A stretch of 64,000 nucleotides of DNA from Pseudomonadota bacterium (GTDB taxonomy: Bacteria; Myxococcota; JACRCW01; JAFGSX01), in contig JBDRCO010000003.1 of assembly GCA_043821645.1 (NCBI GenBank), positions 64,001 through 128,000 on the forward strand, in the 5' to 3' direction. A program made the position numbers and the translations under genes. The notes below the pieces were generated by a model, which was given only the letters and a program-made list of their open reading frames with translations, did no database searches and was not told the origin of the DNA. Positions 1 to 64,000 of this stretch are shown piece by piece. Within the stretch, counting starts at the first letter, position 1. The number at the start of each line of letters is the position of its first letter.

Positions 1-1804
1 GTTCCTCGTCAATCTGCTCCCCCGCATATCGATATAGGTTTTCGCTCGTCCCCGAACTACTCAGCTTCGATCCAAACGCCTCATAGGTGTAAGTGTCAGT
101 GACCGCCCCCACGTCGTCGGAGAGTGCCCTAGTCGAGAGTTGTCCGTCGACGAGATAGAAAGAGCCCGCACCAGACCGCTCAATACTCACCAAGTCATTC
201 GCATGCACATAGCTGGCGAGAGTCGAGCCAAGCCAATCACTCTCGACGAGCACCTGGCCATACTGCCTGTTCTTGTCGACGAGAAAACCCGTCACGTCGG
301 AGGCATTGACGACCTTCTTGGTCCTCAACCCACCATCATCGTACTCGAACAAAACTGCATTGCTTCCGTCGTCAAACGAGACGAGTCTGTTCTCCGCCGT
401 CCACCCATACACCTTCGAAACAACCGGCCCCACCTCCCCAGTCGTGTTGCCGTTGTCGTCGTAAGAGTAAGTGTAAACCCCATCCGGCCGCGTCTCAGTA
501 ATCAACCTGTCATTGGCATCGTAGGTGTACGAAGTGACACCTTCGACTGTGTCACTCTTGAGCAGCCTGTTGCCAAAGGCGTCATAAGTGCAAGCAATAT
601 TGCGGTCGCCGTTGACGGGAACGACGATGGCTTCCTCGGTGAGTCGGTACAAGTCGTCGTATGCGTAGTGAACGCTTCGCCCGTTGTGAACCTCAAAAAC
701 ATCCGTCCTGTTACCCGTCAGCCCGAGCAAATACTGGTAACTCGCAACCAGACTCCCGTCGCCACGCCGGTGCTCGATGAGCGTCAACCTGCCGAGCTGG
801 TCATAGCTGTTCGTCGTCACGATGCCGTTGGGCAAGGCCGCCGTGCGCTGCTGCCCCGTCGCCAGATAGGTGTAACTCGTCACCTGCCCGTCAGGGTCCG
901 TGACCGTGGCGATGCGGTTCAAAGCATCAAAGCTGTAGGCGGTAGTTCCACCAGCGTGAGCCACAGAGGCTCGGTTGCCTCTGCTGTCATATGAGTAACT
1001 CAGCCAAGACCCGTCAGGATTCGTCACCCGCGTCAGCCTGTCGCGATTATCGTAATCGTGATCAGTCGCTCCGCGGTGGTCCGTGACGACGTCCATTTGC
1101 CCCGTCGCCGTGTACGAAAAACTGACCTGCTGCCCGTTACCTATATCCTTGGCCGCGCGCCTGTTGTTGATATCGTAGCTTTTTACAATCATCTCTCCGT
1201 TGAATGTGGTCTGCTGGGTGACGTTGCCGCTGGGGTCGTAGGCAAACGACTCGTACTGACCGAGCGGCAGGCAGTGCTCGACCACACGACCGAGGTCGTC
1301 GTGCTTCCAGGTCGTGACGTGACCGTTGGGGTCCGTCTGTGAGATCTTGTTCCCCACCTTGTCATAACCATAGCGCGTCTGCCCGCCCAGCGCATCATCC
1401 ACGCCGGTCAGACGACCCAGGGCGTCATACAGGTAACCTGTCACGACCCCGGCCTGGTCCGTCTTCGCGACCAGGCGGCCGAGGGCGTCGTAGCCGTTCA
1501 GCATCACCGTGCCGTCGGCGAACAGGGTGCGGGTGTTGCGGCCCAGCTCAACGTAGTCGAGCTGCGTGGCGACACCCAGAGCGTCCGTCACGCTGGTGCG
1601 GTGGCCCCTGGCATCGAAGCCGAACTGGGTCAGGTTGCCCAGGGCATCGACCACGGCCACGCGCCGGCCCAGCTCGTCGTACTCGTATGCGGTGCGGTGG
1701 CCATTCTCGTCGACGCTGGCCACGGTGCGGCCGGCCGGGTCATACTCGGTGGAGGTGCTGCTGCCGTCGGCGTAGGTGGTCCGGACCAGGCGGTTCAAGG
1801 CGTA
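1..1804 (-). CDS. RHS/YD-repeat polymorphic toxin, 5'-truncated (orphan-type) fragment; 3' end (toxin tip) lies beyond the left window edge
   Basis: Manual minus-strand translation gives YD repeats (YDELGRRVAVVDALGN, YDALGRLVAKTDQAG, YDKVGNKISQTDPNG) and the RHS core (YLVDGQLSTRAL...VTDTYTYEAFG...NLYRYAGEQIDEE at the edge). It is absent from the ORF track because no stop lies inside the window. RHS-like sequence ends abruptly at 1804; an in-frame GTG at 1837 is a possible restart. Confidence 0.93.
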
Positions 1805-1823
1805 GGGGGTAGGTGGTTGGCAC
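1805..1823 (-). repeat. Inverted copy of the 19-bp repeat (minus strand GTGCCAACCACCTACCCCC)
   Basis: Plus strand gggggtaggtggttggcac; 17/19 identical to the reverse complement of the copies at 2490, 2540 and 2612. Confidence 0.85.
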
Positions 1824-1846
1824 CTGACAAGGGGCACCTGACAAGG
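1819..1846. repeat. Perfect 14-bp tandem duplication GGCACCTGACAAGG x2
   Basis: 1819-1832 and 1833-1846 are identical and overlap the inner end of the inverted 19-bp repeat. Confidence 0.9.
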
Positions 1847-1873
1847 GGAATTCGAGGAAAACGCGAGAGTAGT

Positions 1874-2311
1874 TCAACCTAGGACCATACTCTTCCAAGT
1901 ATCATCCATATTCTTCACACCGAGTTTCACAGTTTGTAGCCACTCCCTTGAACCAATGGGAATGACCATATCTCTAACATAAGCTCCGGTGATGCTTCTG
2001 CTATTTTTGCCGATAGATTTCATCTTCTCAACGTGCTTCAAATTGATTTGAAGCTCCGTCACCATTGCAGGCAATGCCCCTTTCTCGACACCCCATAGCG
2101 CAAGATTCTCGTGGCCATGCTCAGCAACATCAGAAAGAAATACATCTAGAAAATGTACATTGGCTTCCAACAAGGCCAGGCGCTGTATGTCGTCTTCTGC
2201 ATTTTCTAAGACAGCTTTGCCGAGTTGATAAGAGGCGACTTTCTTCGGGAGGTGATCGCCAAGAAGCATCGTGTAGACTTCGCCAATTGCTTGGGTTGTA
2301 TCGTCACGCAT
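1874..2311 (-). CDS. Low-GC hypothetical protein (145 aa), possible cassette or immunity-type gene
   Basis: ATG preceded by GAAGGA RBS; markedly AT-richer than the host; lies between the inverted 19-bp repeats; no family recognised. Confidence 0.7.
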   Translation of the reverse strand: MRDDTTQAIGEVYTMLLGDHLPKKVASYQLGKAVLENAEDDIQRLALLEANVHFLDVFLSDVAEHGHENLALWGVEKGALPAMVTELQINLKHVEKMKSIGKNSRSITGAYVRDMVIPIGSREWLQTVKLGVKNMDDTWKSMVLG

Positions 2312-2489
2312 AGATAATTTCCTTCAATGGCTTCCTTGGGTTATGTAGAGACAAGCCGAGCAGAATCAAAGAACAGGCTAAACCAGAACCTGTTCGTGAA
2401 CCTCTGCCTTCTTTGACATCTCCCATGTTCTTTCGCTCTCTGACCTGGTTTCGTGTGTCAGCTCTGATTGTCAGCCGCCCACTAAAAAA

Positions 2490-2630
2490 GTGCCAGCAAC
2501 CTACCCCCAGGCACCCGGCACTAGCAGCACTAGCACTAGGTGCCAGCAACCTACCCCCAGCGCACCTGGCACTAGCAGCACTAGCACTGCACTAGCAGTG
2601 CTGCACTAGAAGTGCCAGCAACCTACCCCC
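2490..2630 (+). repeat. Array of three GTGCCAGCAACCTACCCCC copies separated by GCACTAG(CA) micro-repeats
   Basis: Exact copies at 2490-2508, 2540-2558 and 2612-2630. The first two can fold with downstream (C/T)GGCAC into stem-loops. The linkers are rich in CTAG. Confidence 0.92.
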
Positions 2631-3083
2631 GGCGGTATCCCCCTGCGCCTGTTCAAGCTGGATCGCGCCTACGGCGAGCCGGCCCCGCTGTGCGCCGCCT
2701 GCCAGCGCATCGCGCGGGTGGCGCGCGAGCAGCTGCCGCTGTTCTACGACCGCGGCCACGCGCAGGGCCTGATCGCGATGCTCGAGCAGCGCACCGAGCA
2801 GCTGGCCGGCCTGATCGCCAGCCGCGACCGGGTGTCCGTGCGTTCGGCCAGTGGCCAGGCCCGGCGCGCCGCGCTCAAGCGCCTGCTGCTGGACGCGCTG
2901 ATGTACCTGGGGCCCTGGGGCCGCGACGTCACCGCCGGCGATGCCATGCGCCGCGAGCGCTACGCCCTGGACAAGCTGTTCCCCGCCGGCAGAGCGCGCA
3001 AGGGCAATGGATCCAGCGCTGCCGTCGACGACGAGGCGCTGGACGCCGCGGCCGCCGACCGCGCCCTGGGCCTGCCGGGCTGA
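2631..3083 (+). pseudogene. 5'-truncated host-like gene fragment (hypothetical protein C-terminus)
   Basis: GC3-rich reading frame (GGIPLRLFKLDRAYGEPAPLCAACQRIARVAREQLPLFYD...) begins immediately after the repeat; in-frame TAG at 2607-2609 and no ATG/RBS upstream; the ORF track starts it at GTG 2718. Confidence 0.6.
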
Positions 3084-3189
3084 GCGCGCGCCGTCGCTGG
3101 CGCCGCCGCAGCACCGATCACCACGGTCCCCGGGACGCTCTGGGCCACACCCTGGGGTCGGGACCGAGCCACCCTGCTGCCGTCGACGG

Positions 3190-3256
3190 CGCGCCCCGGA
3201 ACGCCCCCCGACGCCCCCCGGATGCCACCCGACCTACCCCGGACGCCACCCGGCGC
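3190..3256. repeat. Degenerate C-rich 10/11-bp tandem repeats (CCCCGGAYGC / CACCCGAC)
   Basis: ccccggaacgc cccccgacgc cccccggatgc cacccgacct accccggacgc cacccggcgc. Confidence 0.5.
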
Positions 3257-3326
3257 GGCCAGGACCGCCCACGGCACGCGCTGCCGACGCCACCGCCACG
3301 CGATGGAACGATTTCGTCTGATCCGG

Positions 3327-3355
3327 TTGTCAACGCACTGCGTTATTGGCATCAT
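3327..3355 (+). promoter_or_regulatory. Candidate sigma70 promoter of fadN with palindromic operator AACGCAcTGCGTT in the spacer
   Basis: TTGTCA (3327-3332), N17, CATCAT (3350-3355) with TG extension; palindrome at 3332-3344. Confidence 0.55.
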
Positions 3356-3444
3356 GTCGCCGCGAAACGGGCAGGCGAGGCCACCGGGCCCACCGGCCAG
3401 CCAAAACAACACCGCTCCCGCGGGCGGACAGCGAGGAGGACCGA

Positions 3445-5841
3445 ATGGCTGACAGAATCGACAAGGTCGCGATCCTGGGCGCGGGGGTCATGGGGCAGGG
3501 CATCGCCGCACACCTGGCCAACGCCGGTGTGCGCAGCATCCTGCTCGACATCGTGCCCCCCAAGTTCGGTGACGACGACAAGGCCGCAGGCCTGAACGAG
3601 AAGGACCGCGCCTTCCGCAACAAGTTCGCCATCAAGGGCAAGGAGGCCGCGCTCAAGGCCAAGCCGGCGCTGTTCTACACCAACGTCGACGCGGACCTGG
3701 TCGAGGTCGGCAACCTCGAGGACGACCTCGGGGTCATCGGCGAGTGCCAGTGGGTGGTCGAGGCCGTCATCGAGCGGCTGGACATCAAGCAGCAGCTGTT
3801 CGAGAAGGTCGAGAAGCACTGGAAGCCCGGCTGCATCATCACCAGCAACACCTCGGGCCTGAAGATCAAGGACATGCTCAAGGGCCGCGGCGAGGGCTTC
3901 TGCTCACACTTCCTGGTGACGCACTTCTTCAACCCCGTGCGCTACATGCCCCTGCTCGAGATCGTCGTCGGCGACAAGACCGACAAGGCCGTGCTCGAGC
4001 GCATGGTCGAGTTCGGCCGCAACGCCCTGGGCAAGGGCATCGTGTTCGGCAAGGACACCCCCAACTTCGTCGGCAACCGCATCGGCGTGTACGCCATGTT
4101 CGAGACCGTCAAGCAGGTGCTCGAGGGCGGCTACACCGTCGAGGAGGTCGACGCCATCTTCGGGCCCGCCACGCTCAAGCCCAAGAGCGGCATCTTCCGC
4201 CTGGCCGACATGGTGGGCATCGACACCCTGGTGCACGTCGCCAACAACAGCTACGACAACCTGCCCGAGGACGAGAAGCGCGACACCTTCAAGGTCCCCG
4301 ACTTCATCAAGACCATGGTCGAGCGGGGCATGATTGGCCAGAAGGCCAAGCAGGGCTTTTTTAAGAAGGTGGGCAAGGACATCCAGACCCTGGATCTGAA
4401 GACCCTGGAGTACCGCGACAAGCAAAAGGCCAAGTTCGACTGCATCGGTGCCAGCAAGAGCATCGAGGACCCGGCGAAGAAGCTGCGCACCGTGATGTTC
4501 GGCGAGGACCGCGGCGCCAAGCTGGCCTGGAACGTGACCAAGGAAGTGCTGATCTACTCGGCCAACCGCGTGGGCGAGATCGCCGACGACGTGGTCAACA
4601 TCGACGCGGCCATGCGCTGGGGCTTCAACTGGGAGGCCGGTCCCTTCGAGATGTGGGACATGCTCGGCGTCGAGGAGACCGTGGCCCGCATGAAGAAGGA
4701 AGGGCTCAAGGTCCCGGCCTGGGTCGAGGACATGCTCAAGGCCGGCCACCCGAGCTTCTACAAGCACGACAAGGGCGACGTCTTTTACTACGACGTCAAG
4801 ACCAAGAAGACCGTGCCCCTGGACGAGGGCGAGAAGGTCATGCGGCTGCAGAACCTCAAGGAGGGCGGGCGCGTCCTGGACAAGAACGGCAGCGCCAACC
4901 TGGTCGACCTGGGCGACGGCGTGTACTGCGTCGAGTTCGACTGCAAGATGAACGCGGTCGACGCCGACCTGGTGGCCATGATCCACAAGGGCCTGGACCG
5001 CGCCGAGGCCGAGGGCTGCGCCCTGGTGCTGGCCAACGACGACAAGCAGGCCTTCTCGGCCGGCGCCAACCTGATGCTGGTGTTCATGGCCGCCCAGAAC
5101 AAGCAGTGGGACGAGCTGCGCAAGGTGATCGTCGACTTCCAGGCGGTCAACAAGCGCATGCGCTACAGCCCGGTGCCCGTGGTGGCGGCGCCGCACCAGC
5201 TGGCCCTGGGCGGCGGCTGCGAGATGACCATGTGGACGGATCACGTGCGCGCGCACGCCGAGCTTTACATGGGCCTGGTCGAGGTGGGCGTGGGCCTGCT
5301 GCCGGCCGGCGGCGGTACCACCGAGATGGTGGCGCGCTCGCTCATGGGCATCCCCGACGACCCGGGCTTTGCCCCCGAGATGGCGCTCAAGCGCGGCCTC
5401 GAGGCGGTGGCCATGGCCAAGGTGTCGATGAGCGCCGAGATGGCCAAGGAGCTGATGCTGCTCAGGCCCGGCGACGGCTACACGGTCAACCGCGACCACG
5501 TGCTGTACTCGGCCAAGCAGGCGGCCCTGGGTCTGGCCCGTGCCGGCTACCGTCCGCCCCGTCCGCGCTCGTTCCGGCTGCCGGGCCCGAGCGGCTATGC
5601 CACCTTCAAAGCCGTGCTCAGCGCCATGCGCGATGGCCACTTCATGAGCGATCACGACCTGAAGGTCGGACTCAAGATCGCCGAGATCTTCACCGGCGGT
5701 GATACCAGCATGCGCGTCAAGGTCACCGAGGATAGATTGCTGGAGATGGAGCAGGAGGCCTTCTTGAGCCTGTGCGGCGAGCAGCTCACGCTGGATCGGA
5801 TCCAGTACATGCTCATGAACAACAAGCCCTTGCGAAATTGA
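3445..5841 (+). CDS. fadN: 3-hydroxyacyl-CoA dehydrogenase / enoyl-CoA hydratase (FadN type)
   Basis: GAGVMG Rossmann motif, SNTSG, HFFNPV, C-terminal crotonase ALGGGCE; AGGAGGA RBS before ATG 3445. Confidence 0.93.
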   Translation: MADRIDKVAILGAGVMGQGIAAHLANAGVRSILLDIVPPKFGDDDKAAGLNEKDRAFRNKFAIKGKEAALKAKPALFYTNVDADLVEVGNLEDDLGVIGECQWVVEAVIERLDIKQQLFEKVEKHWKPGCIITSNTSGLKIKDMLKGRGEGFCSHFLVTHFFNPVRYMPLLEIVVGDKTDKAVLERMVEFGRNALGKGIVFGKDTPNFVGNRIGVYAMFETVKQVLEGGYTVEEVDAIFGPATLKPKSGIFRLADMVGIDTLVHVANNSYDNLPEDEKRDTFKVPDFIKTMVERGMIGQKAKQGFFKKVGKDIQTLDLKTLEYRDKQKAKFDCIGASKSIEDPAKKLRTVMFGEDRGAKLAWNVTKEVLIYSANRVGEIADDVVNIDAAMRWGFNWEAGPFEMWDMLGVEETVARMKKEGLKVPAWVEDMLKAGHPSFYKHDKGDVFYYDVKTKKTVPLDEGEKVMRLQNLKEGGRVLDKNGSANLVDLGDGVYCVEFDCKMNAVDADLVAMIHKGLDRAEAEGCALVLANDDKQAFSAGANLMLVFMAAQNKQWDELRKVIVDFQAVNKRMRYSPVPVVAAPHQLALGGGCEMTMWTDHVRAHAELYMGLVEVGVGLLPAGGGTTEMVARSLMGIPDDPGFAPEMALKRGLEAVAMAKVSMSAEMAKELMLLRPGDGYTVNRDHVLYSAKQAALGLARAGYRPPRPRSFRLPGPSGYATFKAVLSAMRDGHFMSDHDLKVGLKIAEIFTGGDTSMRVKVTEDRLLEMEQEAFLSLCGEQLTLDRIQYMLMNNKPLRN

Positions 5842-5856
5842 GCAGGGCTCGAAGGC

Positions 5857-5972
5857 GTTCCCGGTTCCTGGTTCCCGGTTCCCGGTTGTCGACGGGGGAC
5901 GTGGCGATTCGCCGAGCGGGCGCTTTGAACTGGGAACGTGGAACTGGGAACTGGGAACTGTGAACGTAGAAC
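5857..5972. repeat. Inverted arrays of heptamer repeats (GTTCCCG x4 / TGGGAAC-like x7) forming a long hairpin between fadN and fadA
   Basis: 5857-5884 GTTCC(C/T)G x4; 5924-5972 NNNGAAC x7; complementary with G-U pairs. Confidence 0.75.
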
Positions 5973-5996
5973 CGATGAAGACAACGGAGTGATCAC

Positions 5997-7157
5997 ATGC
6001 GCGAAGTCGCCATTCTCTCTTCAGTTCGCACCGCCGGGGCCAAGGCCAACAAGGGCGGTTTTCGTGATACCCGGCCCGACACCCTGGCCGCCGCGGTGAT
6101 CAAGGGCGCCCTGGACAAGGCCAAGGTCGAGGCCAAGGACCTGGACGACGTGATCCTGGGCTGCGCCTTCCCCGAGGCCGAGCAGGGCATGAACGTGGCG
6201 CGCGTCGCCGCCGGGATGGCCGGCGTGCCCTGGGAAGTGCCCGCCATGACCATCAACCGCTTCTGCTCGTCGGGGCTGCAGGCCATCGCCATAGGCGCGG
6301 ACCGCATCCGCGTCGGCGACTGCGAGGTGGTGGTGGCCGGTGGCGTCGAGAGCATGTCCATGGTGCCCATGGGTGGCAACAAGTACAGCCTCAACGCCGA
6401 TGCGCTGGAGAAGATGCCCAACATGTACACGCCCATGGGCATCACCTCGGAGCTGGTGGCCACGCGCTTCGAGATCACCCGCGAGCAGCAGGACGAGCTG
6501 GCCCTGCGCAGCAACCTGCGCGCGGCCGCGGCGGTCAAGGATGGCAAGTTCAAGGACGAGATCATCCCCGTGACCACCAAGGTGTACGAGGCTGGTGGCG
6601 TCAAGAGCATCACCGTCGACAACGACGAGGGCCCCCGCGGCGAGACCACCTTGGAGAGCCTGGCCAAGCTCAAGCCGGCCTTCGACAGCCAGGGGCGCTC
6701 CACCGCGGGCAACTCCTCGCAGGTCACCGACGGCGCTGCGGTCTCGGTGCTCATGGACGCCGAGCGCGCCAAGAAGGAAGGCCGCGACATCCTGGGCTAC
6801 TTCCGCGGCTTCGCGGTGGCGGGCGTGCCCCCCGAGATCATGGGCATCGGTCCGGTGCCGGCGATCCGCAAGCTGCTCAAGAAGATGAAGCTCGAGATCA
6901 AGGACATCGACCTGTTCGAGATCAACGAGGCCTTCGCCAGCCAGGCGACCTACTGCGCCCGCGAGCTCGGCATCGACAGCGAGAAGCTCAACGTCAACGG
7001 CGGCGCCATCGCGCTCGGACATCCCCTGGGTGCCACCGGAGCCAAGCTGACCGCGACCCTGCTGCACGAGATGAAGCGCCGCAAGGCGCGCTACGGCATC
7101 GTCAGCATGTGCATAGGCGGCGGCATGGGCGCGGCCGGGTTGTTCGAGCGGGCCTAG
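5997..7157 (+). CDS. fadA: Acetyl-CoA C-acyltransferase (3-ketoacyl-CoA thiolase)
   Basis: NRFCSSG catalytic Cys, NEAF, GHPLGATG and CIGGG motifs; follows fadN. Confidence 0.95.
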   Translation: MREVAILSSVRTAGAKANKGGFRDTRPDTLAAAVIKGALDKAKVEAKDLDDVILGCAFPEAEQGMNVARVAAGMAGVPWEVPAMTINRFCSSGLQAIAIGADRIRVGDCEVVVAGGVESMSMVPMGGNKYSLNADALEKMPNMYTPMGITSELVATRFEITREQQDELALRSNLRAAAAVKDGKFKDEIIPVTTKVYEAGGVKSITVDNDEGPRGETTLESLAKLKPAFDSQGRSTAGNSSQVTDGAAVSVLMDAERAKKEGRDILGYFRGFAVAGVPPEIMGIGPVPAIRKLLKKMKLEIKDIDLFEINEAFASQATYCARELGIDSEKLNVNGGAIALGHPLGATGAKLTATLLHEMKRRKARYGIVSMCIGGGMGAAGLFERA

Positions 7158-7460
7158 GCCCATTTCGCCACTCTTTGATTCGGTGGTGTGGGGCCCCCGC
7201 GACAGGGCAAGTCTTTTTGTTCTCGCAAGCTGCGAAAAAATCCCTGCCCCTGCGCCCCACACCATCCGATCTGTGCAGCGCGAAATCGGTCTGGCGGGCA
7301 TCGCGGCCATCGGTTCACCGCGCCTTGACCTGGCCACGGCTCGTCTGGTGACGCCGTGCGGGAAACCACCTCGCCCCCGCGAGCCGGATCTGTCCTCGAT
7401 GCGCCTGCTTGCCACATCTCGTATGCTCGCATCCTGACCACGCGCAGCGGGGCATGGGTG

Positions 7461-9062
7461 ATGGGCAGCGCGGACAACTTGCAGCACGCACCAGCTCGCC
7501 CCGGGGAAGCCGGATCCGCTGCGCGCGCCGTGGTGCGGGCGCCGCTTCTCGCCGCCTTCGCCACCCTGGCGTTTGCCCTCGTCGACCTGGGGAGCACTCC
7601 AGCGCTGCATGGGGACGAGGCGTGGGTGCTGCTGCGCATCCTCGGCTTCGAGTGGCCTCACCTACCCTTTGCCGGCATGAACGCCTACACGGGGCCCGCG
7701 TGGTTGCTCCTGCTGTGGCCCATCGTCGCGATCGCAGGCCCGAGCACCCTCGTGCTGCGCCTGACCGCGGCGCTCGTTCAGGCGTGCAGCAGCGCCCTGC
7801 TCGTCGACGTGGCGCGACGTGCCTTCGGCGTCCAGTGGACCTCCCCCTGGCGCGTGCTGCTGCTGTGCAGTGCCCCCTTTGCCGTCTGCTACGGCCGCTT
7901 TGGCGTGGAGCTCACCACCGTCGTTCCACTGCTGCTGCTCGGTGGCGTCCGTCTGCTTGTAGTCTCGCCGCGTTCTGGTCGCCGGGCGCGTTGGCTGTGG
8001 GCCCTCGGCGGGCTGCTGCTGGGGCTGGCCTGCTACACGCACATCCTCGCCGTGATGCTGGTGGGCGCCGGAGCTGCCTCCGCCGCGCTTCGTGGTGCCG
8101 GCCTCAGAGCGCTGGTCGAGCGATGGCGACTCGCGCTGCTCGGGGGCGTGATCGGCATCGCGCCGAGCTTGTGGATGCTGGGCTCTGGAGCGGGGGGAAG
8201 CGGCTTCGAGCTCGGTCTTGCAGCCATACAGCGGCGATCCTGGGTCGACGCGCTCCTGGGCGCGCCCGCCATGTTCGAGGGCGTGCTCGACGGATGGATC
8301 GTGTTCTTGCAGTTCTGTGGCGAGCTCCGCGTGCCGGTGTTGCCCTGGGTGTCCGTCGCCTTGCTCGCCCTGCTGGTCCTGTGCGCCCGCGACGGCGGCC
8401 TGCGTGTGCTGCGTGAAGACCTCGCGCTGGCGGCCTTTGCCCTGTTTGGAACGATAGGCATCGCGCTGGTCGCGCCCTCGCCGCATCCCCGTTACTTGCT
8501 GGTGCCGGCCACGGTGGCCCTGGTGCTGCTGGTCCGGCTGCAACAGCGTCTGGGCCAGTCCGGATCCGCTCGCATGCGTGGCTTCGCCCGGGCCGTGCTT
8601 CCACTCCTGGTGTGCCTGCAGGTCGCGCAGCTGGGCGTGAACTTCTTCTGGACCTACCGCGAGCACCAGGGGGTCCCTCTGGTCGTCGAGGCCAGGGGAA
8701 ATGTCCAGGTGAGCGCCAACGAGTTCATCGAGACTGCCGAGCTTCGCGCGCAGCTCGCGGACCAGGGCGTGGTCGCCGTGCTCGGGGCACCCTTGCTGGT
8801 GTGGACCCTCCTGCACGAGGATCTGGTGGCGCAACGCTTCGCCCTGGGTGAGCTGCCGCCCGGGCAGCTTCCGCCCACGGACCCTCGCCTGGCCTCGGTG
8901 AAGACGGCGATCGTGTACTACAACGGCGACAACCTGTGGGCCGGGCAGCTGTACGACTTCACGAACATCGAGCGCATCGCGGGGTCCCAGCGAAGCTTCG
9001 TCCGCGACCGCCGCTTCGACGCTCGCTTTGCGGTCTTTGTCGCCGCAGCCTCCGGTTGGTGA
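7461..9062 (+). CDS. Polytopic membrane protein, GT-C (ArnT/PMT-like) glycosyltransferase
   Basis: First loop 'PALHGDE', many TM segments, 'PRYL' motif; start uncertain (ORF open from 7356). Confidence 0.6.
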   Translation: MGSADNLQHAPARPGEAGSAARAVVRAPLLAAFATLAFALVDLGSTPALHGDEAWVLLRILGFEWPHLPFAGMNAYTGPAWLLLLWPIVAIAGPSTLVLRLTAALVQACSSALLVDVARRAFGVQWTSPWRVLLLCSAPFAVCYGRFGVELTTVVPLLLLGGVRLLVVSPRSGRRARWLWALGGLLLGLACYTHILAVMLVGAGAASAALRGAGLRALVERWRLALLGGVIGIAPSLWMLGSGAGGSGFELGLAAIQRRSWVDALLGAPAMFEGVLDGWIVFLQFCGELRVPVLPWVSVALLALLVLCARDGGLRVLREDLALAAFALFGTIGIALVAPSPHPRYLLVPATVALVLLVRLQQRLGQSGSARMRGFARAVLPLLVCLQVAQLGVNFFWTYREHQGVPLVVEARGNVQVSANEFIETAELRAQLADQGVVAVLGAPLLVWTLLHEDLVAQRFALGELPPGQLPPTDPRLASVKTAIVYYNGDNLWAGQLYDFTNIERIAGSQRSFVRDRRFDARFAVFVAAASGW

Positions 9063-9080
9063 GCCGGGCGCGGCCAGATT

Positions 9081-9383
9081 TTACTTCTTCTTGAACAGCG
9101 CCTCGAGCTTGGCCTTGGCCTCGTCGATCTGGCCGGCGCCCTCGCGCTCGCCGTCGATGAACTTGAAGAAGCCACAGAAGTTGAACTTCTCCTTGTCCGG
9201 CACGTAGTCGCTGGTGGGCTCGTGGCAACTGTTGTGGGCGCCCGGATCATACATCTGGCAGTTCATGCAGCAGTGCAGGTCCGCGGCGCAGTGCGGGCAG
9301 TTGTCGCGCTGGCTCATCTTCACCTCGAAGATGAGCTCGTTGTGGCACTTGTGGCAGAAGAAGGTCGGGTCCGGCGTCAGCAT
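9081..9383 (-). CDS. Small Cys-rich (zinc-ribbon-like) hypothetical protein
   Basis: CHKC, CPHC, CCMNC and further Cys; host codon usage; AGGAG RBS. Confidence 0.75.
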   Translation of the reverse strand: MLTPDPTFFCHKCHNELIFEVKMSQRDNCPHCAADLHCCMNCQMYDPGAHNSCHEPTSDYVPDKEKFNFCGFFKFIDGEREGAGQIDEAKAKLEALFKKK

Positions 9384-9498
9384 GTCTGCTCCTGGGGGTC
9401 GACAGGATCCCTGTTCTCTAGCAGACCTGCTGGCGAAGGCGAAGGGCTCTTTGTCGTGCGCGCCGCGGCTCCCCGGGGCCTGCTCGCATCGCCGGGGC

Positions 9499-10893
9499 TC
9501 AGTCGCTGCGTTCGTCGCGCGCGCGGGTGCGCAGGGTCTTCGCGTCGACGCCGTGCTTGCGCATGATCCCCCACAGGTTCTTGCGATCCATGCCCGCGTG
9601 GCGGGCGGCCTGGGAGATGTTGCCGTCGTACAGACCCAGCACGCGGTTGACGTAGCGCATCTCGAAATCGTCGACCACGTGCCGCTTCTCCTCCTTGAAG
9701 GTGCGGGGCGCCGTGCCCTCGCTGACCACGCTGTCCTCCTCGAACATGAGATCGCCGAGATCGATGACGCGCCCCTGCGCCATGACCACCGCCTGCTGCA
9801 CCTTGTTCTCGAGCTCGCGCACGTTGCCTGGCCAGGGGTAGCCCACCAGCCTCTGCATGGCGGCCGGCGAGAAGCTCTCGATGGGCTTTTCGGATTCTTC
9901 CTTGTACTTGCGCAAGAAGTGGCTGGCGAGGAGGGCGATGTCGCTCTTGCGCTCGCGCAGCGGAGGCAGGGTGATGGGGACGATGTTCAGGCGGTAGTAC
10001 AGGTCCTCGCGGAACACGTTGCGCTGCACCATGGTCTTCAGGTCGCGGTTGGTCGCGGTGACGATGCGCAGGTCCGCGCGCAGCGTGCGTGGGCTGCCCA
10101 GGGGCTTGAACTCCTTGCTCTGCAAGAAGCGCAGCAGCTTGACCTGGACGCTCTGGCTGAGGTCGCCGATCTCGTCGAGGAACAGGGTCCCACCGTTGGC
10201 TTCCTCGACCAGTCCCGGGGTGTCGCGATGGGCATCGGTGAAGGCGCCGCGCTTGTAGCCGAACAGCTCGCTTTCAAGCAGGGTGTCGGGCAGGGCGCCG
10301 CAGTTGACGGTGACAAAGGGCTTGGTCGAGCGCTTGGACATGCGGTGCAGGGTCTGGGCGATGAGCTCCTTGCCGGTGCCACTTTCCCCGTAGACGATGA
10401 CCGCGGCGTCGGTCTGCGCGGTCAATGGCAGGCGCGCCATGATGCGCTGCATGGACTGCGAGGTGCCGACGATGTGGGGTGCCGCGCCGCCGGTGGCGCT
10501 CTCCATGCGCAGGCGGGTGACTTCTTCGGTCAGGCGCAGGGCCTCGAGCACGCGCCGCACGCGGTGGTTGAACACCTCCTTGGTCACCGGCTTGGTGATG
10601 TAGTCGGCGGCACCCATGCGCAGCAGGCGCACCGCGTCCTCGATCGAGGCGTGGGCGGTCATGATGAGCACGGGGGTGGTGGGGCGCAGCTCGAGCACGG
10701 CCTTGAGCACGTCCTCACCGCTGGCCACGGGCATGCGAATGTCCGTGACCACGAGTTCTGCCCCCTGTTCCCGGAACCTATCGATGGCCTCTCCGCCATC
10801 GGAGGCGAAGATCAGCTCGTAGTCCTCGCCCCGGGCGTAGATGCGCAGCAGATCGCGCGAGGTCGGATCGTCGTCAGCTATCAGGACTCGCAT
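9499..10893 (-). CDS. Sigma54-dependent response regulator (receiver-AAA+-Fis HTH, NtrC family)
   Basis: MRVLIADDD receiver, GESGTGKE Walker A, GAFTDA, LFLDEIG, WPGNVREL, C-terminal HTH. Confidence 0.95.
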   Translation of the reverse strand: MRVLIADDDPTSRDLLRIYARGEDYELIFASDGGEAIDRFREQGAELVVTDIRMPVASGEDVLKAVLELRPTTPVLIMTAHASIEDAVRLLRMGAADYITKPVTKEVFNHRVRRVLEALRLTEEVTRLRMESATGGAAPHIVGTSQSMQRIMARLPLTAQTDAAVIVYGESGTGKELIAQTLHRMSKRSTKPFVTVNCGALPDTLLESELFGYKRGAFTDAHRDTPGLVEEANGGTLFLDEIGDLSQSVQVKLLRFLQSKEFKPLGSPRTLRADLRIVTATNRDLKTMVQRNVFREDLYYRLNIVPITLPPLRERKSDIALLASHFLRKYKEESEKPIESFSPAAMQRLVGYPWPGNVRELENKVQQAVVMAQGRVIDLGDLMFEEDSVVSEGTAPRTFKEEKRHVVDDFEMRYVNRVLGLYDGNISQAARHAGMDRKNLWGIMRKHGVDAKTLRTRARDERSD

Positions 10894-11018
10894 GCACGCT
10901 CCCCCCATTCCGAACCGCAAGTGTGGCTTCGCTGCCACGCGGACGCCGCCCATATTTTTAGGAGTTCTGTCCTGTTGTCAAGGTACGTGGTGTCATTGCC
11001 ACGCATTGCCGAGGACCC

Positions 11019-13589
11019 GTGACGAAACCACGCGGGCCTGCTTTGATAGCCCTCGTGGGGCCAGGCGGGGCATCCGGGGAGGTCGTGGTGAACTGCGAGC
11101 AGGAGCTGCGGCGGGCGCTGGGCGATTCGTCGGTGTCGGTTCTCGACGTGGACCGCTGGGCCTATGCCCGCGACCTGTCGGTGCGAGGCATCATCCGGGC
11201 GCGGGGCGGCGCGGCTTTTTCGCGACCGCTTGCGGTGGTGTGGCCTCGCAGCAGCGCACAGTTGCAGGAACTGGTGGCCCTGGCTCGGCAGCACCACCTC
11301 GAGCTGGTTCCCTACGGCGCTGGCTCCGGTGTCGTCGGCGGCCTCGAGGCGGGCTCCAGAACCGTGGTCGTCGATCTCAAGCGCTTCGACGCGCTGGAAC
11401 TGGACGCCGGGCGCGGCGAGGCGGTGGCCGGAGCCGGGGTCATCGGTGAGCAGCTCGAGCGCTGGCTCAACGAGCGCGGCTTCTCGCTGGGGCACTTTCC
11501 GTCGTCGATCTACTGCAGCACCGTGGGTGGCTGGGTGGCGACCCGCTCGGCCGGTCAGCTGTCGTCGCGCTACGGAAAGATCGAGGACATGGTGCGCTGG
11601 GTCGAGGGCGTGGACGGTTGCGGGCGGGTGTGGCGCCTGAACCGTGGCGACCGGGACCTCGACGCTCTGGGCCTCGCGGTGGGCAGCGAGGGTGGGCTGA
11701 TCATCCTCACCCGCATCGGGCTGTCGGTGCATCGCCTGCCGTCCCACCGGGCGCTGCGCGGCGCGGACTTTCCGTCGGTGGTGCAGGCCCTGGATGCGAT
11801 GCGGCAGATCATGCGCGCGGGTCTGGCGCCGGTGATCCTGCGCCTGTACGACCCGCTGGATACGCTGCTGTCCGGCCATTCCGGGGGCGAAGCCGACGAA
11901 GCAGCGAGTGCCGTGGAGCGCGGCGTGGTGGGTCGGGCCGGGCTCGAGCAGATCCGCGCCCCGGGGCTGGCCTCCGCTCCTGGCGCGGACGACCCCTCGC
12001 GCTCCTTGCTGGCACGTCTGGCGAACGCCTTGGGCATCGAGGAGAGCACGGCCGATGCGTCCCGATCCGCGCTGCGGCGGCTGGCGGTCCTTGGCAGCGG
12101 TGCGTGGCCGCGCCTGGGTGGGCTGCTGGCAGATCGCGCGCGGCGTTGCCGCATCGTCTATGGCTTCGAGGGCAGTGAAGACGAGGTGACGGCGGCGGAG
12201 CAGGCGGCCCGGTCGCTGGTCGAGGCCTGCGGCGGCACCGACCGTGGTGCAGGGCCAGGGCGCCACTGGCTCGACCGGCGCTATGCCGTGTCGTACAAGA
12301 TGAGCCGCGTGCTCGATGCCGGTCTGTGGGTCGACACCTTCGAGGTGGCTGCCCGCTGGTCGCGCTTGCTCGATGTGTACCACGCGGTCCGCCACGCCGT
12401 GCAGGGCAACGCGCTGTGCCTGGCGCACTTCTCCCACGCCTATGTGGACGGCTGCTCCATCTACTTCTCCTTCGTCGGGGGTGGCGATGGGGTCGATGAG
12501 GCCGTGGCCCAGCATGCCGAGGCCTGGCGGGCCGGGCTGTGGGCAGCGCGCGGCGCCGGAGCGGTGCTCAGCCACCACCATGGCATCGGTCGCCTCAAGG
12601 CCGAGGTCCTGGCTGGCACGGAAGGCCCTGGCTCGACGCTGCTGCGCTCCACTCTCAAGCGCTGCTTCGACCCGGATGCCGTGCTCAATCCCGGGGTGCT
12701 GACCAGTCCGAGCGCGAGCCTGGACGCGGATCAGCAGGCGCAGGCCTCTCCCACCCTCACGGGCCTGCGACCACTGCACGGCTTCGAGCTGGACATGTCC
12801 AGTGGCCTGGTTCGCGTGCCACCACAGCTGGCTCTTGGCGAGCTGGCGCGACGGCTGGCGCGCGTCGATCTCGAACTCGGCGCACGCCCGGCGGCCTTCG
12901 GGGACCTCACCGTCCAGGGCGCTCTGCGTCTGCAGGACCCGCGCATCCTGGCTCGGCTGACCTCGATCGAGGCGCGGATCCAGGGCCAGGCACTGTCCGC
13001 TCCCCTGGCGCCGAGAGCAGCCACCGGCTCGGATCTCAAGGCCTTCGTCGTCGGCGAGGAGGCGCCGCCGGTGCACCTGGACAGGTTGTGGCTGGCGGTG
13101 CGCGAGCTGGTCGCGCCCAGCGCGGTGAGCTTCGACTGCGGTCAGCCATCGAGGCTCGCCGAGACCGCGAGCTGGCTGGTCGAGGTTGGTGCCACCGCGG
13201 TGGAACTCTCCGTCGCTGCTGGCCGGGCGAGGCTGACCTTGTGGGTGCCGGGTGCCGGACCAGGATGGGCGGTCTGGCAGGCCAGGGTGGAGCTGTTGAA
13301 GCGGCGCTTCGGAGAGGTCGTGTCCCAGGATGGGGACTGGGCCGCCGCCGGCCCCGCCACAGGGTGGTGCGAACCCCTGCTGGTGTTCTTCGACGTCGAT
13401 CTGGCGGCGCTGCTGCAGCGGCTGCTGGTGCGCGGACCGGACAGCTCAGCACGCCTGCAACTCGCGCCCCGCGGTGGCCTGGTCCTCTCCGGCTGCAGCG
13501 CTGTCGAGGTCGAGGATATCGCGGCCCGGGGACGCTCGGGATGGGCCCCCCTGCTGGGTCTGGCCGCGCAGGCGGGGGGGGGCGCATGA
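11019..13589 (+). CDS. FAD-linked oxidase, alkylglycerone-phosphate synthase-like, with an extra C-terminal degenerate FAD-binding domain
   Basis: PYGAGSGV, GHFPSSIYCSTVGGW, SSRYGKIED, HFSHAY, SHHHGIG, DPxxVLNPG; about 300-aa C-terminal extension. Confidence 0.8.
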   Translation: MTKPRGPALIALVGPGGASGEVVVNCEQELRRALGDSSVSVLDVDRWAYARDLSVRGIIRARGGAAFSRPLAVVWPRSSAQLQELVALARQHHLELVPYGAGSGVVGGLEAGSRTVVVDLKRFDALELDAGRGEAVAGAGVIGEQLERWLNERGFSLGHFPSSIYCSTVGGWVATRSAGQLSSRYGKIEDMVRWVEGVDGCGRVWRLNRGDRDLDALGLAVGSEGGLIILTRIGLSVHRLPSHRALRGADFPSVVQALDAMRQIMRAGLAPVILRLYDPLDTLLSGHSGGEADEAASAVERGVVGRAGLEQIRAPGLASAPGADDPSRSLLARLANALGIEESTADASRSALRRLAVLGSGAWPRLGGLLADRARRCRIVYGFEGSEDEVTAAEQAARSLVEACGGTDRGAGPGRHWLDRRYAVSYKMSRVLDAGLWVDTFEVAARWSRLLDVYHAVRHAVQGNALCLAHFSHAYVDGCSIYFSFVGGGDGVDEAVAQHAEAWRAGLWAARGAGAVLSHHHGIGRLKAEVLAGTEGPGSTLLRSTLKRCFDPDAVLNPGVLTSPSASLDADQQAQASPTLTGLRPLHGFELDMSSGLVRVPPQLALGELARRLARVDLELGARPAAFGDLTVQGALRLQDPRILARLTSIEARIQGQALSAPLAPRAATGSDLKAFVVGEEAPPVHLDRLWLAVRELVAPSAVSFDCGQPSRLAETASWLVEVGATAVELSVAAGRARLTLWVPGAGPGWAVWQARVELLKRRFGEVVSQDGDWAAAGPATGWCEPLLVFFDVDLAALLQRLLVRGPDSSARLQLAPRGGLVLSGCSAVEVEDIAARGRSGWAPLLGLAAQAGGGA

Positions 13590-14683
13590 GCACCACCCGT
13601 CGTGATACCGATGCCCACGCGCGCGAGCACGCGCTGTGCACCTACTGCCCCAAGATGTGCCGGGCGGTGTGCCCGGTCGGCACCGCAGAAGCCAGGGAGA
13701 CGACCTCCACCTGGGGCAAGATGTGGCAGGCCTTTCGCTGCGCAGAACATGGCGAGCCCATCGACGCCGAGGTCGCGCGGGTGTTCGACGCGTGCACGGG
13801 CTGCGGCGCCTGCACGGCGTTCTGCGAGCACGGGGTGGATGCGGCGAGCGCCCTGGTGGCCATGCGTGCGCGTGCCTATCAGGAGGGCTGGTCGGTGCGC
13901 GCGGACCTTCTCGCCGAGCGCTTTGACCGTCTGTCCCGCTGCACCGATCAAGATCTTGGACAACTGGATCGCGAGGAGATCACCGCGGCGCCCTCCTCGA
14001 TCGCACTGCTCCCCGGGGCCCAGACCCTGCTGCGGCGTCCTGGTCTGGCCGGGCTGACCTGCCGCGTGCTGTCGGATCTGGGCGCGGGGTGCGGTGCGCT
14101 GCCGGATCTCGCCCGCGGTCTCGACGTCGGACAGTCCCTGTACTGGAGTGGCTTGCTGGAGCGCTTCGATGCGCACGCCCAGAACGTGGCCGCGGCCCTG
14201 ACGCGCGTGGCCACGGTGGTGTGCGTGGATCCGGAAGATGCCTACTTCCTGGGCGTCATCTACCCGCGCAGGGGGGTGTCGGTGACGCCGCGCATCAGCA
14301 CGGTGGTCGAGGAACTCGGCCGGGTGGTGGACAGGCTCGTGCTGCGCCCGGGACCCGTGGTGGCCTACCACGACTCCTGTCATCTGGGTCGCCGCCTGGG
14401 TGCCTACGTGGCTCCGCGGCGCATCATCGAGCGCGTGCTCGGCGAGCCACCCCTCGAGTACGCCTGGACCCGCGAGCACGCGGAGTGCGCCGGGGGAGGG
14501 GGCCTCTATCTCGAGAGCAATCCCGAGGGAGCCCTGGCGATCGCGACGCGACGCTGGAACAGTAGACCACAGGGGGCCCAGGCCATCGTGACCACCTGCC
14601 CGACCGCCGTGGTGCTGCTGCGGCGGGCCGGTGGCGAGGCGCTGGATGTCATCGAGCTGGTGGCAGGCGAACGTCTGCCCTGA
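13586..14683 (+). CDS. (Fe-S)-binding protein, GlcF/GlpC-like CCG-domain family
   Basis: CTYCPKMCRAVCP, CTGCGACTAFC, YHDSCHLGR; ATGA overlap with the upstream stop. Confidence 0.85.
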   Translation: MSTTRRDTDAHAREHALCTYCPKMCRAVCPVGTAEARETTSTWGKMWQAFRCAEHGEPIDAEVARVFDACTGCGACTAFCEHGVDAASALVAMRARAYQEGWSVRADLLAERFDRLSRCTDQDLGQLDREEITAAPSSIALLPGAQTLLRRPGLAGLTCRVLSDLGAGCGALPDLARGLDVGQSLYWSGLLERFDAHAQNVAAALTRVATVVCVDPEDAYFLGVIYPRRGVSVTPRISTVVEELGRVVDRLVLRPGPVVAYHDSCHLGRRLGAYVAPRRIIERVLGEPPLEYAWTREHAECAGGGGLYLESNPEGALAIATRRWNSRPQGAQAIVTTCPTAVVLLRRAGGEALDVIELVAGERLP

Positions 14684-14713
14684 CAAGCGGGTGCCCGGGC
14701 CCGGGGGTCGCAC

Positions 14714-15643
14714 ATGAAAGACCACGCCGTTCTCATCGTGAATCCGCGCTCGGGACGCAACCAGACCGGCCGCCGCTGGAAGGACATGGAGGCGCTGATC
14801 CAGCGCTCACTTCCCGACGTCGTAACGCGCATGACCGAGAGCGCAGGGCACGCCACCGAGCTGACCCGCGAGGCGCTGCGCCAGGGCGCCAGCCTGGTGG
14901 TGGCGGTGGGTGGCGACGGCACCAACAACGAGGTCGTTAACGGTTTCTTTGAACCCTCCGGACAAGCCATCGCTCCCGAGGCCAGCTTTGGATTCATCGC
15001 CGCGGGCACCGGATCCGACCTGGGGCGGAGCTTCGGTCACGGCGGAGGCCTGCGTGCCGCCGCCCAGCGCATCGCGGGTGCGGCGCCGCGCCCCCTCGAC
15101 CTGGGACGCATCACCTACACGGGCCATGACGGGCAGGAACGACAGCGCCTGTTCGTCAACATCGCCTCGTTCGGGGTGTCCGGGCTGGTGGTGCGCACGG
15201 TCAACAGCCGGACCTCAGGCGGCAAGCTGGCCTATGCCATGTCCACCGCCGGCGCCATCTTTCGCTACAAGAGCAGTCCGGTCACGCTGCAGATCGACGA
15301 TGACGAACCGCGCACGCTCGATCTCATGCTCTGCGCGGTGGCCAACGGCCAGTTCTTCGGCGGCGGCATGCAGATTGCTCCCCACGCCGTGCCGGACGAT
15401 GGAAGCTTCGACGTGGTGACCGTGGCGGGCTGGAAACCCATGGGGTTCCTCTCCAACGCACCCAAGGTTTACAGCGGAAGTCACCTCAGCCTGGCGGGGG
15501 TGGAGGAGCACCGTGGTGTTCGCCGGCTGCGCGCGAGCCCGAGTGCCGGCGCCCAGGTGCTCATCGATCTCGATGGGGAGCAGCCAGGGGTGCTCCCCGC
15601 GAGCTTCGAGATCCTTCCGGGAGCGATCCGGATCCGCGGCTGA
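14714..15643 (+). CDS. Diacylglycerol/lipid kinase family protein (YegS/DagK-like)
   Basis: IVNPRSG, GGDGT, GTGSDL, NGQFFGGG, DGE motifs. Confidence 0.92.
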   Translation: MKDHAVLIVNPRSGRNQTGRRWKDMEALIQRSLPDVVTRMTESAGHATELTREALRQGASLVVAVGGDGTNNEVVNGFFEPSGQAIAPEASFGFIAAGTGSDLGRSFGHGGGLRAAAQRIAGAAPRPLDLGRITYTGHDGQERQRLFVNIASFGVSGLVVRTVNSRTSGGKLAYAMSTAGAIFRYKSSPVTLQIDDDEPRTLDLMLCAVANGQFFGGGMQIAPHAVPDDGSFDVVTVAGWKPMGFLSNAPKVYSGSHLSLAGVEEHRGVRRLRASPSAGAQVLIDLDGEQPGVLPASFEILPGAIRIRG

Positions 15644-15733
15644 ACACTGTCCACAGGACCCTGGCGCACGCTCCGCATGGCTGGCATTGTCTTTGACCCT
15701 GTGGTTGAATTCGGATTCCGAGGACACGGCACC

Positions 15734-17320
15734 ATGGCTTTCAAGTTGATCGTCGAGGATGCGTCTGGCCCGCAGGGCGAGGTGTTGTTGCGCCCTGGTG
15801 CCAACACGCTGGGCCGTGCCGCGACCTGCAACGTGATGCTCGACTCGCCCTTTCTCTCGCGCCGCCACGCCAGGTTGGTGGTGAGCGGTGACACGCTCGA
15901 GGTGTTTGACCTCGACAGTCACAACGGTCTGTTCGTCAACGGCGCCAAGGTGCGCAAGGCCGGGCTGGTCCAGGGAGATGCGCTGTTCGCTGGCAGCCGC
16001 AAGCTGGTGGTGGTGCACGCCGAGGATGCGGACGTGCAGCGGGATCCCGAGACCCAGATGGTGCGCGCCGCGTTGCCCGAGCAGCTGTTGACCTCGCTGG
16101 ATGATCTACAGGCCCTGGCGCTGCGCGAAGCCCTGAGTTCCGACGACGCCACCGTGCGCAACCTGGCCATGATGTATCGCGTGACCGAGCGCGATGCGCG
16201 CAATCTCGGCCACGACGAGTTCCTGCGCGACATGCTGGATCTGCTGCGCGAGTCGACCCTCGCCAGCCTGGCCATCCTCCTCATCCAAGACGACAAGGGC
16301 GTGTTGATGCCCCGGGCGATCCTTCGCGAGGGAGATGCCAGCTCCTCTCCGGCGCTGCCCAGCACCTGGCCCCTTGCCCGCAAAGTCTGTGATGAGCGCG
16401 AGATCCTGTTCACCCGCGATGTCCAGGCGCCACCAGGGCTTCTCGAACCCCTGTGGTCCGCCGCGGTCCCACTCGCCGTGCTGTGCGCCCCCCTGATCCA
16501 CGAGAACCTGGTGAAGGGCTGCGTGCTGGTGGCGCGCGGCTTCCAGGATTCTGGCTACGCGGACGCGGAGGTCGAGCTGGTTGCCGCCATTGCCCACCTG
16601 CTGGCCGGACGCCTCAGCGAAGAGCCGGTGGAGCGGCCCCCGGAGCGCAGCGACGAGGTCGAGCGCATGGTGCGGTCGGCGCATCCAGGGCGCATGGCGG
16701 ACCGCCTGATGGAGTACCTGCATGGCGGTCCCTTCGGGGGACCGAGCGTGACCCGCGAGCAGGGCGTCGTGGTGTATGCGGAGCTCACCGGCGTCGAGGA
16801 CAAGCTGGATCATGTACCGATCGAGGCGGCCGAGAAGCTGATGGCAGAGTTCCATGCCCGCGCTCTTGAAGCCGCGGATCGCTTTGGCGGCCACCTCGAG
16901 GCCGCCTTCGCGTGCGGGGTGGCGCTGGTCTTCACCGGATCCGAACCGCACACGGCGCTGACGGCCCTGCGTGCCGCGGTCCGCGTCGCCTCGCTGAACC
17001 TGGCGTCGCTGATCCCGGGCTTCGACACGGCGGGTGTTCGCGTCGGGGTCGATGTCGGCCCCTTGACCACCGGTCTCATCGGCCGCGAGCGCGTGATGTA
17101 CATGCTGATGGGCAAGGCCGCTCGGGTGGCAGCGCGCGTCGCTGACGTGGCCCAGAGCGGTCAGGTCGTCGCCACGGCCGAGCTGCGCACCGTCCTGGGC
17201 AATCAGAGCAACGTGCAGGTGGTGGCGCTGGGACCCCATGCCCTGCGCGGCTTTGCACGGCCGGTCGAGCTGTTCTTGCTGGACGATCCCGCGCTGCGGG
17301 GTGAGGAGGGTGCATCGTGA
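15734..17320 (+). CDS. FHA + GAF + class III nucleotidyl-cyclase-like domain protein (cyclase degenerate)
   Basis: LGR...SRRHA...SHNG FHA motif; LCAPL GAF; C-terminal VRVGVDVG...GKAARVAARV cyclase fold. Confidence 0.8.
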   Translation: MAFKLIVEDASGPQGEVLLRPGANTLGRAATCNVMLDSPFLSRRHARLVVSGDTLEVFDLDSHNGLFVNGAKVRKAGLVQGDALFAGSRKLVVVHAEDADVQRDPETQMVRAALPEQLLTSLDDLQALALREALSSDDATVRNLAMMYRVTERDARNLGHDEFLRDMLDLLRESTLASLAILLIQDDKGVLMPRAILREGDASSSPALPSTWPLARKVCDEREILFTRDVQAPPGLLEPLWSAAVPLAVLCAPLIHENLVKGCVLVARGFQDSGYADAEVELVAAIAHLLAGRLSEEPVERPPERSDEVERMVRSAHPGRMADRLMEYLHGGPFGGPSVTREQGVVVYAELTGVEDKLDHVPIEAAEKLMAEFHARALEAADRFGGHLEAAFACGVALVFTGSEPHTALTALRAAVRVASLNLASLIPGFDTAGVRVGVDVGPLTTGLIGRERVMYMLMGKAARVAARVADVAQSGQVVATAELRTVLGNQSNVQVVALGPHALRGFARPVELFLLDDPALRGEEGAS

Positions 17321-19605
17321 GTGCCGAGGCCCTTCCCAGGACCTTCGGTCCCTACACCTTGATCAAGCTGCTGGCGCGCGGCGGCATGGGTGAGATCTAC
17401 CTGGCCCGGACCACCGGTCTGGCGGGCTTCCAGAAGTACTGCGCGGTCAAGAAATTGCTCGAGAAGTTCACCCACGACAACGACGTCACCACGCGCTTCA
17501 TCGACGAGGCCAAGCTCGGCGCTCGCCTGTGTCACCCCAACGTGGTGCAGGTCAGCGATCTGGGACGTATCGGTGACGAGCTGTACATGGCCGCGGAGTT
17601 CGTCGACGGGTTCGACCTGCGCCGCATCCTGCGCTTTTGCCACGAGAAGAAGAAGCGCATCCCGCTGGACACTGCGCTGTTCGTGGTGCGCGAGATCCTC
17701 AGCGGCCTGGCCTATGCCCACAAGCAGGTCGACGCCGAGGGCCGGCGCATCAACCTGATCCACCGCGATATCAGCCCACAGAACGTGCTGGTGTCCTTCG
17801 AGGGCGAGGTCAAGATCATCGACTTCGGCCTGGCCAAGTCGACCCAGCGCAGCCAGGAAACCCAGGCCAACGTTCTGCTCGGCAACTTCGGCTACATGTC
17901 GCCGGAGCAGGCCCGGGGCAAGAAGCTCGACGAGCGCACCGATGTTTACTCGGTGGGCATCGTGCTGTTCGAACTGGTCACCGGGACAAAGCGTTTCATC
18001 GATGACAACCCGATGTCGCTGCTCGAGAAGGTGGCCCATCCCGCTCCCCTGATGCCCAGCGAGCGCGCCGAGGGCGTGCCCACCGAGGTGGACGCGATGT
18101 ACGCCCGGGCGGTGGATGCCGACCTCGAGCGTCGCTACCGCGATGCGGCACATTTCCGGGACGAGGTCACTCGCGTCCTGCACCGCATCAACCCGCGCGC
18201 CGCGCGCGAGCACCTGGCGGGATTTCTCGAGCACCTCTTCCTGGGTGGGCCAGCGCCGCAGACCCATGCCGCTGACGACGACCCACTCAACAAGTCGGTG
18301 TCGCTGGCGGTGGCGGATCTGGTGGCGAGCAGCCCGGCGTTCACCGCGTCCAAGGAGAACGATCTCAAGAATCGTGCGATGGGGGCCTTCGACGACAACT
18401 CACCCCAGACCCAGGAGATGCCCCTGCTTCGCGCGGCGCGTCTCGGAGACGCCCTCGACGAGGGAACGCTGCTAGGACGCGATCCCGAGCCCATGGCGCA
18501 GGTCGAGCCGGTGGTGACCGGGAGCGCGGATCCTGCGAATCGGGCACCCCAGCTTGCGCACGACGATGTCCCCGAGGTGGAGCCACCCACGGGGGACAGC
18601 GCCCGCGAGAGCACCGATCCTGCCAACCGGGCACCCGTGGTGCTGGTCGAGCCGCTGCAGCTGGACCTCCCGGACAGCTCGGCCTTTGACCAGCCAGAAG
18701 AATCGCTTGCAGCGACGGAGATTCACGACGCACCGGCCCTGGACGACGATGAACCGACCCGGGTCGGCTCCGCGCCGCCACCACGGGCAGGCGAAATACC
18801 CCCTGATGCACCGGTGACCCCGGCAGCCCTCGAGTTCGAGGAACTCACGCCCGTCATCGAGGACGACTTCCTCTCCGCGAGCGACGGTGACATCGAGATC
18901 GATGCTCCTGCTCCGACGGGATTCATCCAGGTCAAGCCGCCTCGCGTTGAAGCGCCGCCTGCGAGGGTCGCGCCACCGCAGCCTCCGCCGCTGCCCTCCT
19001 TCAAGGCGCCCCGCGCGCCGACCCCGGCACCCCAGGCCGCCATCCCCACCGGGGGAGAGACCCGTCAGCCCGCACACCGCGCCTTCCCCGTGCCGCAGCA
19101 CGCCGTGGAGGACGAGGCCATCGAGATCGACGTCGAGGAGGCTCCGCCGCCCCTGCCTCAATCGCTCACCAGCGACCTGGAACTCCCCGCGGGGGACAGC
19201 CAGCAGCCCCAGGACCCCTTCCACGAGAGTCTGATCATCGACTTTGACGATGTGGTCGAGGGGACGGGCGCCGGCGATGCTGCCGGAGCTTCTCTGCCCC
19301 GCAGCCCACAGTCCTCTCCCGGCCATGCGGGCATGGCACAGGGTGCCACGCGGCCCCCACCCCTCCCCTCGGGCAAAGGTGTATCACCACGACCCGGTGC
19401 CCCGGCGGGGAATGAGGGCTTGTTCCGCGAGGGAGCCAGGATCCGGCCCGCGGCGTCGGTCCGACCGCTGCGACCTGCCATCTCGAGCGGGACCGGCGTG
19501 GTCGGGCGCAGCCGGCCCGAGCCCCGACGCAAGCGCGACGACAGACCCGTACTCAAGCGAGATGAGACCGCCGACCGCTCGAACGACGACAAGGACAAGT
19601 CCTGA
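17317..19605 (+). CDS. Hanks-type Ser/Thr protein kinase with long Pro/acidic disordered tail
   Basis: ARGGMGEIY, AVKK, HRDISPQN, DFG, YMSPEQ; GTGA overlap with the upstream gene. Confidence 0.93.
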   Translation: MSAEALPRTFGPYTLIKLLARGGMGEIYLARTTGLAGFQKYCAVKKLLEKFTHDNDVTTRFIDEAKLGARLCHPNVVQVSDLGRIGDELYMAAEFVDGFDLRRILRFCHEKKKRIPLDTALFVVREILSGLAYAHKQVDAEGRRINLIHRDISPQNVLVSFEGEVKIIDFGLAKSTQRSQETQANVLLGNFGYMSPEQARGKKLDERTDVYSVGIVLFELVTGTKRFIDDNPMSLLEKVAHPAPLMPSERAEGVPTEVDAMYARAVDADLERRYRDAAHFRDEVTRVLHRINPRAAREHLAGFLEHLFLGGPAPQTHAADDDPLNKSVSLAVADLVASSPAFTASKENDLKNRAMGAFDDNSPQTQEMPLLRAARLGDALDEGTLLGRDPEPMAQVEPVVTGSADPANRAPQLAHDDVPEVEPPTGDSARESTDPANRAPVVLVEPLQLDLPDSSAFDQPEESLAATEIHDAPALDDDEPTRVGSAPPPRAGEIPPDAPVTPAALEFEELTPVIEDDFLSASDGDIEIDAPAPTGFIQVKPPRVEAPPARVAPPQPPPLPSFKAPRAPTPAPQAAIPTGGETRQPAHRAFPVPQHAVEDEAIEIDVEEAPPPLPQSLTSDLELPAGDSQQPQDPFHESLIIDFDDVVEGTGAGDAAGASLPRSPQSSPGHAGMAQGATRPPPLPSGKGVSPRPGAPAGNEGLFREGARIRPAASVRPLRPAISSGTGVVGRSRPEPRRKRDDRPVLKRDETADRSNDDKDKS

Positions 19606-19625
19606 GCGGACTGCGAATTGGGCTC

Positions 19626-21104
19626 TCAGCCTGTACGTGCTGACCGCTTGTAGTTGAGGATCATCCCGAGCAGCGAGGCCAGGCCCACCATGCCAAGCAG
19701 CACCCACACGATCCACGGATTGTAGGTGTCCCACAGCACGCGGGCGGCGTCGTAGGAGCTGGTACCTGGACCCAGCTTCTCGGACAGGGTCGCCATGAGC
19801 TGGTTGGGGTCTATCTTGGCGGCCTCGTCCACGGACATGCCGAACTTCTCGACCAGATAGCGGCGCGCGAACACGGTGCGCGACGAGAAGGTGTCGTACA
19901 GCGGCCCAGACAGGCCGTTGCCCGCAGCCCAGCCTATGGCGAAGGGGATGTTCGAGTAGCCCATGTACAGCGCCTTCTTGTCCGGCGGCGCGATCATGCC
20001 GATGTACTCGCTGAACTTGGGGCTGCAGATGATCTCGCCGATGGCAAAGACGAAGATCATGAATGCGACGACGATGCCCACAGGGGTCAGGCCTGAGCCC
20101 ACGAAGCCGATGAGCCCGATGGTCATGCCTAGCACCAGGGCCACCATCATGTGGAAGCGGCCAAAGAACCAGCTCAGGGGTAGCACCAGCAGGATGATGG
20201 TGAAGGAGTCGATGTTGATGAGCATCTCGGGCTTGGCCGCGCCGTCGGCCATGACGAAGCTCTTGGCGCCGTCTCCCAGCAGCGAGGTCAGCAGAGCTCC
20301 CACGTCGCGGGCATCGACCCACTCGTCGATGAAGTTGGGCAGCAGGTCCCACAGCTGCATGAACATGAACCAGAAACCCGAGATGATGAGCAGGAAGCGC
20401 AGCATGTTCTTGTCACGCCACAGCACGAGCAGGGTGTCGGTGAACACCTCCATCCCGGCCTTCTTTTTACTCTCGGCGGAGATCTCCGGCTCCTTGAACA
20501 GGAAGATGGCGGGCAAGAAGTTCCAGGCGGTGACCAGGGCCGCACCATAGAACACGTACGACCAGGTGGGGTTGGCCTCGTCGCCACGCGCGGCCGCGGC
20601 GGCCATGGGCGCGATGAAGCCGCCGATGTTGACCACCCAGTAGAAGATGCCAAAACCCAGACCCGAGTTGCCCTCGTTGAGCGATTTGGCCACCATGCCC
20701 TGCACCGGTGGCTTGAAGATGGCGGTGCCTGTGCCAACGCAGATGCCCGCTGCCATCATGGTCCAGAAGCCCGTGGCGTTGGCCATGACCACGTAGCCGC
20801 CGATGTTGATGACGAAGGCCAGGAACATGCTCTTCTTGTAGCCGTAGGTGTCGGTATAGCCGCCGGACACCATGGGCAGCAGGCACTGGATGAGCGCCCA
20901 GACCATGTAGATGATGCCCTTTTCAGAGTAGCTCAGCCCGAGCTCGGCCGAGCCCGTGCCCACCATGTACAAGGGCAGCACGGCGCGCACGCCGAAGAAG
21001 GCCAGGCGCTCGCCGGCCTCGATCATGTTGGCGACCCAGAAGTTGGCGCTCATCGCGCGAACCTGCTCGACCAGGGGCACGGCTTTCTTGGGGGCGTCGC
21101 TCAT
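19626..21104 (-). CDS. MFS transporter, POT/PTR peptide-transporter-like
   Basis: ExxERLAFFG motif, GxxxDTYG, FYWVVNIGG, about 12 TM helices. Confidence 0.88.
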   Translation of the reverse strand: MSDAPKKAVPLVEQVRAMSANFWVANMIEAGERLAFFGVRAVLPLYMVGTGSAELGLSYSEKGIIYMVWALIQCLLPMVSGGYTDTYGYKKSMFLAFVINIGGYVVMANATGFWTMMAAGICVGTGTAIFKPPVQGMVAKSLNEGNSGLGFGIFYWVVNIGGFIAPMAAAAARGDEANPTWSYVFYGAALVTAWNFLPAIFLFKEPEISAESKKKAGMEVFTDTLLVLWRDKNMLRFLLIISGFWFMFMQLWDLLPNFIDEWVDARDVGALLTSLLGDGAKSFVMADGAAKPEMLINIDSFTIILLVLPLSWFFGRFHMMVALVLGMTIGLIGFVGSGLTPVGIVVAFMIFVFAIGEIICSPKFSEYIGMIAPPDKKALYMGYSNIPFAIGWAAGNGLSGPLYDTFSSRTVFARRYLVEKFGMSVDEAAKIDPNQLMATLSEKLGPGTSSYDAARVLWDTYNPWIVWVLLGMVGLASLLGMILNYKRSARTG

Positions 21105-21265
21105 GAAGTCCTCACACGGAGCCTGGGGCGCTCGGGTTCATCGGTGTCGAGCCGGTTTTTTACGCGACGGGGCAGGGGGGGGCAAGGGCGGTTTGAGCCT
21201 CCGGCCCTGCACCTCACCCTCGACAGTCCGCGACGTCACCCCCTGCGCAGGCATGGCAGGGCCGT

Positions 21266-22324
21266 TCAATTCACCGTCACCGCTACTCCGGCGTGGTCCG
21301 AGGGCCAGAGCCCGCCCGGGCTGCGCTGATCTGGCGTGACACCCTGTACCGCCACCCCGGTGGCGTCGAGGCCACCGCGCAGGAACACGTGGTCGATGCG
21401 TGTATGCAGGGACGAGGTCGTGTTGCCCAGGTCCGCGGCCTGGCAGCAGGTGCCAGACTCGCTCTGGCCCGCAAGCAACCAGGTGTCGTCGAAGCCGGCC
21501 TCGACCACGGACTGGTACACCGGGTTGCCTGGCGCCGCGTTGAAATCCCCCACCAGCACGGTGGGCAGGTCGGTGGCGGCGAGGGCCTGTACCAGCTCGC
21601 TGACCTGGCCCTGCTGCACGGTGTTGGGGCTGCCCGGAATCTCGAGGTGGGTGTTGACGAACCAGGATCGCCTGTCCTTGAACAGGAGCTCGACGCTGAC
21701 CCAGGCCTTGGGCACGGAGATGGCGAAGGGCGTGCCAGGGATGGGGTAGCGGGTCATGTTCGTGTAGTGATGCTTCGCGGGGTTCTCGACGACAACATCG
21801 CTGCGCGCCAGCACCACATCGCGATCGGTGATGCGGATGTCGTCCTCGCCGCCGGTCGTGGTCATGGGTGCCTCGAAGTCGACGTTGTCCATGCTCACGG
21901 CCACCACGTAGTCCTGCCCTCGCGCCACCAGCGCCTGCTGCAGCAGGTCCAAAAAGTCCAGGACGACGGTTGTGGCTGGCGTGCCCGTCCAGCCATCGCT
22001 GGGTGACTGCAGTCTGTACAGCTCGACCTCCTGCAGTCCCACCAGGTGCGGCTGCGCGGCGGCGATGCGATCGGCGATGGCCTCGGCGCGATCCGCGAAG
22101 TCGGTGGCCTGCACCGCGGCCCAGGCCGCTGCCGTGGCCGCCGGTACCTGGTCGATGGAGGAGACCGAGAACAGGGACTCGAAGGCCGTGCCCAGGTACA
22201 GGTTCCAGGTCAGCACCTTGAACGAGCGGTCGACGGTGGGTTCGGGCTCGTCGGGAGGTGGTGTGGGGGTGCAGGCCAGCATGGCAGCGAGGAGCAGAGC
22301 AGGAATGCTGATACGTATCGACAT
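21266..22324 (-). CDS. Endonuclease/exonuclease/phosphatase (EEP) family lipoprotein
   Basis: Lipobox MLAC; TWN, GLQEV, NTHL, GDFN, RIDH, SDH motifs. Confidence 0.88.
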   Translation of the reverse strand: MSIRISIPALLLAAMLACTPTPPPDEPEPTVDRSFKVLTWNLYLGTAFESLFSVSSIDQVPAATAAAWAAVQATDFADRAEAIADRIAAAQPHLVGLQEVELYRLQSPSDGWTGTPATTVVLDFLDLLQQALVARGQDYVVAVSMDNVDFEAPMTTTGGEDDIRITDRDVVLARSDVVVENPAKHHYTNMTRYPIPGTPFAISVPKAWVSVELLFKDRRSWFVNTHLEIPGSPNTVQQGQVSELVQALAATDLPTVLVGDFNAAPGNPVYQSVVEAGFDDTWLLAGQSESGTCCQAADLGNTTSSLHTRIDHVFLRGGLDATGVAVQGVTPDQRSPGGLWPSDHAGVAVTVN

Positions 22325-22339
22325 GGTGCGTCCTCGTCG

Positions 22340-22666
22340 TCAGAGCCAGCGCCTCAACAGCGTCAAGCCGCCGAAGGCGACGACCACCGGGACCATGATG
22401 GCGTAGGTGTGACCCGACGTGAGATCGAAACCCACCACGGATCCGGGCGGTGCCGGATGCAGCTTCGCATAGCCCAGGTAGAAGGCACCCGCCCCGCACG
22501 CCAGCAACCCACCCACGCGGTTGATCCGGTACCAGGCCCTGTCGTCGGCCATGGCCTGGCGTGATCGGAAACCGTAGATGCGGTTACGCGGTACGAGGCC
22601 CAGCAGCAGGGGCAGGCCGAGGACCACAAAGAGCATCGCGGGGATGAAGAAGGGTTGATCGGTCAA
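22340..22666 (-). CDS. SdpI/YhfL family membrane protein
   Basis: PRNRIYGFRS...W...NR..G signature; three TM segments; TTG start with GGAGG RBS. Confidence 0.8.
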   Translation of the reverse strand: MTDQPFFIPAMLFVVLGLPLLLGLVPRNRIYGFRSRQAMADDRAWYRINRVGGLLACGAGAFYLGYAKLHPAPPGSVVGFDLTSGHTYAIMVPVVVAFGGLTLLRRWL

Positions 22667-22683
22667 AGTCGCCTCCGGCTCGG

Positions 22684-23913
22684 TTACTCGAAGATCTTTT
22701 CTCCCTCAACATCCCAGTTCTTGGCGTCGTGCTCGATGTCGCGCTTGGCAGGCTTCTCGCCCATCAGCTCGGCGTAGTACTCGTGCTGGATGAGCAGGTT
22801 CATGATCTGGTTGGTGCCGGTCCAGATCATGGTCAGGCGCGCGTCCCGCAGCAGGCGCTCGACCGGGAAGACGTCGGTGTAGCCGATGCCGCCGAGGATC
22901 TGCATGGCGTTGTTGATCACGGTCCAGCTGTTCTCGGTCGACACCTTCTTGGCCTCGCTGACCAGGCGCCGAGCGTCCAGGCCAGCGTCGACGGTGCGGG
23001 CTGCCGCGTAGCACAGCGCCCGCGCTGCATCGAGCAGGGCAATGCTGTCGGCGACCATGAAGTTGACGGCCTGGAACTTGTGAATGGGCCTGCCAAAGGC
23101 CTTGCGCTTGGTCGAGTAGCGGGTGGCCACCTCGAGCGCGGCCCGGGCCGACCCCGCGGCTCCGGCTGCCGAGGTCAGGCGCTCGGGTATCATCATGTAG
23201 TTGAAGATCTCGCCGCCCTGGCCCTCGGCACCGATGCGGTTGCCGACGGGCACGCGGCTGTCCTTGAACTGGATGCGCCCGGCGCCGCCGCCACGCGTGC
23301 CCATGAGCCCGTAGATGTGGTGCACCACCACGCTGTCGTCGCGCTCGACCACGAACACCGAGATGTTGTGGTGCGGGTCCTTGCCGTCGCCGGTGCGGGC
23401 GTAGACCAGAAAGAAGTCCGCGCCTTCTGCCCCCACCACGAAGCGCTTCTGGCCGCTGAGCACGTAGTGGTCACCGTCGCGGCGTGCAGTACACGTGGCG
23501 CCGAAGAAGTCGCTGCCACCGCGCGGCTCGGTCAGGGCCTCGGCGCAGGTCTTGTCGCCGGCCAGCATGGGGCGCAGGAAGCGCGCCTTGTGCTCGTCGG
23601 TGCCGAAGCGGTGCAGGGCCTCGCCGACGATGCTGGGCAGACTGAACAGGCAGCCCAGGGATGAGGACAGCACGCCGATCTCCTCCAGCGCCACGATCTC
23701 CGAGGTCCAGGGCAACCCACGGCCACCCCAGGCGGTGTCGAAGCGCAGGCCAATGAGGTTGGCACGGCCCAGGGCCTCGAGGTACTGCCGCGGGTACTGG
23801 ATTTTCTCGGCGTCCATGTCGCGCACCAGTGCCGCGGGGACCTGGGTGGCGACGAAACGACGCACCTCGTCTCGCAGCGATCGATCACTTTCGGTGAGCA
23901 GTGCCTCCAGCAT
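22684..23913 (-). CDS. Acyl-CoA dehydrogenase
   Basis: ALTEPRGGSD, GQKRF, RKAFGRPI, QILGGIGY, IWTGT; GGAGGA RBS. Confidence 0.93.
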   Translation of the reverse strand: MLEALLTESDRSLRDEVRRFVATQVPAALVRDMDAEKIQYPRQYLEALGRANLIGLRFDTAWGGRGLPWTSEIVALEEIGVLSSSLGCLFSLPSIVGEALHRFGTDEHKARFLRPMLAGDKTCAEALTEPRGGSDFFGATCTARRDGDHYVLSGQKRFVVGAEGADFFLVYARTGDGKDPHHNISVFVVERDDSVVVHHIYGLMGTRGGGAGRIQFKDSRVPVGNRIGAEGQGGEIFNYMMIPERLTSAAGAAGSARAALEVATRYSTKRKAFGRPIHKFQAVNFMVADSIALLDAARALCYAAARTVDAGLDARRLVSEAKKVSTENSWTVINNAMQILGGIGYTDVFPVERLLRDARLTMIWTGTNQIMNLLIQHEYYAELMGEKPAKRDIEHDAKNWDVEGEKIFE

Positions 23914-24051
23914 CGCGTCCTCCACGCATCGCGGGTTGTGCCGGCCCGACACGACCGCTAGCCTTGCCAGCCTCGCGCACCCGGGCCGGAGCGCATGCTA
24001 GCAGACGCGTCGCTGCAACGCAGGCCCAGGTCGCCCCGCTGGAGGATGGTG

Positions 24052-25656
24052 ATGTCGATACAGCATTGTTCGCGCTGCCCGCTGTTTTTCTCCGTGCTGC
24101 TGAGCACGGCCCTTTTCGCCGTTGTGGCCCGTGCGAATGACGGCCGTGATCGCTACCAGCAGGGCTACCCCAACGTGATGGTCCACCTGGATGGTCCGCT
24201 TTCCCCCGAGGCGGGCTATCGCGTGCTGGCCGACGACATGGAAGGCGGTGCCGACGGCGACCCGGCCTTTCGCTGGGGACAGAAGCACGCCCTGGCCGTG
24301 GTCGAGGTGGCTGCGCGGCACACGCGACAGGCCCTGGGCATGGGCCCCTTCGAGATGGCGCTGTTCGACATGTCGGCGGAGAACGGCGACACGCCGGTGG
24401 ATTTTGGATGGAAGCGTGCGCTCAAGCCCGGCGAGCTGTCACCACCACCGCGCGGTCGCCACCCCGGTGGATCCCACGACGGTGGTCTCAACCTCGACCT
24501 CGGCTACTACCTGACCTCACTCAAGGGCAAGGTTCTGGCCGAGGACTACGCGGCCTGCACCGAGCACCACGACGCCACCGCCAGGGACGCTGCCGGCAAA
24601 CCTGTGGACGTGAACCGGTGCACGGGCCCTGCCGACCGCCTGGACGTGGAGCGCCAGAGCTTCTTCGTGCTGGAGTTGCTTAAGCTGCACCGCGATCGCT
24701 TCGGAGCCTCGCTCATCGACGAGAGCGGCATGGATCAGAAGGTCAAGGAGGCGGTGCTGGGGCAGCTGCTGGCGTGGGAGAAGAGCAAGCGCCACGGTGT
24801 GACGAGGCAGCACATCCAGGACCTCGAAGCCCTGTTCAGCCACGACCGCTGGGGTGGCTGGCAAAAATTTCATCACCACCACATGCACCTGCGCATCCAG
24901 CCTTTTCGCACCACCGGTCCGCTGCGGGATGCGGCCACTGGCATCGAGGTCGAAGCACGCAAGGTGCGCGCGGGTTTGCTGGCCCAGGCCCACGCGGACT
25001 GGCCCGTGGCCCTCGATGCGCAGGCCCTGAGCTACAAGCTGGAGCGCAGTGTCGAGGTGCACGCGGTCAAGCTGCGCGAACGCCCGACGGTGCAGGTGCG
25101 CACGGTTCGCTTCCGGCTCGACGGCGGCGAGTGGGTCGAGCCCGACGAACCGCGGGACGATTTTCGCTACATCTTTGACCTGCCGCCGGGTTTGCGACCC
25201 CAGGGCGGTACCGTCACGGTCGAGGCCGAGGTCTCCACCGCCTCGGGCAAGACCAGCACCATCAGCACCACCCTGGCCTTGCCGCGCCTCGATCCTCGTC
25301 TGTTCGTGGCTTACCAGCCTGGCGCCATCGGTGGCGGCGCGCGCATCAAGGGGCGCGAGGTGCGCGCCCAGCTGGAGCTGCCGGTGCACCTCAAGCCTCT
25401 GGTCACGGGAGTGCGCTATCTCCTTTACCCGGCCGACGGCGGTGCGCCCGAGGTGCACGTGGTCGATGCAGGTTGGTTCGCACCCGCTCCGGACGCCCAG
25501 GCGCCCGAAGGTGGCACGCGCAGCCGTGGCAAGCTCGACGGGCTTCCACTGGTGGTCAAGCCCCGCTTCACGACTGCCGTGGCCCTGGTCGAGGCCCAGG
25601 TGATGTTCTCGAGTCGGATGACCGTGAGCGTGCCGCTGCTTGTCCAGGTGCCATGA
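24052..25656 (+). CDS. Secreted protein with a MepA-like (LAS-type Zn) murein endopeptidase domain and C-terminal beta-rich domains
   Basis: Signal peptide (..VARA|ND), HPGGSHDGGLNLD and HHHHMHLRI resemble the MepA H-x-SH-x6-D and HxH motifs. Confidence 0.6.
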   Translation: MSIQHCSRCPLFFSVLLSTALFAVVARANDGRDRYQQGYPNVMVHLDGPLSPEAGYRVLADDMEGGADGDPAFRWGQKHALAVVEVAARHTRQALGMGPFEMALFDMSAENGDTPVDFGWKRALKPGELSPPPRGRHPGGSHDGGLNLDLGYYLTSLKGKVLAEDYAACTEHHDATARDAAGKPVDVNRCTGPADRLDVERQSFFVLELLKLHRDRFGASLIDESGMDQKVKEAVLGQLLAWEKSKRHGVTRQHIQDLEALFSHDRWGGWQKFHHHHMHLRIQPFRTTGPLRDAATGIEVEARKVRAGLLAQAHADWPVALDAQALSYKLERSVEVHAVKLRERPTVQVRTVRFRLDGGEWVEPDEPRDDFRYIFDLPPGLRPQGGTVTVEAEVSTASGKTSTISTTLALPRLDPRLFVAYQPGAIGGGARIKGREVRAQLELPVHLKPLVTGVRYLLYPADGGAPEVHVVDAGWFAPAPDAQAPEGGTRSRGKLDGLPLVVKPRFTTAVALVEAQVMFSSRMTVSVPLLVQVP

Positions 25657-25690
25657 AGTCCTGAAGATCTGTCGGTGGCTTGCCCGAGTT

Positions 25691-26755
25691 TCAGAGTTCC
25701 ACCAGTTCGTAGGACCTGCTGCCGAGCCCCATGCGCTCGGCCGCGGCGAGCTGCACGCTGGCGTCATGGCGGGGATAGGACATGCTCTCCAGGCTCTTGC
25801 CAGCCTGGCGGGCGACCAGATCCAGGGCGGCCTGGTCGATGGCCACCGGATCCGTCGAGGCCAGCAGGCCGATGTCGTCGAGCAGGGGCTTCTGATCCAG
25901 ACCCAGGCAGTCGCAGTCCTTGGTCACCTGCATCACGCTGGTGACGAAGCCGATCTTGCCCTTCTTTTCGCGCACGACGGCCGCGGCGTGGTCCACCACC
26001 CGCTCCTGAAGCTCCCGACCCATGATGCCCCAGCCGAACTCCACCGCTGTGTCGCGGCAGATGGCGATGCACTCGCCGCAACCGATGCAGATCTCGCCGT
26101 CGATGTGGGCGGCGCTGTCCACCGTGATGGCGTCGGAAGGGCACCACTGGGCGCAGGTGCCGCAGGCCGTGCAGCGATCCTCCGAGATGTGCGGCTGCTG
26201 GCCGTGGTGCTGGCGCAGCTTGCCCTTGCGGGAAGCGCAGCCCATGCCGAGGTTCTTGAGGGTGGCGGCGAGACCTGTGCCCAGGTGGCCGGTGGCGTGG
26301 CTGAGCACCAGCACGCTGCGCGCCTGCAGGATGCCCGAGGCCATGGCCACGGTCTCGAAGTGTGTGCCGTCGACCCGCACCTCGATCTCGTCGGCGCCGA
26401 TGAGGCCGTCCGCAGGGATGAAGGGCGCGCCCACGGCCTCGATGGTGAAGCCGTGATCGTGTGCCACCCGGGCGTGGCTGACGCCGTTGTCGCGCGGACT
26501 GCGATACAGCACGGCGGTGTCGGTGAGAAATGGGGTGGCGCCGGCCGCGATCACACAGCGGACCAGGGGTGCCACCACCGCGGGCGAGATGAAGGTGCGG
26601 GTGCCGGGTTCGCCCACGTGCACCTTGATGGCGGTGAGGTCGTGCCGCGTGAAGAGGGCGTCGAAACGGGCGGCCACCCACAGCCTGTGCAACTTCTCGT
26701 CGAGGAGCTGGGGTGAATCGGTGGCGGCCGCGGCGATGAGATGGACCTGGCTCAT
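25691..26755 (-). CDS. DUF362-domain 4Fe-4S protein
   Basis: AIKVHVGE, KNLGMGC, two CxxCxxCxxxC ferredoxin motifs, CDC, STDPVAID. Confidence 0.9.
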   Translation of the reverse strand: MSQVHLIAAAATDSPQLLDEKLHRLWVAARFDALFTRHDLTAIKVHVGEPGTRTFISPAVVAPLVRCVIAAGATPFLTDTAVLYRSPRDNGVSHARVAHDHGFTIEAVGAPFIPADGLIGADEIEVRVDGTHFETVAMASGILQARSVLVLSHATGHLGTGLAATLKNLGMGCASRKGKLRQHHGQQPHISEDRCTACGTCAQWCPSDAITVDSAAHIDGEICIGCGECIAICRDTAVEFGWGIMGRELQERVVDHAAAVVREKKGKIGFVTSVMQVTKDCDCLGLDQKPLLDDIGLLASTDPVAIDQAALDLVARQAGKSLESMSYPRHDASVQLAAAERMGLGSRSYELVEL

Positions 26756-26844
26756 GCCTCAGCACTAGCAGAAGGTCCCGGGCCTGGGCCAGCGCCGAGA
26801 CGGTGAAGAAAGCCTCGACAAGCGCTGTCGCTTCGTGCATCGTG

Positions 26845-26866
26845 ACGCAGTGCGTAATAACGCAGT
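26845..26866. promoter_or_regulatory. Candidate operator ACGCAgTGCGT plus adjacent AATAACGCAGT
   Basis: Same palindrome as upstream of fadN (3333-3343); lies in the divergent intergenic region just before the AGGAGG RBS of 26883. Confidence 0.55.
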
Positions 26867-26882
26867 CAGGAGGAAATAAGCC

Positions 26883-28433
26883 ATGGATCGCGAGAAGATC
26901 GTGTTCGCCGCCCTCAAGCCCATCGACCTCACCATGGGTGCCGTGGTGCAGGGCCTCAAGGCCACGGGTGCTCTCGACAAGGTCACGGACAGCTTCTATG
27001 GCCTCGCCGGAAAAGTGATGCGGGGCATGTACGAGAAGCAGAACGACCTGCGCTCCGAGGGGCTGGAGAACGTGCCGACCCAGGGTGGCTTGCTGTTCGC
27101 CTCCAACCACCAGAGCTGGAACGACGTGCAGGTCATCGGTGCCTCCTGTCCACGCCGGCTGCGCTTCCTGGCCAAGGCCGAGTTCGAGACCTGGCCGCTG
27201 TTGCGCCACCTGATCGCGCTGAGTGATTCACCCTTCATCCGTCGCGGCGGCGACAAGGCGGGCATGCAGCAGGCCGTGGCGTCGCTGCAAGAGGGCAAGG
27301 CCCTGGTGATCTTCCCCGAGGGCACCATCCCTGGAGAGGAGGATCTGGGTCGTCACCAGGTCGAGCCGGACACCGGTCTGCTGCGCGGTCATACCGGCGC
27401 GGTGCGGCTGGCCGCGGCGGCCAGGGTGCCCATCGTGCCCATAGGCGTCTCGGGCACCGGCGCGTCCTTCCCGCCCGAGGTCTACCCGCGCCTGGAGCTC
27501 CTCGAGGCGCCCAAGCCGGTGCCGGTCACCGTTCGCTACGGCGAGCCTATCACCTTCGACGAGCTCTACGACCACGAGCCCAGCCGCGACGAGCTGCACG
27601 CGGCCACCAAGAAGCTCATGCTTGCCATCTCGGCCCTGGTCGACCACCACCGAGGGTTCGTGCCCACGCAGGTCCCGGCGCAGCCTCTCGAGCAGGTCGA
27701 TCGGCTGGGTGTGCTGCTGCTGCACGGCTTCACCTCGAGCGTGCGCACGGTCGACGGCATGGTGCCGCAGCTGGAGCAGGCAGGCATCCCCTATCGCGTG
27801 CCCATCCTGCGTGGTCATGGCACGCACTACACCGCGCTCGAGGGTGTGACCGCCCAGGACTGGTACGACGACGCCGAGGCGGCGCTGCTGGATCTGCTGC
27901 GCGAGGTCGACAAGGTGGTGGTGCTGGGATTCTCGATGGGCGGCCTGGTCGCGCTCAACCTCGGTATCCGTCACCCCGACAAGATCGCCGGCGTGGTGAC
28001 CTGGGCGGCCTTCCTGCGTCCGCGCGATCCGCTGGCGCCGCTGACGCCACTGCTGGGCAAGTTTGCGCGCAGCTGGCCCATGCCCAACCCTTACAATGAC
28101 AAGACCCTGGCAGCGAACAGCGAGAACTACCCGCGCTGCATGACCGATGCCCTGGTGGCCCTGATGCGCTACGCCGAGGACACCGAGAAGCGTCTGGGGC
28201 AGTTGCACACACCGATCTGCGTGCTGCAGTCGAAGAAGGACCAGATCACGGATCCGGTGGCCGCCAATGTCATCTACCGCGATGTGTCGTCGACCTACCG
28301 CGAGATCCACTGGTTCACGCGCTCGGGTCACGAGATGGGGCAGGACCTCGAGAGTGCGGCAGTGTTCGAGACGAGCCTGGCCTTTGCCCGCCTGTTCAAG
28401 AAGGGCGCCGGCGGCAACGGATCCGCTCACTGA
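26883..28433 (+). CDS. Fusion: PlsC-type acyltransferase + alpha/beta-hydrolase (carboxylesterase/monoacylglycerol-lipase-like)
   Basis: NHQSWND, FLAKAE, IFPEGT; then LLHGFT, GFSMGG nucleophile, D and SGH triad residues. Confidence 0.88.
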   Translation: MDREKIVFAALKPIDLTMGAVVQGLKATGALDKVTDSFYGLAGKVMRGMYEKQNDLRSEGLENVPTQGGLLFASNHQSWNDVQVIGASCPRRLRFLAKAEFETWPLLRHLIALSDSPFIRRGGDKAGMQQAVASLQEGKALVIFPEGTIPGEEDLGRHQVEPDTGLLRGHTGAVRLAAAARVPIVPIGVSGTGASFPPEVYPRLELLEAPKPVPVTVRYGEPITFDELYDHEPSRDELHAATKKLMLAISALVDHHRGFVPTQVPAQPLEQVDRLGVLLLHGFTSSVRTVDGMVPQLEQAGIPYRVPILRGHGTHYTALEGVTAQDWYDDAEAALLDLLREVDKVVVLGFSMGGLVALNLGIRHPDKIAGVVTWAAFLRPRDPLAPLTPLLGKFARSWPMPNPYNDKTLAANSENYPRCMTDALVALMRYAEDTEKRLGQLHTPICVLQSKKDQITDPVAANVIYRDVSSTYREIHWFTRSGHEMGQDLESAAVFETSLAFARLFKKGAGGNGSAH

Positions 28434-28471
28434 TCTTCGCCCGGTGGGACTGTCCTGCCAGCTTCCGGACC

Positions 28472-29200
28472 TCAGCGACGCGTGTTCAAAAAAGAGAACT
28501 CCTCGTTGCGTCGAGACACCGCGAACAGCTCGAAGCCGTGAACCCGCAGACGCTGCACCGCCTCGCGGGTGACGGCCGCGCGCCGGGGGTGTTGCCGGTG
28601 GTGAAACTCGATCAGGAGCTGCCGCACTGACGGGCCGCTGTGCAGCAGATCCGGCAGGGCCTCGTACTCGCTGCCCTCGATGTCCAGCTTGAGCAGGTCG
28701 ATGTGATCGTGGCCCAGCGCCCTCGCCAGCGTGCTCAGGCGGCGCACCTGCAGGCACTCGACGTCAGTGGACACGCCCTGGGTCGCACGCAGCGACGAGA
28801 AGGACACATGACTCGGATCCTCGGGCGGCACCATGGCCAGCTCTCCGTCGTGGCCGGCCAGGCCCAGAGGGTGAACCTCGAACGCCTCGGGCAGGGACTG
28901 GGTCTGCAGCCAGGCCAGGCAGCGCGGAGTGGGATCAAAGCCATGCACCCGGCCTCCGAAGCGCTCGATCAGGGCCAGGTCAAAGCTGACGTCGAAACCA
29001 ATGCCAAAGCAGTAGAACACGCTGTCTGCACCCAGCCCGTCAGGGCACAGGGTCCAGCCCCCGTAGTCGCTGCCCAGGAACTCGGTGCGGCAGTGCAGGG
29101 AAGGGCGCAGCCAGGGCTCGCGGCCCAGAACCACCTTGGCGCCTAGGCGTGCCGTGCGCAGCAAGTCGTCGACACTCCACATGGCCGCGCAGGCTAGCAT
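28472..29200 (-). CDS. FkbM family SAM-dependent methyltransferase
   Basis: YCFGIGFDVSFD, GFDPTP, LLKLDIEGSE, QLLIEFH. Confidence 0.85.
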   Translation of the reverse strand: MLACAAMWSVDDLLRTARLGAKVVLGREPWLRPSLHCRTEFLGSDYGGWTLCPDGLGADSVFYCFGIGFDVSFDLALIERFGGRVHGFDPTPRCLAWLQTQSLPEAFEVHPLGLAGHDGELAMVPPEDPSHVSFSSLRATQGVSTDVECLQVRRLSTLARALGHDHIDLLKLDIEGSEYEALPDLLHSGPSVRQLLIEFHHRQHPRRAAVTREAVQRLRVHGFELFAVSRRNEEFSFLNTRR

Positions 29201-29266
29201 CCAGGGGTTTTCTTTTCACGTGAGCCAAGCATAATCGCGCCCTCGGTCGACGATGCAGGTGGCCCC

Positions 29267-30415
29267 GTGACCAGGCAGGCAGCAGATCCCGGTGCGCTCC
29301 GCGTCCATGCCTTCAGCGTGGCGCCGAGCCCACGTTACTTCCAGCCGTTGATCCATCTTCAGCGCACGGGCCGCATCGCCCACTTTGGCCTGCACTCGTT
29401 GCGGCTGCTGGCTCCCTGGCTCAAGAGCCTGGCGCAGCAGCACGGCATGATGCAGGACAGGCCCATCGAGCCGGCGACCTGGCGCGACGTGCTGCGAGGT
29501 GTGGGCGAGCTCGGCCAGCTCCTGCGCAGCGACGTGGTGGTGCTGGCCATGGAACCTTATGACGCGCGGGTGGCGGCCTTCGTGCCCGTGGTCAGGGCCT
29601 TGCAGGCGCGCGGTGTGCGCGTGCTCTACCACACCTCGTGGCCGTTCTGGGACGGTGAGTACCAGCCTCGGCGGTCACTGCCCGGAGCGCGGCGGGCCTG
29701 GTCCCTGTTCCTGGAGACCGTGAACAGTGTGTGCGTGAACCAGGGCGCTCTGAACGCCATGCAGGCCCGGACCCGAGGTGCCGTTCGCATCCCGCACCCG
29801 GTGGATCGCGCGCAGTTCTTCGCTGACGAGGGCGCAACGTCGGCGACGCTCCCCTTTGGCTGGATCACCGTGGCACGGCTCGCACCGGGCAAGGGGCTCG
29901 AGGCTCTGATCGAGGTCTTTCGCCACCGTGATCCCGCTCAGGCGAGGCTGACCATCGTCGGCGATGGGCCCCTGGAGCAGGATCTGCGCGATCGCGCCGC
30001 GGGGACGGCGGTCGAGATCCGGCCCTTCTCTGGGGAGGCGCTCCCGGGCTGGCTGAGGCAACACCAGGGCTTCGTGCTCAACTCGCATCGCCACGGTCGC
30101 TGGGAGGAGCTGTTTGGCATGACGCTCATCGAGGCCATGGCCTGCGGCCTGCCCGTCATCGCCACCGACTGCAGTGGTCCCAAGGAGCTCATCGTCGACG
30201 GTGAGACAGGCGTCCTGATCCCGCAACAGGACGAGGTGGCCCTGGCCAGAGCCCTGCGCCGCATCGAGGGAGATTCCGAGCTACGCCTCGGGCTTCGCAC
30301 GCGAGGGCTGGAGCTCATCGATCGCTGCTACGATCTCGAGCGCATCGCGCAGCAGTGGCAGGCCGCGGTGGAGGGCAGAGCCTTCGCGCCCCCTGCGGCT
30401 GAGGCCAGCGCGTGA
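29267..30415 (+). CDS. GT4 family glycosyltransferase
   Basis: VARLAPGKG, ELFGMTLIEAMACGLPVI. Confidence 0.88.
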   Translation: MTRQAADPGALRVHAFSVAPSPRYFQPLIHLQRTGRIAHFGLHSLRLLAPWLKSLAQQHGMMQDRPIEPATWRDVLRGVGELGQLLRSDVVVLAMEPYDARVAAFVPVVRALQARGVRVLYHTSWPFWDGEYQPRRSLPGARRAWSLFLETVNSVCVNQGALNAMQARTRGAVRIPHPVDRAQFFADEGATSATLPFGWITVARLAPGKGLEALIEVFRHRDPAQARLTIVGDGPLEQDLRDRAAGTAVEIRPFSGEALPGWLRQHQGFVLNSHRHGRWEELFGMTLIEAMACGLPVIATDCSGPKELIVDGETGVLIPQQDEVALARALRRIEGDSELRLGLRTRGLELIDRCYDLERIAQQWQAAVEGRAFAPPAAEASA

Positions 30416-31635
30416 CCCGACCCCGGCGCATCCTCGTGGTCAGCACTCTCTATCCGCCGCATGTGATCGGCGGTGCCGAGCTGGTGGCGCAGCAGCTCGC
30501 GCGCGGTCTGTTGCGGCGCGGGCAGCAGGTCGCGGTGCTCTCCACCTGCGGACCGGATGCGGGACCAGGCCTGCATGTGGGTGAGGACCAGGGCGTGCCG
30601 GTGTGGCGATTCTTCCCTCGCAACGCCTACTGGACGTATTCCACCCGCGAGCGCCCCTTGCTGCGCAAGATCGCGTGGCACGCGCGCGACGCCTACAACG
30701 CGCATACCTCTCGGGTTGTCGACGAGCTGCTCGACCGGCTGCACCCGGACCTGGTGCACACCCACAACATCGACGGCTTCTCGCCCGCGGTCTGGCGTGT
30801 GGTGCAGGCGCGAGGCATCCCGATCGTGCACACCGCCCATGACTTTCACCTGGTGTGCCCGCGCGCCCGGCTGCTCCATGGGTCGGGCGAGCTGTGTGTC
30901 CAGGCGCCGTGGCCCTGCCATCTGTACCGGCGCTGGTACGCGCGCTTTGCCGACGCCATCGATCCGTTCTGCGCACCGTCGCGCTTCTTGATACAGGAGC
31001 ACGAGCGGCTGGGCTTGCAGCTGCGGTCCTCGCGGGTCGTTCACAACGGGCTGGAACCCGTGCCGGGCGAGGCCCCGGAGCGGACACCTGGTCCCTTGCG
31101 AGCGCTGTTCCTGGGCCAGCTCGAACCCCACAAGGGTGTCCGCGTGCTGCTCGACGCGCTGCGCATGATCCCGCGCAAGGTCGTGTTCGAGATCACCGTG
31201 GCCGGAACGGGTTCCCTGCTCAGGCACGTGCAGGCCTGTGCCGCCGATGATCCGCGGCTGCGCGCCGTCGGTTTTGTCGACGGTGAGGCCAAGCGCGCCC
31301 TGCTCGAGCAGAGCGACGTCATGCTGGTGCCCTCGCAGTGGTACGAGAATGCTCCCCTGAGCGTGATCGAAGCCCTCCACCATGGCCTGCTGGTGGTGGC
31401 GAGCGACATCGGAGGCATCCCCGAGTATGTGGAGTCCGGCAAGACCGGTCTGCTGGTGCAGCCGGGAGATCCGGGCGCCCTGGCTGCAGTGATGGCCACG
31501 CTGTCCGGATATCCCGGTCGTCTGCAGCTCATGCAGCAGGCCGCACGCCTGTCCGCCGGGCGTTTCACTGTCGAGCGCATGATCGATGCCTACACCGAGA
31601 TCTACGACGAGCGGGTCGGTATGCGACGTCAGTAG
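30412..31635 (+). CDS. GT4 family glycosyltransferase
   Basis: YPPHVIGGAE, HKGV, ENAPLSVIEA, SDIGGIPE; GTGA overlap. Confidence 0.92.
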   Translation: MTRPRRILVVSTLYPPHVIGGAELVAQQLARGLLRRGQQVAVLSTCGPDAGPGLHVGEDQGVPVWRFFPRNAYWTYSTRERPLLRKIAWHARDAYNAHTSRVVDELLDRLHPDLVHTHNIDGFSPAVWRVVQARGIPIVHTAHDFHLVCPRARLLHGSGELCVQAPWPCHLYRRWYARFADAIDPFCAPSRFLIQEHERLGLQLRSSRVVHNGLEPVPGEAPERTPGPLRALFLGQLEPHKGVRVLLDALRMIPRKVVFEITVAGTGSLLRHVQACAADDPRLRAVGFVDGEAKRALLEQSDVMLVPSQWYENAPLSVIEALHHGLLVVASDIGGIPEYVESGKTGLLVQPGDPGALAAVMATLSGYPGRLQLMQQAARLSAGRFTVERMIDAYTEIYDERVGMRRQ

Positions 31636-31970
31636 CTGTCGTTGGGGACCATGCACAGGAAGACCAGGGGCTCGTCGCCACTGGCCCGGAACTGGTGCTC
31701 CTCGTCGCCAGGCACGAACACAGAAGCTCCGGGGCGCAGCGGGTTCGTGCCTGCGGGACCCACGACCTCGCCCTGGCCGGACAGGATGTAGACCTCGTGC
31801 TCCCAGGCATGGCGGTGTCTGGGTGTGTGCCCGCCGGCGGCGATCTCGAAGCGGCGCATGGCAAAGTTTGGCGCGCCCTGCTTCTTGTCGATGAGCCAGC
31901 GAAGCTGCACACCCTGCACATCACCTGCAGGGGTCTCGGCTTTGAATTCGGTGTAGTGCTTGACCAGCAT
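31629..31970 (-). CDS. Cupin domain protein
   Basis: HTPRHRHAWEHEVYILSG...HQF cupin motifs; ATG 31970 with GGAGG RBS (3' part of ORF 31629..32867). Confidence 0.88.
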   Translation of the reverse strand: MLVKHYTEFKAETPAGDVQGVQLRWLIDKKQGAPNFAMRRFEIAAGGHTPRHRHAWEHEVYILSGQGEVVGPAGTNPLRPGASVFVPGDEEHQFRASGDEPLVFLCMVPNDSY

Positions 31971-32075
31971 GGCAACCTCCGTCACACGCGATGTAGCGAC
32001 GAGAACCACGATGGGCAGTGTCGCCGCTTGTTGTCGGTCATGGCAGGTTGGTCTGCAGGGTGGTAGGCAAGGGAG

Positions 32076-32831
32076 ATGCGAGGGACGAAGATCTGGATAG
32101 CTGCTGTTACGTGGGGGGTGGTGGCTGTCGTGGCCGCGCCAGGATCCGCGCTGGCCGATGAGGTGCCTGCCTCCGCTCCCGCGTCTGCGCCGAGCCCTGC
32201 ACCCGAATCCATCGCCGAGGAGCTGTGGGCAGGCCACCAGCTCGTCACCGGGAGCCGCCCGCTGCCTGTGTTCGGGGACATCGAGACCCGCGGCGAGAGC
32301 TTCGTGCTGGCACGGGCGCGGATCACCTCCGATCGCATCGAGCTCGAGCAGTGGCCCTGCGTGTTTCGCTTCAAGCCTGTGCTGGGAGTGAGCGTGCGCA
32401 TGTCCGCCGCGACCATGAAGAAGCTGCCCAGGGCGCGCATCCGGTTCCTGGCCACGGGGGACCAGGCCTACCGGGCGCCCGCCTGGGAGGTGGGCTGGGA
32501 CCGCCAGGACCTCGACGGTGACGGTCACCCGGGCGTCACAGTGCAAGTCGACAACGCCTTTTGCGACGGAGAGGTCTACACCGCAAGCCGCTCCACCAGT
32601 ACTGCCCTGGCGCGGCGGTTGGCCGACGGGCTCGAGGGCGACGTCACGGTGCGCACCCGCGAGCGGGTCCACGACGCCTCGCGGCTCTGTCTCAAGGCCG
32701 GGTCCTCGGAGCGCGAGGAGGTCCAGCAAGGGCGTTTTCGCTACCGCCGGGTGGCGCCGGGCACGCGCTGCGAGGATCTGCAGATCGAGGCCTGGCCCGT
32801 ACGCGTCGACGTCGAGGCGCAGCAAAAATGA
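32076..32831 (+). CDS. Secreted hypothetical protein
   Basis: Signal peptide (..SALA|DE), DQDxDGHPG-like motif; ATGA coupling to crtD. Confidence 0.7.
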   Translation: MRGTKIWIAAVTWGVVAVVAAPGSALADEVPASAPASAPSPAPESIAEELWAGHQLVTGSRPLPVFGDIETRGESFVLARARITSDRIELEQWPCVFRFKPVLGVSVRMSAATMKKLPRARIRFLATGDQAYRAPAWEVGWDRQDLDGDGHPGVTVQVDNAFCDGEVYTASRSTSTALARRLADGLEGDVTVRTRERVHDASRLCLKAGSSEREEVQQGRFRYRRVAPGTRCEDLQIEAWPVRVDVEAQQK

Positions 32832-34411
32832 CAGCCACCCGAGAGGGAGAAGACAAGAAAATGGCAACGAACAGCAAGCGCAGGCGCGTGATCGTGGTCG
32901 GTGGCGGCGTGGCCGGACTGGTTTCGACCCTGGAGCTGGCAGCCCAGGGCTTCGAGGTGACCCTGCTCGAACGCGCCAACCAGGTCGGCGGCAAGATGCG
33001 CCAGGTGCGCATCGACGACCAAGGCATCGATGTCGGGCCCACGGTGCTGACCATGCGCTGGGCCTTCGAGAACGTGTTCGCCGACGTGGGCGAGAAGCTC
33101 GACGAGCATCTGAAGCTGGTGCCCGCCGAGGTGCTGGCGCGCCACGCGTGGCAGGACGGCGGGCGTCTGGACCTGTACACGGACCCTGAGCGCTCGGCCC
33201 GGGCCATCCAGGACTTCGCTGGCAAGAAGGAGGCCGAGGGTTTTCGCAAGTTCTCGGCCTACGCCAAGAAGATATACGAGGCCACGGAGGAACCCTTCAT
33301 CCTGGCGCAGCGCCCGGACTTTTTGGCCATGGTCGGCTCGCTGGGCCTGAGCGGCATGGCCAAGCTCACGCGCATCGACATGCTGCGCAGCATGTGGAAA
33401 TCCCTGGGTGACTTCTTCAAGGATCCGCATCTGCATCAGCTCTTCGCGCGCTATGCGACCTACTATGGCTCGTCTCCCTACATGGCGCCGGCCACCCTCA
33501 ACCTCATCGCCCACGTCGAGCTTCAGGGGGTCTGGTTCGTCGATGGCGGCATGGTGCGCATCGCCGAGACCTTCGAGGCGCTGGCCAGGGCCCGCGGCGC
33601 CGAGATCCGCACCGGCGTCCACGTCGACAGGTTGCTGATGCGCGGCGACCGCGTACAGGGTGTGGTGACGGCCCAGGGCGAGACCCTTCAGGCGGACGCG
33701 GTCATCGTCAACGCCGATGTGGCTGCTCTGGCCACGGGCAAGTTGGGCTCCGAGCTGACCGGTTCGTTCAACGCGCCCGAGCTCAAGGAACGCTCGCTGT
33801 CTGCCCTGACCCTGGCCATGCGCGCGCGCACCAGTGGCCTCGACCTCATGCGCCACACCGTGTTCTTCAGCCGCGACTACAAGGATGAGTTCGAGCGCAT
33901 CTTCGACCAACAGCTGCTGCCGCGCGAACCCACCACGTACATCTGCGCTCAGGACAGGCTCGACGACGGTGCGACCATCACCGGGCCCGAGCGCCTGTTC
34001 TTCATCATCAACGCTCCCGCGGTGGGCGACCGCCGCCGCTTCGACGACAAGGAGATCCAGGCATGCCTGCAGGCGACCTTCGCGATGCTCGAGCGCTGCG
34101 GCCTGAAGCTGGAGCGCGATCCCGCGGCCACGGTGGTGACCACGCCCCACGACTTCGAGCAGAGCTTCCCGGCGACGGGCGGGGCGCTGTACGGCTCGGC
34201 CACCCACAGCTGGAAGGGTCCGCTCAACCGACCGGCGGGCCGGACCAAGGTGCCGGGGCTGTACCTGGCCGGGGGCAGCGTGCATCCGGGAGCGGGGGTG
34301 CCCATGGTGACCCTGGGCGGGCGCCTGGCGGCTGCGGCGGTGCTCGAGGACCTTGCTTCGACAAGCCTGTCGCCGCTTCGGGTTACGCGTGGTGGTACCT
34401 CGACGGTGTGA
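32828..34411 (+). CDS. crtD: 1-hydroxycarotenoid 3,4-desaturase (CrtI-family)
   Basis: GGGVAGL FAD motif, DVGPTVLTM, RYATYYGSSP, ERSLSA, GGSVHPGAGVPM; adjacent to crtC; alternative start 32861. Confidence 0.88.
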   Translation: MTATREGEDKKMATNSKRRRVIVVGGGVAGLVSTLELAAQGFEVTLLERANQVGGKMRQVRIDDQGIDVGPTVLTMRWAFENVFADVGEKLDEHLKLVPAEVLARHAWQDGGRLDLYTDPERSARAIQDFAGKKEAEGFRKFSAYAKKIYEATEEPFILAQRPDFLAMVGSLGLSGMAKLTRIDMLRSMWKSLGDFFKDPHLHQLFARYATYYGSSPYMAPATLNLIAHVELQGVWFVDGGMVRIAETFEALARARGAEIRTGVHVDRLLMRGDRVQGVVTAQGETLQADAVIVNADVAALATGKLGSELTGSFNAPELKERSLSALTLAMRARTSGLDLMRHTVFFSRDYKDEFERIFDQQLLPREPTTYICAQDRLDDGATITGPERLFFIINAPAVGDRRRFDDKEIQACLQATFAMLERCGLKLERDPAATVVTTPHDFEQSFPATGGALYGSATHSWKGPLNRPAGRTKVPGLYLAGGSVHPGAGVPMVTLGGRLAAAAVLEDLASTSLSPLRVTRGGTSTV

Positions 34412-35289
34412 GTGACGACGGTCGCCAGGGCATCACGGTCATCGCCTTCGTGGGCAGCGTGTTCTCGCCGGGCTACGCCAATGCGCGACGGCGCCAGCCC
34501 GACGTGGACCCGCTGGACTACTGCGCGCTCAACGTCGTGGTGTACGAGCGCGATCGCAAGTCCTGGGCCCTGACCGAGTGGCCGCGCCACGCCATCCACC
34601 GCGATGCAGACCACTTCGCGCTCGGACCCAACCGCCTGAGCTGGAACCAGGGTGCCCTGGAGCTGATCTTCGATGAGCGGCAATCGCCTTTTGGTCAGCC
34701 CCTGCGCGGGCGCCTGCGGCTGACCCCCGAGCACCTGTACGGCCACCCCGTGTACCTCGACCAGGCGCGCGAGCATCGCTGGTGGCCGGTGTGTCCGCAC
34801 GCGCGCATCGAGGTCTGGCTCGATCAACCCGGTCTGCACTTCGTGGGCGCCGGCTACCACGACAGCAACGAGGGCGATGTCCCGCTCGAGCAGTCCTTTC
34901 GCTACTGGACCTGGTCCCGCGCCACCCTGCCCAAGGGCACGGCCGTGCTCTACGACGTGGACCCTGTGGCAGGACCACCCACCCGCCGCGGCTGGTTGTT
35001 CGACCACGACGGTCGGGTGCGGGACATTGCGGCGCCTCGTGCCCAGTCGCTACCGCCCGGGTTGTGGGGGGTGCCGAGGCACACCCGCGTGGATGAGGGT
35101 GCCAGCGCACGGGTCGAGCAGACCTTTGAGGACTCGCCCTTTTACATGCGCTCGCTGCTGCGAACGCGGCTGCTGGGCGAGGACGCCCTGGCCGTGCACG
35201 AGGCGCTGTCCCTGGAACGCTTCGATCAGACCTGGGTGCAACTGCTGCTGCCCTTTCGCATGCGGCGCCGGCGACGATGGAACCCCTGA
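34063..35289 (+). CDS. crtC: Carotenoid 1,2-hydratase (hydroxyneurosporene synthase)
   Basis: GYAWWYLDG, FVGSVFSP, HRWWP, GYHDSN, EDSPFY; ATG 34063 has AAGGAG 8 nt upstream, inside crtD. Confidence 0.88.
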   Translation: MPAGDLRDARALRPEAGARSRGHGGDHAPRLRAELPGDGRGAVRLGHPQLEGSAQPTGGPDQGAGAVPGRGQRASGSGGAHGDPGRAPGGCGGARGPCFDKPVAASGYAWWYLDGVSDDGRQGITVIAFVGSVFSPGYANARRRQPDVDPLDYCALNVVVYERDRKSWALTEWPRHAIHRDADHFALGPNRLSWNQGALELIFDERQSPFGQPLRGRLRLTPEHLYGHPVYLDQAREHRWWPVCPHARIEVWLDQPGLHFVGAGYHDSNEGDVPLEQSFRYWTWSRATLPKGTAVLYDVDPVAGPPTRRGWLFDHDGRVRDIAAPRAQSLPPGLWGVPRHTRVDEGASARVEQTFEDSPFYMRSLLRTRLLGEDALAVHEALSLERFDQTWVQLLLPFRMRRRRRWNP

Positions 35290-36467
35290 GCGCGATCGCC
35301 GCCTGGATCTCCCTGGCCTGGGCGGCGCTCGCTGCGGGGCTGACCGGCGTGGCGTTGTTCCAGCGCTGGCGGTTTGGCATGCAGGCTCGCGCGTACCGCG
35401 CGCCGTCGGGGGCGCGGCCGCGGGTGCTGCTGGTGCGGCCCTGCGCGGGCGACGAGCCCTACCTCGAGCGCTGCCTGAGTTCCGTGGTGCGCGCCCGTCA
35501 CCACCTCGACCTGCGCATCGTGCACGGCGTCAGCCAGGCCGACGATGGCGCCGTGCCCACGATCGTTCGCGTGGTCGAGCTCATCCGCGCGGCAGGCCTG
35601 CAGGCCGAACACCGGGTCGTGGCCCCGCGCGGCCCCAACCTCAAGGCCTCGACTTTGAGCGGCCTCACCGAGGAGCTGGCCGGGCAGTTCGACGTCGTGG
35701 TCAACGTCGACAGCAATGTGGATCTCGAGGGCTTCGATCTGGATGCCCTGGTGGCTCCTCTTGTCGCCGACACGGGCGTGGGTGCGACCTGGGCGCCGCC
35801 CCACGAACACAGCGATGCACCGACCCTGGGCAGCCGGGCGGCCGAGGCTGTGCTATCGGGATCGCTGCATGCCTTTGGCCTGCTCATGGGCCTGGACCCT
35901 GCTGGGCTGGTGGGCAAGACCTGGGCCCTGCGCAGCGATGCTCTGCAGGCCATGGGTGGCTTCTCGCCCCTGGTGAACTACCTGGGCGAAGACCACGAGC
36001 TGGCTGCTCGCGTGCAGCGCGCGGGTTTGCGTGTGGTGCCCATGCCATCACCCGTGCGCTCCTTGGTGGACCGACGCAGCGTCGATGACACGGTGCAGCG
36101 CCAGGCGCGCTGGCTCATGGTGATCCGGGCCCAGCGGCCATGGTTGTTGCTGACCTACCCGATGTTCTTCTGCGGTGCGCCCGCAGTCACGCTGCTGGCC
36201 TGGCTGGGTTCCCTGGCCCAGCCCCGCGTTGCTGGCTGGGCCCTGCTGCTCGCCTGGGCTGCCCGCTGGACCCAGTCTGCCCTGGCGCGACTGTTCTCGA
36301 ACAGCCGTCCCGGGATCTCGATCGCGGTGGTCGATGCGCTGCTCGGAGACTGGGTGCTCTGGCGCTCGCTCGCTCGCTCGCTGGGATCGCGCGAGTTCGC
36401 GTGGCGTGGCCGGCGCCTGCGCATCGATCGCGGTGGCCTGCTATCGGCTGTCGACGGGAAGAAGTGA
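35277..36467 (+). CDS. GT2/GT21-like membrane glycosyltransferase, probable carotenoid glycosyltransferase
   Basis: N-terminal TM, RPCAG, NLK, VDSNV, LGED, RQARW; in operon with crtDC. Confidence 0.72.
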   Translation: MEPLSAIAAWISLAWAALAAGLTGVALFQRWRFGMQARAYRAPSGARPRVLLVRPCAGDEPYLERCLSSVVRARHHLDLRIVHGVSQADDGAVPTIVRVVELIRAAGLQAEHRVVAPRGPNLKASTLSGLTEELAGQFDVVVNVDSNVDLEGFDLDALVAPLVADTGVGATWAPPHEHSDAPTLGSRAAEAVLSGSLHAFGLLMGLDPAGLVGKTWALRSDALQAMGGFSPLVNYLGEDHELAARVQRAGLRVVPMPSPVRSLVDRRSVDDTVQRQARWLMVIRAQRPWLLLTYPMFFCGAPAVTLLAWLGSLAQPRVAGWALLLAWAARWTQSALARLFSNSRPGISIAVVDALLGDWVLWRSLARSLGSREFAWRGRRLRIDRGGLLSAVDGKK

Positions 36468-36482
36468 ACGAGTTCGGCAGAA

Positions 36483-37166
36483 TCAGACGCCGGGATCCCA
36501 GCTCGACGCCGGCAAGATCTTCCAGCCCGAGTCGTAGATGTCGGTCTTGATGCGCAGCACGCGCAGGGGCCAGGTACGGGTCTTGCCCTGCTTGAGGACT
36601 TCTTCGACCTCGAAGTGGTGGTACCACAGCTGGTACTCGCCGCGGCTGCCCAGCTCGGGCATGAGCTGGCGCAGGGGATTGTTCGCGTTCCAGTAGACCC
36701 AGGTGTTGACCCGCGCGGCGCGGGCGAACAGCGGGAACTTCCTGGCGAAGAGCTCGGCCTGGGCCTGGGTCGGCGCGATCACCTCGCGCGCCTGCTCGCG
36801 GGTGATCTCGGCAGCGGTCTTGAGCTTGTACTTCTTCTTCAGGTAGTCGCTGCCCAGGCGGTCAAGCTTCTTCAGCTCGCTGACGGCATCGGCGAGCTTG
36901 GCCTTCTCGACCACCTCGGGTTCGCGCTTGACGATCTTCCAGTTGGCGATGGCCACCACCTCGGCGTCCAGGGTCACCTTGCCCAGCAGGTAGGTCCGCG
37001 CGTAGTCCGGACCTGTGCCCTCCAGGGCGTTGAGGTAGTCGGTGGCGATGCGCAGGGGTTCGTCCGGTGCAGCCTCGGCCAGAGGTTTGTCAACGGGAGC
37101 GGGGGCCTTGGTCGCGGCCATCCCCATCAGGGCGAGAGTGCTGAGCAACACGAGCTTGGTGTGCAT
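36483..37166 (-). CDS. Secreted hypothetical protein
   Basis: Signal peptide MHTKLVLLSTLALMGMAA; strong host codon usage; start approximate. Confidence 0.75.
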   Translation of the reverse strand: MHTKLVLLSTLALMGMAATKAPAPVDKPLAEAAPDEPLRIATDYLNALEGTGPDYARTYLLGKVTLDAEVVAIANWKIVKREPEVVEKAKLADAVSELKKLDRLGSDYLKKKYKLKTAAEITREQAREVIAPTQAQAELFARKFPLFARAARVNTWVYWNANNPLRQLMPELGSRGEYQLWYHHFEVEEVLKQGKTRTWPLRVLRIKTDIYDSGWKILPASSWDPGV

Positions 37167-37317
37167 GGTCGGCTCCATCCCTGCCCCCCGCGGGGCCGCG
37201 CGTTGTGGCGAGCCAGGGATGATAGTCAGGGTGCGCGGGAGATCCAATGGTCGCGACTGAGGGTCCACGGTCACAACCCATTGCGGTCCTCTCCCGACCG
37301 GCGCAGCCGGGGAGCTG

Positions 37318-37344
37318 TGATGACGTCGCCCCCCGGCGTCATCA
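37318..37344. terminator. Intergenic stem-loop (possible terminator)
   Basis: TGATGACGTCG...CGGCGTCATCA 11-bp stem just downstream of the 37359 stop; no clear U tract. Confidence 0.4.
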
Positions 37345-37358
37345 GGGGAGCCGGCGGA

Positions 37359-38879
37359 TCACTCCGATGCCGCAGCCGGGCTCTTGACCCTGGTCACACT
37401 CCCCGACAACCAGGCGCGCGCGGTTCCGCCCTGGCTGGTGCAGGGAGCCAAAGACTTCAATGCCGCTGCCTCGACGCAGCGTCTGGCCGGGTCCACGATC
37501 TGCTCGGCAGTCGTGTTCTTCTTGGCCGGCAGCAGGAAGGTGGCCTTGGTGGCGTGACCCACCTCGTCAAAATGGACCTCGTAATAGAAGTCGAGCCTGG
37601 TGCGCTTGCCATGGTCCTTGAGCGCATAGGTGTCGTCGAAGGGGAAGTCCACCAGGCACTTCTTGAACGGGTTCCCGTCGCGCGGCAGCCGCCAGTCCTG
37701 CAGCGCCGGATCCGAAACCCTGGGTTTCTGCTTTCGCCAGTCCCTGTCCTGTGTGCGCTCCTGGTTCAGCGACAGCGAGATGATGTAGCGGCCGTCGCTG
37801 GTGACGACGTCACCACGGCGGATCTTGAGGCTCAGGTTGATCATGGTTTGGCTTTTACTCTCGCCAGCAAGCGCCTTCTCGACCACGGGCTGCAGACAGG
37901 CACGTACCTCCGCCTGGGCGGACTCGACCTCGACGTCAAAGCCGCGGCCCGAACGCCGTGCGAACACGCGCGTGCTCGATTCCAGCTGCGGATGGTCCAG
38001 GCAGGGGATGCTGGCCAGGTCGACGGCGATGCGGCGGTCCTGCTGCTCGACGTTCCAGGGGCGTTCCTTGAGCAGCGACCACACAGGCGCACTCGACGAG
38101 GCCTCGCGCTCTACCTCCAGCTCGGCGCTCTCCGACTCGACCGCGCGTTCGAGCCAACCTGTGCTGTCGAGGCCACCCAAGCCGAGGCCTCCCAGGATCC
38201 CACCAACACCCTCGCTGCCACCCGCGGCCTTCCAGTCGCGTACCCTGGTCGCAGCCAGTGCTGTGGCCAGGTCGGCCACGGTCTTGAACCGCTGCACCTT
38301 GCCCTGCGCGATGCGCCAGGTGAAGTACTCCGGCCGCGGCTTCATGGCGTCGTCGTCGGTGTCGTCCTCGTCGCCACTGCCAGTCGCTGACCTGAATGTC
38401 AGCTCGACTGCACAGGCGCCCCACTTCTCGCTACACTCGATGTTCCAGGCGGCCTGGCGCAGCTCACACGGACCACCACCACAGACCTTGCTATCGGCAG
38501 CCAGGGCCGCCAGTTCCTCGTCGCCCCCCGAGCGAGGCACGCGGCACTGCGGACCGTCCTCTCGCAGACCCTGGCGCAGACGTTCGAGCACAGGCCTTGC
38601 GCGGTCAGGCGGCACCGCGTCTTTGCCGAGCTTCCTGGCCACCGCCGCGACCGCTGCAGTCATGGTGGCGTTCTCCTCGCTGTTCAGGCGCCAGTCGTTG
38701 CTGAGAATCACGAAGCGGGGTGTGCTGGCATCGGCCTTGCCTGCCGCAGGCGGCTTTTCCGTTGCTGGCTTGCCAGAGGATCGCCTGGCCCTTGCGGGTG
38801 CGCTCGCGAGCAGACACAGGAGCACACTCAGCGCGAGTGGCGAGCACCTGCTCACCGACGAGACCCGGGTCTCAAACAT
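37359..38879 (-). CDS. Secreted Cys-containing hypothetical protein
   Basis: Signal peptide, GGAGG RBS before ATG 38879; no family recognised. Confidence 0.7.
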   Translation of the reverse strand: MFETRVSSVSRCSPLALSVLLCLLASAPARARRSSGKPATEKPPAAGKADASTPRFVILSNDWRLNSEENATMTAAVAAVARKLGKDAVPPDRARPVLERLRQGLREDGPQCRVPRSGGDEELAALAADSKVCGGGPCELRQAAWNIECSEKWGACAVELTFRSATGSGDEDDTDDDAMKPRPEYFTWRIAQGKVQRFKTVADLATALAATRVRDWKAAGGSEGVGGILGGLGLGGLDSTGWLERAVESESAELEVEREASSSAPVWSLLKERPWNVEQQDRRIAVDLASIPCLDHPQLESSTRVFARRSGRGFDVEVESAQAEVRACLQPVVEKALAGESKSQTMINLSLKIRRGDVVTSDGRYIISLSLNQERTQDRDWRKQKPRVSDPALQDWRLPRDGNPFKKCLVDFPFDDTYALKDHGKRTRLDFYYEVHFDEVGHATKATFLLPAKKNTTAEQIVDPARRCVEAAALKSLAPCTSQGGTARAWLSGSVTRVKSPAAASE

Positions 38880-39144
38880 GGTCACCTCCAGCGATGGCTG
38901 CCCCCAGCCTATCGAGCAGTCCAGGGTTGCTGATGAGAATTCTCACCCCCCCTATGCGTTCCTCGGAGGACCGCGCTTTCAGTTCGTCGATCCGGGTAGC
39001 AGCGCGCTGGCACTATGGTCAGATGGCTGACCGCAGATGACAGATGATCGGCTACCTCCCAGCTTCCCCGCAGCCCCGTCCTTCAATATCATGCGCGCCA
39101 CAGCGAGGGAGCGTGCGCCACCGCCACCCAGCAACGAGGACAGC

Positions 39145-40422
39145 ATGGACACCAAGCAGCTTTACGACGAGTACCTGATCACGAGCATGGTCGCCGGCTT
39201 CGAGCCCATCGTCGCCACCAGCGCCGAGGGCTGCACCCTGGTCGGTGACGACGGCAAAGAGTACCTGGACTGCTTCAGCGGCATCTCCGTGGTCAACGCC
39301 GGTCACGGGCATCCCAGGGTGCGAGCCGCTGCCAAGGCGCAGATCGACCAGCTCGTGCATTGCTGCACCTACGTCTACTACAACCCGCGCGCGGGCGAGC
39401 TGGCGCAGAAGCTGGCCAGGGCCACACCCGGCAGGCTACAGAAGACCTTCTTCTGCAATTCAGGCGCCGAGGCGGTCGAGGGCGCCATGCGCCTGGCCAA
39501 GCAGTTCACCAGCAGGCAGGAGATCGTGTGCCTGACTCAGAGCTTTCACGGCCGCACCTGGGGCACCCTCTCGGTGACCGGCAACCGCGGGCGCAAGAAG
39601 GGCGCCGGCCCCTACGCACCGGGCATCGCCTTCACACCGGCACCGTACTGCTACCGATGCCCGTTCAAGAGTTCGCTGCCCCAGTGCGGCTACGCCTGCG
39701 CCGAGTATCTGGACCAGGTGCTGCGCTATGCCACCTGTGGCAGCGTGGCTGCTTTCCTGGCCGAGGCGGTGATGGGCGAAGGCGGCATCATCGTGCCACC
39801 ACCCGAGTACTTCAAGATCGCGGTCGAGCTCGCACGCAAGGACGGTGCGGTGTTCATCGCCGACGAGGTGCAGTGCGGCTTCGGGCGCACAGGCAAGATG
39901 TTTGCCATCGAGCACTACGGTGTCGAGCCCGACATCCTGTGCATGGCCAAGGGTATCGCCGACGGTTTCCCCCTGGGCGGCTTCATCGCGCGCCCCGATG
40001 TGGCCAACGCCTTCACCCCCGGCGACCACCTGTCCACCTTTGGCGGGAACCCCGTGTGCTGCGCGGCGGCCAGTGCCAACCTCGATGTCATGCTCGACGA
40101 GAAGCTGCCGGAACGCGCGGCCACCACCGGCGCGTGGTTCATGCAGAAGCTCGTCGAGTTGCAGGACAAGCACGGTCTCATCGGCGAGGTGCGCGGCAAG
40201 GGCCTGATGATTGGCATCGAGATGGTGCTCGACCGCAACAAGACCCCGGCACCCGAGCAGACCAAGCAGGTGCGCGGGCTGTGCCGTGAGGCCGGACTGC
40301 TGCTTGGCCAGGGTGGCTCGTTCAACAACGTGCTGCGCCTGCAGCCGCCCCTCGTGCTCACCGAGGAGCAGGCCGCGCGCGCGGTCTCGACGCTGGACCA
40401 GGCGCTGGCCAAGGTCGCCTGA
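39145..40422 (+). CDS. Class III PLP-dependent aminotransferase (4-aminobutyrate/ornithine-type)
   Basis: NSGAEA, SFHGRT, DEVQCGFGRTG, MAKGIA, TFGGNP. Confidence 0.93.
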   Translation: MDTKQLYDEYLITSMVAGFEPIVATSAEGCTLVGDDGKEYLDCFSGISVVNAGHGHPRVRAAAKAQIDQLVHCCTYVYYNPRAGELAQKLARATPGRLQKTFFCNSGAEAVEGAMRLAKQFTSRQEIVCLTQSFHGRTWGTLSVTGNRGRKKGAGPYAPGIAFTPAPYCYRCPFKSSLPQCGYACAEYLDQVLRYATCGSVAAFLAEAVMGEGGIIVPPPEYFKIAVELARKDGAVFIADEVQCGFGRTGKMFAIEHYGVEPDILCMAKGIADGFPLGGFIARPDVANAFTPGDHLSTFGGNPVCCAAASANLDVMLDEKLPERAATTGAWFMQKLVELQDKHGLIGEVRGKGLMIGIEMVLDRNKTPAPEQTKQVRGLCREAGLLLGQGGSFNNVLRLQPPLVLTEEQAARAVSTLDQALAKVA

Positions 40423-40433
40423 GCCAGGCCCGT

Positions 40434-41240
40434 TCACCCACCGTCGCGGGTCGACGATGACTCGCGCTCGTGGCGCGGCAGCGAGCGGAGAGGGCGCGCC
40501 GCTGATCGCGCGCCGCCTGTCAGCAATCCCAGTGCCCGTTCCAGCGTACGTCCGGCCCACGAACGCCGCCTGCGCAGCACCGTCTCGAAGCCATGCTCCG
40601 GCCCGGGCCTGCGCAGGAACTGCTCGATGCGCTCGAGCTCGATCTCGACCGCACGCTCCTGGCCCAGGCGCGTGGTCTCGACCTCGTCGCTGGATGCGAC
40701 GGGCTCGCCGATGCTGACCAGAAAATAAGGTTTTTCGAGATGCCTGAAGCAGTAGCGCAGCGCCACGGGCAGCACCGTGGCCTGTGGTGCACGGTTTGCG
40801 ACCACGGCCGCTCCTGGCTTGAACTCGAGGGGGCGCTCGGTGACAGGTCGCTCTCGTCCCTGGCAGAAGATCCACACCGCGCGACCAGGTCCGTTCAACA
40901 ACCCCGTGCTGTAGTCGACGCCGGCGGATCTGTCCCCGGCGTCGTCGAGCTCGACCCCGAAACCTCCCAGGCGCCCAAGAAAGGGCAGCGTGCGCAGGTT
41001 GCGGGCATCCATCATCGCGTAGCCGTCCAGGGGCACCAGGCGCGTGGACAGCAGGATGCACAACATGGGGTCCCACCACGCCGTGTGGTTGGACACGAAC
41101 AGGATGGGTCCGGTCGCAGCGGCCTCTCGCACGCGAGCCAGCCCGCGCATCTCGAGGGCCGCAAAACTGCGCAGCACGCGTCTCTCGACGTGACCGCCGA
41201 AGTACCATTTGAGAAAGGAGCTGGGCCTGGCCGGGATCAC
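40434..41240 (-). CDS. Lysophospholipid-acyltransferase-family protein, probable carotenoid-glycoside acyltransferase (CruD-like)
   Basis: NHTAWWD, WIFCQG; GTG start overlaps the cyclase stop; last gene of the crtE operon. Confidence 0.75.
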   Translation of the reverse strand: MIPARPSSFLKWYFGGHVERRVLRSFAALEMRGLARVREAAATGPILFVSNHTAWWDPMLCILLSTRLVPLDGYAMMDARNLRTLPFLGRLGGFGVELDDAGDRSAGVDYSTGLLNGPGRAVWIFCQGRERPVTERPLEFKPGAAVVANRAPQATVLPVALRYCFRHLEKPYFLVSIGEPVASSDEVETTRLGQERAVEIELERIEQFLRRPGPEHGFETVLRRRRSWAGRTLERALGLLTGGARSAARPLRSLPRHERESSSTRDGG

Positions 41241-42694
41241 GTGGCGGCTCTCACCCGCTCGCGCACCAGGTTGTAGCCCCAGTGGGCCACGCTGAGGGGG
41301 CCGAGCCTGGACAGGATCTCGCGGTAGATCACGGGCCGTCGTCTGGCGGCCTCGCGCAAGAAGCCGATGAACTGCTCGGGTGCCATCTGGTCCTTGAGCA
41401 AGGCCGCGTAATCGTCGTTGCCCAGGCCGTGCAACACGCCAAAGGCGGTGTCGAGCAGCTCGTTGAGCGCGCCGGCGCGATCCGGACGTCGCGGCGGCAC
41501 GGCAATCATCATGGCCAGGGCACCGGTGCCAGCGTGAATCGCCTCGTCCTCGAGCACGTGGCTGCCCGCGAAGCGCGGCACGGGCTGGTCGCGCACCAGG
41601 GCCGCGATGGAGCGGGACACGGGGACAAAGGTCCGCAGCATGTGGCCGAAGCCGCAAAAAGTCAGGGGAGACTGGCGCGCGGCGGCGTCTCCCACCAGGA
41701 CACAGCGAGCATGTGGCGGTGTCGACGGAGGACCCAACCGCGACCATCCGGGGATGTAACCGAAGGTGGGTCTGAGCAGCCTGGCCGCACCGCGCTTGTA
41801 GCGGGGCAGGGTGTCGAAGAAGCGGGCGTAAAGGCGGAGCAGCGCATCATCGGGAACATCGTCGCTGCGCGCGTAGTAGAACTGGTAGGTCGTGAGTTCA
41901 CCGGGCCGTCCCGGAAATCCTTCCCAGATGTGCTGGCGACCGTCCTCGACGCCCTCGGTGGTGACCAGGATGTCGCCCACACCGGGATCCAGCTCGTCGT
42001 CGGCGGGGCCCGAAGCCAGCCCCGTGAGCACGCCGCCCACCGTGGGACAGAGCAGATCCGACCTGGCGTAAGGAGACGAGGCACCGCGAGCATCGACCAG
42101 GACTCGCGTGCTGACCTCGCGTGTGGCACCGTCCACCGCAAAGCGCAGGGATACGCCGTGCTCGCCGAAGCGCTCGCCCACCAGGGCATGACCGTCGTGA
42201 ATCTCGACCCCACGCACCACGGCGCGATCGCGCACAGCATCGAGCAAGGCACCGGCATCGACGGCATTGTCCAGCACACCCTGCACAGGATAGCGCCCAC
42301 CTCGGTGCCAGCGACAGACCCCCTGGGCGTAGCGTGCCACCACCAGAGCCTGCACCTCGTCGTCGCTGAACAGCCCGGCCTCGACCAGGGGCCTGAGCTC
42401 GGGCGCGCTGGCATTCCACTCCCGGTGGGCCGTGCCAGCGCGGTGTCGCTCGAACACGCCCACGCGCAGACCCTGGTCCGCCAGCACCGGTGCCAGCAAC
42501 AGGCTCAGCCCTCCACCAGCCAGCACCACGTCGTAGTCCACCGCAGCGCTGGCGTCGGGTGGGGTGGCCGCCTCACCAGGCCTGGGCGATTGCCGAGCTC
42601 GCTCGCATCGCATGGCTTCGAGCTGCACCAAGCGCTCGGTGAGCTCGTCGCCACCGCTGTCGCGAATGCGGGCGATGAGGTCCGTGCGGTTCAC
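41237..42694 (-). CDS. cruA: CruA/CruP-family lycopene cyclase (FAD-dependent)
   Basis: REWNxS, LCPTVG, IWEGFPG, TFGYIPG, GDAAARQSPLTFCGFG; coupled to crtB. Confidence 0.75.
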   Translation of the reverse strand: MNRTDLIARIRDSGGDELTERLVQLEAMRCERARQSPRPGEAATPPDASAAVDYDVVLAGGGLSLLLAPVLADQGLRVGVFERHRAGTAHREWNASAPELRPLVEAGLFSDDEVQALVVARYAQGVCRWHRGGRYPVQGVLDNAVDAGALLDAVRDRAVVRGVEIHDGHALVGERFGEHGVSLRFAVDGATREVSTRVLVDARGASSPYARSDLLCPTVGGVLTGLASGPADDELDPGVGDILVTTEGVEDGRQHIWEGFPGRPGELTTYQFYYARSDDVPDDALLRLYARFFDTLPRYKRGAARLLRPTFGYIPGWSRLGPPSTPPHARCVLVGDAAARQSPLTFCGFGHMLRTFVPVSRSIAALVRDQPVPRFAGSHVLEDEAIHAGTGALAMMIAVPPRRPDRAGALNELLDTAFGVLHGLGNDDYAALLKDQMAPEQFIGFLREAARRRPVIYREILSRLGPLSVAHWGYNLVRERVRAAT

Positions 42695-43677
42695 GATGCA
42701 ACAACCACGGCCCGTGCGGACCCTGTACGGTCCGCTGCGGCGTCGACGAGAAAGCGCACGGCTGGCCGCGCGGGTTCATCGCAGCGGCGACGGAACCACA
42801 GCGTGGCGGCGCTGGCGCGCAACAGCAACCACAGCTTGCGCGCCTTGCTGGTGTAGGCGCGCTGGCTCACCGAGTCAAACTGGTGATGCGCGATCACGCG
42901 CCCGATGTCGGAGTAGATCAGTCGCGCCGCGCGAATGGCGGTGCGGCTGTCCCTCGGTAGCTGGCGAATGCCCAGATCGGCTCGCCTGTAGTAACCGTCG
43001 GCCACGTCGAGCAGGCGCTGTACCATCTGGCCCAAAGCCGGGCTGAAGCGCGGCTCGCGCAGCAGTTCGTCGACGTCGAGGCCGGCCTCGGCCAGCCAGT
43101 CCAGGGGCAGGTAAACGCGGCCGCTGCGCGCGTCCTCGCCCACGTCACGGGCGATGTTGGTCAGCTGCATGGCCAGGCCGAGATCACAGGCCCGGGCCAG
43201 CACGTCGGGATCGCGCGAGCCCATGAGCAGGGTCATGATCACGCCCACCGTCGAGGCCACGCGCGCGCAGTATGCCTCCAGCTCGTCCAGGGTCCGGTAG
43301 CGACGGCCCTCGGCATCCCAGGCAAAGCCCTCGAGCAGGGCGCGCAGCACGGCCTCGGGCAGTTCGTGGTCGCGGACCACCACGGCCAGGGACCTGTCCA
43401 CGGGATCGTCGTCGGGCTGTCCACGATAGATGCGATCCAGGCGTGCGTGCAGGCCGGCCACAGCCGCGTCCACATCGTCACCCTCGTCCACGGCGTCGTC
43501 GGCCACGCGGCAGAAGGCATAGCACACGGCGGCTGGCTCCCGCACTCGCGCCGGGAGGAGCAGCGAGGCAGCGGCGAAGCTCTTGCTGCCGGCACCCAGG
43601 ATGCCCTGGCAGGCCACCACGTCCTCGGGCTGCAGGCCAGCCGGCAAGGACCTCGCGATCGCGTGCGACTCAGGCAT
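42691..43677 (-). CDS. crtB: Phytoene synthase
   Basis: GSKSF, YAFCRVADDAVD, YCARVAS, AMQLTNIARDVGED, GRVYLP. Confidence 0.95.
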   Translation of the reverse strand: MPESHAIARSLPAGLQPEDVVACQGILGAGSKSFAAASLLLPARVREPAAVCYAFCRVADDAVDEGDDVDAAVAGLHARLDRIYRGQPDDDPVDRSLAVVVRDHELPEAVLRALLEGFAWDAEGRRYRTLDELEAYCARVASTVGVIMTLLMGSRDPDVLARACDLGLAMQLTNIARDVGEDARSGRVYLPLDWLAEAGLDVDELLREPRFSPALGQMVQRLLDVADGYYRRADLGIRQLPRDSRTAIRAARLIYSDIGRVIAHHQFDSVSQRAYTSKARKLWLLLRASAATLWFRRRCDEPARPAVRFLVDAAADRTGSARAVVVAS

Positions 43678-45187
43678 GGCCCACGTCGGGGAGCACGCGT
43701 TCGAGCACCTTGGCCGAGGACAGCACGCCGGGAAGACCTGCGCCCGGGTGCGTCCCTGCGCCCACCAGGTACAGACCCTCGACGTCCTCGCTCTTGTTGT
43801 GGGGCCTGAAGTAAGCACTCTGGGTGAGAATGGGCTGGGGGCCAAAGGCCGCACCCTTGAGCGACAGCAGATCATCCAGGAAGCCCTGGGGGGTCAGGGT
43901 GAAGGACTCGACGATGTGCTGGTCGAGGTCAGGCAGCAGGCGTTCCTGCAAGGCGCGCTGGATCAGCAGGCGATAGCGCTCGCCCTCGACACTCCAGTCC
44001 ACGCCGCTGTCCAGATCCGGCACCGGCGACAGCACGTAGAAGGTATCGCAGCCCTCGGGCGCCATGTCGGGATCCGTGGCCGTGGGTCTGTGCAGGTACA
44101 AGCTGAAATCGTCGGCCAGCACCTTGCGCTTGAAGATGTCGTCGAGCAGAGCCTTGTAGCGCGGCCCCATCAGGATCGTGTGGTGCTTGACGTCGGTGTA
44201 CTGCTTGTCCGTGCCGAAGTACCACACGAACAGGCTCATCGAGTACCGCATGCGGTCGATACGGCGATTGGTCCAGCGCCGGCGCACGTGCTCGGGCAAC
44301 AGGTGCTTGTAGGTGAAGGCCGCGTCGGCGTTGGACACCACGATGTCGGCCGGCAGGACCTCACCGTTGGCCAGGCGCACTCCCGTGACCTTGCGGCCCT
44401 GCACTTCAATCTCCTGCACCTCGGCGTTGTAGCGCACGCTGTTTCCCTGGCCCTCGACCAGGGAGACCATGCCCTGCACCAGGGTGCTCATGCCCCCCTT
44501 CGGATAGGTCACGCCCCAGGTGCTCTCGACATGGCTGATCAGGGCGTAGATGGCCGTGGTGGTGAACGGGTTGCCACCGACGAGGAGAGTGTGAAAGCTC
44601 AGCACCTGGCGGATCTGCTCATTCTTCACGAACTTCGAGATCAGTCCGTACACCGTGCGATAGCTCTCGAGGCGCATCATGGCCGGGGCGATCTTGAGCA
44701 TGGACCCCACGGAGTCGAAGGGCATATCCGACAGGTCCAGAAAGCCGACCTTGAAGATCTGCTCGCTCATCTTGAGATAGCCCCGAACTCCCTCGACGTC
44801 CCCGGGCGCGATGCGCTCGACCTCGCGCAATAGGCCTTCGGGATCGTCGAGGTACTGAAAGATCTTTCCGTCGTGGAAGCGAATCTCGTAGCAGGGCTCG
44901 ACCCGGCGCAGCTCGACCTCGTCGCGCAGGCTGCGACCGCACAGCTGCCACAGCTCCTCGAACAAGAAGTCCGCGGTGACGACGGTGGGCCCACAGTCAA
45001 AAGTGTAGCCGTTCTTGCGCACGGTAAAGGCGCGGCCGCCGGGCCCGCTCTTCTTCTCCAGCACGGTGACGTCGTAGCCACGCGCTCCGAGGCGGATGGC
45101 TGCGGCCAGGCCACCGAAGCCCGAGCCAATGACCACGGCACGCTTGCCGTTTCGCCTCACCGTCGTCTGCTTGATCGCCTCGGCCAT
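43670..45187 (-). CDS. crtI: Phytoene desaturase
   Basis: GSGFGGLA, FDCGPTV, GGNPF, DFSLYLH, VGAGTHPGAGLPGV; GAGG RBS before ATG 45187. Confidence 0.95.
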   Translation of the reverse strand: MAEAIKQTTVRRNGKRAVVIGSGFGGLAAAIRLGARGYDVTVLEKKSGPGGRAFTVRKNGYTFDCGPTVVTADFLFEELWQLCGRSLRDEVELRRVEPCYEIRFHDGKIFQYLDDPEGLLREVERIAPGDVEGVRGYLKMSEQIFKVGFLDLSDMPFDSVGSMLKIAPAMMRLESYRTVYGLISKFVKNEQIRQVLSFHTLLVGGNPFTTTAIYALISHVESTWGVTYPKGGMSTLVQGMVSLVEGQGNSVRYNAEVQEIEVQGRKVTGVRLANGEVLPADIVVSNADAAFTYKHLLPEHVRRRWTNRRIDRMRYSMSLFVWYFGTDKQYTDVKHHTILMGPRYKALLDDIFKRKVLADDFSLYLHRPTATDPDMAPEGCDTFYVLSPVPDLDSGVDWSVEGERYRLLIQRALQERLLPDLDQHIVESFTLTPQGFLDDLLSLKGAAFGPQPILTQSAYFRPHNKSEDVEGLYLVGAGTHPGAGLPGVLSSAKVLERVLPDVGHA

Positions 45188-45236
45188 GATGATCCTCGTC
45201 AACGCGCCAGGAGCGCGAGGGTAATAAGTCCCGCGC

Positions 45237-46274
45237 TCAGCCCGCTGCCACCAGGTGTAGCTCAGGCCTGTCGTCGTTGTCGTCCTCGATGGCGTGGCGC
45301 AGGGATGGCGGACACAGGCGCAGGCCCACCTTGCCCAGCAGCGCCAGGATGTCGTCGCGGCGCTCGCACGGGGGGACGGCGGTCACGGCCTGCTGCAGGC
45401 GCTGGTCGAGCAGCTTCAGCGCGCCGCGGACTCCGATCTGCAGCACCACGCTGGGCACGCCGTTGCGCAGGTCCTGACCCGTGGGCTTGCCCAGGGTGCT
45501 CGCCGGGCTCGCGGCATCGGCCAGGTCGTCGGCGATCTGGTAAGCCTCGCCGATGCGTCGCCCCACCTCGCGCCAGGGCGTGGGGTCGGCACCTGACGCC
45601 AGGGCACCCGCCGCCGCGGCAGCCTCGAACAGGGCCGCGGTCTTGGCGCGGTGGTACTGCTCGACGTCGACGCTGGGTTCACTCTCCCAGGCCTGGCCCG
45701 CGATGATGCCGTGGGGCGCTCCCGTGGCCTCGGCGAGCACTCGGATCAGGGCCAGCACGCGCCGCGGATCTGCGGACTCGACAGCTCCCAGAGCTGCAAA
45801 GGCCTGCACGATGAGCTGGTCACCGACCAGCACGGCGAGGTCCTCACCGTAGGCTGCGTGCACCGAGGGCTTGCCGCGGCGTATGGCCGCGTCGTCGAAG
45901 CAGGGCAGGTCGTCGTGAACCAGGGAGGCGTTGTGGATGAGCTCGATGGCCGTGGCCGCGGCCAGGCTCAGCTCGGGCTCGGTGTCGCCGCAGGCGGCCG
46001 CCACCTCCAGGCACAGGCGAGGTCGGATGCGCCCACCCTGACCGAGGACGGCATGGCGCATCGCCGCTGCCAGGCGTGGCGGAGCATCGCCGGCCGTGGC
46101 CCGCTGCAAACTCGTTTGCAGGGCTGCCTCTATCCTGTCCATGGTTCTGGCCCCTGACCGACCTCGCGGTCGATTGGAGTTCAGGATGTCGGTCTGCGAC
46201 ACAGTGCGCAATAGCTGTCCTCCCTTCTGGTCGCGGACGGTGAGAAGGTCGGGAAAGCTGGCCTCTTCGTGCAT
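45237..46274 (-). CDS. crtE: Geranylgeranyl diphosphate synthase
   Basis: RIRP, SLVHDDLPCFDD, GQAWE, KT, YQIADD; start either 46274 (GGAGA RBS) or 46142. Confidence 0.93.
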   Translation of the reverse strand: MHEEASFPDLLTVRDQKGGQLLRTVSQTDILNSNRPRGRSGARTMDRIEAALQTSLQRATAGDAPPRLAAAMRHAVLGQGGRIRPRLCLEVAAACGDTEPELSLAAATAIELIHNASLVHDDLPCFDDAAIRRGKPSVHAAYGEDLAVLVGDQLIVQAFAALGAVESADPRRVLALIRVLAEATGAPHGIIAGQAWESEPSVDVEQYHRAKTAALFEAAAAAGALASGADPTPWREVGRRIGEAYQIADDLADAASPASTLGKPTGQDLRNGVPSVVLQIGVRGALKLLDQRLQQAVTAVPPCERRDDILALLGKVGLRLCPPSLRHAIEDDNDDRPELHLVAAG

Positions 46275-46293
46275 GATTTTCTCCAGCTACGAT

Positions 46294-46330
46294 GACGAAG
46301 TCCATGTACTGTCCAGATTTAGTCGCGCAA
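46294..46330 (-). promoter_or_regulatory. Candidate crtE promoter with three 11-bp-spaced direct repeats (CarA/CarH-type operator)
   Basis: Minus strand: GCGACTaaatc TGGACAgtaca TGGACTtcgtc, overlapping TTGCGC-N16-TACATG. Confidence 0.45.
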
Positions 46331-46515
46331 CCACTGCGCAGATGGATCTCTCGCCTCAAATGGGGGCTATAGGGTGCCGTGGCCTGGGCCGGGCGTGTTC
46401 GCGCCGGGGCGGGCAGGGGGCGGTCAGGTTGCACGGCAGCCTGTGCACAGCGACAATTCCTGCCTCCAGGGATTCGACGGCCTGATGCGATCTTGAGCCG
46501 CGAGCAGGAGAAGGG

Positions 46516-47772
46516 ATGCGCATCCTGGTGCTCTCCGGTGGCGGTCGCGGCGATATGCAGCCCTACGCAGCCCTGGCCAGTGGCTTCCGCCAGGCCGGCT
46601 GCGAGGTGACGCTGGCCTGCGTGCCCGAGTTCACCTTCCTGCTCGAGGGTCGAGGCATCGAGCCCTGGATAAGCGATGTCAAGGTCAAGGAGCTGTTCGA
46701 GAGCGACGACGCCATCGAAATGTTCGCCTCGGGCAAGAACCCCGTTCGTATGGTGCGCCTGTTCACGCGCCTGATGATCCCTGTCCTCGAGCAGGGCATG
46801 GCCGACCTGATGCGCGTCATTCCAGGGGTGGACGGGCTGGTGCTGTCGTCGATGAGCTTCCTCACTGGCACTGGGGGGATGGAGCGCGTCGGTGTGCCTA
46901 CCGTCGCCGCCTATCCCTTCCCGACAGCCGCCTCGCGCGAGTACCCTGCGATTCTGGCTCCGCCCCTGCCGTCGTGGCTGCCGGGTCGCTCGCTGTACAA
47001 CCGCGTGAGCCACTGGCTGCTTGCCCGGCTCATCCACTTCTTCCTGGGCCGGCACCACCTGCGCATCATGGAGCGGCTGCCCCTGCCATCCCGCCCCGCG
47101 CCATTGCCCCTGCCACTTCTTTTCGGCTTCAGCCCGCAGGTGTTCGCACGGCCAGCAGACTGGCCCACCCATACCAGCATCACCGGCTACTGGTTCCTCG
47201 ACCGCCTGCCAGGCTGGACGCCACCGGCCGAGCTCGCGGCGTTTCTCGACGCTGGCGAACCGCCCGTGTATGTGGGCTTCGGTTCGATGAATACCCGTGA
47301 CCCGGCTGCCGCCACGTCACTGGTCTGCCAGGCGCTGGAGCGCGCGGGTCGTCGTGGCATCCTGGTAACAGGGATGGGCGGTCTGCGCCGCGAGGACCTT
47401 CCCTCGCACGTGCTCGCCCTGGACAGCGTTCCTCACGACTGGCTGTTCGAGCAGGTGGCAGCGGTTGTGCACCACGGCGGAGCAGGTACCACGGCAGCGG
47501 GTTTGCGCGCTGGCAAGCCGACGATCTGCGTGCCGCACATGGCCGATCAGTTCTTCTGGTCGCGGCGCGTGCTCGAACTCGGCGTCGGGCCACGGCCCAT
47601 CTCGCGCAAGCGGCTCAGCGTCGAGGCCCTAACCCAGGCCATACAGACTGCGACGACGGATCGTGGGATGCAGCAACAAGCCACCGTGCTGGGCGAGCGC
47701 ATCCGTCAGGAGCGCGGCGTCGACGAGGCCGTGGAGCGAGCCCTGCAGCATTTTCGACAGGGTCGGGCGTAG
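46516..47772 (+). CDS. GT1/GT28-type glycosyltransferase (sterol 3-beta-glucosyltransferase-like)
   Basis: GRGDMQP, YVGFGSM, PHDWLF, HHGGAGTT, DQFFW; AGGAG RBS; divergent from crtE. Confidence 0.88.
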   Translation: MRILVLSGGGRGDMQPYAALASGFRQAGCEVTLACVPEFTFLLEGRGIEPWISDVKVKELFESDDAIEMFASGKNPVRMVRLFTRLMIPVLEQGMADLMRVIPGVDGLVLSSMSFLTGTGGMERVGVPTVAAYPFPTAASREYPAILAPPLPSWLPGRSLYNRVSHWLLARLIHFFLGRHHLRIMERLPLPSRPAPLPLPLLFGFSPQVFARPADWPTHTSITGYWFLDRLPGWTPPAELAAFLDAGEPPVYVGFGSMNTRDPAAATSLVCQALERAGRRGILVTGMGGLRREDLPSHVLALDSVPHDWLFEQVAAVVHHGGAGTTAAGLRAGKPTICVPHMADQFFWSRRVLELGVGPRPISRKRLSVEALTQAIQTATTDRGMQQQATVLGERIRQERGVDEAVERALQHFRQGRA

Positions 47773-47905
47773 CTTCGGGCCATTCCAAGGCCGGGTCCGC
47801 TGGCGGGCAGAGCGGCGCCCGAGTGCGGTGCACTCGTGCAGGGCTGTGGTCCGATTCAGGGGTTCGTGACGACGGAAGAAGAAGAGTGGACGCCGGGGAG
47901 CGGGC

Positions 47906-49921
47906 TCAGCCGCCGTTGTCCTCGCCCACGGACTTCATGTAGATCTCCTTGACCAGCTTGGGATCCACAAAGGGGTTGCGGCTGTTGGTGCCGGACCAGT
48001 TGGCAAAGCCCGCAGGCCGCCACAAGAAGTCCGGGTTCTCGCTCATCCAGCCGCCGTTGACGGCCTTGCCGTTCTGGTCGTGCTCCACCCAGTACTCGTA
48101 GGTCTTGGGGTAGTTCGACTCGCCGAAGAAGACATCCATGGTGTACTTGGTGATCTCGCCGTCGCCAGCCGGGCCGTTGTGACCGCCCTCGGTGGGCCGT
48201 GCCGCACCCTCGAGCTTGACGCCGTCCTTGAGGTCGGCCTTCCAGAAGTTGTAGTTCCACACGTGCTCGCCGGAGTCGCGGTCCATGGCGGCGGGCTTCT
48301 TGTCCTCGCCCAGCCACTTGATCATGGTGTCGTGGAACGCCATGGGGCTGATGTCCTTGGGATCCTCGTGGGTCAGCGAGGCGATGTCCGCGGCCTTGAC
48401 CGTGCGGGTGGTGCCACCGGGGATCTGGATCTCGAGGTCCTTGTCGACCTTGTTCAGGGTCAGGGTGTCGCCGGACCGCTTCATGTTCGCGGTGTTGTAG
48501 TCGAGGTTCGTGGTGATGGTGCCGCGCAGCGTCTCGCCGCTCTTGAGGCGGATGGTGTCGGCTTCCTTGTCGTAACGATTGCCCTCGAAGTCCGTGCCCT
48601 GGGCCTGGCTGTTCGCCAGCACCGTGAGCAAGCCGCGGATGTCCTGCTTGGTGAAGGTCACGCCGTCGATGGTGACGTCCTTCTGGGGATCCTTGAACAG
48701 GATGCCGGCCAGGGCGACCTTGTCGCAGCTGCCCCACCAGCCCACGCTCATGGTGTTGTCGACCTTGCCGTCGCCGCCGCTGTGCGTGTAGTACACCTGC
48801 GCCGCCTCGGCGTCGGTCAGCTTGGTGCCGTCGGGCTTCGAGAACTCGTACTTCTCGATCTTGCCGTCGGCGCCGCGCACGTCCTTGCGGCTCAGGTCCA
48901 CGACCTTGTCACCGTCCTTGAGCTTGGGCTTGAGTGCGTCGCGGCTGTAGACGGGCGCGAAGTTGCCCCGGGCATCCAGGAAGTCAACCTTGACGCCCTC
49001 GCTGATCTTGCCGTCGCCGTCAAAGTCCACGCCCGTGGTCTTCTCGGCGTTGTTCTCGCTGATGGTGGAGTTGGGGATGAACTCACCCTTGCTGGCGCGG
49101 TCACCGATGAGCCAGTTCAGGGCCGGCTTGCGCTCGAACTCCAGCGCCTTGGCTCTGTCGTCCATGCCGCGGGCGCGCAGCAGGCCGTCGAGCTTGTCCA
49201 GGGGGCCGCTCTTGGCCCACAGGTTGGAGGCCGGGCTGCCCGGCTGATCCATGTCGCCCGAACCGGCCATGGGCCAGTAGGTGGTGGTCCACACCTGGTG
49301 GTCGGCTTCCATGACGCGGCGGTCAAACTTGGTGGGGTCCGTGCCCCTGGCGGCTTCCTTGAGGTCGGAGATGGTGTCCTTGTCGGTGTCGACCTTGTCG
49401 TAGCCCTTGGCCGCGCTGTTCTGACCCGCCTTGAGCAGGTCGTCGGTGGCCTTGTCGAGCTCCTTGGGATCCAGGTTGGGCTGGGCTGCGGCCAGGCCCT
49501 TCATTTTGCCCGCGTACTCGGAGAACAGGGCAAAGGCTTGCGACGGATTCGCGTCGAGCTCGGACTTGCGGCTTTGGTATTCCGCGGTGAAGGCGTCGCC
49601 TGCCTTGTGAAAGTCGGTCAGGCTGTTGACACCGGTCGAGGCCGGGCCCGGAGTCACCGGATCCGGGGTTGGCGGCGCGGTCGGGGTCGTCGGCGCCGGG
49701 TCGTCGAGCTTGATCTTGAGGAACTTGGCCAGCTTCTGCTTGGCGTCGGGGTCAAACTTGTCGGCATGCTGCTCGAGGATCTGCTTGAGTTCGTTCTTTT
49801 CGGCCTTGGTGACGCCGAACCAGTCCTTGGCCTTGTTGATGAGCTTGTCGACTTCGCCCTTGTCGATCTTGTTGTCGGCGAGGATGGCGGTCTGCAACTT
49901 GCGAATTCCGCTGACGGTCAT
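47906..49921 (-). CDS. Transglutaminase-elicitor-like Cys protein with Ca-binding-like motifs, no signal peptide
   Basis: WTTTYWP, GWWGSCD, DIRGLL, VWNY, YEYW, NPDFLWRP; DTDKDTISD..GTDP and DFDGDG; GGAGGAGG RBS before ATG 49921. Confidence 0.6.
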   Translation of the reverse strand: MTVSGIRKLQTAILADNKIDKGEVDKLINKAKDWFGVTKAEKNELKQILEQHADKFDPDAKQKLAKFLKIKLDDPAPTTPTAPPTPDPVTPGPASTGVNSLTDFHKAGDAFTAEYQSRKSELDANPSQAFALFSEYAGKMKGLAAAQPNLDPKELDKATDDLLKAGQNSAAKGYDKVDTDKDTISDLKEAARGTDPTKFDRRVMEADHQVWTTTYWPMAGSGDMDQPGSPASNLWAKSGPLDKLDGLLRARGMDDRAKALEFERKPALNWLIGDRASKGEFIPNSTISENNAEKTTGVDFDGDGKISEGVKVDFLDARGNFAPVYSRDALKPKLKDGDKVVDLSRKDVRGADGKIEKYEFSKPDGTKLTDAEAAQVYYTHSGGDGKVDNTMSVGWWGSCDKVALAGILFKDPQKDVTIDGVTFTKQDIRGLLTVLANSQAQGTDFEGNRYDKEADTIRLKSGETLRGTITTNLDYNTANMKRSGDTLTLNKVDKDLEIQIPGGTTRTVKAADIASLTHEDPKDISPMAFHDTMIKWLGEDKKPAAMDRDSGEHVWNYNFWKADLKDGVKLEGAARPTEGGHNGPAGDGEITKYTMDVFFGESNYPKTYEYWVEHDQNGKAVNGGWMSENPDFLWRPAGFANWSGTNSRNPFVDPKLVKEIYMKSVGEDNGG

Positions 49922-50030
49922 CTTGAATCCTCCTCCGTCCGCAGGGACGGTCTTTGACTGGACCACGACCTGCTCACCCTGAGGGGAGCCGCCTGCCTCT
50001 CTTTATTATCATGGGTCGGAGTTTGGCGGA

Positions 50031-50969
50031 TCAGGGCAGCTGGGGTACCTGAATGACCTGATCACCTGGACTTACGCGGGTCTCTGTCCCTTCCTTGCTC
50101 TCGTCAGCGCCCCCGGCGGCGCTGTCCCCCGAAACCTGGCCCTGGGTCTCTGTCCCCTCTTGGCTCCTCTCGTTCTCTTTGTCCCCTTGAACGTGCCCCC
50201 CCTGAGATCCGGCCTCTGCGTCGCGTCCCGCGTCAGGCTCTGGGCGTGCGCTGTCCTGAGCCTGCAATCTCAGCAGGCCGGCCGGGGCAGGCAGGCGCTC
50301 GACATGCAGGCTGTCGACGCTATCCAGGTCGGCCAGCATCTTCTCGACCGCCCGTGAGAGCAGCTCGGACAGGGCGCGGGCCGCGAGGGAGAAGTTGCGA
50401 TCCGCGAGATGCTCACGCTCGTCGAAGGTCATGTTGTACAGGGCTTCTCCCGTCGAGAAGCGGGTGAGCTGCAGGGACAGGGAGAGGTGGGCAAACCAGA
50501 TTTCTCCGGAGTCATACACCTCGATGGCGTGCAGGTTACCGGACAGGTTGAAGTCGGGGCGGCGCTCCCCCAGCTCGCGGGTGACGCCTTCAAAGCGCCT
50601 GCTCTCCTTGAGGGACTGGGCGATGAAGTCGCTGATCATGCGCTTGGGCTTGGCCACCCAGACGTGGTGGTCGTCATAGCGCAGTTCGTAAGGGTTGCGC
50701 CGGACAGCGATCTGGAACTTCTCGTACACCGCATCGGAGTGCAGGGTGCGAACCCTCACCAACCCTCGCAGCGGTCGCTGACCGTAATCCAGGGCTGTCT
50801 TGCCGTGCAGCACGAAGTAGCTTTGCTCCTGCTCGACGCGGCCGAAGCAGGTGGCGCCGGCGAGGGCCAGGGTCAGCCCAGTGAGGCCAATGGCGCACAG
50901 CCCCCGCAGCCACAGGCCGCGTGCCGGACGACGGAGGGAAGGGGACCAGGCCTGGACGCTCCTGTTCAT
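50031..50969 (-). CDS. ABC-type transport auxiliary lipoprotein (PqiC-like)
   Basis: Lipobox-like AGATC, 'YDDHHVWVAKP' signature, downstream of the MCE gene. Confidence 0.8.
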   Translation of the reverse strand: MNRSVQAWSPSLRRPARGLWLRGLCAIGLTGLTLALAGATCFGRVEQEQSYFVLHGKTALDYGQRPLRGLVRVRTLHSDAVYEKFQIAVRRNPYELRYDDHHVWVAKPKRMISDFIAQSLKESRRFEGVTRELGERRPDFNLSGNLHAIEVYDSGEIWFAHLSLSLQLTRFSTGEALYNMTFDEREHLADRNFSLAARALSELLSRAVEKMLADLDSVDSLHVERLPAPAGLLRLQAQDSARPEPDAGRDAEAGSQGGHVQGDKENERSQEGTETQGQVSGDSAAGGADESKEGTETRVSPGDQVIQVPQLP

Positions 50970-50982
50970 GGTCTGCTCCTGG

Positions 50983-52008
50983 TCACTCGGTACCGCGGAT
51001 CAAGGTCGACGGATCCTGGGCGATGATGCGGCTGAATTCACGGATGTCCTCGGTGGCGTCCTGCAGGTTGCTCAGGCTTTGCACGAAGTCCTCGCGTCCG
51101 GCGCGAACCGCCACATCGACGTTCTCGATGAGGGCGGTCATGTACTGCAGCGAGGCCAGCAAGTCCGCGATGGCTTTGCCAAGCTCGGCATTGGACAATC
51201 GCTGGTCCAGCTTTGCCACGGCCTCGCGGGTGGTGACCACTACGCGTGCCACCTCGGCCTCGTCGATCCGTGACAGCGGGCGCCGCACTTCTTGCAGAGT
51301 TCTCTCGGCTTCCTTGAGGGCGGCGATGGCTTCTGTGCGCACCTGCACCAGCGAACGCTCGGCCTCGGCGGCCACCAGGGTGACCTGGGCGCTTGCACGC
51401 CCGACTTCCTCGAGGGTCCTGTTGAAGGTCTCCTTGTTCTGGACGATGAAGCCGTCGGCGTCGCTGGCCAGCTGGGTGGCGCTGTCGACCAGCTTCTCGA
51501 CGCGCATGCGATTCTCGGCCCGGGTCCACAGCGCCAGCTCGTTGGCCACCATCTCGATCTTGAGTGCGATCTGCTCGGCCTGGCCTGTGAGCCGATGCAC
51601 CAGTGATGGCCCGACCTCGATGCGGGTGCCGGGCTCCATGACGCCGCTGGTGGGATCACCCGGGATCAGGTTGATGGACTTGAGGCCGGTGATGCCGCCC
51701 ATGTCGAGCACAGCCTGTGTTCCAATGTAGAGGGGTGTGCCAGGCACCAGGGCCAGGGTCACCTCGATGGCCATGGGGTCGTCGCTGGCGATGCCCATCT
51801 CGCGCACGTTGCCCACGCGCAGGCCGCGGTAGGTGACGGGTGCGCTGACCTCGAGGCCTGACACGCTCTCGGTGAAGCGCGTGCTGTAGACGTCGCGGTG
51901 CTCCCAGATCTTGAGGCCCGCCAGCACCAGCCCCAGCCCCACGAACAGCACGCTGCCCGTGATGACGAAGGCGCCCAGCCGCACCTTCTGTGCTCTCGAC
52001 AGCTTCAC
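50983..52008 (-). CDS. mlaD: MCE/MlaD family protein with long helical C-terminus
   Basis: N-terminal TM, SVSGLEVSAPVTYRGLRVGNV, GITG. Confidence 0.88.
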   Translation of the reverse strand: MKLSRAQKVRLGAFVITGSVLFVGLGLVLAGLKIWEHRDVYSTRFTESVSGLEVSAPVTYRGLRVGNVREMGIASDDPMAIEVTLALVPGTPLYIGTQAVLDMGGITGLKSINLIPGDPTSGVMEPGTRIEVGPSLVHRLTGQAEQIALKIEMVANELALWTRAENRMRVEKLVDSATQLASDADGFIVQNKETFNRTLEEVGRASAQVTLVAAEAERSLVQVRTEAIAALKEAERTLQEVRRPLSRIDEAEVARVVVTTREAVAKLDQRLSNAELGKAIADLLASLQYMTALIENVDVAVRAGREDFVQSLSNLQDATEDIREFSRIIAQDPSTLIRGTE

Positions 52009-52802
52009 GGCGTGCCCCCCTCGTGCAACGTGGCCAGCAGCGACGCCGGGCGTGCGGTGGCGGCGCTGGGACTGCGATCAAAAAAGGCCCGGACCTCGGG
52101 GTGGTCGTGCCGGCGCACGTCGCCGAGGGCGCCGCTCACCAGCACCTGGCCACCTGACAGCATGGTGGCGTGGTCGGCGATGGCTACGATGCTGGGCAAT
52201 TCGTGGGTCACGATGACAACGGCCATGTCGAAGCGGTCGCGCAGGCTCAGGATGAGGTCGTCGAGCTGGGCCGCGGTCACCGGGTCGAGGCCGGCACTGG
52301 GCTCGTCACAGAACAGCACCAGCGGATCCAGGGCCATCGCGCGGGCCAGGGCCGCGCGTTTCTTCATGCCGCCGGACAGGCTGGGCGGAGTGAGTCTGGC
52401 CGCGTGGCTGAGGCCCACCAGGCTCAGCTTCATCATCACCATCTCGTCGACGACACGGCGGGGCAGGGTGGGTGCGAACTCGAGGATGGGCAAGGCCACG
52501 TTCTCGTGAATGGTCAGGGCGTTGAGCAGGGCGCCGCCCTGAAACAGCATGCCCACCCGCGACAGCACCCGGGTCCACTCGGCTTCTTCAGCCTGCACGC
52601 GGTCGACCCCGAGGAGCCGAACCGACCCCTGGGTGGGTTCGAGCAGGCCGATGATGTGCTTGAGCAGCGTGCTCTTGCCGCAGCCGGAGCCGCCGAGGAT
52701 GGCGTGGATCTGGCGTGGTGCGACGCGCAGGTTCACGCCGCGCAGCACGTCAACGTCGACGTAGCGCGCCCACAGACCCTCGACCTCGACCACGTACTGC
52801 AC
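52005..52802 (-). CDS. mlaF: MlaF-type ABC ATPase
   Basis: GGSGCGKS, LSGGMKKR, DEPSAGLDP, VTH. Confidence 0.92.
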   Translation of the reverse strand: MQYVVEVEGLWARYVDVDVLRGVNLRVAPRQIHAILGGSGCGKSTLLKHIIGLLEPTQGSVRLLGVDRVQAEEAEWTRVLSRVGMLFQGGALLNALTIHENVALPILEFAPTLPRRVVDEMVMMKLSLVGLSHAARLTPPSLSGGMKKRAALARAMALDPLVLFCDEPSAGLDPVTAAQLDDLILSLRDRFDMAVVIVTHELPSIVAIADHATMLSGGQVLVSGALGDVRRHDHPEVRAFFDRSPSAATARPASLLATLHEGGTP

Positions 52803-52816
52803 GGCTCTGGCTCCCC

Positions 52817-53878
52817 CTAGAAGCTGAAGTAGAAGGTCAAGCTGGCCACCGCGTCGGCCACGATGACGGCAAAGATGCTGGCCACCACGCTGAGGGTGGC
52901 ACTGCGGCCCACGGCGTCGGCGCCACCGCGGGTGCGCAGGCCAACCACCGCGCCAATGGTGACGATGAGCTGGGCAAACACCACGGCCTTGAACAGTCCG
53001 ACCAGCAGATCCTTGAGCTGAAGCGAGCCCAGCAGACGTTCGACAAAGGCCTCGGGACCCACCCCCAGGTAGATGATGGCGACGAGAAAGCCACCCAGGA
53101 TGCCCAGCAGGTCAGCGAGCACTGTGAGCAGGGGTTGGGTGATGGTGATGGCGATGAACTTGGGCAGCACCAGAAAGCGCACCGGGTTGAGGCCCATGGT
53201 GCGCAGGGCGTCGATCTCCTCGGACACCACCATGGTGCCAAGCTCCGCTGCGACCGCGGAGCCGGAGCGCCCCGCCACCACGATGGCGGTGATGAGCGGG
53301 CCTAGCTCGCGGGTGAGCGAGACACCGATGAGGTCCGCGACAAAGATGTTGGCCCCGAACTGTCTGAGCTGGGCCGCACTCTGCAGGGCGATGGTGCCGC
53401 CGATGAGAAAGGCGATGAGCCCGACCACGCCCAGCGCCTGCGAGCCCATGGCCGCCATCTCGAAGTTCACGATGGGCCAGCGGATCTCTCGTGGGCGCAG
53501 GATCCCGCGCACGCCGTACCAGGCCAGGTCCGCGCACAGCAACAGGTACTCGAGCAGGGCCTCGCGAAGCTCCGCCGCACGCTCGCCCACGCTCTCGACC
53601 AGGCCCGCGACCCGCGGCCGCTCGGGCGCTTCGCGCACGAAGGGCATGAGGTCGAGCATGCGCGCCACGTCCGGGCTGGCGTTGCGCAGGTGCAGCGACC
53701 GGCCTTCGTGATCCGCGCGCCGTCTGAGCTGTGCGATCCAGGCCGCGCCCGCGCTGTCGATCTCGGTGACCTGTTGCAGGTCCAGCTCGACCGGTCCCGT
53801 TCCCGACCACGTGGCCTCGAGCGCAGCCGACACCGGCGCGATCTGATCCCTGGTGAGCTGTGCGCTGTTCACCTGCAT
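52817..53878 (-). CDS. mlaE: MlaE permease with N-terminal STAS domain
   Basis: IDSAG STAS motif, RELGPLITAIVVAGRSGS, EEIDAL; ATG overlaps the upstream TGA (TGATG). Confidence 0.92.
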   Translation of the reverse strand: MQVNSAQLTRDQIAPVSAALEATWSGTGPVELDLQQVTEIDSAGAAWIAQLRRRADHEGRSLHLRNASPDVARMLDLMPFVREAPERPRVAGLVESVGERAAELREALLEYLLLCADLAWYGVRGILRPREIRWPIVNFEMAAMGSQALGVVGLIAFLIGGTIALQSAAQLRQFGANIFVADLIGVSLTRELGPLITAIVVAGRSGSAVAAELGTMVVSEEIDALRTMGLNPVRFLVLPKFIAITITQPLLTVLADLLGILGGFLVAIIYLGVGPEAFVERLLGSLQLKDLLVGLFKAVVFAQLIVTIGAVVGLRTRGGADAVGRSATLSVVASIFAVIVADAVASLTFYFSF

Positions 53879-55500
53879 CACAGGAACTGAAAGCTGAAGC
53901 GCAAGCGCAGGTCGTGCTCCAGCTGGTTGTTGCGCGACAGGGAGTTGTCGCGCAGGTAGCGCATCACGTAGTTGATGCTGACGTACTCGGTGATCTTGAT
54001 GGCCAGGTTGCCCTCGACCTTGACCACGGTATCGATGACGTCGCCGATGGGAACTAGCCCGTCGACCTCGACCACGCCGACAGCCCACTGGCTGATCCGG
54101 GCTACCACCAGCAGTCCTCCCTCGACACCGACGCGGTTGATGGACGACACCAGCTGGTAGGCCTGCACGGGGTCGTCGGGTTCGCTGGTGAGCTGCATCA
54201 GGTGCCCGGTCAAGCGATGGCGCGCGCCGACACCGACCCGGGTGGTCATCTCCAGGTAGGACACCTTGAGCAACCGCAGGTTGAGCCCGCTGCCTTCCTC
54301 GATGTTGGTCAGCCCGAGCGGTCCACGCAGCAGCAGGTTGTTGGCTCCGCGCAGCTGCTGTTTCAGGCTTCCCTCGGCATCAAAGATGTTCACGTCCTGC
54401 GGGCTGTCGAAGTAGCGACGCGTCTCCAGGGCGTTGGTCTCGACGCTGAGGTGCAGGTAGGGGCCTATCCAGGGTCGCAGTTTGTACACGTACAGCCCGT
54501 CGAGATCGATGCGGTCGTCGCTGGTCTGCCAGGGCACGTCCGGCAGCTTGCTCATGCCCTCTTCGATCTGCAGGCGCAGGATCAAGGGGCTGTCCAGGAT
54601 CTGGGCGCCCAGCTTGGCGTCGACGAAGGCCCTGAAGGCATAGGTCTCTCCGTCGACAGCACCCAGCACGTTGCGGTTGGAACTCAGGTTGGCGTCACCG
54701 CCCAGGATCAGGGCCGCGCGCAGGGCGCCGGGTTTGTCCTGGAACAGCTCATCGGCCATGACCTCGCCCGCACCCTTGAAGTCGCCGGTCTCTTCGTCGA
54801 CCACCAGCAAGAAGTGGGTCAGTCGCTTGTCGGCCAAGCGCACCGTGGCAAAGTCGCGGCGAGCGCGGTAGGTCTCGCCCACGCGCACGATCTTGTACAG
54901 GCCAGGCCGCAGCATCCAGGTGGGCAGGGACTCGCCGGCCTGCTCGTCCACGCCGTAGCCGGTGCCGATGTACTCGCGATTCTCGACGCGGATGATCTCG
55001 TAGGACTGGCGCACGCTGTTCAGGTTCTCGTCGACGACGTGCACCACCATGCCAGCCCAGGACACCGGGACCACGCTGGTGTGCAGCTCGCGCACCTTCA
55101 CCTGGGTGTGAAAGCGCTCCTGGGTTGAGCCCGAGCCCAGGCGCACGCTGTAGGTGCCCGGTTCCACGATCAGGCGGCGTCCGGTGGTGCCCTGGGCCAC
55201 GCGACGTTCGCCGGCCCACACCGAGACCAGGGGCTCATCAAGGGGCCTGGTCATGGCAGGCACGAAGATGGCACCCATGCCGAAGGGGATCAGGGTGGCG
55301 TCGGCGCCGAGCTGGGCTGCGATGGTGCCCGCGGGCCAGCCGTGTTCTTCCTTCAGCACACTGTCTGGGGCTAGCGCCTCCACCGCATGTACGCTCCGCG
55401 GAGCGACCGCTGCCAGAGTCCAGCAGACCAGCAGGACCGTCCACGCGCGGTGCTGCCTCCACCGAGTCTTGTACCGCTGTATTGTGCTCGTGCTGGTCAC
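53878..55500 (-). CDS. Probable outer-membrane protein (N-terminal PEGA-like domains + C-terminal beta-barrel)
   Basis: Signal peptide, EPGTYSVRLG / RPGLYKI repeats, amphipathic strands, terminal RFSFQFL; start approximate. Confidence 0.65.
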   Translation of the reverse strand: MTSTSTIQRYKTRWRQHRAWTVLLVCWTLAAVAPRSVHAVEALAPDSVLKEEHGWPAGTIAAQLGADATLIPFGMGAIFVPAMTRPLDEPLVSVWAGERRVAQGTTGRRLIVEPGTYSVRLGSGSTQERFHTQVKVRELHTSVVPVSWAGMVVHVVDENLNSVRQSYEIIRVENREYIGTGYGVDEQAGESLPTWMLRPGLYKIVRVGETYRARRDFATVRLADKRLTHFLLVVDEETGDFKGAGEVMADELFQDKPGALRAALILGGDANLSSNRNVLGAVDGETYAFRAFVDAKLGAQILDSPLILRLQIEEGMSKLPDVPWQTSDDRIDLDGLYVYKLRPWIGPYLHLSVETNALETRRYFDSPQDVNIFDAEGSLKQQLRGANNLLLRGPLGLTNIEEGSGLNLRLLKVSYLEMTTRVGVGARHRLTGHLMQLTSEPDDPVQAYQLVSSINRVGVEGGLLVVARISQWAVGVVEVDGLVPIGDVIDTVVKVEGNLAIKITEYVSINYVMRYLRDNSLSRNNQLEHDLRLRFSFQFL

Positions 55501-55665
55501 GGCCGGCCATGATAGGAGGCAAGGCGCAGGTCGTCCACCCCGGCGACGACAGGTCGGAACCATCCAGTACGGACGTGAGCATTGAACCCTGGCCCCTGCT
55601 CGCTATCCTGAGAACCATCCCCGTCTCGCCACCTGGCAGATCTCGGGGTGCAGGGAGCCGATGGC

Positions 55666-58017
55666 GTGAGCGACCCGCGAACCAGCCCCGTGACGAGCGA
55701 CGGTGCTGCCGAGGTGCTGGTGGCCACCGCGGACAGCCTCGAGCTGTCTTCGATCGAGCTCGAGCCTGAAGTGGAGGATTCCGTGGCCCCGGACGCGGAG
55801 GCAGCGACCCCGGCCATCGAGCGAACCATAGGGCTCGGCCGCGCCATCGGTCTCGGCGTCGGCGCCATCGTCGGCGGCGGCATCCTGGCCCTGGCCGGCG
55901 CAGCCTTCGCGGTCACTGGCCCCTCGGCCATCGTGGCCTTCGCCCTCAACGGCCTGGTGGCCGTGCTCACGGCCCTGTCCTTTGCCGAGATGTCCACGGC
56001 CTTTCCGCGATCGGGCGGCGCCTATGCCTTTGCCAAGAAGGTGCTCACGGTGCAGGCCGCCTTCGCCGTGGGCTGGATCCTGTGGTTCGCCTACATCGTC
56101 GCGGCCGTGCTCTACGCCCTGGGCTTCGCGGAATTTGGCGTGGCCATCGTCGAGGAACTGGCCCGGGTAGCCGGGGTGGCAGCTCCAACCTGGATCGAAA
56201 GTCGCGGCGCCGTGCATGCCCTGGCCCTCGTCGCCACCCTGGGCTACGCCGGGGGCCTGGTGCGGCGCGTGGCCGGCGGCAGCCAGTGGGCGACCTGGGC
56301 CAAGCTCGCGGTGTTCGTGCTGCTCATCCTGGCGGGCCTGGTGCTGTTGCCCGGCGCGCCGTCCGGCACGGTGAGAAATGGGCTGACACCATTTTTCGCC
56401 GGTGGCCCGACCGGACTGGTCCAGGCCATGGGCTTCACCTTCATTGCTCTGCAGGGCTTCGAGGTCATCGCGGCCGTGGCTGGCGAGGTGCGCGAGCCGC
56501 GCCGCGTGCTGCCCCGGGGCATGCTGTACTCCCTGGGCATCGCCATCGCCATCTACCTGCCGCTGTTGCTGCTCACCTCGACCCTCGGTGTGCCCGCCGG
56601 ACGCTCCATCGTCGAGCTGAGCCGGCAGCACCCCGAGACGGTGATGGCGGTGACCGTGCGCACCTACCTCGGCCTGCCGGGCTACTGGCTGGTGCTGGTG
56701 GCCGCGGTGCTCAGCATGCTGTCCGCGCTGCAGGCCAACCTGCTCGCGGCGTCGCGCATCTCGCTGAGCATGGCGCGCGAGCGCACCCTGCCACGGGTGC
56801 TGGCCGAGGTGCATGAGCGCTGGGGCACGCCCATCATGGCGATTGCGGCGACGACCCTGGCCGTGGTGGCCATCGTATTCATGATCCCCGACCTGGCGGC
56901 GGCCGGTGCGGCAGCGAGCTTGATCTTCCTGGTGAGCTTCGCCCTGGTCCATGGCATGACCTATCTGCGGCGGCGGCGCAGTGGCGTCGTGCAGGGCCTG
57001 TTCCGTATCCCTCTGTTCCCTCTTGTGCCCGTCGTCGGCGGCGCGGCTTGTACGCTGCTGGCGCTGTTCCAGGCCGTGGCTGTGCCCAGCGCTGGGGCCA
57101 TCATGGCCATCTGGCTGGGCCTGGGCGTGTTGCTGTACTTCTCGCTGTTTCGATCGCGCGCCAGGGTGGTGGACGCGTTGGCCGAGGCCCATGATCCGGA
57201 CCTGGCCAGGCTGCGCGGTCGCAGTCCGCTGGTCCTGGTGCCGGTGGCCAGCCCCGAGCGCGCAGCAGCCCTTGTCGGTCTTGGAAACGCGATGGCCGCG
57301 CCGCTGGTCGGCCGGGTGGAGTTGCTGTCGGTGGTTCGCCAGATCGGGATAGCGGACCCGCTGCAGAACAAGCTCTTGGCCGACGGCGAGCGCGTGCTGC
57401 ACGAGGCCATGCAGGAATCCCTGCGCACAGGTCACACCCCCGAAGCCCTGCTTACCATGGCGGTGGATCCCTGGGCGGAGATCCGCCGCGTGGCCCTGGC
57501 TCACCGCTGCCAGAGCCTGGTGCTGGGCCTGACCCGTCTTGGCGCCGAGGACTCGGTGCGCCAGCTCGAGGACCTCATCAACGACATCTCGGCCGATGCC
57601 TCCATTCTGCGCTCGGATCCCGGTTTTCACCTGGACCAGGTGTCGCGGGTGCTGGTCCCGATCGGAGGCCGTGGCGGCCACGACGATCTACGGGCGCGCG
57701 TGCTGGGTAGCCTGTGCCGCGCCCGCGCGCGCGACGTGGTGTTCGCCCGGGTGGTTCCGCCCGATCTTGGCGACAGCGCGCAAGAGGATCTGCTGCGCGG
57801 GTTGCGCGGCATCGCGGTCGAGGAGGCTCCAGGGCAGGCTCGGGTCGAGCTGCTGGCTCATGCCGATCCGGTGCAGGCCGTCGTCGACAGGGCGCGGGAC
57901 TCGGACCTGGTGGTGCTCGGTCTGGCCCGTGTCGACGGAAGGCGCCACTTTGGCCATGTCGGCCTGGACATTGCCCGCCGCAGCCCCTGCGCGTGCTTGC
58001 TGATCAGCAGACGTTGA
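55666..58017 (+). CDS. APC-family amino-acid permease with C-terminal tandem USP domains
   Basis: GAIVGGGI, SFAEM..FPRSGG, GFE..AGEV; VLVPV and VLVPIGG USP domains. Confidence 0.9.
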   Translation: MSDPRTSPVTSDGAAEVLVATADSLELSSIELEPEVEDSVAPDAEAATPAIERTIGLGRAIGLGVGAIVGGGILALAGAAFAVTGPSAIVAFALNGLVAVLTALSFAEMSTAFPRSGGAYAFAKKVLTVQAAFAVGWILWFAYIVAAVLYALGFAEFGVAIVEELARVAGVAAPTWIESRGAVHALALVATLGYAGGLVRRVAGGSQWATWAKLAVFVLLILAGLVLLPGAPSGTVRNGLTPFFAGGPTGLVQAMGFTFIALQGFEVIAAVAGEVREPRRVLPRGMLYSLGIAIAIYLPLLLLTSTLGVPAGRSIVELSRQHPETVMAVTVRTYLGLPGYWLVLVAAVLSMLSALQANLLAASRISLSMARERTLPRVLAEVHERWGTPIMAIAATTLAVVAIVFMIPDLAAAGAAASLIFLVSFALVHGMTYLRRRRSGVVQGLFRIPLFPLVPVVGGAACTLLALFQAVAVPSAGAIMAIWLGLGVLLYFSLFRSRARVVDALAEAHDPDLARLRGRSPLVLVPVASPERAAALVGLGNAMAAPLVGRVELLSVVRQIGIADPLQNKLLADGERVLHEAMQESLRTGHTPEALLTMAVDPWAEIRRVALAHRCQSLVLGLTRLGAEDSVRQLEDLINDISADASILRSDPGFHLDQVSRVLVPIGGRGGHDDLRARVLGSLCRARARDVVFARVVPPDLGDSAQEDLLRGLRGIAVEEAPGQARVELLAHADPVQAVVDRARDSDLVVLGLARVDGRRHFGHVGLDIARRSPCACLLISRR

Positions 58018-58042
58018 GCCACGTCACGACCCCAGCCCCGCA

Positions 58043-58654
58043 CTATCGTCGCTGCGCCCCGGCTGCGACGAGCGCCCGCTGAAGCACCTCGACCGGCTGG
58101 CAGCCCACGATCTCGAGGTCTCCGGCAAAGAAGGTGGGGATGCCGCGCACGCCCGCCGCGTTGGCCTCGGCGCGCATGGCGTCGACGCGCGCCAGCATGG
58201 GGGCGCTATCCGCGGCCGCCAGGGCGGGCACCGGGTCGAGGCCGACCTCGCGCGCCAGATCCATGAGCACGCCGTCGTCTTCGAGGTTTCGTTGCTGCCG
58301 CCAGTGCGCGTTCATGGCCGCCACCCTGAACGGTTCGAGGCAGCCCTGCTGCCGCGCGTACTCCGCCAGGGCCAGGGCGCGGCGCGTGTTGGGCAGGTGA
58401 TCGGGCGGGTTCATGTCGGTGATACCGAAGCCCAGGGCAAAGCGCTGCAGGTGCTCGTGCATGGCGGGAATGCGCGCGCTGCCAAACAACTCGCCCAGGG
58501 ACATGCCGCCAGGGGGCGTCTCCGGGTGCAGCTCGAAGCCGCGCCAGTCGATCTCGAAGTCGTAGTCCGCGTGCAACCTGACCAGGCTGCCTTGCTCCGC
58601 GATGAAGCAGTACGGTCAGACGAAGTCGGTGTAGAGGTGCAGGGTCGTGGTCAT
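58043..58654 (-). CDS. DsbA/FrnE-family oxidoreductase, selenoprotein (UxxC)
   Basis: ATG 58654 with GAGGA RBS reads MTTTLHLYTDFV-UGA-PYCFIAE in frame with ORF 58043..58576 (FELHP, GIPTF, GCQP); UGA at 58616-58618. Confidence 0.88.
58573..58590 (-). promoter_or_regulatory. Candidate bacterial SECIS hairpin
   Basis: mRNA GCAGCCU-GGUC-AGGUUGC; the loop begins 33 nt after the UGA. Confidence 0.65.
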
Positions 58655-58848
58655 GGTGTCCTCGTCGGGGTGTCGGTCACATATAGTGTTTGGCCCGCGG
58701 CACGCTTTGTGTTTCAAGCCCCAAGTCTGCAATGCGACGAGGTCATCGATGGGCAGGTGAGCACAGTGGTCGCCGCTGCCAGGCCGTTGCCTGGGACCTT
58801 CGCCTGCGTGGAACGACAGGGGTACCGAGGGCCGGGGGCGTGGGGTGA

Positions 58849-60168
58849 TCAGGCTTCGGGCCTGGTGACCCGGCCCAGGAACAGCACGGTGCCGGTGGCC
58901 AGGTCGCGGATGGCGTAGATGAAGGGCCGATCGCAGGTGATGTAGGGCCCGCTCGGCATGCCGCTGCCCTCCATCACCACTGCGGTGGCGGCGGCGGCCT
59001 CGGTGCCCTTCTCGTTGACCGAGATGAAGGCCTTGTGCAGCACGTTGCCGATGAACAGCTCGCGGCTGCCGTCCATGCCCGAGAAATCAGCGGTGCCGGA
59101 CACGAAGGCGTCGTGCATGCCAAGCCCCTGCAGCACATCGCGCAGCGTGATGCTGGGCGTGCCAAAGGTCCAGCGCGGCAGGCTCAGGATCACCTCGCCG
59201 TCACTCATGCTGTCGACGATGCTCTGCAGGCTCTCGGCGGTCAGTGCGTCCTCGAAGGTGCTGAACTGTCCCGCGGCAGGCAGCAGGATCAGCATGGCCA
59301 GCTCGCCACCGTCATAGGGCAGCTCGACCGCTTGCAGGTCGGCCGTGTCGAGGTGCTTGAAGGAGGTGGTCTGGTGCATCATCTGCACCGGCACGCTGGA
59401 ACCATCGAGTGCGGAAAAGGTTGCCTGGCTGGTGGACTCCTCGGCAAAGACCTCGGCCCAGGCGGCGTTGAAGTAGATGGCGTTGGTCAGCACCAGCCGG
59501 GTCAGGCTGTCCAGGGCTCCTGCCGGGATCAGGTCCTGGATGCGCTGCTCGGTCTGCTCCTCGACCCAGCCGTTGATGGTCTGGCGCGCAACCTCGGTCT
59601 GGGTCGCAAAGTCCAGCAGGCGCAGGCCCGCGCCGTAGTTGATGGCCAGGGTGTCGAGGAAGGGTGCCAGAAAACCGTAGCCATCCTGTCCCCAGATCGC
59701 GTTGACCACATGCAGCCGGAAGCCCTCTCCGTCCTGGCCGGCGGCGCCCTGGCCGCGGCTGTTGAGCTCGAGGTCCAGGTGATTGAACACCGGATGCAAC
59801 CTGTCCTGGGCCAGCACGTAATCCATGGCATCCGCCATCTCGGTCGCGGTGTTGCCCAGGGCACCGGCATCCGTCATGGCCAGGGCGATCGAGATGCTGT
59901 AGGGCGAGAAGAACACGTTGTCGACGGTGCCCGCGCGCAGCGCCTGGTACATGTCGATCCCGAACTGCGTGTTGCCACGGACCTGCGCCGTGACGTCGCT
60001 GGCCTCAACCGCAGGGCTCAAGTTTCGTTCCTTGTCCGAACGCACCAGGGTGCCAGGACCGTCGTCATTCTGGGGCGTCGGCTCGATCGGCGTGCAGGCC
60101 CACAGGCCCAAGCCGAGCAGGGCCAGCGAGGTGGTGATGAGCGTCTTTGCGGTGCGCAGGGTTCGCAT
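58849..60168 (-). CDS. Serpin family lipoprotein
   Basis: Lipobox LWAC; NVFFSPYSI, LTNAIYF, EKGTEAAAAT hinge, DRPFIY, LFLGRV. Confidence 0.95.
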   Translation of the reverse strand: MRTLRTAKTLITTSLALLGLGLWACTPIEPTPQNDDGPGTLVRSDKERNLSPAVEASDVTAQVRGNTQFGIDMYQALRAGTVDNVFFSPYSISIALAMTDAGALGNTATEMADAMDYVLAQDRLHPVFNHLDLELNSRGQGAAGQDGEGFRLHVVNAIWGQDGYGFLAPFLDTLAINYGAGLRLLDFATQTEVARQTINGWVEEQTEQRIQDLIPAGALDSLTRLVLTNAIYFNAAWAEVFAEESTSQATFSALDGSSVPVQMMHQTTSFKHLDTADLQAVELPYDGGELAMLILLPAAGQFSTFEDALTAESLQSIVDSMSDGEVILSLPRWTFGTPSITLRDVLQGLGMHDAFVSGTADFSGMDGSRELFIGNVLHKAFISVNEKGTEAAAATAVVMEGSGMPSGPYITCDRPFIYAIRDLATGTVLFLGRVTRPEA

Positions 60169-60388
60169 GTCAAACCTCCGAAAAGGTGGGGTGGTGCGTG
60201 TTCTGGCCCTCGCACACGCATAGCCTGGGCCAACCCTGCGCTCTAGATAACGTTACTGAAATCAAATGGTTGTGAAAATGTCAGGCGTGGATGGTCGGCC
60301 CGAGCGCGTCAGAATTTTGAGGAGTTCGCGGTTTCTCTCGGCTGGACCGCAGCGCGCTGGTGGCAGGGTGAAGGGGCGCCGCGGCGGC

Positions 60389-60865
60389 TCAGGGTGTCTT
60401 GACCAGGGCGCGGAGCATCGCGGCCAGCTCCCTGTCCTCGAGCGCGGCCTGCTGTAGCTTCTCGCGACCACGCGACTGTTGATTGGCGGCGCGAAAGCAC
60501 TCCCAGGCGTTGCTGTAGGCGATCTCGCGGCAGGCGCGCAGGCTGGCGGCATGAGGGACGTCCGCGGGCACGCGCAGCGCCACCGCAGCCTTGAGATAGC
60601 TCTCGGCGGCCTCGGCGTGGTTGTCCGCCTGCACCAGCTCCGAGGCTCGCTCGAAACGCTGCTCGGCGTCGTGATATCCCTCGGGCACGGGGTCCCGTCC
60701 GGCCACACCGGGAAGGGCCTGCAGGATGGGAAAGCGGGAACCGACCTGCTGCTGGGTTTCGGACATGGTCACTCTCCTCGTGTCGCGGGCGTCGTCGCGG
60801 TTCTGCGAGCACGCGATGCTGCCCACCAGGCACAGCACGGCAGCCTCGAGACGGCGGGACATCAC
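60389..60865 (-). CDS. Hypothetical lipoprotein, helical/TPR-like
   Basis: Lipobox SIAC; starts 16 nt downstream of the HEXXH gene. Confidence 0.65.
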   Translation of the reverse strand: MMSRRLEAAVLCLVGSIACSQNRDDARDTRRVTMSETQQQVGSRFPILQALPGVAGRDPVPEGYHDAEQRFERASELVQADNHAEAAESYLKAAVALRVPADVPHAASLRACREIAYSNAWECFRAANQQSRGREKLQQAALEDRELAAMLRALVKTP

Positions 60866-60881
60866 AGCGCCACCTCGGGGC

Positions 60882-62636
60882 TCAGTTCACGTGCTTGTTC
60901 TTCTCGAAGTACTCGAACAGCTTGGGTGAGTTGGCCTTCATCCACTGCGGATCGGTGCGGTACAGCGAGTACGCCTCGGCGTAGAACTCCTGGGCGCCCT
61001 CCTTGGCCGCGTAGTCCGTGAAGGGCAAGATCTTGTTGTCCTTGACGTACTTGGAAAAGCTCTGGAGCCGTGCGCTGGTGTCGCCGGGGCCACTGGCCGT
61101 CGTCTCCACGGCCCGGGCCGTGGCCATGGTCCGGGCCAGGTCCGCGCGGGTGTCCTGGGCAGCGGCCATGTCCTTGGCCGCGCGCGCGGTGGGGTCGCTG
61201 TCCGGGAGCTTGGCCAGGGCCGCGTCACGGTTCTTGATCGCGGTCGCCAGGGCGGTCTTGGCGGTCTTGACCTGGCTGTCGGTCTTGGCATCGGACAGAG
61301 CCTGGGTCTTCTTGTCCACGTCCTGGATGGCGCCATTGACCTTGAGGGCAGGCCGCTGCAGGGAGACCCCGCTGGTCTGCGCGTAGTACGTGTCGGCGGC
61401 GCTCTTGTAGTCGCCCAGGGTGTGCTTGTTGTAGGCCTCGGTGGCGACGTTGCGCGTGTTCATCGCGCTGTTCAACTTCTCGGCCTCGACGGCGTGGCCA
61501 GCCTCGTGCACCAGGGTCTGCACCGAGGGTGGCAGGCGGCTACCGGCGGCACCACTGCCGACGAAGCTGTTCGCATCGCCCTTGAATGTGTCATCGCCGA
61601 CGCGGATGCTCTTTTTGTAGCTGGCCGGCGGACCGACGTCGACATCCGCCTTGAACTCGGCCACGCGGGAACCACCCAGGGATGTGTGGCGCTCGAGCAC
61701 GATGCCCTTGAGGGCGTCGCGCTCGGCGCCCGAGGTCAGGCTGAACGCCGCATGGGCCTTGTTCAGCTCGTCCAGGGCAAAGGCCTTGGGCGTACTCGAG
61801 ACGGTGACGCCGAAGTCCTTCTGCAGTGCTTTCTTGGCCTCGTCGACGGTCTTGAAGGTCGAGGTCGCGGGGATCTCTGCCGTGCCTGGGCCGTGCAGGG
61901 TGACCGTCGCCTTGCCCGCCTTGCTGATCTCGGCGCTGATGGCGTTCTTGGTGCCGTTGAGGTCGACGATGCGGTCCTGGTGCCCGCCCTTCTCAGCATT
62001 GACCGAGTGCAACAGCGCGTGCTTGGCGTCGGCAGCCTCGGCGCTCTTGGGGTCCTTGAAGGGGGGCTTGAACTCGACGCCACCCGGGTATTCGGCGGCG
62101 AGAGCCTTGTCCAGGCGGGTGTGGGTCGCGGCGAGCTTGTCGGCCTTGCGCTCGGCGGCACTCAGCGGCGTGTTGAGCTTGCCACCGTTCATCACCGTGC
62201 CGTCGTACTTGTACTTGGTGCCCAGGTCGGCCTTGTCGCCGCCGTACTTGTAACCGAGGGTCTCGGAGCGTGCACCAGGCCGGGCCAGCTGCGCGGGGCG
62301 GGGCAGGGTCGAGGCGCCCAGCATGGCCCTGGACACCTCGGCGTTCAGGGCCTGGTCGACCTGGACCGCCTTCTTTTTCTTCTTCTTCGAGGTCTTGCCC
62401 ACACTCGCGTTCTCGATGTGGGTCAGCTTGCCGCCATCCTGGGGTCGGGCCGTCGTGTGAAACCGGTCCGCGGAGCCCGTGCTCTTGAGACCTGCATGCT
62501 CCTCGGTGGAGGCAGGAGCCTTCGCGGTCTCCGGGGTCGAGGAGGCCTGGGTGGTCGACGGCGCTGTCTGGGTGGCGGGCGAGGGCGCGACGGTCGGTGC
62601 TGGCCCGGGCTGGGCCGGGGTTCGGATCGTGCTCAT
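60882..62636 (-). CDS. Zn-metallopeptidase (HEXXH, lethal-factor/gluzincin-like C-terminus) with low-complexity N-terminus
   Basis: LVHEAGHAVE and distal YA...EFYAEAYSLY; P/T/A/S-rich N-terminus; no signal peptide. Confidence 0.7.
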   Translation of the reverse strand: MSTIRTPAQPGPAPTVAPSPATQTAPSTTQASSTPETAKAPASTEEHAGLKSTGSADRFHTTARPQDGGKLTHIENASVGKTSKKKKKKAVQVDQALNAEVSRAMLGASTLPRPAQLARPGARSETLGYKYGGDKADLGTKYKYDGTVMNGGKLNTPLSAAERKADKLAATHTRLDKALAAEYPGGVEFKPPFKDPKSAEAADAKHALLHSVNAEKGGHQDRIVDLNGTKNAISAEISKAGKATVTLHGPGTAEIPATSTFKTVDEAKKALQKDFGVTVSSTPKAFALDELNKAHAAFSLTSGAERDALKGIVLERHTSLGGSRVAEFKADVDVGPPASYKKSIRVGDDTFKGDANSFVGSGAAGSRLPPSVQTLVHEAGHAVEAEKLNSAMNTRNVATEAYNKHTLGDYKSAADTYYAQTSGVSLQRPALKVNGAIQDVDKKTQALSDAKTDSQVKTAKTALATAIKNRDAALAKLPDSDPTARAAKDMAAAQDTRADLARTMATARAVETTASGPGDTSARLQSFSKYVKDNKILPFTDYAAKEGAQEFYAEAYSLYRTDPQWMKANSPKLFEYFEKNKHVN

Positions 62637-62713
62637 GGTGGGGCTCCCCCTGAAATGGAGGTCCCACTGTGAACCCGGGAGCCGGGCAGGTCAACCGCCC
62701 GGCGCGCGAAGGC

Positions 62714-64000
<1,287 letters not shown>

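Follow-up and report, generated by a model that had tools for sequence, protein, structure and literature searches.

A REPtron/TIRtron-like locus with two gene truncations at the ends of its repeats

REPtrons are described as tnpA_REP (RAYT) genes flanked by REPs, the gene for E. coli TnpA_REP (PDB 4ER8) being one example (PMC8266576; see also PMC2817692). For three characterised TnpA_REP enzymes, the same article gives CT as the cleavage dinucleotide, and in the strand-transfer product that it describes, foreign DNA is joined 5ʹ of the REP. In a second example, REPtron Mb (group 3) of Marinomonas, 5-bp palindromes stand next to GTAG (PMC8266576). In TIRtrons (TIRYT), as described by Di Nocera et al. 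(2013, PMC3733652), a RAYT-like gene carries terminal inverted repeats, many of them GGGGWSAS.

The locus analysed here, part of which lies in a 64,000-nt stretch of contig C3 (the window), is a REPtron/TIRtron-like system, a known kind of mobile DNA, with rearrangement scars. We assign it to this kind because its Y1 gene is flanked by inverted repeat copies, the b copies of the repeat combine GTAG with a hairpin, and CT stands at the boundary of several copies. As in REPtrons, the enzyme is a Y1 HUH protein with conserved HUH and Tyr, its gene lies between inverted copies of a short repeat, GTAG directly precedes the 5-bp stem in the b copies, CT is found at several boundaries, and each paralog has its own repeat variant. 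In contrast to REPtrons, the Y1 protein is about twice as long, with a C-terminal extension of ~160 aa and a Tyr motif of the form Y...[HN]G; the upstream repeat copies form tandem arrays of imperfect units, and two repeat ends coincide with gene breakpoints. Whereas classical REPs are dispersed extragenically in their hundreds, we find 12 local copies (≤3 mismatches).

TIRtrons and the TnpA_Y1 subclass 2.1 of Quentin et al. (2018, PMC6006769) share several features with this locus: a RAYT-like gene with inverted repeats that start GGGG; repeat families that are absent or moderately abundant, and sometimes occur as dimers or clusters; long proteins that have additional C-terminal domains and the HUH motif NH[YF]H; and several divergent paralogs per genome, each with different repeats. 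However, the repeat ends here are GGGGGTAG, GGGGAAGG or GGCGATAG, which do not match GGGGWSAS as that motif is given in PMC3733652, and the C-terminal part of the protein has no HTH family match.

Three other kinds of system invite comparison. IS200/IS605 elements (IS608, ISDra2), in which hairpins define the ends, cleavage falls at a fixed short distance and no target duplication is expected, have a transposase of the same catalytic fold family (PF01797), and a distant homolog in genome G031 has IS200-like direct ends. Unlike these elements, the region has no tnpB-like ORF, the protein has 313 aa rather than ~150, the gene-flanking repeats are inverted, and the gene copies are 53-67% identical rather than near-identical. 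Orphan Rhs arrays are resembled by a 5ʹ-truncated rhs gene that retains the core end and a C-terminal domain and has a gene at its stop codon, and by another small low-GC gene that precedes it and whose family is seen near toxin genes; they differ in that no full-length, core-sharing rhs was found in this assembly and the 5ʹ boundary is a transposase-associated repeat. In contrast to integrons, which have an IntI integrase, an attI site and cassettes that end in attC hairpins, there is no PF00589 match on contig C3, which also disfavours the tyrosine recombinase that the initial annotation had offered as an alternative, and the repeats are tied to the Y1 enzyme instead.

Repeat copies and Y1 transposase genes

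The 19-mer GTGCCAGCAACCTACCCCC matches the plus strand of the window exactly at 2490-2508, 2540-2558 and 2612-2630, and a pattern search places an inverted copy, b2, at 1805-1823 (minus-strand match, 2 mismatches, 17/19); these positions agree with those first annotated. At ≤3 mismatches the window contains 5 matches, against a mean of 0.02 in 100 shuffles, none of which reached 5 (0/100). The match at 42305 (C3:106305; 3 mismatches) is probably due to chance. Across the 7.07-Mb genome, the same threshold yields 12 copies, 11 of which fall in two loci, each beside a Y1 gene, and no clear copy is more than about 4 kb away from such a gene. A genome scan with a 13-base core motif gave 13 matches in the two Y1 loci and 10 single matches elsewhere. 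A degenerate repeat pattern, searched across genome contigs, hit 120 stretches, as single matches in unrelated phyla, which is the chance level for 15 specified bases. No Rfam family was found in L006 12000-20000.

Profile searches identified an intact gene for a RAYT-like, IS200-like Y1 HUH transposase (313 aa) at G000:C3:61236-62177, where G000 is the genome under study. The gene ends 1.8 kb left of the window start and lies 3.6 kb from the copy at 1805; the statement that no transposase is nearby therefore holds inside the window and fails just beyond it. The protein matches Pfam Y1_Tnp (PF01797; E 6.2e-7; 30 bits, cut-off 23) and, over profile positions 3-144 of 146, the NCBIfam REP-associated tyrosine transposase NF047646 (E 1.7e-19), with a score of 70.2 that is under the equivalog cut-off of 80. 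Among proteins of solved structure, its best relative is E. coli TnpA_REP (4ER8), and the alignment covers both HUH and Tyr. All 17 of the 17 members of the Y1 family compared have SNHxH, W, Y and WPG unchanged, and the Tyr motif of the family differs from the class-2 motif Y...NP as listed in Table 1 of PMC6006769. The C-terminal extension is conserved and matches no Pfam family. A search for related loci with the single Y1 protein returned only 3 weak relatives. Members of this Y1 subfamily are present in 24 of 41 genomes sampled from the phylum.

The C3 Y1 gene has a tandem array of three copies (+) upstream and one inverted copy (-) downstream. The order along the plus strand is: a-array of three copies (a1), Y1 gene, inverted b copy (b1), 283-aa gene, truncated Rhs gene (Rhsʹ), b2, ORF145, a2 array of three copies, and a fragment of a gene of a ~330-aa family. 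A paralog on contig C63 (67% identical) has its own repeat variant, GTGCCACCAACCTATCGCC, with array, gene and inverted copy ordered as on C3; the C63 copies are intergenic, around a lipase-like gene that reads as whole. Overall, the three G000 paralogs are 53-67% identical. In genome G005, a homolog (38% identical) has an upstream array of GAAAAGGTGCCAACCGAATCGCCCC and an inverted GGCACCATTTT downstream, and all 4 copies of the repeat are in one array, the transposase's own. Two Y1 copies in G031 belong to a common 1.31-kb unit (89% identity), both ends of which have a hairpin and GAGGTCCGT in direct orientation, and several homologs in G037, G031 and G014 lie at contig ends. The proposal that the repeat is a site for a HUH/RAYT-like enzyme is well supported by the intact Y1 gene with the same inverted repeat and by the paralog with a co-varying variant. 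Elsewhere in the assembly, on contig C82, IS110-like fragments adjoin GGTGCCATCGA, with no intact copy assembled. A sigma-factor region-4 remnant beside the C63 b copy, considered on a motif resemblance, was rejected; it has no Pfam match.

On its opposite strand, the repeat has the form GGGG-GTAG with a short hairpin after it, a combination characteristic of REPs. Copy b2 (1805..1823, plus strand reading GGGGGTAGGTGGTTGGCAC) has the GTAG tag and then a 5-bp stem, AGGTG/CACCT, with a 5-nt loop; this stem is its sole centroid structure. The tag and stem are the same in b1, and a clean hairpin is formed by the b copies only. A 14-bp unit, GGCACCTGACAAGG, is tandemly duplicated at 1819..1848 (L006 17819-17848; 2.1 copies, 100% matches, no strand assigned) and repeats the 3ʹ part of b2. 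The a2 array (2490..2630, minus strand) consists of three a-type copies with GCACTAG-rich spacers between them; in REP orientation (minus strand) they read GGGGGTAGGTTGCTGGCAC, with an imperfect stem, and tandem analysis of the array gave a period of 51, 2.0 copies and 95% matches. The tag is GTAG in b1, b2 and the a2 units, GAAG in the a1 units and ATAG in the C63 copies. Folding better than that of shuffles was confined to the a2 arrays of C3 (z -2.5) and C63 (z -3.8); the a1 arrays and single-copy regions did no better than shuffles. CT stands directly 5ʹ of GGGG/GGCG in b1, a2-1, a2-2 and C63 a2-2, that is, in 4 of 12 copies, two of the four being duplicates of each other.

Gene truncations at the repeat ends

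The GGGG end of b2 adjoins the truncated Rhs gene, and the GGGG end of the last a2 copy adjoins the fragment at 2631. Two genes 5ʹ-truncated at the CCCCC ends of the repeat, both in the same reading phase as the repeat, had been annotated initially. Both truncations are real, as an RHS core profile and homolog alignments confirm, and the phase can be read from the sequence. Nor are the junctions assembly artefacts, a worry that is removed by contigs of runs X1, X3 and X4 that bridge them.

Rhsʹ (2..1837, minus strand) belongs to an ORF of 850 aa that extends 715 bases left of the window start. The ORF begins inside the repeat; its first 11 codons come from the repeat and its flank, and the YD repeats begin immediately past the CCCCC end. 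The product matches RHS_repeat (E 1.2e-66); residues 15-225 align to RHS_core positions 480-691 of 1261, and residues 585-664 constitute Rhs_assc_core. The Rhsʹ/b2 junction is bridged with 0 differences by contigs of X3 and X4, which come from two other studies. The 283-aa gene starts at the Rhsʹ stop codon. No paralog of Rhsʹ in the genome exceeds 31% identity, the best ones being on other contigs, and no full-length rhs with shared core sequence was found in the assembly (94.7% complete). RHS repeats are absent from the upstream 930-aa ORF, whose stop lies ~170 bases before the array.

The fragment at 2631..3083 (plus strand) is a 5ʹ-truncated gene of a ~330-aa family that has no known domain and no Pfam family. 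In 7 of 9 loci from two same-class genomes, it aligns from its residue 2 to residues 167-222 of homologous open frames of 303-383 aa; ~170-220 N-terminal residues are missing. The missing half was not recovered from the assembly by tblastn with one homolog, and a profile of the N-terminal parts of 8 homologs, run against all six-frame ORFs, gave a best E of 0.071. The 2630/2631 junction is bridged by an X1 contig. The frame leading into the fragment is closed by a TAG at 2607-2609, seven codons ahead of the junction, so that this junction cannot yield a fusion product.

In b2 and a2-3, the foreign gene begins at the exact position where other copies carry CT. A further case may be a truncated Y1 paralog on contig C112, in which homology to the C128 gene starts right after a 17-nt piece that matches the 3ʹ half of b1 and the adjoining flank without a difference; this is probably a third gene breakpoint at a repeat boundary. 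There are therefore at least two, and probably three, gene breakpoints exactly at repeat boundaries where intact copies carry CT. The coincidence of breakpoints with repeat ends follows in part from the delimitation of the repeat itself, since similarity between copies ends at GGGG by definition.

With a GC content of 0.45-0.49, the DNA between the repeat copies is below both its flanks (0.70-0.76) and the genome as a whole (0.672), in agreement with the low-GC cassette of the initial annotation. This DNA contains ORF145 (1874..2311, minus strand), a low-GC orphan ORF to which neither Pfam nor NCBIfam assigns a family. It is probably an orphan immunity-type gene. Its 22 remote homolog clusters consist of proteins of ~150 aa, the family occurs in 8 of 401 genomes of the phylum, and in 2 of 5 contexts examined it adjoins a protein with an AHH nuclease domain (PF14412). 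A word-based homolog search recovered only ORF145 itself, and an atlas search gave weak ankyrin-like leads, all under 0.9. Upstream of ORF145, a putative toxin remnant of 60 codons (window 2307-2489, minus strand) lacks a Pfam match and resembles none of the genes upstream of ORF145 homologs.

Do the repeats shuffle toxin genes, as had been suggested? Our data do not support this. Copies were found beside Y1 transposase genes but not at other Rhs loci: six other contig regions have Rhs-like matches (two on C31, and one each on C43, C68, C118 and C134), and at ≤3 mismatches all six lack the repeat. There is no partner Rhs with which to swap above the 31% identity noted above, and the copies on C63 flank a lipase-like gene. 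Contigs of four runs (X1-X4) contain no alternative junctions, inverted joints, other orders or circles at the repeats, the X2-X4 contigs covering the locus in short pieces that are silent on rare variants. Most likely, the system is not toxin-specific, and the Rhs gene either suffered collateral damage or was carried along as a passenger.

Origin of the junctions

We are moderately confident that the 19-mer serves a RAYT-like Y1 HUH single-strand DNA transposase as its cognate REP/TIR-type repeat, and that the junctions are fossil breakpoints at repeat ends. By analogy with characterised TnpA_REP enzymes, the Y1 protein would bind the folded single-stranded repeat, cut beside it and form a 5ʹ-phosphotyrosine link. 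Joining to a non-cognate 3ʹ-OH, or a later deletion between two copies, would then place breakpoints at the very edge of the repeat. On this reading, both junctions are fossils of such events, which would have removed the 5ʹ halves of the divergently oriented Rhs and 330-family genes and left the low-GC immunity-type cassette between the repeats. Several points speak against a TnpA_REP-like reading: the NCBIfam score under the cut-off and the divergent Tyr motif, the few and local repeats, the clean hairpin in b copies only, CT at the boundary of only 4 of 12 copies, the way in which the repeat is delimited, and the lack of alternative junctions or circles in contigs. In addition, the two sides of the 826-bp unit carry GGCGTA and GGCGGTA, a near-duplication (edit distance 1) that is unexpected for a Y1 enzyme and that ~1.4% of random flank pairs equal in a post-hoc test; the absence of a target-site duplication, as first annotated, is nearly true.

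An alternative explanation, which we regard as unlikely, is that array a1, array a2 and everything between them (C3:61046-66630, 5.6 kb) make up a single IS200/IS605-like transposon that carries passenger genes. The direct a-arrays would be its left and right ends, 2630/2631 the point of right-end insertion or cleavage in the 330-family gene, and the Rhs segment a passenger gained at the internal b site. C3 and C63 do share an a-array, a Y1 gene, an inverted b copy, cargo and an a-array in direct orientation; GC content is under the genome mean over most of the C3 stretch; the G031 unit has direct-orientation ends, as in IS200-type elements; and the location of homologs at contig ends (G037, G031, G014) is as expected for multi-copy elements. 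However, the 5ʹ half of the 330-family gene is neither at the left end nor elsewhere in the assembly, which excludes a simple insertion, and the low identity of the G000 paralogs excludes recent transposition. The lack of tnpB, and a protein twice the length of IS200 TnpA, also count against such an element. Orthologs of the FadB-like flank gene and the 930-aa ORF in the nearest genomes are only 32-60% identical and on other, unlinked contigs; hence, no pre-insertion state can be reconstructed by synteny.

It is also possible, though improbable in our view, that the repeats are passive. They would serve as short homologies for RecA-dependent or slipped-strand deletion, copies having settled in the dispensable DNA of an orphan toxin/immunity array, and the transposase would have no catalytic part in the junctions. 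Orphan Rhs arrays are prone to recombination. In a contig variant of X1, 184 bases are missing between two array units that have 13 letters in common, which shows that deletion mediated by repeats occurs in the population, and units are duplicated within arrays. Nonetheless, passive repeats would require two prior, independent repeat insertions into two coding sequences, and would leave unexplained why foreign sequence starts at the position of CT in other copies.

The idea of the initial annotation, in its strongest form, would be an integron-like, single-strand cassette platform, in which the Y1 enzyme cuts at the CT/GGGG boundary and joins foreign 3ʹ ends, so that genes are captured, truncated and reordered beside the enzyme's own locus. 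The repeats would delimit units, the cassettes being the 283-aa gene with Rhsʹ, ORF145, and the C63 lipase-like gene. Every C3 repeat copy is indeed at a gene-unit boundary, two of these boundaries being truncations; the GC content of the cassettes deviates; and the ORF145 family lies beside AHH toxin genes in some contexts. We nevertheless consider such a platform very unlikely, given that there are only two such loci in the genome, with unrelated cargo, that the G005 repeats are confined to the transposase's own array, that the contigs of four runs contain no alternative orders, and that the repeat is at no other toxin locus. Inversion of segments between 19-bp sites by a shufflon-type site-specific recombinase, swapping C-terminal gene parts, might be suggested by the inverted sites, the in-phase coding junctions and a possible resemblance to the start of the plasmid R64 shufflon sites, but is already largely refuted by the location of all five PF00589 matches in the genome off contig C3, an upstream 930-aa ORF without RHS repeats, the closed frame into the 2631 fragment and the lack of inverted forms in contigs, and almost certainly does not apply.

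What is the significance of fossil breakpoints beside a RAYT-like gene? The cellular role of RAYT-type domesticated transposases is still debated, and in vivo cleavage and strand-transfer products of RAYT enzymes other than REP spread are hardly documented; a full-text literature search found no paper linking RAYT/TnpA_REP to Rhs genes or gene truncation. The locus is a small, tractable case: its RAYT-like enzyme is long and divergent, and its cognate repeats number only a dozen. If the enzyme does not make such junctions, this is an ordinary REPtron/TIRtron beside a decayed toxin island. If it does, bacterial genomes would owe some of their precise deletions and gene truncations to RAYT systems.

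Repeat copies and the genes they truncate

Within the window, GTGCCAGCAACCTACCCCC occurs exactly at 2490, 2540 and 2612 on the plus strand and with two mismatches at 1805–1823 on the minus strand, in agreement with the initial annotation (17 of 19 positions at the inverted copy). At ≤3 mismatches there are five matches in the window, compared with a mean of 0.02 in 100 dinucleotide shuffles, none of which had five. Tandem Repeats Finder describes the right-hand array (a2) as a 51-bp unit present 2.0 times plus a third copy, and reports a 14-bp duplication adjoining the left-hand copy (b2). The low GC content noticed between the repeats is genuine (0.45–0.49, versus 0.70–0.76 in both flanks and 0.672 for the genome). 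This 826-bp repeat-bounded unit is flanked by GGCGTA (1799–1804) and GGCGGTA (2631–2637), which are at edit distance 1, a similarity equalled by 1.35% of random flank pairs from the assembly in a post-hoc simulation. Such near-duplicate flanks are not an expected product of a Y1 enzyme.

Both genes beside the repeats are truly 5ʹ-truncated at the repeat ends, as first proposed. Rhsʹ, the 850-aa minus-strand gene left of b2 (RHS_repeat, E 1.2e-66), has its ORF start inside the 1805 copy. Its residues 15–225 align with positions 480–691 of the 1261-position RHS core profile, and the core end is retained at 585–664. Since alignment begins only at core position 480, some 470 positions at the start of the core are missing from Rhsʹ, as is any N-terminal domain. 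The plus-strand fragment at 2631–3083 belongs to a family (the 330 family) found in three of the 41 genomes searched, including the one studied here; the relatives' two genomes are of the same class. In seven of nine homologous loci, with open frames of 303–383 aa, the first aligned position is residue 2 in the fragment and residue 167–222 in the homolog; in the remaining two, alignment begins at residue 20–21. The N-terminal half of the gene gave no tblastn match in the assembly (completeness 94.7%) with one homolog as query, and a best E of 0.071 when an eight-homolog profile was compared with all six-frame ORFs. The family is multi-copy, with five matches each in genomes G002 and G003 (loci L009–L016). 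Its proteins are ~300–380 aa long, are rich in Lys and Ala at the N-terminus and lack Pfam domains; the copy at G002:C70 adjoins a weak Y1 transposase match. The two junctions do share a codon phase, but TAG at 2607–2609 closes the frame into the 2631 fragment, which leaves the agreement in phase without evident significance.

The junctions are real, and not artefacts of assembly. The Rhsʹ/b2 junction is bridged with zero differences by Logan contigs of sequencing runs from two other studies: record 21 of run X3 (197 bases on one side, 36 on the other) and record 31 of run X4 (40 and 362 bases). The a2/2631 junction is bridged by a 2967-base contig of run X1, a non-independent run and possibly the source sample. 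The alternative joints that the initial annotation suggested looking for were not seen at b2 or a2 in the contigs of four runs, although contig assembly loses rare variants.

A RAYT-like transposase and its repeat variants

Genome-wide, 11 of the 12 copies of the 19-mer (≤3 mismatches) lie in two loci, on contig C3, of which the window is positions 64001–128000, and on contig C63. On C3 there are three tandem copies (array a1) at 61064–61142 (+), single copies at 62394 (−; b1) and 65805 (−; b2, window 1805), and the three copies of a2 at 66490–66630 (+; window 2490–2630). On C63, copies are found at 73233 (−), 72018 (+), 70172 (−) and 70119 (−). The twelfth match, GTGCCAGCGACAGACCCCC at C3:106305 (window 42305–42323), has three mismatches and no GTAG/ACCT core, and is probably due to chance.

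The HUH/RAYT-like enzyme guessed at from the window has a counterpart amid the same repeats to its left: an intact 313-aa ORF with SNHFHLIV, between C3:61143 and 62393. It matches Pfam Y1_Tnp (IS200-like) at 30 bits versus a cut-off of 23, and the NCBIfam “REP-associated tyrosine transposase” over profile positions 3–144 of 146 (E 1.7e-19; 70.2 bits, under the 80-bit equivalog cut-off). The closest solved structure is E. coli TnpA_REP (4ER8), with which the HUH motif and catalytic Tyr align (E 0.049). An alignment of 17 Y1 members from 10 genomes shows no variation in SNHxH, a Trp, the Tyr, WPG and a C-terminal FP. The genome has three full paralogs, on C3, C63 (67% identity) and C128 (53%), and a distant one on C32; across the phylum, 24 of the 41 genomes sampled contain a family member. 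Many homologs (in G037, G031, G014, G015 and G017) are partial or at contig ends, a pattern expected of multi-copy elements, which break assemblies. G005 and G031, two genomes of the same genus, each have one Y1 copy beside common flanking DNA (80% identity over 3.7 kb).

The repeats fall into an “a” type (..CAACCT..), which is arrayed in tandem and points the same way as the transposase gene, and a “b” type (..CCACCT..), which is single and inverted. The order on C3 is a1 and the Y1 gene, rightward; b1, a 283-aa gene, Rhsʹ, b2 and ORF145, leftward; and a2 and the truncated 330-family gene, rightward. On C63, in gene orientation, a forward a copy and the forward Y1 gene are followed by an inverted b copy, a lipase-like gene that reads as whole, and two forward a copies. 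Since the same layout occurs with different repeats on C3 and C63, each paralog owns a co-varying repeat variant. A G005 homolog that is only 38% identical has the same plan, with an array of GAAAAGGTGCCAACCGAATCGCCCC upstream and inverted GGCACCATTTT downstream, and these repeats occur nowhere else in that genome. Six other Rhs-like contig regions of the studied assembly (two on C31 and one each on C43, C68, C118 and C134) carry no repeat copy at ≤3 mismatches. The repeats thus accompany Y1 genes and were not found in those other Rhs-like regions, which indicates that they belong to the transposase, not the Rhs genes, and leaves repeat-guided toxin shuffling unsupported.

At C63:71880–72040 (L007:9880–10040, minus strand), two overlapping frames without a Pfam match adjoin the C63 b copy on its GTGCC side; by motif they could be read as a frameshifted remnant of sigma-70 region 4. 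Within a1, one X1 contig skips 184 bases (L006:12931–13116 of the region extending left of the window; C3:60931–61116) between units with 13 common letters, indicating that arrays differ in length within the population.

Repeat ends and the origin of the junctions

The reverse complement of the 19-mer reads GGGG-GTAG-GT(G/T)G(N)TGGCAC. In b1 and b2, GTAG continues without a gap into a hairpin with a 5-nt loop, whose 5-bp stem (AGGTG/CACCT) is the sole structure surviving in centroid folds of the two regions. A short palindrome with GTAG at its 5ʹ foot typifies REPs. According to PMC8266576, the TnpA_REP enzymes that have been characterised bind REP DNA as a folded single strand, in which GTAG serves for recognition or guidance, and their cleavage site is a CT dinucleotide on either the 5ʹ or the 3ʹ side of the hairpin. 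Palindromes of 5 bp occur in one group 3 system, and strand transfer attaches a foreign 3ʹ-OH to the cleaved REP at its 5ʹ side. CT lies immediately 5ʹ of GGGG or GGCG in the non-junction copies b1, a2-1, a2-2 and C63 a2-2. In the junction copies, b2 and a2-3, the Rhs and 330-family sequences start exactly where other copies carry CT, although inter-copy similarity ends at GGGG by construction, which limits the weight of this breakpoint argument. The junctions have the topology of the strand-transfer product described for TnpA_REP. The breakpoint argument is further limited in that CT is at the boundary in only four of the 12 copies, of which two duplicate each other, and in that stems are imperfect in the a-type units and the a1 arrays show no better folding than shuffles.

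Contig C112 carries a 5ʹ-truncated Y1 paralog fragment. Immediately before the point at which its homology to the C128 gene starts is a 17-nt piece, TGGCACCTTTCCTGGGG, that matches the 3ʹ half of b1 and its flank without a difference. The 17 bases preceding b1 on C3 are found again downstream of this fragment. A second, shorter copy at the start of C112 adjoins a C128-type repeat; the two copies (C112:1–500 and 7900–8320; 96% identical) each start directly after a repeat piece. A C128-type unit array follows the first copy, and an additional b-like copy is at C112:12082 (12075–12100). At C82:5200–7900, clustered repeat-like pieces (GGAATAGGTGGC three times, GGAAGAGGTGCCTGGC twice, and GAAAAGGTGCCA) are interleaved with N- and C-terminal transposase-like fragments, presumably of the IS110 family, and a small minus-strand ORF that may be rhodanese-like.

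What else could have made the junctions? Passive repeat-mediated deletion may have done so. The stretch from a1 to a2 could also be one IS200-like transposon with passengers, given that the outer arrays on C3 and C63 are in direct orientation and that an IS200-like 1.31-kb unit in G031 is common to two copies at 89% identity; this reading is countered by the lack of the remaining part of the 330-family gene and by the age of the Y1 paralogs. A site-specific recombinase is unlikely, since contig C3 has no PF00589 match and the 930-aa ORF upstream does not encode the N-terminal part of an Rhs protein.

Associated genes and relationship to known systems

ORF145, between b2 and a2, has no Pfam or NCBIfam family. 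It has 22 remote homolog clusters (~150 aa), and its family is present in eight of 401 genomes of the phylum. ORF145 is likeliest to be an orphan immunity gene, because the family adjoins an AHH nuclease-domain protein in two of five contexts examined. The 283-aa gene and the Rhs C-terminal domain occupy L006:14433–15284 and L006:15285–15860 (C3:62433–63860, minus strand), left of the window. The Rhs C-terminal domain shows an HxH...SxxD pattern, along with a Prok-JAB (JAB-like) match that is weak and below cut-off (E 0.011). The 283-aa gene begins at the Rhsʹ stop codon and encodes a partial PBP-type peptidoglycan transglycosylase domain (PF00912, E 1.6e-15); its product is an unusual candidate for an immunity protein.

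The C3 system shares with REPtrons the enzyme, inverted flanking repeats and, in its b and a2 copies, the GTAG tag. It resembles the TIRtrons of Di Nocera et al. (PMC3733652; Quentin et al., PMC6006769) in that its inverted repeats start with GGGG, though they depart from the GGGGWSAS motif, dispersed copies are few or absent, its proteins are long, and its several paralogs carry different repeats. It differs in five features: the Tyr motif reads Y...[HN]G, the C-terminal extension is conserved yet matches no family, tandem arrays stand upstream of the transposase gene, the repeat population is small and local, and repeat ends fall at gene breakpoints. In full-text searches we found no paper linking RAYT/TnpA_REP to Rhs genes or gene truncation; the sole paper found with both terms handles them separately. 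The original observation and enzymatic guess stand; the proposed purpose, toxin shuffling, lacks support. The C3 locus appears to be a divergent representative of the REPtron/TIRtron kind, and two precise rearrangement scars, probably three, are marked by its repeats.
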